Positions 1-24,668 of a DNA stretch of 24,668 nucleotides are shown piece after piece. The stretch comes from Promethearchaeota archaeon (GTDB taxonomy: Archaea; Asgardarchaeota; Lokiarchaeia; Sigyniarchaeales; SOKP01). The stretch is taken from positions 1 to 24,668 of the forward strand of contig JAEOSU010000007.1 in assembly GCA_016840165.1 (NCBI GenBank), read 5' to 3'. The notes under the pieces were generated by a model. The model was not told the origin of the DNA and made no database searches. It saw only the letters and a program-made list of their open reading frames with translations. Made by a program: the position numbers and the translations under genes. Each line of letters begins with the position of its first letter. Position 1 is the first letter of the stretch.

Positions 1-318
1 AAAGCACAAGCAATAATTAATAATGTTTTCGATCAAATTTCTTCCCCATGGAGGGGGATAGGAAGAATTATGGATGGAGGTTTGGCAATTAAAAATAAAT
101 TTAAAGAATATGATGCGGACCAAAAATTTGAAATAGAATTACCTAAATCTCAAGATATCCCCCCTGGATGTTCTTGCCATCTTGTAATGGTTGGGAAATT
201 GTATCCCTATGAATGCAAACTATTTCGAGAGAAGTGTACTCCTTTAAATCCCATTGGACCTTGCATGGTTTCCATGGAAGGCACATGCCAAATCTACTAT
301 AAGTATCACAAAAATTAA
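1..318 (+). CDS. hypD: Hydrogenase maturation protein HypD, C-terminal part (5'-truncated by window)
   Basis: Frame 1 is open from base 1 (KAQAIINNVFDQISSPWRGIGRIMDGGL...). It contains the HypD WRGIG motif and the Cys-rich Fe-S region GCSC...ECKLF...CTPLNPIGPCMVSMEGTC. It lies next to hypF. The ATG at 70 is internal. Confidence 0.95.
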   Translation, partial: KAQAIINNVFDQISSPWRGIGRIMDGGLAIKNKFKEYDADQKFEIELPKSQDIPPGCSCHLVMVGKLYPYECKLFREKCTPLNPIGPCMVSMEGTCQIYYKYHKN

Positions 319-437
319 ATAGTTCATACTATAATTCATATCTCATAGCTTATTTTTCTTAAATAATAGATTTTTTATGGAGCAATAATTCTTTTAATTA
401 ATTTGAAAAATAACCTCACTTTTTATAGGAACTAATA

Positions 438-2831
438 TTGAGTTTACGGAGAACTGTAGAAATAAATATAGTTGGAATAGTCCAAGGATGTGGATTTCGG
501 CCTTTCCTATTTAACTTAGCTCGTTCATTAGAGCTAAAAGGATTCATACTTAATCGAGGAAATGCAGGAGTTAGATTACAATTACAAGGAGATGCAAACT
601 TAATAGATCAATGTATCGAAGAGATAAAAATAAAAAAGCCGGACATATCTTACATAGAATCTATATCCTTAAAGGATGTTAAAGGTGCCCCAACTTATGA
701 GCATCTCGAAATTAGACCGAGTGAACAAGGAAGGGGGATAAGTTTAACTCTTCCGCCCGACATTGCAATTTGTAATGATTGTATTGAAGATATGAAAAAT
801 GAGGCACTAAATAAATATTACAATTACCCTTTTATCGCATGTGCGGTTTGTGGTCCTCGCTTTACCACTGTGAAAGAATTACCATATGATAGAGAGCGAA
901 CTACAATGATAAAATTTCCTTTCTGTAAAGAAGCAGATCCAAGGTCTTGCATAGAAGAATATAATGATTTTGACAATCGACGTTTTCATGCTCAAACTTT
1001 TGCCTGTTCTGTGTGTGGACCAACCTACACTCTTTATAATAAGGCTAAAAAACCGATAGCTGAGAATAAAATAGATCAAATTTTGGATGAAACTACAAAA
1101 CAGATATTAGACGGAAAGATAGTAGCAATTAAGGGAATCGGGGGAGTGCATCTGGTTTGTTTGGCACAAAATGATGATACTATAATTTCACTACGCGAAC
1201 GTAAAGGAAAACGTAAAAATAAGCCTTTTGCATTAATGGTGCCAAATATTCGAACAATAGAAGAGGAATTTCATATTTCCAATAAAGAAAGAGAACTTTT
1301 AGGCTCCTTTAGGAGACCTATTGTATTATTGGAAAGAAAATTGAATTATATCGATTCAAAAATCAGTCAATATATTGCTCCGGGATTAAGCAACGTAGGA
1401 ATCATGCTTCCCTATTCGGGAATTCATTATCTCTTATTTGATAGGGTAGGAAATATCCCTTTAGTTTATACTAGTGGAAATAAATCAAGTATTCCTATGA
1501 GTCTAGACAATGAAAAGATATTCACCCAATTAGAGGATCTTGCTGATATGTTTTTACTTCATAATCGTCCAATTTTCCAAAGAGCTGATGATAGCGTACT
1601 TCGAATCCATGAAACGAAAGTTAAATTAATTAGGCGCTCTCGAGGTTATGTTCCCGAGTATATTTCTTTACCCTTTGAAGTTTCACTTCCAGCAGCATTA
1701 GCTGTTGGTCCTGAATTAGCGGTAACTGGTGCTGTGTTGCGAAAAAATCGTATTTTTCCTACTCAACATATTGGAAATGTGACTCATTTAGAAACCTATA
1801 ATTTTCTAAATGATGCCATATTTCACATGAAAAATCTCCTACAAATAAAAGATGAGGAGATCCGATTTATTACATGTGATGCTCATCCAGCATTTATAAC
1901 CACAAGATATGCTAAAGAATTAGCACAAAAATTTAATGTTCCTCTCTTTCCCATTCAACATCATTATGCCCATGCTTTAGGTTTGATGGCTGAAAACAAA
2001 ATCCAACCAGAAGAAGAGATTATTGCAATAACTACCGATGGAGTAGGTTATGCTGAAGGTAAAAGAATAAACACCATCTGGGGAGGCGAAATATTACGTT
2101 GTTCATATTCGAGTTATGAAAAATTAGACTCATTAGAAGCTCAGCCTATGATAGGGGGTGATCGATGTACGAAATATCCAGCTCGTATGCTCGCTTCGAT
2201 CTTACTTAAAAAATTAGGTGTAGAAGAAGCAAGAACCTTTTTCCAACAGCTAAATATTCACAGGGACTTGGAATATAAAAAAGAAGAATTAAATGCAATT
2301 ATCGCCTTGTGGGAAGACGCCAATGGAATATTTCCGCATAAAAATATTCCTTTTACCAGCTCTACTGGAAGGCTTTTTGACGCCGTATCATACCTACTTG
2401 GAGCGTGCTCAATAAAAACATATCGCGGTGAACCAGCAATGAAGCTCGAAGCCTTAGCTTCACGAGGACATCCTGAAAATGTGCCATTAGATCTGGAAGA
2501 GCATTATCTTAGAGATAGCTCAACTATGATTTTAGATATCATCGATTTACTCAATGATAAGAGAATAAAAAGGGAAGATATTGCTAGTAAGTTTCAAATA
2601 GAAATCGCAAAAATGTTTGCAAAGGTAGCGATCTCGGAAGCGAAATTTAAAAGCATACCATATATCGGTCTAACTGGGGGAGTAGCCTTTAATTATTCTT
2701 TTTCTACCACAATTAAAAACGAAGTAGAAAAAGCAGGATTCGTCTTTCTCGAAAATAACTTAATACCTCCTGGTGATGCTGGGATCAGTATAGGGCAATT
2801 GATTGGTGGTATTTTTCAGTTTGGAAAATAA
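438..2831 (+). CDS. hypF: Carbamoyltransferase HypF ([NiFe]-hydrogenase maturation)
   Basis: Acylphosphatase-like N-terminus GIVQGCGFRPF; Zn-finger Cys motifs (CNDC, CAVCGPRF, CSVCGP); YrdC-like AIKGIGG and TSGN; Kae1-like QHHYAH, DGVGY, TGGV..N, PPGDAGISIGQ. TTG start. Confidence 0.97.
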   Translation: MSLRRTVEINIVGIVQGCGFRPFLFNLARSLELKGFILNRGNAGVRLQLQGDANLIDQCIEEIKIKKPDISYIESISLKDVKGAPTYEHLEIRPSEQGRGISLTLPPDIAICNDCIEDMKNEALNKYYNYPFIACAVCGPRFTTVKELPYDRERTTMIKFPFCKEADPRSCIEEYNDFDNRRFHAQTFACSVCGPTYTLYNKAKKPIAENKIDQILDETTKQILDGKIVAIKGIGGVHLVCLAQNDDTIISLRERKGKRKNKPFALMVPNIRTIEEEFHISNKERELLGSFRRPIVLLERKLNYIDSKISQYIAPGLSNVGIMLPYSGIHYLLFDRVGNIPLVYTSGNKSSIPMSLDNEKIFTQLEDLADMFLLHNRPIFQRADDSVLRIHETKVKLIRRSRGYVPEYISLPFEVSLPAALAVGPELAVTGAVLRKNRIFPTQHIGNVTHLETYNFLNDAIFHMKNLLQIKDEEIRFITCDAHPAFITTRYAKELAQKFNVPLFPIQHHYAHALGLMAENKIQPEEEIIAITTDGVGYAEGKRINTIWGGEILRCSYSSYEKLDSLEAQPMIGGDRCTKYPARMLASILLKKLGVEEARTFFQQLNIHRDLEYKKEELNAIIALWEDANGIFPHKNIPFTSSTGRLFDAVSYLLGACSIKTYRGEPAMKLEALASRGHPENVPLDLEEHYLRDSSTMILDIIDLLNDKRIKREDIASKFQIEIAKMFAKVAISEAKFKSIPYIGLTGGVAFNYSFSTTIKNEVEKAGFVFLENNLIPPGDAGISIGQLIGGIFQFGK

Positions 2832-2844
2832 ATTTAAAAGCCAA

Positions 2845-4140
2845 TTAGCTTAATACTAAAGTATAAAGCATTGTATATCCCAATACGATAATAAAATGTA
2901 AAGATGCAAAAAAAGCGCCATTCTTTAAAAGACGTTTGTAGTTCAAATTGACTACTTTATATTTTTTGGCTAGTGTTAATGTGAGCATATCACACGCTGA
3001 GCCTTGAGGTAGAAAATTGCCTGCTAAGTTTACCCCACTAATAAAAGCGATAATAATGGGATTAGGAAAGATACTTTCACTAACTATAACCGAGAAAATA
3101 GGAAGGAGGATAATGGTTACTGGCGTTCCAGCAAGAAAGGCTGACATAAGTGAAGATATCCCCAAGGTAATTAAAACGGCAAAGAAAATGTTATCACTAA
3201 TAATATTTTGTAAAATTGTGGAAATGAATTCAGAAAAGCCAAATTCTGTCAAAGAATTTGATAGGATGAACAATATTGCAAAGATTATGATGATTTTCCA
3301 TGAGATATCACTTTTGATATCAGAAAAATTAAGTGTCTTCCTGTGAATTATCAGCAATAAAGCTGCAGCTATTATCGCTACAAGAGAAGGAGCAAATCCA
3401 AAAAACATAAACACAAATGAGCTCAGAATGATTATACTAGTAGTTATAAAATGCTTTTTATTCTCGATTACAATTCCAGGATCTAAAAAGGATAGTAAAA
3501 TTTTTTTATTCTCCTCAGTTGGGGTTTCTTCTTTTTTGAGAATTAATCTATCTAAAAGAACTATAGTTAGAATTAATGTAATTAGGAATAAAATTCCCAT
3601 ATTCGTAAGATATTCACCAAAACCCCAACCAAATTCTTCACCTATGATTAGATTCTTGAGACTCGAGATTGGGGTAAGTATTGCACCAATATTAATTGAG
3701 ATAGTCATTCCCATCATATAAGTTCCAGCGGGAATTTTAAGTATTTGACAGGTTCTGAAGATAAGGGGCATTAAGATAAGGGAAAGGGTCATATCCTCAA
3801 TAAAGGCGACCAAGATGGCAGTGAATATACATATCATATAAAAAAACAAACGGTTATTCCCTTTAGTAACATGGATTAACTTGACAGCAACGTATTCTAA
3901 GATACGATCTGATGTAGCATAATAGATGATTATTTGCATCGCGAATATAAAAATTAAGGTACTAAAATTGATGAAACCTAATATTTTTTGCTCTTCAAGA
4001 CCATAGACACTGAGCATAGTAATAACTGCCACAGCACCTATAATTAGGGCTATTGGAAAATAATCAATTCGATCTTGGGAAAAAAAAGCCATTAAAATTG
4101 CGAATAATATTAATATAAAAATAATTGCCGGTGCGTTCAT
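2845..4140 (-). CDS. ArsB/NhaD/SLC13-like (IT superfamily) anion permease
   Basis: About 11-12 hydrophobic segments; repeated family motifs INIGAILTPISSLKNLII and VNLAGNFLPQGSACDM. Substrate cannot be determined from sequence. Confidence 0.8.
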   Translation of the reverse strand: MNAPAIIFILILFAILMAFFSQDRIDYFPIALIIGAVAVITMLSVYGLEEQKILGFINFSTLIFIFAMQIIIYYATSDRILEYVAVKLIHVTKGNNRLFFYMICIFTAILVAFIEDMTLSLILMPLIFRTCQILKIPAGTYMMGMTISINIGAILTPISSLKNLIIGEEFGWGFGEYLTNMGILFLITLILTIVLLDRLILKKEETPTEENKKILLSFLDPGIVIENKKHFITTSIIILSSFVFMFFGFAPSLVAIIAAALLLIIHRKTLNFSDIKSDISWKIIIIFAILFILSNSLTEFGFSEFISTILQNIISDNIFFAVLITLGISSLMSAFLAGTPVTIILLPIFSVIVSESIFPNPIIIAFISGVNLAGNFLPQGSACDMLTLTLAKKYKVVNLNYKRLLKNGAFFASLHFIIVLGYTMLYTLVLS

Positions 4141-4306
4141 TCAAAATAACTAAATAGTTTTTATTATAAAAAATATCTTATTCAATACTTAAGAGAAATA
4201 TAATTTGATACAATTAATTGCTTTTATAGATTTTAAAGCTAGTTCTTATCAGATTAATAAATTTATTTAAAAATTTTGTTCGGATTACATAAATAGTGGA
4301 TAGATT

Positions 4307-5704
4307 ATGGGAGGTCTTTTTGGTGTTTTTTCGAATGGCAATTGTTTAGAAGAACTCTATTATGGGACCGATTATCATTCTCATTTAGGAACAGTAAGAG
4401 GAGGTTTGGCAGTAAAAAACGCGGGTGGTTTTCAAAGATTCATCAAGAATATCACCTCAACCCAATTTCGCAGTAAATTTAAAAACGATATCCAAAAAAT
4501 GCACGGTAATAAGGGAATAGGAGTTATCAGCGATTATGATGACCAACCACTCATTATAAATTCACATTTAGGAGTATTTGCCATATCTTCCGTTGGAAAA
4601 ATTAATAATATAGAACAGCTTGCAAGAGAGGTACTTAAGAATGGTGCTCATTTCTCTGAAATGCATGGTGGCGTAATCAATCCAACAGAGATGGTTGCAA
4701 CTATAATAAGTCAAGAAGAGACATTTGAGAAAGGAATAAAAGCTGTTCAAGACTTAATAGATGGTTCATGCACGATGCTAATTCTTACCGAAAAGGGTAT
4801 CTATGCCGCAAGAGACAAATTTGGAAGAACACCCTTGGTATTAGGTAAAAAAGATTCATCCTATGCGGTTACTATGGAAACGTGTGCTTTTCCAAATCTT
4901 GGATATGAAATTACACAATATTTAGGTCCAGGAGAGACAGTCTTAATTGATGAACATGGTCCAAAACAAGTAATTCCCCCCAGCGACCGATTACAAATTT
5001 GCGCCTTTTTATGGGTATATTATGGCTATCCCGCTTCTAATTACGAGGGTATAAATGTTGAGGCTGTTCGATATAGATGTGGTTCCTTTTTGGCTAAGGA
5101 TGATGATATAGATATAGATTTAGTAGCGGGCATCCCAGATTCAGGAACAGGACATGCATTAGGATATGCAAATGAATCTAAATTGCCTTTTCTACGTCCA
5201 TTTGTTAAGTACACGCCAACCTGGCCTCGGAGCTTTATGCCTCAAGATCAGGCAATTCGGGATTTAGTTGCAAAAATGAAACTCATTCCTATCAAAGAAC
5301 ATATAGAAGGTAAACGTCTCTTATTTTGTGAGGATTCCATTGTAAGGGGGACTCAATTAAAGAAAACAATACAGCGTTTATTTCACTATGGAGCTAAGGA
5401 GGTCCATATGCGTCCTGCTTGCCCGCCTTTAGTTTATAGTTGTAAATTTTTAAACTTTTCTCAATCGCGATCTGAGTTAGATTTAGCCGGTAGAAGAGCG
5501 ATAAAAGAACTTATAGGACAAAATATTGAGGATCCTTCAGAGTTTATCCATCCAAATTCTGAGAAATATGAAGCAATGGTTAATATTATTCGTCAAAAAT
5601 TGAATTTAACCAGCTTAAAATATCAAAAACTTGAAAACTTGGTTAAAGCTATTGGTTTACCAAAAGAAAAATTATGTACATATTGTTGGGATGGGATCGA
5701 ATGA
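4307..5704 (+). CDS. purF: Amidophosphoribosyltransferase-like protein lacking the N-terminal catalytic Cys (MGGLFG type)
   Basis: RDKFGRTPL, GIPDSG, PRPP loop EDSIVRGTQ, ACPP and C-terminal CTYC. The N-terminus is MGGLFG rather than (M)CGIFG, and YHSHLG replaces LQHRG. Confidence 0.88.
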   Translation: MGGLFGVFSNGNCLEELYYGTDYHSHLGTVRGGLAVKNAGGFQRFIKNITSTQFRSKFKNDIQKMHGNKGIGVISDYDDQPLIINSHLGVFAISSVGKINNIEQLAREVLKNGAHFSEMHGGVINPTEMVATIISQEETFEKGIKAVQDLIDGSCTMLILTEKGIYAARDKFGRTPLVLGKKDSSYAVTMETCAFPNLGYEITQYLGPGETVLIDEHGPKQVIPPSDRLQICAFLWVYYGYPASNYEGINVEAVRYRCGSFLAKDDDIDIDLVAGIPDSGTGHALGYANESKLPFLRPFVKYTPTWPRSFMPQDQAIRDLVAKMKLIPIKEHIEGKRLLFCEDSIVRGTQLKKTIQRLFHYGAKEVHMRPACPPLVYSCKFLNFSQSRSELDLAGRRAIKELIGQNIEDPSEFIHPNSEKYEAMVNIIRQKLNLTSLKYQKLENLVKAIGLPKEKLCTYCWDGIE

Positions 5705-5709
5705 GAATT

Positions 5710-7236
5710 TCATGTTCTACTTTTTGCGATGGACTCCTCAATTTCTCTTAATTTTTCAACTGATTTTAAAGGATATTTACCCGTTAAGCATGCCCTACAA
5801 AGTTTATTTTCATTTTTCATGATCGCTCGAGACAAATCTTCTTTTGTTTGATATAAGAGGGAATCTGCACCTATATGCTTCTGTATTTCCTCTATATAAG
5901 ATTCACCATATTCTTCATAAAATTTTGCGGCAATTAGCTCGTCTTTCGTGGGAAAATCGATTCCCATATAACAAGGACTAATGATAGGAGGACAACTGAT
6001 CCGTAAATGCACCCGTTTTGCACCACCCCGGTTCTTTAATAATTGCACTATTTGTCTCATTGTGGTACCCCGTACTATAGAATCATCTAATAGGATGACA
6101 TCTTTTCCCTCAATAACACTCTTTATTGGATTTAGTTTTTCTTTTACAGCTGCTTTGCGCCTACTTTGTCCAGGGATTATAAAAGTTCGCCATATATAAC
6201 GATTTTTCATAAGACCTTCTACATATGGTAACTTTGCTTCTTTTGCATAGCCTACAGCAACACTTCTTCCTGAATCAGGCACAGGTACTACGATTGCATT
6301 CTCTCTAATATTAGGATCTTTCAAAATTGGATCTTTTTTTGCTAAATACATCCCTAAGCGTAATCGTGCCTCTGCGACAGATACACCATCAATAATAGAA
6401 TCAGGACGAGCAAAATAAACATATTCAAATTGACATATTGCCGTTTTATCAGTTTCTAATACCATTTCAGAATGAATATCTTTTTGATGGCTAATATGGA
6501 TAATCTCCCCTGGTTTTACATCTCTTAAGAAGATACCGTCTACAGCATCGATGCCACATGATTCTGAAGAAACAAAATATAAATTTCTTTTTTCTGTTTT
6601 TAATTCTCCAATACATAAAGGTTTAAAGCCTAATGGATCTCGTATGGCATAAATATCTCCTTCCGAAGTTAAAATAATGAGTGAATAAGAACCATCTAAG
6701 AATTTACTGGTTAATCTCAATATCTCAGGCCAATCTTCGGTACCAATTGAAAGAGAAGCAATTAATTGAGCAATCACTTCAGTATCTGTATTTGTAACAA
6801 AAACTCTTCCATTATCTTCAAGTTTTTTCATAAGTTCAGTATAATTGGGTATAGTACCGTTAAATGCTAGAGAAAACTCAATTTCATTATTTTTGAAATG
6901 GAAAGGTTGTAGATATTGGGGAGAATTATATTCTTGTGCCCCTGTAGTAGCATATCGATTATGACCAATTCCTACATTACCCCAAAGCCTTGATAATACT
7001 CTATTATTTAAGACTTTCGATACTAAGCCTTTTCTTTTATAAGTGTAAATATTTCCTCCTGTTTCTATGAGTGAAATTCCCGTAGCTTCTTGTCCCCTAT
7101 GTTGAAGGGCTATTAAACCACTATATAATATTTTTGAAATAGAAAATCCAATATCATCACAAGCAACACCAAAAATAGCGCAATGTTCCTTTGGTTTATC
7201 TCTCTGGGATTCACTACAAATTTTTAGCGGCATCAT
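5710..7236 (-). CDS. purF: Amidophosphoribosyltransferase, canonical propeptide- and Fe-S-type
   Basis: Propeptide ending PKEH|CAIFG; LQHRGQE, GHNRYAT, NGTI, SDTE-like TDTEVI, CQFEYVYFARPDS, PVPDSG, DDSIVRGTT, PCYMGIDF, CRAC. Confidence 0.96.
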   Translation of the reverse strand: MMPLKICSESQRDKPKEHCAIFGVACDDIGFSISKILYSGLIALQHRGQEATGISLIETGGNIYTYKRKGLVSKVLNNRVLSRLWGNVGIGHNRYATTGAQEYNSPQYLQPFHFKNNEIEFSLAFNGTIPNYTELMKKLEDNGRVFVTNTDTEVIAQLIASLSIGTEDWPEILRLTSKFLDGSYSLIILTSEGDIYAIRDPLGFKPLCIGELKTEKRNLYFVSSESCGIDAVDGIFLRDVKPGEIIHISHQKDIHSEMVLETDKTAICQFEYVYFARPDSIIDGVSVAEARLRLGMYLAKKDPILKDPNIRENAIVVPVPDSGRSVAVGYAKEAKLPYVEGLMKNRYIWRTFIIPGQSRRKAAVKEKLNPIKSVIEGKDVILLDDSIVRGTTMRQIVQLLKNRGGAKRVHLRISCPPIISPCYMGIDFPTKDELIAAKFYEEYGESYIEEIQKHIGADSLLYQTKEDLSRAIMKNENKLCRACLTGKYPLKSVEKLREIEESIAKSRT

Positions 7237-7364
7237 ATCCTCAGTTTTAGAGAGATACTTTCATTATCTACTATAACTTCAAGTAATTTAAATGATTTAT
7301 ATTTTTTAATAATTAGTGTAATTAAATATTAATAATTTGAAAGAAAAGTCGTTTAAAAATCGGT

Positions 7365-8018
7365 ATGAGTAATAAATATCTTGCATTTGCAATTTTAATT
7401 GGTGGAAAAAGCACTCGATTTGGTGCTGATAAAGGTCTATATCAGCTTAAGGAAAAGCGTCTAATTGATTACCAACTCGAGGTATTAATACAATTTGAAA
7501 AGGATATTTTTCTCGTGGCGAATAATAAATCCCAAGTTCAATCATATATTGATAAGATTGACTTTCGATCTATCACAGGATTCATCGTTGATGATTATGA
7601 TTATAATTTAGAACGCAATATTCGATCTCCTATGTTGGGACTTTATTCTGCTTTTAAGGAATTAAAGAAATTAAATTATGAAAAACTATTTGCCCTCTCG
7701 TGTGATAATCCACTTATAAAAAAGGAGGTAATCGAATTCTTGATTCAAGAAGGAAATTTTTATGATTGTGTTATTCCCCAATGGAAAAATCAATTTACTG
7801 AGCCTTTATTTGCGATTTATCCCATAGAAAAAGCTTTTCAAACTACTTCAGATTGTATTAAAAAACGAAAATTTAAACTCACTTGCATCGTTAGTGAAGA
7901 TTGGAATACCAGTTATATCCCAATCGAAAACTCAATAAAAAATCTAGACCCACTTCTGTTATCCTTTCGAAATATGAACACGAATGATGATATAACAGAA
8001 GTAGAAAAATTATATTAA
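7365..8018 (+). CDS. mobA: Molybdenum cofactor guanylyltransferase
   Basis: ILIGGKSTRFGADKG (LAGG-S-R-G-DK motif), SCDNP, EPLFAIY, FRNMNT. Confidence 0.88.
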   Translation: MSNKYLAFAILIGGKSTRFGADKGLYQLKEKRLIDYQLEVLIQFEKDIFLVANNKSQVQSYIDKIDFRSITGFIVDDYDYNLERNIRSPMLGLYSAFKELKKLNYEKLFALSCDNPLIKKEVIEFLIQEGNFYDCVIPQWKNQFTEPLFAIYPIEKAFQTTSDCIKKRKFKLTCIVSEDWNTSYIPIENSIKNLDPLLLSFRNMNTNDDITEVEKLY

Positions 8019-8060
8019 ATGAAAAAAATAAAAAGATTTAATTTTTATCTCATAGGAGAA

Positions 8061-8558
8061 TTAATCTCGTGGAAGGAAAACGCTAATTAGCCCTAACACT
8101 CCACCTGCAACTAAAAAGTACGTTCCTAAAGCTACATCTCCAAGACTTATAATAAATGGAAATATGCCTCCATAATGTTCACCACTGAAAAAGATAGTAA
8201 AAACTGCTGTTGTTGGACCTAAAACTTCTGTGTAGAAGAAGAGTAATAGCATCGAACCGATAACTAGTGGAAATAATGAAAAGATAAAAGCTAAAGCTCT
8301 ACTTTTTATACCCAATAATTGAAGTACACCAGAAGCTAGAAAGACGACATACAATACAGAGAATAAATATATGAAGATAACATCCCAGCCTGTTAATAAA
8401 GCAATTGCATCTGCATTTCCAAAGAGATCAGGTAAATTCATAATGAATCCTATTCCAGACCCTGCAAATGCACCAGATACACCATAAATTGCAAAGACAT
8501 AGGTCCCCAGTAATGTTAAAAGCCCACCAAATATTATTAAAATTTTACCAGTTTCCAT
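8061..8558 (-). CDS. Hypothetical Gly-rich membrane protein (about 4 TM)
   Basis: 165-aa ORF filling the gap, with four long hydrophobic stretches; no family recognised. Confidence 0.75.
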   Translation of the reverse strand: METGKILIIFGGLLTLLGTYVFAIYGVSGAFAGSGIGFIMNLPDLFGNADAIALLTGWDVIFIYLFSVLYVVFLASGVLQLLGIKSRALAFIFSLFPLVIGSMLLLFFYTEVLGPTTAVFTIFFSGEHYGGIFPFIISLGDVALGTYFLVAGGVLGLISVFLPRD

Positions 8559-8897
8559 AATTTTAAACCTTTTTTTTAATTTTCGTTAAAAATTGTAATT
8601 AGATGAATAATTATCGTTATAATATCATTCCTTCTATATAATATTATATCTATTTTATAATAAGTTAAGAACTTATTTTAAACAATAGAATTATTCTCAA
8701 AGAATCTAATTTACTTATATAGAATATGTATTTTATAAAAGCAATCTTTTAAAATGTATAATTCTAATCCTATTTAAACCTAAAAATAATAATAAATCTT
8801 TATAAAAATCATAGATTTTTAAATGTATTAGATTAAATACTAATATTATATTATTTTAGAGCAGCAGAAATTATAACTATAATCAAGGATATTTACG

Positions 8898-10619
8898 ATG
8901 AGAGATATAATCATTAAAAATGGATTAGTTTACGACCCTATTAACGATTTAGACGGCGAGAAAAAAGAAATTCATATAAAAGATGGCAAGATCGTTGATA
9001 AAGTAAATGGGGATGCAAAGATTATCGATGCTTCAGGTATGATCGTTTTACCGGGAGGTGTAGATATTCATTCACATATATCAGGAGCGAAAGTAAATTC
9101 TGGTCGGGCATTTCGACCTGAAGATAAACTCCCAAATTATAATGATAAGAGAACAAAATTGACTCGTTCTGGCACTGGGTATTCGGTTCCCTCAACATGG
9201 TCGACTGGATATAGATATGCAAAATTAGGATATACCACTGTTATAGAACCAGCTATGCCATTATTGGAAGCACGTCATACTCACGAAGAATTTAACGAAA
9301 TGCCAATTATTGATAAAGCTGCGTTTCCTCTCTTAGGAAATAATTGGTTTGTTATGCGATTTATTAAAGATAAAGAATATGATAAGCTTGCGGCTTATGT
9401 TGCGTGGGTATTAAAAGTAACCAAAGGATATGCGGTAAAAATAGTAAATCCAGGAGGCGTTGAAAATTGGTGCTGGGGTAAGAATGTGGATTCTTTAGAC
9501 GATCACGTTCTACATTTTGATGTGACTCCAAGAGAAATTATAGAAGGATTGGCAAAAGCAAATGAAAAGATAGGTTTACCCCACACAATTCATGTCCATT
9601 GTAACAATCTGGGACATCCAGGAAATGTAAAACATACTCTGGCAACTATGGATACTGTAGAAAAAATAAATCCTCAGAATCATAGAGATTCCATAATGCA
9701 CATTACTCACTGTCAATTTAATGCATATGGAGGTACCAATTGGGGTAATTTTGAATCAGCCGCCCCTGAAGTAGTTGAATATTTAAATTCACATAAACAT
9801 ATAACAATAGATGTAGGGCAAGTTATTTTCGGAGAAGCTGCAACTACTACTATGACAGCAGATGGTCCATGGGAATTTGCTCTTCATCATCTCGGTGGAA
9901 TGAGCCCATGGGGTGCAAAACCAGGCGTTAAATGGATTAACGGGCAAGTTGAAGGTGAATCGGGTTCTGGAATCGTACCCTACTTCTTTAGTCCAAAAGT
10001 CGCAGTAAATGCGATCCAATGGGCAATTGGCTTAGAGTTATTATTATTGATGAAGAATAAATATCAAATATTTTTCACCACTGATCATCCGAATGGTGGT
10101 CCATTCACAGCATATCCTAAAGCATTTAGGTGGTTAATGGATAAAAAAACACGGGACGATATCCTCTTAAATCAATGTTCTAACAAAGCTGAAACGCAAA
10201 CACACCTTAAAGATATCGATTATGAGTATTCAATAAGTGACCTATGCATCGTTACTCGAGCGGGGACCGCAAAATGTTTAGGTTTGAAAGATAGAGGCCA
10301 TTTAGGAGTTGGAGCGATTGGAGATGTCTCGATTTTTAAATTAAATCCAGAAAATATGGATGGTCATGCAATTGAAAAGGCATTCACCCAAGCAGCGTAT
10401 ACTATTAAGGATGGCCAAATTGTAGTGAAAGATGGAGAAATTATGGCTTCACCAATGGGTACATTACTCCAAACAGAAGGTAAAGTAAAAGAAGGCGATA
10501 TGGAAGCCATGCTTTCTGAAGTTAAAGCTTATTGGAGAGATCATTATAGTATCAACTTTAACAACTACAGAGTTCAGGACGTTTATGCTCCTAAAGTTAA
10601 AATGGTTAATGGAACCTAA
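8898..10619 (+). CDS. fwdA: Formylmethanofuran dehydrogenase subunit A
   Basis: Amidohydrolase GGVDIHSH, KVNSGR..RPED, ARHTHEE, KIVNPGG, HVHCNNLGHPGN, HITHCQF, MTADGP, QWAIGLEL, TTDHPNGGPF. Confidence 0.97.
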   Translation: MRDIIIKNGLVYDPINDLDGEKKEIHIKDGKIVDKVNGDAKIIDASGMIVLPGGVDIHSHISGAKVNSGRAFRPEDKLPNYNDKRTKLTRSGTGYSVPSTWSTGYRYAKLGYTTVIEPAMPLLEARHTHEEFNEMPIIDKAAFPLLGNNWFVMRFIKDKEYDKLAAYVAWVLKVTKGYAVKIVNPGGVENWCWGKNVDSLDDHVLHFDVTPREIIEGLAKANEKIGLPHTIHVHCNNLGHPGNVKHTLATMDTVEKINPQNHRDSIMHITHCQFNAYGGTNWGNFESAAPEVVEYLNSHKHITIDVGQVIFGEAATTTMTADGPWEFALHHLGGMSPWGAKPGVKWINGQVEGESGSGIVPYFFSPKVAVNAIQWAIGLELLLLMKNKYQIFFTTDHPNGGPFTAYPKAFRWLMDKKTRDDILLNQCSNKAETQTHLKDIDYEYSISDLCIVTRAGTAKCLGLKDRGHLGVGAIGDVSIFKLNPENMDGHAIEKAFTQAAYTIKDGQIVVKDGEIMASPMGTLLQTEGKVKEGDMEAMLSEVKAYWRDHYSINFNNYRVQDVYAPKVKMVNGT

Positions 10620-10650
10620 TTTTTTATCTCTTCTTTTTATATTTTATCTT
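10620..10650 (+). terminator. Possible oligo-T archaeal terminator after fwdA
   Basis: T-rich tract (tttttttatctcttctttttat) directly after the stop codon. Confidence 0.4.
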
Positions 10651-10848
10651 ATAAGATTTTAAGATCAAAAAGCAATATTTTTTAGTTTAATCTACGACCA
10701 TAGCTTAAATTTAGAATGAATCAATAAATTAATACGGGAGATTATCCCTATTCTATTAGACACTTTATTTTCAAATTGATACTAAACTTTATATTTTTTA
10801 ATCTCTTAAGAAGGATTAAGCTTTTCATCATCATATTTATCTAATATC

Positions 10849-11253
10849 ATGCGATTTATTAAAGAAAAAAAAGAGTTTAAGTCTTCACTTGAAGAACTTT
10901 TAAAAAATGTCATGGATGATGTTAAGGAAATTCAAGCTGCTCAAATAACCGCTGATACGGGACAAGCTCTTGCCTCTGCATTGCCGTCTGACGTCGATGA
11001 TATGCGTTTTGCTGCAATAACTGCCGCATTATGTTCTCTTAGTGAGAGAGCTATTTCTGAAATGGGTTTAGGCGAACTGGAACAAGCCTATATTAAAGGA
11101 GATAAAGGATATGTATTAGTACTTCGGGCAGGAGAAGATCAGGTTCTAACCGTCACAACGACCAATAAAATCAAGCTCGCTCCTATCTTATTTAAACATT
11201 ATAAACACTTCGATAATGATGATAATCTTTTAAGTAGTGAAGCTTCTCTTTAA
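10849..11253 (+). CDS. Roadblock/LC7 (MglB-like) domain protein
   Basis: Pattern DTGQALASALP...RFAAITAALCSLSERAISEMGLGELEQAYIKGDKGYVLVLRAG, typical of the roadblock/LC7 fold. Confidence 0.92.
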   Translation: MRFIKEKKEFKSSLEELLKNVMDDVKEIQAAQITADTGQALASALPSDVDDMRFAAITAALCSLSERAISEMGLGELEQAYIKGDKGYVLVLRAGEDQVLTVTTTNKIKLAPILFKHYKHFDNDDNLLSSEASL

Positions 11254-11254
11254 A

Positions 11255-12058
11255 TTACTCTAACCCAATTTCTTTTGGTGTAAGATTATGAAATTGCTGT
11301 ACTTTTGGGAGAGTCATAATCCTATAGAAATGATATTTAAATCTCTGGAGTAAATTCAGTTTTTTTGGATATTCCACTCGATTATTCATAATAGGTTGTT
11401 CTCTGAAATTCTCTGTAAAAAACCCTGACTTATAGAATCGCCTATAATATAAATAGCAGTAAATTAATTTAAGATATTTTCTTTGAAGGGGGGTAACTTG
11501 ACTTTGAAAAGAATTGTAAGCTTTATAAATTATCTTTCTATCTTTCCAATGAACTCGGAAAAAGGTATCCGAATTATAGGTATAAAAATAATATATTTTT
11601 TTTGGTAAATATCTTTCCTCTATTTTTTTTAGTGCAAGGTAAACTAGTCTTCCTGTATTTAGATGATCAGGGTGATGATCAAGAAGATACCAAGGATCAG
11701 GGGCAAAAATAATATCAGGTACATCTTTCTGAATAAGATCTGAGATCTGAATAATTGCTTTTCGATTTATAGGAAGATGACCATCTATATAATCTATAGG
11801 TATTAATTGTGTTTGGTTATCGGTATAATTAGTAAATAATTCAATACTTTTTTTTAACTCGTGAATCCTAATCTTTTTAAGTCGTTTTCCTTTGAAATCA
11901 AGTTCATGAGTACCAAATTCACTATTGGTCATGACGATCTCAACCACATTAAATCCTAAGCTAAGTGCTCTTACATAAAAAAATGGCATACCAAATTCTA
12001 CATCGTCTATATGAGGGGAAAAGATAAATATCGTAGGTTTCTTAATGTTAGGTGTCAT
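11255..12058 (-). CDS. PIG-L/LmbE-family metal-dependent deacetylase
   Basis: SPHIDDVEFG (HxDD), MTNSEFG, RIHE, HPDH motifs. Confidence 0.88.
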   Translation of the reverse strand: MTPNIKKPTIFIFSPHIDDVEFGMPFFYVRALSLGFNVVEIVMTNSEFGTHELDFKGKRLKKIRIHELKKSIELFTNYTDNQTQLIPIDYIDGHLPINRKAIIQISDLIQKDVPDIIFAPDPWYLLDHHPDHLNTGRLVYLALKKIEERYLPKKIYYFYTYNSDTFFRVHWKDRKIIYKAYNSFQSQVTPLQRKYLKLIYCYLYYRRFYKSGFFTENFREQPIMNNRVEYPKKLNLLQRFKYHFYRIMTLPKVQQFHNLTPKEIGLE

Positions 12059-12100
12059 AAAGTCTCATAAATGTTTAGTTTTCGTTTAGATAAAATATGG

Positions 12101-13543
12101 CTAAGTAATTTTTTTATCTTTGATATCAATACCTAAGTCTCGTAATTTATCACGAATTTTATCGCTAAGGTCAAATATTTTTCTATTTCTAAGGTCTTCT
12201 CTTGTTTCTTGCAATATCTTAACTAAAACTTCTATAGTTTTCTCGGCCTCCTCAGTATACGCTCCTGAAAACTTAGAAATCCTAGATTCTAAATCGGGAA
12301 AAATTCCAAATAAAGCATCGAGCTCATCGATAAACTTGAAAAAAGTATCTTTAAAATTCCGAGATATTGGCTTTGCTTCTTGAAGAATGATTCTATTTAT
12401 TTCTCTAGATAATGATAAAAGTTCTGCTATTGCTTTAGGAGTATCTAAATCATCATCTAGGAAAGTTAAAATATTGGAACGTGCTGTAGAAATAGCATTT
12501 GCTAAGTTCTTGGTCGCTTGAGTCTCTTCATTTGAAACATTACTTTCATTGATTTGTTTTATTGTGTTAATTAAGCGATTGTATGACTTTTTCGATTGCT
12601 CCATGTTTTCTAAAGAATAATTGATCGAACTTCGATAGTGACTGGTTATTAAAAACCAGCGTACCACCATTGGATCATATTCTTTAATTATTTCGGAAAT
12701 GAGAAAATAATTTCCCAGACTTTTCGACATTTTCTCATCATCCACATTTATAAAACCATTATGAACGAAGTAATGAGCAAAAGGTTTTCCCGTATAAGAT
12801 TCTGATTGAGCAATCTCGTTTCTATGGTGAGGGAATTTAAGATCCTGCCCACCCCCGTGAATATCAATTGTTTCCCCTAGAAAGTTTAAAGCCATAGCCG
12901 AACATTCAATATGCCAACCAGGCCTTCCCTTTCCCCATGGACTTTCCCAATACGGTTCTCCTTTTTTCATCTTTTTCCATAGGGCAAAGTCCCTTGGATC
13001 ATATTTGTCCTGCCCATATGCCGTATCCTGATCTGTCGAATAATCATCTTCCTCGCCAATATCCTCATCTGATACATTCTGCATTATTTGGTGATATTTT
13101 GGAAAAGAATTCACCGCAAAATAGACGGAGCCTCCTTTTTCATATGCATTTCCCTTTTCAATTAGTTTTTCAATGAAATGTATAATAAATGGTATGACTT
13201 CTGTAGCTCGCGGATTTTTCGTATCTTTGAAAATATTTAACACATCCATCATGTCTTCATATTCTTGGATATATTTCTCAGCAATCTTTCGATAATCTTG
13301 ATTTAATTCATTGGAACGTGCGATAATTTTATCATCGATATCAGTATAATTCTTTATTAGCTTTACCTCAAATCCTTTGAATCTAAAATAGCGATGAATA
13401 AGATCCAAAGACACTGCAGATTTCATGTGACCTAGATGGGGGCTTTCATAAACGGTTGGACCACACCAATAAATTTTAACCTCATTTTTCTTAATGGGTT
13501 TAAAATCTTCCTTCTGAAACGTTAAACTATTGTAAATCTGCAT
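12101..13543 (-). CDS. cysS: Cysteine--tRNA ligase
   Basis: CGPTVY, HLGH (HIGH), NYTDIDDKII, DFALWK, GRPGWHIECSAM, DIHGGGQDLKFPHHRNE, KMSKSLGN, DALR-like DDLDTPKA and anticodon-domain SDKIRDKL. Confidence 0.98.
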   Translation of the reverse strand: MQIYNSLTFQKEDFKPIKKNEVKIYWCGPTVYESPHLGHMKSAVSLDLIHRYFRFKGFEVKLIKNYTDIDDKIIARSNELNQDYRKIAEKYIQEYEDMMDVLNIFKDTKNPRATEVIPFIIHFIEKLIEKGNAYEKGGSVYFAVNSFPKYHQIMQNVSDEDIGEEDDYSTDQDTAYGQDKYDPRDFALWKKMKKGEPYWESPWGKGRPGWHIECSAMALNFLGETIDIHGGGQDLKFPHHRNEIAQSESYTGKPFAHYFVHNGFINVDDEKMSKSLGNYFLISEIIKEYDPMVVRWFLITSHYRSSINYSLENMEQSKKSYNRLINTIKQINESNVSNEETQATKNLANAISTARSNILTFLDDDLDTPKAIAELLSLSREINRIILQEAKPISRNFKDTFFKFIDELDALFGIFPDLESRISKFSGAYTEEAEKTIEVLVKILQETREDLRNRKIFDLSDKIRDKLRDLGIDIKDKKIT

Positions 13544-13568
13544 AAATTATCACTTGATTGTTTTTAAG

Positions 13569-13676
13569 AGCCAGTGATGGGATTTGCACCCATGATGGCG
13601 AAGCCAACGGCTCTGCAGGCCGCCTCCTTAACTATTCCCGTCAAACTTATAAAAGCTTAACCTCGGATACACTGGC
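13569..13676 (-). tRNA. tRNA-Cys(GCA) with long variable arm and a predicted 27-nt D-loop intron (13635-13661)
   Basis: Minus strand: acceptor GCCAGTG/CACTGGC with discriminator U; D-stem TCCG/AGGA; anticodon arm GCGGC-CT GCA GA-GCCGT; variable region TGGCTTCGCCATC; T-arm ATGGG-TGCAAAT-CCCAT. No encoded CCA. Intron boundaries are inferred from a helix-bulge fold. Confidence 0.88.
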
Positions 13677-13819
13677 ATTATTATAGACCAATTCAGCAGA
13701 TTTATGCCTAAATAAGCATACTCTGCTCAACGACATGTATATATTGAGCATGTTAAAAGCTTAGATAAAGTATATGAAATTTTATGATACATGTTGATGA
13801 TCTATTGTTATGGTATAAG

Positions 13820-13833
13820 ATATATAACTTTGC
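13820..13833 (-). promoter_or_regulatory. Candidate BRE/TATA for the tRNA-Cys-cysS unit
   Basis: Minus strand reads GCAAAG TTATATAT (purine-rich BRE plus TATA). The AT-rich background lowers its specificity. Confidence 0.35.
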
Positions 13834-13903
13834 TTAATAATTTTAGATTACCTAAAAAATTTTTTGAAATTAATATTTAAAAAAAGAGAAGATAACAAAA
13901 AAA

Positions 13904-14419
13904 TTAGTTAGATATACATTCTTCACAGCAGGAACCATCTTCACAATAGTCACATTTGCTATAATCGAAGTCAAAAGGAAGGACAAAATCATTAATTACA
14001 TCTGTGACAATATCCATATGTACACTTAAAACATTTTTATTTTTTCTGAAGTGACGATTGATGATTTTATCTAAATGATTTAGTTTTGTACTAGCAACAA
14101 AGACACTTATATTAGATGAACCGCTTAATCGAAAGGCATTGAGCATGTACGGACATTTCTTTACTAGATTAATTATCTCTAAGGGTTTTAAGGTTTGTAT
14201 TTCTACTCTTGCAAGAATGAGATCCATTGTTTTAACGTTAATCCCTGCTTGAAATTTCAGCACGCCAGAATCTTCAAGCTTTCTGATCCTCATCCCAATC
14301 GTGGGTTGACTTCTATTCACTCGCTTAGCAATTTCTGTATGAGTGAGTGTGGGCTCTCTTTGTATTAACTCAATAATATTTTTATCAATTTCATCAATTT
14401 TAAAGACTTTACTCTCCAT
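13904..14419 (-). CDS. Lrp/AsnC-family transcriptional regulator with Cys-rich C-terminal tail
   Basis: IDEIDKNIIELIQ...HTEIAKRVNRSQPTIGMRIRKLEDSGV HTH, a RAM-like domain and tail CDYCEDGSCCEEC. The ATG at 14419 (preceded by GAGGG) is preferred over the TTG at 14434. Confidence 0.9.
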   Translation of the reverse strand: MESKVFKIDEIDKNIIELIQREPTLTHTEIAKRVNRSQPTIGMRIRKLEDSGVLKFQAGINVKTMDLILARVEIQTLKPLEIINLVKKCPYMLNAFRLSGSSNISVFVASTKLNHLDKIINRHFRKNKNVLSVHMDIVTDVINDFVLPFDFDYSKCDYCEDGSCCEECISN

Positions 14420-14687
14420 AATTTTGACCCTCAAAAAGTTTAATTAAGATTTAAAAAATATTATCATTTCTTATTCATTATTAACGATATGCCGATATAT
14501 AAATATTTCCATCTAGCGAATCATTATTCATAAAAATTGATAAAATTGCATTTGAAACTCGTTAAAATCAGTAAATATCTATAAAAAATTAGACAAATCT
14601 TTAATAGGCAAAAGATCGCATTTTATACATATTATTGATTTATAACGGTATAACTATATATAGTAATATGAAATAGGTATTTTTTTC

Positions 14688-15023
14688 ATGAATGAGATTA
14701 GTGGCTATATTAGTGATTTCTTAAAGGCTCTTTCTGACCAAACTCGCTTAGATATTTTATTTTTGCTACAAAAAGAACCAAGAACTTCCGCTGATCTTCA
14801 AGAACTTCTAAAAAAATCTCAATCAACTATTTCACAGCATCTTAAAATTTTATTTGCCAATGAACTCATTAGTTATGAAAAGAAGGATAAAGAAAATTTA
14901 TATTCAATTAAAGATGTTCAAACCTCTAACTTTCTCTCTGAAATAAATTCATTTGTTATTCAAAAGAATAAGGAGAAGTTGGAAGATTTTATTGACTCGG
15001 ATCTTAGAGATATACTGCCATAA
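14688..15023 (+). CDS. ArsR/SmtB-family winged-helix regulator
   Basis: FLKALSDQTRLDIL, SQSTISQHLKIL; no Cys metal ligands. Confidence 0.9.
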   Translation: MNEISGYISDFLKALSDQTRLDILFLLQKEPRTSADLQELLKKSQSTISQHLKILFANELISYEKKDKENLYSIKDVQTSNFLSEINSFVIQKNKEKLEDFIDSDLRDILP

Positions 15024-15049
15024 TTCATTTTTTAAGAGGGACTATAATA

Positions 15050-15598
15050 ATGAAAGAAAACGCTTCTAATGAAAATGACAGAAAAAAGATGCTTTTAATG
15101 GGCTTGGATAAAGGTGGTAAAAGCTCTATAGTTTTATGCTTAAAAGGAATTAGGAATATTGCATCCTTTAATCTATTAAATCCTACAATAAGAATCAATA
15201 GAGAAAATTTTAGATCATATGGTTCAGAATTAAATATATGGGATTTTGGAGGTCAAGAGCAGTTTCGAAATGATTATATCATTAATTTTAATAAGTATGT
15301 TTTGGGAACTGATAAAATTATCTTTGTAATTGATATTCAAGATACGGAAAGATATTCTCTTGCGTTAAACTATTTAATGGAAATTGTGAAAAAAATCCAG
15401 GAACAGAAAATTAATCTCGATTTTTCTATATTTTGTCATAAATATGACCCCGATATAGAAATGACCAATAAAAATTTTGATGAAAGTAAAGTAGATACGT
15501 TTATCGAAGAAATTAAACACAAAATGCCAACAAATTTTCAATATGAAATTTTAAAGACTTCAATTTATACTGTCTTCCAAAAAACAAATATTCATTAG
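15050..15598 (+). CDS. Small GTPase, Rag/Gtr- (RagC-) like within the Arf/Rag group; G domain only
   Basis: G1 LLMGLDKGGKSSI, G2 PT, G3 IWDFGGQ, IIFVIDIQD, G4 HKYD, G5 TSIY. HKxD and TSI[YW] are the Rag-type G4 and G5 forms. Confidence 0.9.
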   Translation: MKENASNENDRKKMLLMGLDKGGKSSIVLCLKGIRNIASFNLLNPTIRINRENFRSYGSELNIWDFGGQEQFRNDYIINFNKYVLGTDKIIFVIDIQDTERYSLALNYLMEIVKKIQEQKINLDFSIFCHKYDPDIEMTNKNFDESKVDTFIEEIKHKMPTNFQYEILKTSIYTVFQKTNIH

Positions 15599-15655
15599 CA
15601 ATTCAATCTAGTTTTAAGAAAGAGTTAAATTTTTTGGCAGAGATGATGGTAATTT

Positions 15656-17494
15656 ATGGTTGGGAAGGAAATAAAGAGTTCCCTTCTTAGTTTGACATCT
15701 ATCATTATCGAATACCTCATTTTTAGCAGCTTATTATTTCTAATATATCTTTCAAGCTTTTATAATTACTTATTATTCCATACAGTAGCTGAGCTTTCTG
15801 CTATCATTATTAGTATAGGAATCTTTATAATTGGTTGGAATTCAAAAGCATACCTTAAAACATCCTTCTTTCTCATTATTGGCGTATCTTTTTTATTTAT
15901 TGGAATCATAGATTTAGTTCACACGCTAGCTTACGCGGGAATGAATATTTTTATTGATTTTACCTCGAATTTACCAACTTCACTTTGGATTGTGGCAAGA
16001 TACTGGCAAGCGTTGTCATTATTATTAGCATTAATACTATTTAATAAGAAAATCAACTTGTATTATTTGGTTTTTTTAAATTTCATTTTTCTGATAATTT
16101 TAATGGAAGCTATTTTTTCAGGTATATTTCCTCTTTGTTACATTGAAGGCGTTGGCTTAACTCCTTTTAAAATTATTAATGAGTATATTATCGATATTAT
16201 CTTTATTATATCCCTTATTTGGTTCTACATCTTAAGAAAAGAATTTGATAAAAAAATTCGTGTTTATATCATAATTTCTACCATCTCTACGATTTTATCT
16301 GAAATAGCATTTACCTTTTATATTGGAGTCTATGATTTTTCTAATTTAGTGGGACATCTACTTAAAATAGTGGCGTTCTATTATATGTATAAAGCCATAA
16401 TTAAAACGGGAATAAAAGAACCATATGATCTACTATTTAGGAAACTTAAGTTAAGTGAAGAAGAATTGAAAATTAGAGCAGAAAGGCTCGAAGATATGGC
16501 AAGTTTCCCTTTGGAAAACCCAAATCCCGTTTTGAGGGTAAATGAAGCTCTTATTATGTCTGCGAATAAAGCAAGTCAAGAAGTTTTTAATACTGAAGAG
16601 GGAAACTTAATTCCTAAAACTTTGCAACATTATATTGATGAATGTTTTAGCACTTCAAAAAATATGGAAACCGAAATAAAAATAGGTGATGCAGTATATA
16701 CATTTTTCTTTATGATTAATGAAGAGAAAGGATACGTGAATATTTATGGTTTAAATATTACTGAGAGAATAAAAGCAAAACAACGCTTAGAAAGATTCGT
16801 AGCAACTGTCTCTCATGAGTTACGTAATCCAATATCTGTTTTAGTTACCTCAACAGAGTTCTTAAATAGTCACTCTGATGAGCTTACAGAAGAGATCATT
16901 CAAAAACTAAAAGAAGGTATGACGAAAAATATTTACTTGCTTAAAGATCTAGTAGATGACATTCTTATGTTATCAAGAATCGATGAAAGAAAAATTACTC
17001 TGGATTTGAGTGAAGTTAAACCCTTTGAGATCATCCAAGAGATATTGATATTAATGGAACCAATTGGAAATCGAAAAAATATGACGTTTAAGGTTAATAT
17101 TGACCCAAATTTGACCATCTATGGTGACTCTAAGCGTTTGGATCAAATATTTCGCATTTTTATTGATAATGCAATAAAGTATTCTGCAAAAGGTAGTATG
17201 GTAATGATTGAATCTGTGGATTTATATCATGGGCAATTAAACAAACAAAACATTGATGGAGTACTATTTTTTATCGAAGATACAGGCATTGGTATCGCAA
17301 AGGATGAGATACCTAATTTATTTAAACGATTCTTTAGATCCGATAAAGTGAGTGATATCCCTGGAACTGGTCTCGGATTGAGCATAGCAAAGGAATTGAT
17401 TGAACTCCATGGAGGTTCTGTAGAGGTTGAAAGTGAATTCATGAAAGGAACTAAGTTTTCTATTTTTCTTCCTAAAAAAAAAGATTATAAATAG
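15656..17494 (+). CDS. Membrane sensor histidine kinase (MASE3 - PAS-like - HisKA - HATPase)
   Basis: MASE3 signatures NYLLFHTVAEL, DLVHTLAYAGM, LWIVARY; FPLENPNPVLRV PAS-like start; H-box VSHELRNPI; N-box DNAIKYS; G1 DTGIGI; G2 GTGLGLSI. Confidence 0.93.
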   Translation: MVGKEIKSSLLSLTSIIIEYLIFSSLLFLIYLSSFYNYLLFHTVAELSAIIISIGIFIIGWNSKAYLKTSFFLIIGVSFLFIGIIDLVHTLAYAGMNIFIDFTSNLPTSLWIVARYWQALSLLLALILFNKKINLYYLVFLNFIFLIILMEAIFSGIFPLCYIEGVGLTPFKIINEYIIDIIFIISLIWFYILRKEFDKKIRVYIIISTISTILSEIAFTFYIGVYDFSNLVGHLLKIVAFYYMYKAIIKTGIKEPYDLLFRKLKLSEEELKIRAERLEDMASFPLENPNPVLRVNEALIMSANKASQEVFNTEEGNLIPKTLQHYIDECFSTSKNMETEIKIGDAVYTFFFMINEEKGYVNIYGLNITERIKAKQRLERFVATVSHELRNPISVLVTSTEFLNSHSDELTEEIIQKLKEGMTKNIYLLKDLVDDILMLSRIDERKITLDLSEVKPFEIIQEILILMEPIGNRKNMTFKVNIDPNLTIYGDSKRLDQIFRIFIDNAIKYSAKGSMVMIESVDLYHGQLNKQNIDGVLFFIEDTGIGIAKDEIPNLFKRFFRSDKVSDIPGTGLGLSIAKELIELHGGSVEVESEFMKGTKFSIFLPKKKDYK

Positions 17495-17544
17495 GATGTT
17501 CGAAAAATTATAATAGTAAACGATCGTTAAGATCAAATCTTATT

Positions 17545-18435
17545 ATGAAACCCAAGATCCTTGTAGTTGAAGATAACCCTGATTTGTTATTTAATATTGA
17601 ATTAATTTTAAAGAGTAATAAATATCAGCCTATAACCGCAAAAAACGGGAAAGAAGCATTAAAAATTCTTTCAAGTATAGAGCAGCCCCCAGATATTATT
17701 ATTAGCGACATAATGATGCCAGAATTGGATGGATATGAGTTCTTTAAAGAAGTGGTTAATGATCCTCGATTGAATAGTATTCCATTTATTTTTCTTTCTG
17801 CTAAAAGTTCTCATCAGGATATTAGATTAGGCAAGTTGTTAGGAGCAGATGATTATATAACTAAACCTTTTGATGAAAAAGATTTATTAGCAGTAATTTC
17901 TGGGAAAATAGCAAGGATAAATCGAGCTAAGTTGCTAAATAACATATTGAAAGAAACTGCCAGTTTAGAAAAGTCCGAAAAGGATATAAAAAAAACAATA
18001 GAAGAAAATCTATATATTTTAATAGCTTTATGGGATGATAAATTTGGTCCAAAAGTTATTGCTATATATCCTAAGGAAAAAGAGATGGAATTTTCTCTAG
18101 ATAATCTTGCTAATCAACTATTTTCTGCTTCGATATCAATCTATGGTCATGAAAAAATAACTAAGTCAGAAGATTTGTTGTTAAATCTAAGAAATTTGAA
18201 AACAGATGCTTATTTGCTATTTGATTCCTATCCAGATAAAAAGGAAAGATTTGGAGAAAAACAATATATGATTGCAGCCTTAGCGAATAAGATTAATTTT
18301 TTCCACTCTTTAGAAATTAAAAAAATCTTTTACAAGATATCAAAATCTATCAAACAAAAAGATAACTACGATTTAGCTTCAAATTGGGATATGATCCATC
18401 GAATATTGCAATCAGAAGTAAAAATAATTAGATAG
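17545..18435 (+). CDS. Response regulator: receiver domain fused to a putative longin/uDENN-like output domain
   Basis: Receiver: LVVEDN, phospho-acceptor D55 (ISDIMMP), LSA, YITKPF. The C-terminal ~140 aa (LYILIALWDDKFGPKVIAIYP...) has no HTH and follows a longin-like pattern. The receiver call is firm; the longin call is inference. Confidence 0.88.
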   Translation: MKPKILVVEDNPDLLFNIELILKSNKYQPITAKNGKEALKILSSIEQPPDIIISDIMMPELDGYEFFKEVVNDPRLNSIPFIFLSAKSSHQDIRLGKLLGADDYITKPFDEKDLLAVISGKIARINRAKLLNNILKETASLEKSEKDIKKTIEENLYILIALWDDKFGPKVIAIYPKEKEMEFSLDNLANQLFSASISIYGHEKITKSEDLLLNLRNLKTDAYLLFDSYPDKKERFGEKQYMIAALANKINFFHSLEIKKIFYKISKSIKQKDNYDLASNWDMIHRILQSEVKIIR

Positions 18436-18439
18436 AATG

Positions 18440-19381
18440 TTAAAATTGATAGAGATCGGTTGACAGATAGCGCTCTCCCGTATCACATACAATAAAAACT
18501 ATATTCTCTCCCTCTCCAAATTCTTTAGCTACAACATTTAAAGCAGCCCATGCGTTAGCGCCCGAGCTAATCCCTGCAAATATCCCTTCTAATTCAGCGA
18601 GATTTCGTGCGGTATCAACCGCATCTTGATAGGATACTTGAATAACTTGATCATAAATTTTTGTATTCAGCGTATCTGGAATGAATCCCGCTCCAATACC
18701 TTGAATTTTATGTGGACCTGGTGACCCACCTGAGAGAACAGGAGAATCTTTCGGTTCAACAGCGTAAACTTTTAATCTTTGTCCCACACGATCTTTTAAA
18801 ATCTCCCCAACCCCAGTAATAGTACCACCAGTTCCTACGCCTGCTACAAATGCGTCAACTTGTCCATCGAGGGCATTAAAGATCTCTTTTGCTGTAGTTC
18901 TTCTGTGGATATCGGGATTAGCCTTGTTTTTAAATTGTTGCGGAATAAATATATTATCTTCAACTTGAGCTAGTTCTTCCGCTTTTTCAATAGCTCCTTT
19001 CATTCCCTTTTGCTCGGGTGTTAGCATCACTTCTGCTCCATACGCTTTAAGAATCTGCACACGTTCCACAGTTACGCCATCTGGCATAATTAAAGTCAAT
19101 TTATACCCTTTAGAAGCACAGACCAGAGCAAGTCCAATTCCCGTGTTTCCAGAAGTTGGTTCAATAATTTTGGTTTCAGAATTGATAATGCCTTCCTCTT
19201 CCGCTTTGATTATCATATTCATAGCTATTCTATCCTTTATACTGCCCCCCGGATTGAAATATTCTATTTTTCCAAACAGATTCGGTTTTAAGTCTTTTGA
19301 AAGGCGATTTATTTTCACTAATGGGGTATTTCCTATTGTATCTATAATATCTTTATAATAATTTACCATTTTGCTTACCAT
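18440..19381 (-). CDS. cysK: Cysteine synthase A (O-acetylserine sulfhydrylase)
   Basis: IGNTPLV, NPGGSIKDR (PLP Lys), PTSGNTGIGLA, GVGTGGT, HKIQGIGAGFIP, DTGERYLST. Confidence 0.97.
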   Translation of the reverse strand: MVSKMVNYYKDIIDTIGNTPLVKINRLSKDLKPNLFGKIEYFNPGGSIKDRIAMNMIIKAEEEGIINSETKIIEPTSGNTGIGLALVCASKGYKLTLIMPDGVTVERVQILKAYGAEVMLTPEQKGMKGAIEKAEELAQVEDNIFIPQQFKNKANPDIHRRTTAKEIFNALDGQVDAFVAGVGTGGTITGVGEILKDRVGQRLKVYAVEPKDSPVLSGGSPGPHKIQGIGAGFIPDTLNTKIYDQVIQVSYQDAVDTARNLAELEGIFAGISSGANAWAALNVVAKEFGEGENIVFIVCDTGERYLSTDLYQF

Positions 19382-19402
19382 TTTAATTTTGAAGACTTTT
19401 TT

Positions 19403-20248
19403 TTAAATTCCACTTCCATACTCTCCGTAATAAATCTCAATATCATCTTGTTTTTTATCTGAAGACTTATTAATTAGATTCTCTAATTCTCTAATCCTTC
19501 GATCTAAGCTAGAGACAGCTAAAGCAACAGGATCTGGTAAGTCGGCATGTCTTAAATCAATTTTCTGGATCTTCTCATCTATTTTTTCAACTATTCTTCC
19601 TGGTACACCCACAACAACACTATTTGGTGGAACATCATTAATTACTACAGAATTAGCACCAACTCTAACATTATCTCCAATCTTAACGGGACCTAAAATT
19701 TTAGCTCCACTTCCCACTACTACATCATTTCCTAGTGTTGGGTGCCTTTTTTCCTGCTTTAAACTAGTACCACCAAGCACCACTCCCGAATATAAGGTGA
19801 CATTATTTCCTATCTCAGCAGTCTCTCCTATCACAAGCCCTGCGCCATGGTCTATAAAGAAATCACTCCCAATAACTGCTCCCGGATGAATATCAATAGC
19901 GGTTAATTCTATTGCAATATCAGAAATGTAGCGTGGGATAAAAGGCATGTTTAATAACCAAAAAAAATGTGCTATTCGATAAAATAAGACTGCTTTAACT
20001 CCAGGATAACTAGATAAAACTTCAATTAAAGAGTGAGCTGCAGGATCTTTTTTTAAGGCGGCATGTATATCAGAAATAAAAAAATCCAAGATCGACTGTA
20101 AATCAGTAATTATCTGCCCATGATTAAGGTCTTGAATTTTAAATTCTAACCTTAAAATACATTCAGCACAATATGGTACATCTTCACTGGTTTTTGTCTT
20201 TAGACTTTTACCGCAATTTAAACACTTAAGAAAGTTATTAAATTCCAT
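19403..20248 (-). CDS. cysE: Serine O-acetyltransferase with N-terminal CxxC-x14-CxxC extension
   Basis: DPAA...SYPG, IDIHPGAVIG, FIDHGAGLVIGET, KRHPTLG, VVVGVPGR hexapeptide repeats; C-terminus YGSGI. Confidence 0.95.
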   Translation of the reverse strand: MEFNNFLKCLNCGKSLKTKTSEDVPYCAECILRLEFKIQDLNHGQIITDLQSILDFFISDIHAALKKDPAAHSLIEVLSSYPGVKAVLFYRIAHFFWLLNMPFIPRYISDIAIELTAIDIHPGAVIGSDFFIDHGAGLVIGETAEIGNNVTLYSGVVLGGTSLKQEKRHPTLGNDVVVGSGAKILGPVKIGDNVRVGANSVVINDVPPNSVVVGVPGRIVEKIDEKIQKIDLRHADLPDPVALAVSSLDRRIRELENLINKSSDKKQDDIEIYYGEYGSGI

Positions 20249-20405
20249 GATTAAGTGGTTAATTTATTTTTAATAGTATTATGTTTAATATTTAACTAAA
20301 AATAGAAAAATCATATAAATTTAAGTTTATAATTCATAACTCCATTTATATTCCAATGGATTAAATAACATTAGTTTTGAATATTGATAAAAAAACAGGT
20401 TAAAA

Positions 20406-21584
20406 TTGAATATGACAGTCGACTGGGAACAAATTAGGAAGGAGTTTTTCCCTGCTTTAAGGGAACATACCTATATTATGGCAGCTTCCGCATCACCTAT
20501 GAATAAAAAAGCATATGAAGAGGGATTAAATTATTTAAATACTATGTTGAGACATGGGGATATATATTACGAGCAATTTAAGGAACAAGTTGATAAAAAT
20601 CGAGAAATTATAGCGAACTATATCAACGCAAAGCCTGAAGAAATCGCTTTTGTTCCAAATGTATCTGCAGGTATGAATATAATTGCTCGAATCTTAGATA
20701 AGGGAGAGTTTATTTATCCCTCAGTTGAATTTCCCGCGTCAGTACACATATTTAAAAGACTTGGTTATCCAAATAGAAAAATACACCCTACTAATAATAA
20801 ATATCTTATGGAAAACATTAAAAAGGCAACCTCAGGAGATACTAAAATGTTAATTCATAGCCATGTTCAATCTTTAACCGGATTTCGACAAAATCTGAAC
20901 GATCTAAGTGCCTTCTGTCTAAAAAATTCTTTACTAAGTATTATCAATGCTACTCAATCTTTTGGCTCATTTGAGATTGATGTGAAAAATGACCAGATCG
21001 ATGTTATGATAAGTAATACGTTAAAGTATGTTGGATGCGGTTATGGAGCGGGAGTTTTGTATATAAAGCGAGATCTGCTTAACGAAAAGGAAATCCCTTT
21101 TTCTGGTTGGTTAAGTGTGAATGATCCGTTTTCAATGGACAATGAGAATATAAAAGTAATTAATCAAATCCGTTATATGGATACTTTTGGAGGATGTCCA
21201 AACTACGGGGCACTCTTAGCATTAAAAGGAAGTTTTGATTTAATTAAAGTGCAAATAGGGAACGGAGATATTAATAAAGGAGTTAGAAGAATACAAGAGA
21301 GAATTTTAAGGTTGACAGACTTGTTTATTGAAAAGTTAATGGATTTCAATTTTAATATTATAAGTCCTTTAGAAATTGAATTTAGGTCAGGTATTATAAC
21401 AATTGAGCATCAAAAAGCAGAAGAGATTTATGAATATTTAATTAAAAATAATATATATGTAACTTTAAAAAAATTTCCTAATACTAATAAAAATACGCTA
21501 ATACGATTTTCATTTAATTATTATAATAATGAAAAAGATATTGATAGAGTAATTGAGGCTTTTAAGAAGTATAAGTTATTATAA
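20406..21584 (+). CDS. Class-V PLP-dependent enzyme (cysteine desulfurase/CefD-like fold, no catalytic Cys loop)
   Basis: PEEIAFVPNVSAG, EFPAS, HVQSLTGF, NATQSFG, PLP-Lys region SNTLKYVGCGYGAG, RSGI, IRFSFNYYN. The true start may be the ATG at 20412. Confidence 0.82.
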   Translation: MNMTVDWEQIRKEFFPALREHTYIMAASASPMNKKAYEEGLNYLNTMLRHGDIYYEQFKEQVDKNREIIANYINAKPEEIAFVPNVSAGMNIIARILDKGEFIYPSVEFPASVHIFKRLGYPNRKIHPTNNKYLMENIKKATSGDTKMLIHSHVQSLTGFRQNLNDLSAFCLKNSLLSIINATQSFGSFEIDVKNDQIDVMISNTLKYVGCGYGAGVLYIKRDLLNEKEIPFSGWLSVNDPFSMDNENIKVINQIRYMDTFGGCPNYGALLALKGSFDLIKVQIGNGDINKGVRRIQERILRLTDLFIEKLMDFNFNIISPLEIEFRSGIITIEHQKAEEIYEYLIKNNIYVTLKKFPNTNKNTLIRFSFNYYNNEKDIDRVIEAFKKYKLL

Positions 21585-21720
21585 AAATACTATAGAGTTT
21601 CTTTTAAATTAAGTAAACCAGAAGAACTTGATATTGAGTGGGCTTCAAAAATCTATTAGCTATAGTGCTTCTTTTAAAAATATCTCATACTATCTTTTTT
21701 CTGGAAATGATATATTGAAC

Positions 21721-22149
21721 TTAAGCCTTGTATAATCCTATAATCTCTGCAGAATCAATAGTATGTTCTTTGACTTTTTGCATAAAATTTCTTTTATTGA
21801 TATCCTCTAGTTTTTCAGTGTTCAAAGCAAAAACACGGAAGAAATATCTATGCGTCCCCGATGGAGGAGCAGGACCCCCGTATCCCTTTTGACCATAGTC
21901 ATTTTTTAATTCTGCTCCTGGAATAGGGCCTCCTTGGGGTATTTCATTTACATCTTGTGGAATATTACAAACTAACCAATGTATCCAATCTCCTACAGGA
22001 GCATCGGGGTCATTACAGGAGATTGCAAAACTTTTGGTATCAGTAGGAGCATCTTCCCATTTAATATGAGGTGAAACATTCCCTTTCCGATAAGAAAACT
22101 TAGCATTCAATAATTCATTATGTTTAAAGTCATCACTTATGAGTTTCAT
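21721..22149 (-). CDS. YbhB/YbcL (PEBP / Raf-kinase-inhibitor-like) protein
   Basis: NVSPHIKW, DPDAP, WIHWLVCNIP, GYGGPAPPSGTHRYFFRVFAL. The ATG at 22149 is preferred over the TTG at 22158. Confidence 0.93.
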   Translation of the reverse strand: MKLISDDFKHNELLNAKFSYRKGNVSPHIKWEDAPTDTKSFAISCNDPDAPVGDWIHWLVCNIPQDVNEIPQGGPIPGAELKNDYGQKGYGGPAPPSGTHRYFFRVFALNTEKLEDINKRNFMQKVKEHTIDSAEIIGLYKA

Positions 22150-22308
22150 GAATACCAATTAGAATAATTAAATATATAATTATTACGAATAGTAATGACA
22201 AACCATACTATTTACATAACATATAAATAAAAGTATATTCTTCTGGGTTATAGAAGAATATAGATTTTTGTTTGCAAACATAGATTCATTCCAATTTTAC
22301 GAAGTTTT

Positions 22309-24668
22309 ATGATAATCGACCAAAAAAAATTAGATAGTTTAGGAACTCAATATCAGTTGTTTATGGAGATTTTGGATGACTTTGTCCTTATTATTGAGCC
22401 AAATTCTAAATTCATCATAGAGTCGGTTAATAAATGCTCATTATTAGAAAAACTAGGTATGAATCCTGAGAACTTAATTGGTAAATCAATATTTAAATTT
22501 ATTTCCAGCGATGATGAGAAAAAATTACTAAAAATATTAAGTAAAAGCATAATAGCTGGTGAGAAGGAAGACGAGATACGTCTTAAAGCTGCTAAAACGG
22601 ACTGGATTTGGTGCAAAGTATCTAAAAAGCAGTTTAAGAATGAAAAGGATGAAAAACGGCTTTTTGTGATAATGAGAGATATCACTAAAAGGAAAAAATT
22701 AGAAGATGAATTACATTTTAATGAGGAACGATTTAAAAAGATAACAGAAACCATCCCTGAAATTCGCTTCTGGAAACTTTTTAACCCTAAACGATATGAA
22801 GAAGCATTACAAAGTTCTTACGAAATGCTCCAATTAGTTATGGAAAATATACCTCAGTATATCTATTGGAAAGATTTAGAACTAAATTACCTCGGGTGTA
22901 ATGATAATTATGCAAATTTAATTGGAATTGAACACCCAGAAAACATTATTAACAAATCTGATAAAGATTTGCTCATTGATGAATTTCAAATAAGTTTTAA
23001 TAACGAAAATGAAAGGAAAGTTATTGATACTAATAACCCCAAATTCCGTAATAGTGAGTATTGGACTTTAAAGAGTGGAGAGAAAATATGGGTCAATGTA
23101 AATAGAATTCCTTTGAATGACTCTGACGGGAAAGTTATGGGTGTGTTAATTACTTTTGATGATATAACAGAAAGAAGAAGGGCAGAAGAGGATTTATTTA
23201 GACAACACGAAAGACTAGAAAGGATAATGGAGACTAATCCAGCAGGCATTATTTCAGTTGATAATGAAGGTAATATTGTTTATGCTAATTCTCAAGCTGA
23301 GAGAGTTCTACAATTTCCTAAAGATGAATTAATTAAGGAGAAAATCTTTACCTCGCTATTTAGATTTGTTGATGCGAAAGGGAATGATATACCAAAGGAA
23401 AAGCTCCCTTTTCAAGTCATTTCCCGTACAAAAAAGCCGATATTTGATTTGAATCTATATTTAGAGTTACCGAACAAGAATCTCATTTTATTATCAATTA
23501 ACGGAACACCCCTAAAAAAAGATGACGAAATTGAAAACATAATTTTTACTGTAGATGACGTAACAGAACGAGAGTTGGCTAAACAAAAAATTAAAGAATC
23601 AGAGGAAAAGTATAGGGATTTATTAGAAACCTCTTCAGTTGGGATTATAGAAATTAATATTGAGAATGAACGAGTGTCTTATCTTAATCCTAAGTTATTA
23701 GAATTAATCGGATATCAAGAAAAAAAGGATATTTATAAAAAATTTATTGAGGAAATTATTCATCCTGATGATGTAAAGAGACTTTTTCGTAGTTCTGAAG
23801 ATAAAGAGTTAGAATTTCGTATTATATCGAAGGATGGAAAATTAAAGTGGCTGAAAGGTAAAAAATCAAATCAATACAATGAAGCAGGGGAAATTATAAG
23901 TTTTCGATTATGGTTAGAAGATGTTACGGAGAAAAAAATGTATGAGGAGCTAATCTATGAGTTGAATATAAACTTCTTAAACTTCACTACAAATATTCAA
24001 ACCAATATTCAACTACTCTTAAAGACTTGCTTGAAATTGTTAAATGGGGATTTTGCGATTTATGTTAATAAGTATCAGCATGAAAGCGAGAAATTAAATT
24101 GGATTATTACCACGAGAGACGATGTTGAAACTATGCCCGAAGCTGAATTTACAGAAAAACTGTTTGTAAACGAATTATTTAATGAAAAGCATGATTTTCC
24201 CCAGATATTCAATGATATTGACAAATTGGAATACGCTCAAACCGATAAATATATAAAAGAGAATAATATTAAGCATGGCTATGGTAAATTAATAATGTCG
24301 GGTACCGATCTAAATGAATGCTTATGTATAATGTATAAAGAATACCCAACTATTACCAATCAGAACCAACTAGTATTGTTTCTTATATGTGATGCTATTG
24401 AGATTGAACAAAAGCGTTGGCAGGTACAACAACATTTAGAGGAACAGAATAGAACTCTAAGTGAAATCAACAAATTAAAAACAGACCTATTTTCAAGAAC
24501 CTCACATGAACTTAAAACTCCATTAATATCAATAAAAGGATTTACAGAATTATTATTAAAGCTCCATTATCAAAAGTTAGACAAAGAAATTGTGTCTATC
24601 TTAGAAGAAATCCAAAAAGGGAGTAAAAGATTAGAAGATTATATAAATACAATCGTTGAGAGCTCAAA
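22309..24668 (+). CDS. Cytoplasmic multi-PAS sensor histidine kinase (3'-truncated by window; absent from ORF track)
   Basis: Frame 1 opens after the TAG at 22261, first ATG at 22309 (MIIDQKKL...). Four PAS/PAC ends (RDITKRK, DDITERR, DDVTERE, EDVTEKK), then a possible GAF-like segment and H-box TSHELKTPLISIKGF (His codon 24505). No TM segments seen. Confidence 0.92.
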   Translation, partial: MIIDQKKLDSLGTQYQLFMEILDDFVLIIEPNSKFIIESVNKCSLLEKLGMNPENLIGKSIFKFISSDDEKKLLKILSKSIIAGEKEDEIRLKAAKTDWIWCKVSKKQFKNEKDEKRLFVIMRDITKRKKLEDELHFNEERFKKITETIPEIRFWKLFNPKRYEEALQSSYEMLQLVMENIPQYIYWKDLELNYLGCNDNYANLIGIEHPENIINKSDKDLLIDEFQISFNNENERKVIDTNNPKFRNSEYWTLKSGEKIWVNVNRIPLNDSDGKVMGVLITFDDITERRRAEEDLFRQHERLERIMETNPAGIISVDNEGNIVYANSQAERVLQFPKDELIKEKIFTSLFRFVDAKGNDIPKEKLPFQVISRTKKPIFDLNLYLELPNKNLILLSINGTPLKKDDEIENIIFTVDDVTERELAKQKIKESEEKYRDLLETSSVGIIEINIENERVSYLNPKLLELIGYQEKKDIYKKFIEEIIHPDDVKRLFRSSEDKELEFRIISKDGKLKWLKGKKSNQYNEAGEIISFRLWLEDVTEKKMYEELIYELNINFLNFTTNIQTNIQLLLKTCLKLLNGDFAIYVNKYQHESEKLNWIITTRDDVETMPEAEFTEKLFVNELFNEKHDFPQIFNDIDKLEYAQTDKYIKENNIKHGYGKLIMSGTDLNECLCIMYKEYPTITNQNQLVLFLICDAIEIEQKRWQVQQHLEEQNRTLSEINKLKTDLFSRTSHELKTPLISIKGFTELLLKLHYQKLDKEIVSILEEIQKGSKRLEDYINTIVESS

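Follow-up and report, generated by a model that had tools for sequence, protein, structure and literature searches.

The only tRNA-Cys gene of this Promethearchaeota archaeon (genome G000) carries, between its anticodon and T stems, a 13-nt variable arm with a hairpin of its own, and relatives conserve this arm more than chance would produce. The gene lies on the minus strand at 13569..13676 of the window, by which we mean the whole 24,668-nucleotide stretch of DNA analysed here. The best explanation, to which we assign a probability of about 0.7, is a single functional tRNA-Cys of class II shape whose arm the SepRS/SepCysS route would exclude or disfavour. An extra variable-arm hairpin is normal only in serine and leucine tRNAs. 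Reviews class tRNA-Cys as a class I tRNA (PMC4810241).

Gene anatomy, detection and copy number

The gene spans 108 nt, from G1 at 13676 to U73 at 13569, as placed by a covariance model and by hand folding, and all of its parts are read on the minus strand. The 5' exon (nt 1-15, 13662..13676) comprises the acceptor 5' strand GCCAGTG, U8 and A9, the D-stem 5' strand TCCG, and A14 and G15, as delimited by alignment with the intron-less orthologues L010-L023. It is followed by a 27-nt intron in the D-loop, between nt 15 and 16 (13635..13661), which is missing from the intron-less orthologues. The 3' exon (nt 16-81, 13569..13634) holds everything from the second part of the D-arm through the anticodon, variable and T arms to the acceptor 3' strand and U73. 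The first-pass annotation had taken 13569-13634 for the tRNA-Cys; its description of that span and the splice site that it implied are both correct, the 3' exon beginning at 13634, but the span is only the 3' exon of a gene running from 13676 to 13569. Across the splice junction the intron-less orthologues read TCCGAG-TAGTTAAGGAG, which fixes the splice product of the interrupted gene, a mature product of 81 nt. CCA is absent from the gene sequence and would thus be added post-transcriptionally.

Archaeal bulge-helix-bulge motifs consist of two 3-nt bulges on opposite strands with a 4-bp helix between them, or of a relaxed bulge-helix-loop, and the introns described with them measure roughly 10 nt upwards. 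The D-loop insert (13661-13635) fits a bulge-helix-bulge motif: in the predicted precursor fold, TCCG (nt 10-13) pairs with CGGG of the intron, the bulges are AG|G and AA|T, and the inner hairpin has 8 bp. The fold and the intron-less orthologues together suggest that the splicing endonuclease would remove the 27 nt at this site. Introns at 15/16 in relatives have a mean identity of 66%, compared with 95% for the exons, and CGG ahead of the 3' cut is constant in all of them, in contrast to the remainder, which diverges. An A/T-rich ATAAAT is found 24-29 nt upstream of the gene, and a gene for an Lrp/AsnC regulator lies just upstream.

In the mature sequence, all four canonical stems are paired. 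The acceptor stem has 7 bp (GCCAGTG/CACTGGC, with G1-C72), the D-stem is TCC(G)/(A)GGA, the anticodon stem has 5 bp (GCGGC/GCCGT), and the T-arm at 13577..13593 (ATGGG-TGCAAAT-CCCAT) combines a 5-bp stem, ATGGG/CCCAT, with a G at position 55 (13587). The 7-nt anticodon loop CTGCAGA (13618-13612) presents the anticodon GCA at 13614..13616, invariant across orthologues, with U33 and a purine at position 37 (G37, 13613). U73, a universal cysteine identity element (PMC9976931), is invariant in 79/79 orthologues, and 34/36 genomes of the genus have an orthologue of the gene. Direct reading bears out the first-pass statements that GCA, U73, G1-C72 and G37 are intact and that a G13.A22 mismatch is present, as well as the description of a standard 7/5 fold: the 7-bp acceptor stem, 5-bp T stem and 5-bp anticodon stem are unlike those of selC* and set the molecule apart from tRNA-Sec-like tRNAs. 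The mismatch had also been read as a type-II-like geometry; short-loop orthologues have the same G13.A22, so it is uninformative on the arm and is no class II signature here.

ARAGORN and Rfam searches of the window gave no match to the gene, even at E = 10, because of its 27-nt D-loop intron. Intron-less long-arm orthologues are called as tRNA-Cys(gca) by ARAGORN and score 51.7-56.6 bits against the Rfam tRNA model (cut-off 29). A custom covariance model (R1), derived from 33 intron-less orthologues, matches the gene over its full length with ends at precisely 13569 and 13676 (81.3 bits, E = 1.4e-17). Over the whole genome (99.7% complete), ARAGORN finds 23 tRNA genes and Rfam gives 27 matches, 20 of them above cut-off; several G000 tRNAs found by R1 have D-loop or T-loop introns, such as tRNA-Leu(CAA) at C49:25945-26047, and standard tools overlook the greater part of the tRNA set. 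Where genomes are rich in introns, genes of this kind escape the usual tRNA finders.

The gene at 13569-13676 is the sole tRNA-Cys of G000. A second one, whose existence had been left as a question by the first-pass annotation, was found in this 99.7% complete genome neither as a GCA-anticodon tRNA by the R1 model nor in a scan that required a GCA anticodon arm together with matching acceptor and T stems, and a pattern search returned this gene as its single tRNA-Cys match. A decaying pseudogene or tRNA-like element with no role in translation would suit a gene that standard finders miss, that has G55 and lacks GG in its D-loop, and that appeared in metatranscriptome runs only as unspliced contigs from relatives. 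We give that reading practically no credence, however, since this is the sole tRNA-Cys of a near-complete genome, all of its stems are intact and maintained by covariation over >70 species, and its position adjoining cysS is conserved.

Reality and origin of the long variable arm

The variable region occupies 13594..13606, where the minus strand (13606-13594) reads TGGCTTCGCCATC and folds as TGGC-TTC-GCCA followed by TC, sited between the anticodon and T stems as first described. With 13 nt, a 4-bp stem and a 3-nt loop, it is a class II-like long arm by the measure of at least 10 nt with a stem-loop of its own. A pattern search of 161 genomes of the class gave exactly one match each in 82 genomes, 48 of which have a variable region of 12-14 nt; three more found later bring the long-arm genomes to 51, which upholds the proposal of a lineage-specific type II tRNA-Cys. 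A restrictive pattern applied to 239 other genomes of the phylum gave chance matches only, the two most tRNA-like of which were coding sequence.

The arm varies in sequence and keeps its pairing. Its stem is TGCT/AGCA (the commonest), TGCC/GGCA, TGTC/GACA, TGCC/GGTA or TGC/GCA in relatives, TGGC/GCCA occurring in G000 only among the reference genomes searched, and its loop is TTC, TTT, TTTC, ATTA, ATCA, ATCC, ATTC, GCAA or GAAA. In a covariation alignment of 29 sequences, 23 of them distinct, the distinct sequences show no unpaired cell in any of the four arm pairs; compensatory changes occur in two of the pairs, and the other two vary only in ways compatible with wobble. The covariation score of the whole structure formed by the anticodon, variable and T arms lies above all 500 shuffles and all slid controls. 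Comparison across relatives, earlier proposed as a check on the arm, confirms that it is conserved more than by chance, with its stem paired in every sequence, and the compensatory changes that maintain the arm stems indicate that the hairpin itself is under selection. The arm identity of 89%, as against 66% for introns at 15/16, is that of exon-like evolution. The G000 arm allele occurs in DNA contigs from studies of soil and marsh, in one contig with a loop variant, and the presence of the same arm in contigs from other studies rules out an assembly artefact. The five-arm cloverleaf of the G000 allele has a free energy of -30.1 kcal/mol, 0.6 kcal/mol above an alternative fold at the minimum (MFE, -30.7), and that of the common long-arm allele is the MFE fold. 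Two metatranscriptome runs contained only unspliced contigs of relatives, possibly DNA, with the common arm allele, and no joints were seen.

The extra 8 nt could also be a mini-intron removed after transcription, so that the mature tRNA would be an ordinary class I tRNA-Cys. Interruptions are frequent in the tRNA genes that this lineage carries, as the ARAGORN and Rfam counts of 23 and 27 for a 99.7% complete genome illustrate, variable-region insertions in Asgard tRNAs have been reported in a preprint that counts inserts of at least 10 nt only and leaves cysteine unmentioned (10.64898/2026.10.13.758758), and the helix of an intron would suit the hairpin covariation as well. Nevertheless, the insert does not fit the bulge-helix-bulge intron motif, with a net length of 7-9 nt, a 3-4-nt hairpin loop, a 2-nt 3' overhang and no bulges, let alone two 3-nt bulges around a 4-bp helix, whereas Asgard intervening sequences are at least 10 nt long with a median of 22-23 nt (10.64898/2026.10.13.758758). 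The arm is moreover identical across two genera, in an exon-like manner, while true introns at 15/16 diverge to 55-66% identity, and a sequence removed by splicing would have no way of tracking which synthetases a genome has. We therefore consider a mini-intron highly improbable. That the arm is conserved like exon, has no splice motif and correlates with the Sep genes suggests that it is kept in the mature tRNA-Cys, and the 13-nt hairpin would then give the molecule a class II shape on a normal 7/5 fold.

Judged by sequence, the long-arm tRNA-Cys belongs with ordinary short-loop tRNA-Cys genes as their orthologue. In the sister genome G034, an otherwise near-identical gene has TATTC as its variable loop, so that it differs from that of G000 essentially only in lacking the arm, and the CysRS of G034 is 82.7% identical to that of G000 and groups with it at 100/99 support. 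The Ser/Leu-derived body that had been offered as an alternative finds no place here, since the gene is an orthologue of short-loop tRNA-Cys and its arm matches no Leu/Ser arm of G000. U73 and GCA place it outside tRNA-Ser and tRNA-Leu; the readable tRNA-Ser of G000 has G73 and its tRNA-Leu has A73, and all of these have normal elbows and different variable arms of 12-15 nt. The idea that the arm was copied from another G000 tRNA was rejected for want of a matching arm, only the GGC/GCC stem resembling two tRNA-Leu arms. As a separate observation, contig C80 of G007 has at ~10172-11325 two neighbouring 80-nt tRNA-like genes (L123 and L124), both with T73 and a variable arm of 12 nt (TGCGAAAGCTTC). 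The anticodon loop is CTTTTAA (UUU) in one and TTTTGGC (UUG) in the other, which makes them tRNAs of class II shape that bear Lys and Gln anticodons.

The elbow is unusual as well. Position 55 of tRNA is near-universally U or pseudouridine. The tRNA-Cys gene has G55 at 13587 in a T-loop TGCAAAT, and A18 and G19 at 13632-13633 (minus strand) in a D-loop AGTAGTTA; the normal-elbow relatives compared (L109-L112) have TTCAA in the T-loop and a D-loop AGTGGCTA with GG. By alignment, the tertiary pair G18:U55 has become A18:G55 and G19:C56 is retained. In families f1 and f4, the G55 elbow occurs with either form of the variable region, and all long arms sit on it. Sep-negative genomes whose elbow has the normal U55 have short loops without exception, so the arm is confined to the G55-elbow background. 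The arm would thus be a lineage-specific insertion into an ordinary orthologue that already bore the A18:G55 elbow.

Charging of the tRNA and the SepRS/SepCysS route

The gene is followed on the same strand, after 25 nt, by the start codon of cysS (12101..13543, minus), which encodes a cysteinyl-tRNA synthetase of 480 aa (PF01406, E = 1.9e-119; TIGR00435, 486 bits against a cut-off of 340). The CysRS gene is single-copy in G000 by tblastn, and the tRNA-cysS tandem is kept in 43 related loci, in short and long forms alike. The tRNA-Cys is probably co-transcribed with cysS, and the conserved identity elements and the gene linkage suggest that the adjacent class I CysRS charges it via U73 and GCA. 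Class I synthetases leave the variable region solvent-facing. Tolerance of the arm by CysRS would fit this rule. No column of the CysRS alignment switches with the arm to the same residue over five contrasts. Residue 163 is Gly, Thr or Ser in long-arm genomes and Asp or Glu in short-loop genomes in three within-genus contrasts, a weak lead among 656 columns. On the same strand, ~5-7 kb from the tRNA-Cys-cysS unit, the window has cysK (18440-19381, minus; TIGR01139, 434.6 bits) and cysE (19403-20248, minus; TIGR01172, 219.6 bits), so free cysteine synthesis is possible in G000. A plus-strand block with genes for ArsR, a Rag-like GTPase, a MASE3 kinase and one further ORF lies between the two units, and the window also has Rag-like GTPase and roadblock genes, which point to an Asgard archaeon, probably one of the Lokiarchaeia.

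Recruitment of SerRS or LeuRS by the arm, with serylation or dual charging as suggested at first pass and possibly a Ser -> Sep -> Cys conversion in place of SepRS, is a reading to which we attach very little weight. The 13-nt arm is as long as the Leu/Ser arms of G000 (12-15 nt), SerRS does not read the anticodon, and G30-C40, a weak serine determinant in archaea (PMC9976931), is present. Against this, U73 is invariant, while G73 is a strong determinant for archaeal/bacterial-type SerRS and A73 for LeuRS (PMC9976931), and the tRNA-Cys gene is tied to cysS. This is also the sole tRNA-Cys, so serylation would miscode every Cys codon. SepCysS, which Sep -> Cys conversion requires, is missing in G000 and in the long-arm Sep-negative genomes. 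A bypass from SerRS through a kinase to SepCysS was rejected as a replacement for SepRS on the same ground, SepCysS being absent wherever SepRS is absent.

The two Sep genes and the arm are almost mutually exclusive. Full-length SepRS matches (TIGR00470, E ~1e-140) occur in 55 genomes of the class, and outside these the profile gives only a PheRS cross-match of ~1e-19, which is also all that it yields in G000. SepCysS (TIGR02539) is absent from G000 and has the same distribution across the class as SepRS. No Sep gene of either kind is found in 44/51 long-arm genomes, and at least one is carried by 27/29 short-loop genomes with the G55 elbow. Many Sep-positive genomes have a second, ordinary tRNA-Cys (acceptor GCCAGAG/CTCTGGC, a GG/TTCAA elbow and a 4-5-nt variable loop). 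It is carried by G007 and by G034, the closest relative of G000, which thus combines a short loop, SepRS and a second tRNA-Cys; it was not found in G000 or in the typed Sep-negative long-arm genomes of the family. Only this second, ordinary gene was recovered from G026, G122 and G088. One-mismatch pattern matches for it in G103, G104, G142, G143, G107 and G041, and one in G034, were discarded as coding sequence or tRNA-Trp-like. Among Sep-positive genomes >90% complete, a short-loop tRNA-Cys is present wherever any tRNA-Cys is identifiable (G149, 99% complete, yielded none). Two genomes typed after the pattern had been seen agree with a two-sided prediction: G101, the only new Sep-positive genome typed for this gene, is short, and G103, the only new Sep-negative genome with the G55 elbow, is long.

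The long arm is accompanied by Sep genes in several genomes. In the sister family f4, four genomes have the long arm and both Sep genes; three of them (G041, G043 and G045) also have a second, short-loop tRNA-Cys, and none was found in the fourth (G039, 88% complete). G070 and G094 (72-74% complete) combine the long arm with SepRS, and searches of them revealed no SepCysS and no second tRNA-Cys. Conversely, G024 (99% complete) has a short loop and no Sep genes. G112, with a long-arm tRNA-Cys and no SepCysS, carries part of a SepRS gene at the edge of its contig C13 (4-870; E = 5e-82 over profile positions 3-297), with a TAG in frame; this may be a decaying gene. As the sole tRNA-Cys form, the long arm is confined to genomes in which this tRNA need not serve SepRS/SepCysS, whether because the genes are absent or because a second, short-loop tRNA-Cys is present; G039, G070 and G094 remain as exceptions.

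Raw genome counts overstate this link, because relatives are not independent. On a CysRS tree of 43 rows, the arm state needs at least five changes. Among five independent pairs that differ in the arm, Sep differs in the same direction in three, in the opposite direction in none and not at all in two (sign test, p = 0.25), a test that is underpowered with three informative pairs. Genus g28 adds perhaps one more contrast, which cannot be placed on the CysRS tree because its long-arm genomes use a different CysRS type, and neighbour-gene synteny in g28 was too variable to serve as a tree marker. In the long-arm genomes of this genus (L136-L146, L149) the CysRS is 40-43% identical to that of G000 and does not adjoin the tRNA, and in the short-loop Sep-positive ones it is 63-64% identical and near the tRNA, which suggests that the synthetase was replaced in the long-arm g28 lineage. 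Identical long alleles (TGCTTTCAGCATC) occur in different genera, as do identical short alleles (TATTC), which argues against simple repeated gain or loss and leaves room for allele exchange. With only three to four phylogenetically independent contrasts, the link between arm and Sep genes is a strong lead, not proof.

A neutral, tolerated insertion, coinciding with Sep loss through shared ancestry and involving no functional incompatibility, is unlikely in our view and still deserves to be weighed seriously. It would accommodate the three informative pairs with p = 0.25, the long arm beside SepRS in G070, G094 and family f4, the short loop of G024 in a genome without Sep genes, and the lack of any CysRS residue that changes to the same identity over the contrasts. 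On the other hand, arm and Sep state pair in the same way in three genera and in the sisters G000 and G034, three of the four f4 exceptions retain a second short-loop tRNA-Cys, the newly typed G101 and G103 fitted the prediction, and compensatory change maintains the arm stems. A class II-shaped tRNA-Cys that the SepRS/SepCysS route disfavours remains our preferred reading. The class II SepRS, or SepCysS, would reject the arm, and gain of the arm would be coupled to loss of the pathway in either order. Variable-loop A47 and core features are known to bias SepRS versus CysRS (PMC9976931). A stronger form, in which the arm is an anti-determinant that bars the CysRS-linked tRNA-Cys from SepRS/SepCysS, with gain and loss mechanistically coupled several times in one archaeal family, we hold tentatively, as a real possibility at somewhat under even odds.

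Comparison with known systems

A class II-shaped tRNA-Cys would be the sole decoder of Cys codons in ~50 species of one Asgard archaeal family. Asgard archaea are the closest prokaryotic relatives of eukaryotes. The sister species that differ in arm, SepRS, SepCysS and second tRNA-Cys constitute a natural experiment, which opens the questions of how class I and class II synthetases read the same tRNA core and how the ancient phosphoserine route to Cys-tRNA is lost; such pairs may also help in the design of orthogonal SepRS or CysRS systems. If the arm is indeed an anti-determinant, an essential tRNA would have been converted naturally and repeatedly from class I to class II shape, driven by which synthetase must read it. 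The open-access literature that we searched describes no archaeal tRNA-Cys that combines the 7/5 layout with a long arm. What is new here is the apparent near-exclusive relation between the arm and SepRS/SepCysS, as a strong lead.

The canonical archaeal tRNA-Cys, of class I with a 4-5-nt loop, shares with this tRNA the GCA anticodon, U73, G1-C72, G37, the 7/5 layout, G15:C48 and the link to cysS. The tRNA described here differs in having a 13-nt paired arm for a 5-nt loop, A18:G55 for G18:U55 and a D-loop intron. The class II tRNA-Ser and tRNA-Leu of G000 resemble it in arm length (12-15 nt), in an arm stem of 3-4 bp, and in a 3-bp D-stem with 13:22 unpaired, but have G73 (Ser) or A73 (Leu), a GG/TTCAA elbow, and other anticodons and arm sequences.

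The known long-arm cysteine tRNAs are the bacterial selC* tRNAs, which are extra copies with an 8/4 layout (Mukai et al. 2017, PMC5389517; PMC7609411). They too are cysteine tRNAs with U73, often GCA, and a long variable arm. However, they sometimes have a UCA anticodon, work with dedicated CysRS*/SelB* partners, and have an 8/4 or 9/4 layout with a lengthened anticodon stem, whereas the tRNA of G000 is archaeal, has a 7/5 fold with a 5-bp anticodon stem, and is the sole tRNA-Cys. Nematode nev-tRNAs and eukaryotic non-canonical V-arm tRNAs (PMC3333845) likewise combine a class II shape with a non-Leu/Ser anticodon. Both are extra eukaryotic genes, charged with leucine and competing with normal tRNAs, in contrast to a sole cognate tRNA of its codon family that keeps its cysteine identity elements.

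The dual CysRS/SepRS system of Methanosarcina mazei, in which core and variable-loop features bias SepRS versus CysRS and isoacceptor preference is found (PMC9976931), compares with the SepRS-keeping relatives of G000, which often have two distinct tRNA-Cys genes. That account of Methanosarcina mazei describes no long arm, while here the whole arm would discriminate, in a genome that has lost both the Sep route and the second tRNA-Cys.

Follow-up and report, generated by a model that had tools for sequence, protein, structure and literature searches.

A conserved Asgard gene cassette in which a two-component system probably controls a small GTPase through a longin domain resembling those of eukaryotic GAPs

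Analysis of a 24,668-nucleotide contig segment from a Promethearchaeota archaeon (hereinafter, the window) revealed four co-oriented plus-strand open reading frames encoding an ArsR family regulator, a small GTPase, a MASE3-containing histidine kinase and a response regulator in which a REC domain is fused to a longin domain. We propose that this conserved Asgard cassette is a system in which a two-component phosphorelay controls the small GTPase via a longin domain that resembles those of eukaryotic GAPs, and we consider this proposal to be probably correct; our inferences in it concern the co-transcription of the genes, the phosphotransfer, which component controls the other, the assignment of a GAP and not a GEF activity, and the output downstream. 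In eukaryotes, longin domains of the GAP kind switch off Rag and Arf GTPases; most of the longin and roadblock platforms are GEFs, not GAPs.

Gene order and its conservation

The gaps between the four genes are 26, 57 and 50 nt, in this order, and the cassette is flanked on both sides by minus-strand genes, namely one for an AsnC/Lrp-type regulator (13904-14434) and one for a PALP/CysK-like protein (18440-19381) that lies 4 nt from the stop codon of the response regulator gene. The coordinates of the open reading frames agree exactly with the co-orientation, gaps and oppositely oriented neighbors given in a preliminary description of this DNA, and all of its domain assignments were borne out as well, by Pfam for ArsR, the GTPase, the kinase and REC, and by structure for the longin domain. 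The divergent AsnC-ArsR intergenic region (14435-14687; 253 nt, AT-rich, 20% GC) contains TATA-like runs (TATATATA) approximately 25-35 nt ahead of the ArsR start codon (ATG) and, judging from its sequence, is presumed to harbor the promoters of both genes. Runs of six T residues in two of the intergenic gaps of the cassette could be archaeal terminators, so that strict co-transcription is not assured.

Of the 46 genome loci with an upstream flank of 4.7 kb or more, 45 contain all four genes in the same order and on the same strand, with ArsR leading the cassette in each of the 45, and this order is retained down to ~37-40% identity of the longin domain. Across 39 non-redundant loci, the median lengths of the three gaps are 40, 77 and 61 nt, and the longest gap is 133 nt. 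The REC domain is fused to the longin domain in every one of 62 loci, and across the phylum, the REC-longin family is represented in 158 of 400 genomes. The possibility, raised in the preliminary description, that the adjacency is unique to this genome is thus contradicted by the informative loci, and the arrangement is far beyond chance. Furthermore, in all 43 loci where the upstream flank extends for 5.4 kb or more, the divergent neighbor is an AsnC/Lrp gene, which adds a conserved fifth component to the module.

Members of the same longin family occur in several other contexts, including Ras-longin fusions (L080, P0148), HK-REC-longin fusions (P0150, P0160), paralogous clusters of histidine kinases, REC-longins and Ras/Rag GTPases (L070, L079) and fusions of the longin domain behind PAS, RsbRD_N or whole HK-REC modules. 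These contexts, along with the gene order, bear on the possibility that the genes are conserved neighbors without direct contact between the GTPase and the longin domain, in which case REC-longin would have another target, for example, one of the ~28 other Rag-type GTPases of the genome or a membrane or SNARE-like function, and the adjacent GTPase would have a role of its own. Asgard small GTPase genes are generally located outside the operons of their regulators (PMC10933270), the genome contains 29 Gtr1/RagA-type matches (the other strong ones in frames of 290-525 aa), and some paralogous HK-REC-longin clusters (L068, L071) have no GTPase within 6 kb. Nevertheless, the persistence of the gene order to ~40% identity, the GTPase-longin fusions within the same family and a complex model that clears its controls by a wide margin (see below) make this explanation highly improbable.

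Transcription regulators, GTPase and two-component proteins

The AsnC/Lrp-type regulator (176 aa; 13904-14434, minus strand) was identified by Pfam search (HTH_24, 1.7e-14; HTH_AsnC-type, 5.3e-11; AsnC_trans_reg, 6.7e-06) and carries a C-terminal Cys cluster, C..CC-x-[KQ]-C, that is retained in nearly all of 48 distinct orthologs. The first gene of the cassette (14688-15023, plus strand) encodes a 111 aa ArsR/SmtB family protein with the winged HTH of the ArsR type (Pfam HTH_5, 2.1e-14, 53.6 bits against a cut-off of 22; NCBIfam HTH_metalloreg, 1.4e-18, 66.5 bits against a cut-off of 55). The metal- or thiol-sensing Cys/His sites are absent from its sequence, which is devoid of Cys and has its only His in the recognition helix; hence the ArsR protein itself probably does not sense metals or thiols.

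The second gene (15050-15598, plus strand) encodes a G-domain-only Rag/Arf-like small GTPase of 182 aa, with G1 (G18-K24), T46 of switch I, G3 (D65-x-G-G-Q69), G4 (H130-K-x-D133) and G5 (K-T170-S-I). All G motifs, including HKxD and DxGGQ with the catalytic Gln69, are invariant in 43 orthologs. The best Pfam match is Gtr1_RagA (2.6e-22; 79.8 bits, cut-off 22), with Arf a close second (1e-19; 71.1 bits). The nearest solved relatives are the Asgard Rag-like protein 8yl2 (9.1e-22) and LokiRagM (8zla/9m28; 3.6e-18), followed by Arl3, Arl2 and RagC/D. The chain stops 10 residues past G5, and the length of 173-185 aa in all 49 distinct orthologs leaves no room for the C-terminal roadblock domain that mediates Rag-Rag dimerization. 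Accordingly, the protein is Rag-like in its G domain only: the label 'Rag-like GTPase' of the preliminary description holds for this domain (Gtr1_RagA match, HKxD, Gln69) and fails for the C-terminal roadblock domain that defines the Rag family, and assignment as a true Rag/Gtr family member was rejected.

The third gene (15656-17494, plus strand) encodes a membrane sensor histidine kinase of 612 aa that consists of MASE3 (residues 34-256), a PAS-like linker, HisKA with H387 (nt 16814-16816) and HATPase_c with the N, G1 and G2 boxes (Pfam E-values of 5.3e-78, 3.5e-12 and 1.3e-26 for MASE3, HisKA and HATPase_c, respectively). The match to MASE3 (PF17159) is full-length, covering profile positions 2-226 of 226 with 262.2 bits against a cut-off of 31; the match to NCBIfam MASE3_PAS_HK (1.5e-98) falls under the full-length cut-off because the PAS region of the cassette kinase is shorter. 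The H-box SHELRNP (with H387) and the DNAIKY, DTGIGI and GTGLGL boxes were all located.

The fourth gene (17545-18435, plus strand) encodes the 296 aa response regulator, which combines REC (residues 5-118, with D10, D55 at nt 17707-17709, S85 and K107; Pfam Response_reg, 7.5e-25), a long linker helix (residues 111-139) and the longin domain (residues 157-289, nt 18013-18411). In the ortholog alignment, E9, D10, D55 and K107 show no variation, and the conservation of S85 is 90% or higher; together with H387 and the N, G1 and G2 boxes of the kinase, the acidic pocket, Asp, Ser and Lys of REC complete the set of two-component catalytic residues. A REC domain normally serves as the input to the output domain fused to it, and the occurrence of the same longin domain behind PAS, RsbRD_N and HK-REC modules is typical of an output domain. 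These features, along with a conserved Arg and a GP motif beside Gln69 that favor catalysis on the GTPase (see below), argue against the reverse direction of control, whereby the GTP form of the GTPase would bind the longin domain as an effector or input and modulate the phosphorelay at the level of regulator phosphorylation, dimerization or kinase activity, with the real output being transcriptional, via ArsR and/or AsnC. We regard this reversal as unlikely, even though the GTPase gene precedes the kinase and response regulator genes, ArsR and AsnC are both constant components of the module, and the GTPase of the actinobacterial conservon has been proposed to act in a complex with a kinase and a roadblock protein (PMC4316618).

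The longin domain and its predicted contact with the GTPase

The longin domain reported in the preliminary description has no Pfam or PDB sequence match but its fold is supported by AlphaFold2 (AF2), Foldseek, VIA-align and an atlas comparison. For the C-terminal domains of three family members, no Pfam family was detected at E <= 1, including Folliculin (PF11704) and NPR2 (PF06218); a profile of the domain yielded no match among PDB sequences at E <= 10, and the domain fragment only a chance-level one. A search of 1.84 billion proteins with this profile retrieved 206 at E <= 0.001, and among the 150 matches listed, which are mostly of REC-longin size, there was no apparent eukaryotic relative. 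The tie to the eukaryotic GAP longins therefore rests on the fold and short motifs.

The AF2 model of the full-length regulator has a pLDDT of 78, and that of the C-terminal domain alone a pLDDT of 80 and a pTM of 0.79, with the topology b-b-a-b-b-b-a-a. The best VIA-align match of the latter is the Lst4 longin (Z 12.6, rmsd 2.7, 123 aligned residues), followed by the Loki Roadblock-Longin protein 8yqg (Z 11.7), 6nzd_H from the FLCN-FNIP2-Rag-Ragulator entry (Z 11.4), 7o2w_A from the C9orf72-SMCR8 entry (Z 10.6) and 8fw5_C from the GATOR1 entry (Z 10.5); Roadblock/MglB matches reach no higher than about Z 8. In a Foldseek search, GATOR1 chains lead (6e-05), and the atlas comparison gave TM scores of 0.75 for SMCR8, 0.74 for the FLCN/SMCR8 uDENN and 0.66 for NPRL2. 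At the level of the modeled structure, the C-terminal domain is thus confirmed as a longin of the FLCN/NPRL2/SMCR8 type. The regulator stops 7 residues beyond the longin helices and lacks the DENN or NPRL2 C-terminal domain. This longin family is represented by a single copy in the source genome, so that a longin dimer can only be a homodimer.

Within the wider longin family, conservation is strongest in a WD/GP motif, W163-D164-D-K-F-G168-P169 (nt 18031-18051, plus strand), at the b1-b2 turn, where the AF2 full-length model places G168-P169 between strands 157-164 and 168-175. W163, D165, G168 and P169 are invariant in alignments of 28 and 48 orthologs, and among 49 divergent family members, the W, D, G and P of the motif are present in 45, 38, 43 and 43, respectively. 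The W-D-x3-G-P spacing is identical to that of C9orf72 (W33-D34/G38-P39; PMC12290439). The GP motif, which ends the b1-b2 loop in FLCN, NPRL2, SMCR8 and C9orf72, is reported to be specific to GAP longins and missing from the non-GAP longins of TRAPP, adaptin and DENND; together with an Arg finger, it is a published mark of GAP longins (PMC12290439). The candidate arginine finger of the regulator is R235, in the b4-b5 loop (nt 18247-18249, plus strand), which is invariant in the same sets of 28 and 48 orthologs and kept in 30 of the 49 divergent family members, being missing in about a third of them.

A model of two longin copies with the GTPase reached an ipSAE of 0.76 (0.78, 0.73 and 0.76 in individual runs) compared to 0.05 for the best control, and passed a mark that was attained for 58 of 80 solved complexes and for 2 of 110 mismatched pairs in a calibration that covered neither ligands nor user-supplied alignments. 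Agreement between the runs extends to 86% or more of the contacts, and the pLDDT of the partner is at least 83. The predicted interface involves residues 164-170, helix 186-204 and R235/F236 of both longin copies, and residues 20-21, 44-48 and 69-72 of the GTPase. In this arrangement, the P-loop, switch I and the catalytic Gln69 are contacted by residues 164-170, with the GP loop, and by Arg235. The preliminary description had asked whether R235 enters the nucleotide site; in the model, this residue is placed on the elements of that site. The pass may reflect memory by the modeling program of solved longin-Rag/Arf complexes, and the model locates the contact of the two proteins rather than the ensuing reaction.

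The longin domain might instead bind the GTPase as a GEF, a dual GEF/GAP or a nucleotide-state platform, similarly to TRAPP, Mon1-Ccz1, DENN or MglB, so that phosphorylation of REC would switch the GTPase on. Longin/roadblock dimers are mainly GEFs and only occasionally GAPs (PMC10933270), and the uDENN domains of DENND1 (a Rab35 GEF) and the longins of Mon1-Ccz1 and TRAPP are among the structural matches of the C-terminal domain, at Z 8-10. However, GAP family longins are the best structural matches, the GP motif that is reportedly specific to them is invariant in the regulator along with an Arg, and the contact between the GP loop and the catalytic Gln69 has the least expected error in the complex model. 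Activation of the GTPase by the longin domain therefore appears to be a possible but rather doubtful alternative.

Under the GAP mechanism that we favor, a membrane-associated signal would cause the MASE3 kinase to autophosphorylate H387, and the phosphate would pass to D55 of the response regulator. Phosphorylation of D55 would then, via the long linker helix and REC dimerization, rearrange the longin-longin dimer, which is predicted to bind the neighboring G-domain-only GTPase over both switches and the P-loop. GTP hydrolysis would be stimulated there through the WD/GP loop and Arg235, with the GTPase supplying its own catalytic Gln69. Candidates for the output are the Cys-less ArsR and/or the AsnC regulator, which may act on the neighboring thiol and cysteine genes.

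Relationship to known systems

The regulator shares with FLCN-FNIP (acting on RagC/D), the NPRL2-NPRL3 pair of GATOR1 (RagA/B) and C9orf72-SMCR8 (Arf) the best-matching longin fold, the GP motif at the b1-b2 turn (and, in the case of C9orf72, the W-D-x3-G-P spacing), accompanied by a conserved Arg that is a candidate counterpart of their Arg fingers, a Rag/Arf-type putative client G domain with a catalytic Gln and, here as a prediction, a longin dimer placed over the P-loop and both switches. Unlike these complexes, to which it has no HMM-detectable sequence homology, it has neither a DENN or C-terminal domain nor a gene for a heterodimeric partner, and WD, GP and Arg are all located on a single chain, so that a homodimer is presumed. 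Its input is a fused REC domain and a histidine kinase instead of a lysosomal amino acid sensing scaffold, and its putative client GTPase lacks both a roadblock domain and a Rag partner.

NPRL2-like longin domains fused to REC, PAS or HK modules in Asgard archaea have been described, and viewed as eukaryote-like regulators connected to prokaryotic two-component signaling, by Liu et al. (bioRxiv 10.1101/2020.10.19.343400). Going by the accessible part of that preprint, the proteins are of the same kind as those analyzed here, with matching architectures of the longin family; that part presents domain architectures only, naming neither a GTPase partner nor an analysis of the WD/GP/Arg motifs nor a model of a complex, and the conserved ESP operons given there (ESCRT; LAMTOR1-Rab-DENN) do not include the cassette. 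The preliminary description had presented the locus as an undescribed system; to the extent of this text, novelty does not extend to the REC-longin fusion, which was already published, but stands for the fixed GTPase partner, of which we found no description in the literature.

Three other prokaryotic systems combine similar components. The actinobacterial conservon, which consists of the histidine kinase CvnA, the roadblock/MglB-like CvnB, CvnC and the MglA-like GTPase CvnD, is likewise a conserved operon with a membrane histidine kinase, a roadblock superfamily protein and a small GTPase (PMC4316618), but it has no response regulator and no ArsR or AsnC, its roadblock protein is not a longin and its GTPase is of the MglA rather than the Rag/Arf type. 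In the MglA/MglB/RomR polarity module of Myxococcus, a dimeric roadblock superfamily GAP regulates a small GTPase, and the REC protein RomR is part of the circuit (PMC9481161, PMC6785124). As far as the accessible portions of these papers indicate, it differs from the cassette in that REC and the GAP fold belong to separate proteins, MglB being a roadblock protein, its genes do not form a single cassette that includes a kinase, and the Rag/Arf arrangement of the catalytic Gln is absent from MglA. The REC-Roadblock proteins of Thaumarchaeota (NitrOD3) are archaeal response regulators whose output is a roadblock superfamily domain and not a DNA-binding one, as in the cassette, but this output is a roadblock instead of a longin domain, and neither a GP/Arg motif nor an adjacent GTPase has been described for them (PMC5847659). 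The cassette yields a concrete, testable pair of a GTPase and its putative regulator in an Asgard archaeon.

Organization and conservation of the cassette

The preliminary description reported four co-oriented genes separated by gaps of 26, 57 and 50 nt and bounded by genes on the opposite strand, and all of these features are present in the ORF listing (14688-15023, 15050-15598, 15656-17494 and 17545-18435, all on the plus strand). The flanking genes encode an AsnC/Lrp regulator (13904-14434, minus strand) and, only 4 nt beyond the stop codon of the last cassette gene, a CysK-like PLP enzyme (18440-19381, minus strand). The window is AT-rich, with a GC content of 28-31% across the cassette. 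Pfam and NCBIfam searches assigned each of the previously proposed identities: an ArsR/SmtB winged-helix regulator (gene 1), a small GTPase (gene 2), a MASE3-HisKA-HATPase_c histidine kinase (gene 3), and a response regulator with a receiver (REC) domain in residues 5-118 (gene 4). Two of the intergenic gaps contain T6 runs which, given that five more such runs occur within coding regions, say nothing on terminators. Neither ARAGORN nor Rfam (at gathering thresholds) detected RNA genes in the window. A candidate intron-containing tRNA-Cys at approximately 13569-13676 (region 13544-13903) likewise had no match in these searches and, if real, would have to be non-canonical enough to escape both.

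A pattern scan with one genome per species yielded 63 loci, in records labelled Promethearchaeota, Hermod-, Hod-, Thor- and Odinarchaeota, which were compared with the proteins of the window using tblastn. The four genes are found in the same order and on the same strand in 45 of the 46 loci whose upstream flank is 4.7 kb or longer, the sole exception merely having no detectable ArsR match, so that the adjacency is not unique to this genome. The divergent AsnC/Lrp gene is present in all 43 loci with enough flank, and the REC-longin fusion in 62 of 62. Among 39 non-redundant loci, the median intergenic gaps are 40, 77 and 61 nt (maximum 133 nt), distances that would suit an operon, although they are no proof of one. 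Asgard metagenomes contain hundreds of relatives of the full-length REC-longin protein. Of 400 sampled genomes of the phylum, 158 contain the family, which is near-universal in the taxonomic family to which the window belongs (119/134) and in one other (21/22), sporadic in some of the remaining families and missing from many. In the genome that contains the window, the REC-longin family is single-copy.

The output domain of the response regulator

Residues 140-296 of the response regulator matched no Pfam family (E ≤ 1) and no PDB entry in a profile search (E ≤ 10). A search with the C-terminal domain fragment produced just a chance-level match to Fuzzy (E 1.4), and the scores of an ESM Atlas feature search (0.80 or less) were unusable. 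A profile search of 1.84 billion representatives recovered the Asgard family alone (206 clusters); the 150 listed include no eukaryotic relative, and homology to FLCN or NPRL2 at the sequence level did not emerge.

Modelled by itself with AF2 from a 48-row alignment (pLDDT 80, pTM 0.79), the C-terminal domain has the topology b-b-a-b-b-b-a-a. Comparison with about 48,000 PDB representatives using VIA-align identified the longin domain of Lst4 (Z 12.6), that of a Lokiarchaeal Roadblock-Longin protein (Z 11.7), a chain from the FLCN-FNIP2-Rag-Ragulator entry (Z 11.4), C9orf72-SMCR8 (Z 10.6) and GATOR1 (Z 10.5). GATOR1 chains were also the top Foldseek matches (6e-05), and the ESM Atlas shape search retrieved SMCR8 (TM 0.75), the FLCN/SMCR8 uDENN domain (0.74) and NPRL2 (0.66), along with Asgard clusters including a GTPase-longin fusion (TM 0.73). 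Together, these matches bear out the earlier assignment of a longin output domain. A Roadblock/MglB identity was considered and rejected, with VIA-align Z scores of 7-8.5 compared to 10-12.6 for longins and a topology that has two C-terminal helices and no N-terminal helix.

The longins with GAP activity, FLCN, NPRL2, SMCR8 and C9orf72, are marked by a GP motif just ahead of the second strand, which is reported to be missing from non-GAP longins, and by an arginine finger; in C9orf72, the essential W33-D34 lies five residues ahead of G38-P39 (PMC12290439). In the response regulator, W163-D164-D-K-F-G168-P169 lies at the turn joining strand 157-164 to strand 168-175, with a WD-to-GP spacing identical to that in C9orf72. 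W163, D165, G168, P169 and R235, the candidate arginine finger, are invariant among the orthologs; in 49 divergent family members (20-40% identity), W is kept in 45, D in 38, G in 43, P in 43 and R in 30 proteins. Judging by the predicted fold and these motifs, the output domain belongs with the longins of the GAP type. A role of this domain as a GEF or a platform, as opposed to a GAP, appears unlikely.

The GTPase partner and the proposed mechanism

The cassette GTPase (182 aa) shows the highest Pfam score with Gtr1_RagA (79.8 bits), with Arf a close second (71.1 bits). The motifs G18-x4-G23-K24, T46, D65-x-G-G68-Q69, H130-K-x-D133 and K-T170-S-I are invariant in 43 orthologs, indicating that the catalytic Gln is retained and that G4 is the Rag-style HKxD. 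The protein ends 10 residues past G5, and all 49 distinct orthologs are 173-185 aa long, so that lack of a C-terminal roadblock domain is characteristic of these GTPases and does not result from truncation. The genome has 29 Gtr1/RagA-type matches, and the strong ones other than this GTPase fall in frames of 290-525 aa. The nearest solved proteins are the Asgard 8yl2 and LokiRagM (8zla/9m28), followed by Arl3, Arl2, RagC/D, Arf6 and Gtr1. Thus, the label "Rag-like" holds for the G domain but not for the missing roadblock domain, and on sequence grounds the protein is best classified as a Rag/Arf-like GTPase that consists of the G domain only, and not as a Rag.

The kinase and the receiver domain look functional as well. 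The kinase has its H-box histidine (His387) along with N, G1 and G2 boxes. In 28 homologs, the receiver residues E9, D10, D55 and K107 never vary and S85 hardly does. The ArsR protein contains no Cys and a single His and is therefore unlikely to be a metal sensor; it might serve for autoregulation or as the transcriptional output.

A complex of two longin-domain copies with the GTPase, GTP and Mg was modelled, and obtained an ipSAE score of 0.76 (0.78, 0.73 and 0.76 in individual runs) against 0.05 for the best control. This mark was attained by 58 of the 80 solved complexes and by 2 of the 110 mismatched pairs in a benchmark calibrated without ligands or user-supplied alignments. The runs share at least 86% of contacts, with a partner pLDDT of at least 83. 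On the longin side, the predicted interface involves the WD/GP loop (residues 164-170), helix 186-204 and R235/F236 of both copies; on the GTPase side, it includes residues 20-21 (P-loop), 44-48 (switch I, with T46) and 69-72 (switch II, with Gln69), and the residue pairs with the least expected error connect the GP loop to Gln69. The model that the preliminary description had called for thus passes against the controls and places R235 in the interface; it supports binding between the GTPase and the longin domain without demonstrating it. Given that longin-Rag and longin-Arf complexes have already been solved, the pass may reflect likeness to known structures. We consider it highly improbable that the two proteins do not interact directly.

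Under what we regard as the most likely, and on balance probable, mechanism, the MASE3 kinase would phosphorylate D55, and the long helix 111-139 together with REC dimerisation would re-set a longin homodimer, which would act as a GAP for the neighboring GTPase, with Arg235 as the finger. The reverse arrangement, with the GTPase upstream in the circuit, seems very unlikely.

Other copies of the domain link the longin family to two-component signaling and GTPases independently of the cassette. Longins of this family are fused to Ras-family GTPases (L080 and P0148, an Asgard locus and protein), to whole HisKA-HATPase-REC kinases (proteins P0150 and P0160), and to PAS, RsbRD_N, DUF1638 and TPR modules. 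In two further Asgard loci, L070 and L079, paralogous clusters of kinases and REC-longin genes adjoin Ras- and Rag-type GTPase genes. The fusions and the paralogous clusters imply that the longin domain behaves as an output module serving small GTPases. The direct Ras-longin fusions (L080:6893-8140, minus strand, and P0148; 415 and 378 aa, respectively) retain the WD, GP and Arg residues and look like self-contained combinations of a GTPase and a candidate GAP in one chain. L079:1168-3039 (plus strand) encompasses a tandem REC-longin gene pair between two histidine kinases, followed by Ras-type and Rag-type GTPase genes, and might represent the system in heterodimeric form. An FLCN/FNIP-like split into catalytic and non-catalytic copies was rejected because both L079 copies retain WD, GP and Arg.

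Genomic neighborhoods and implications

The AsnC/Lrp regulator carries a C-terminal Cys cluster, C..CC-x-[KQ]-C, that is kept in nearly all of 48 distinct orthologs in both types of neighborhood and may form a tail for metal, Fe-S or redox sensing on a regulator of the feast/famine type. In the window, this tail (approximately 13904-13960, minus strand) reads C-x2-C-x5-CC-x2-C. In the clade that includes the window, the flanks encode CysRS (12101-13543, minus strand), the CysK-like enzyme, a CysE-like hexapeptide acetyltransferase (19403-20248, minus strand) and a class-V aminotransferase (20406-21584, plus strand). The CysE-like protein contains an N-terminal C-x2-C ... C-x2-C before the hexapeptide core and matches SATase_N of Pfam weakly. 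The cysteine-related neighborhood is not a universal trait: a convergent CysK gene is found in just 24 of 58 loci, all in the closer clade. In 28-30 of 32 loci of the distant clade, an HSP20 gene in the same orientation comes next after the cassette; farther on, convergent genes encode a thioredoxin-reductase-type flavoprotein, two or three thioredoxin/glutaredoxin-like proteins and a MOT1-type transporter (for example, in loci L039:6564-6926, plus strand; L035:6460-8071, minus strand; and L041:9460-10617, minus strand). HSP20 as a fifth operon gene, an arrangement that holds for 28 of the 32 distant loci, does not apply to the window, the copy in this genome being on another contig. Both types of neighborhood concern thiol chemistry, which we treat as a lead rather than as functional evidence. 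Separately, a stand-alone Roadblock/LC7 protein (10849-11253, plus strand; 134 aa; Pfam 1.3e-15) is encoded 3.4 kb upstream of the cassette, a position that is conserved in the orthologous loci L001 and L003 at the least.

Along these lines, the cassette might be a prokaryotic forerunner of Rag-type nutrient signaling tied to thiol/cysteine status, although we deem this quite unlikely. In this scenario, the membrane kinase and AsnC/Lrp, whose CC-x-x-C tail is conserved, would signal the supply of sulfur or amino acids or the redox status; the minimal Rag-like GTPase would have its state set by the REC-longin GAP and would in turn act via the Cys-less ArsR on the neighboring genes, namely those for CysRS, CysK and CysE in one clade and the thioredoxin-system and HSP20 genes in the other. 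If so, a longin-GAP/Rag-like amino-acid-linked switch would be older than eukaryogenesis.

The cassette had been put forward as an undescribed system. The work of Liu et al. (bioRxiv 10.1101/2020.10.19.343400) proposes Asgard growth control centred on two-component systems with eukaryote-like regulators, and both the REC-longin fusion and the general idea are already published there; for the cassette itself, the fixed G-domain-only GTPase partner and the AsnC and ArsR members, we found no description in the openly available literature searched. Operons of this kind are reported to be generally lacking (PMC10933270), and the cassette is an exception in which one longin regulator is fixed beside one small GTPase, upstream kinase included. 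The partner of the Asgard longins of the FLCN/SMCR8 type with a GP motif has been left open (PMC12290439), and the cassette makes this question directly testable, its parts being small, mostly soluble, expressible and assayable. If the longin homodimer is indeed a GAP, the catalytic longin mechanism of GATOR1, folliculin and C9orf72-SMCR8 would predate eukaryotes, and its input in Asgard archaea would be bacterial-type His-Asp signaling.
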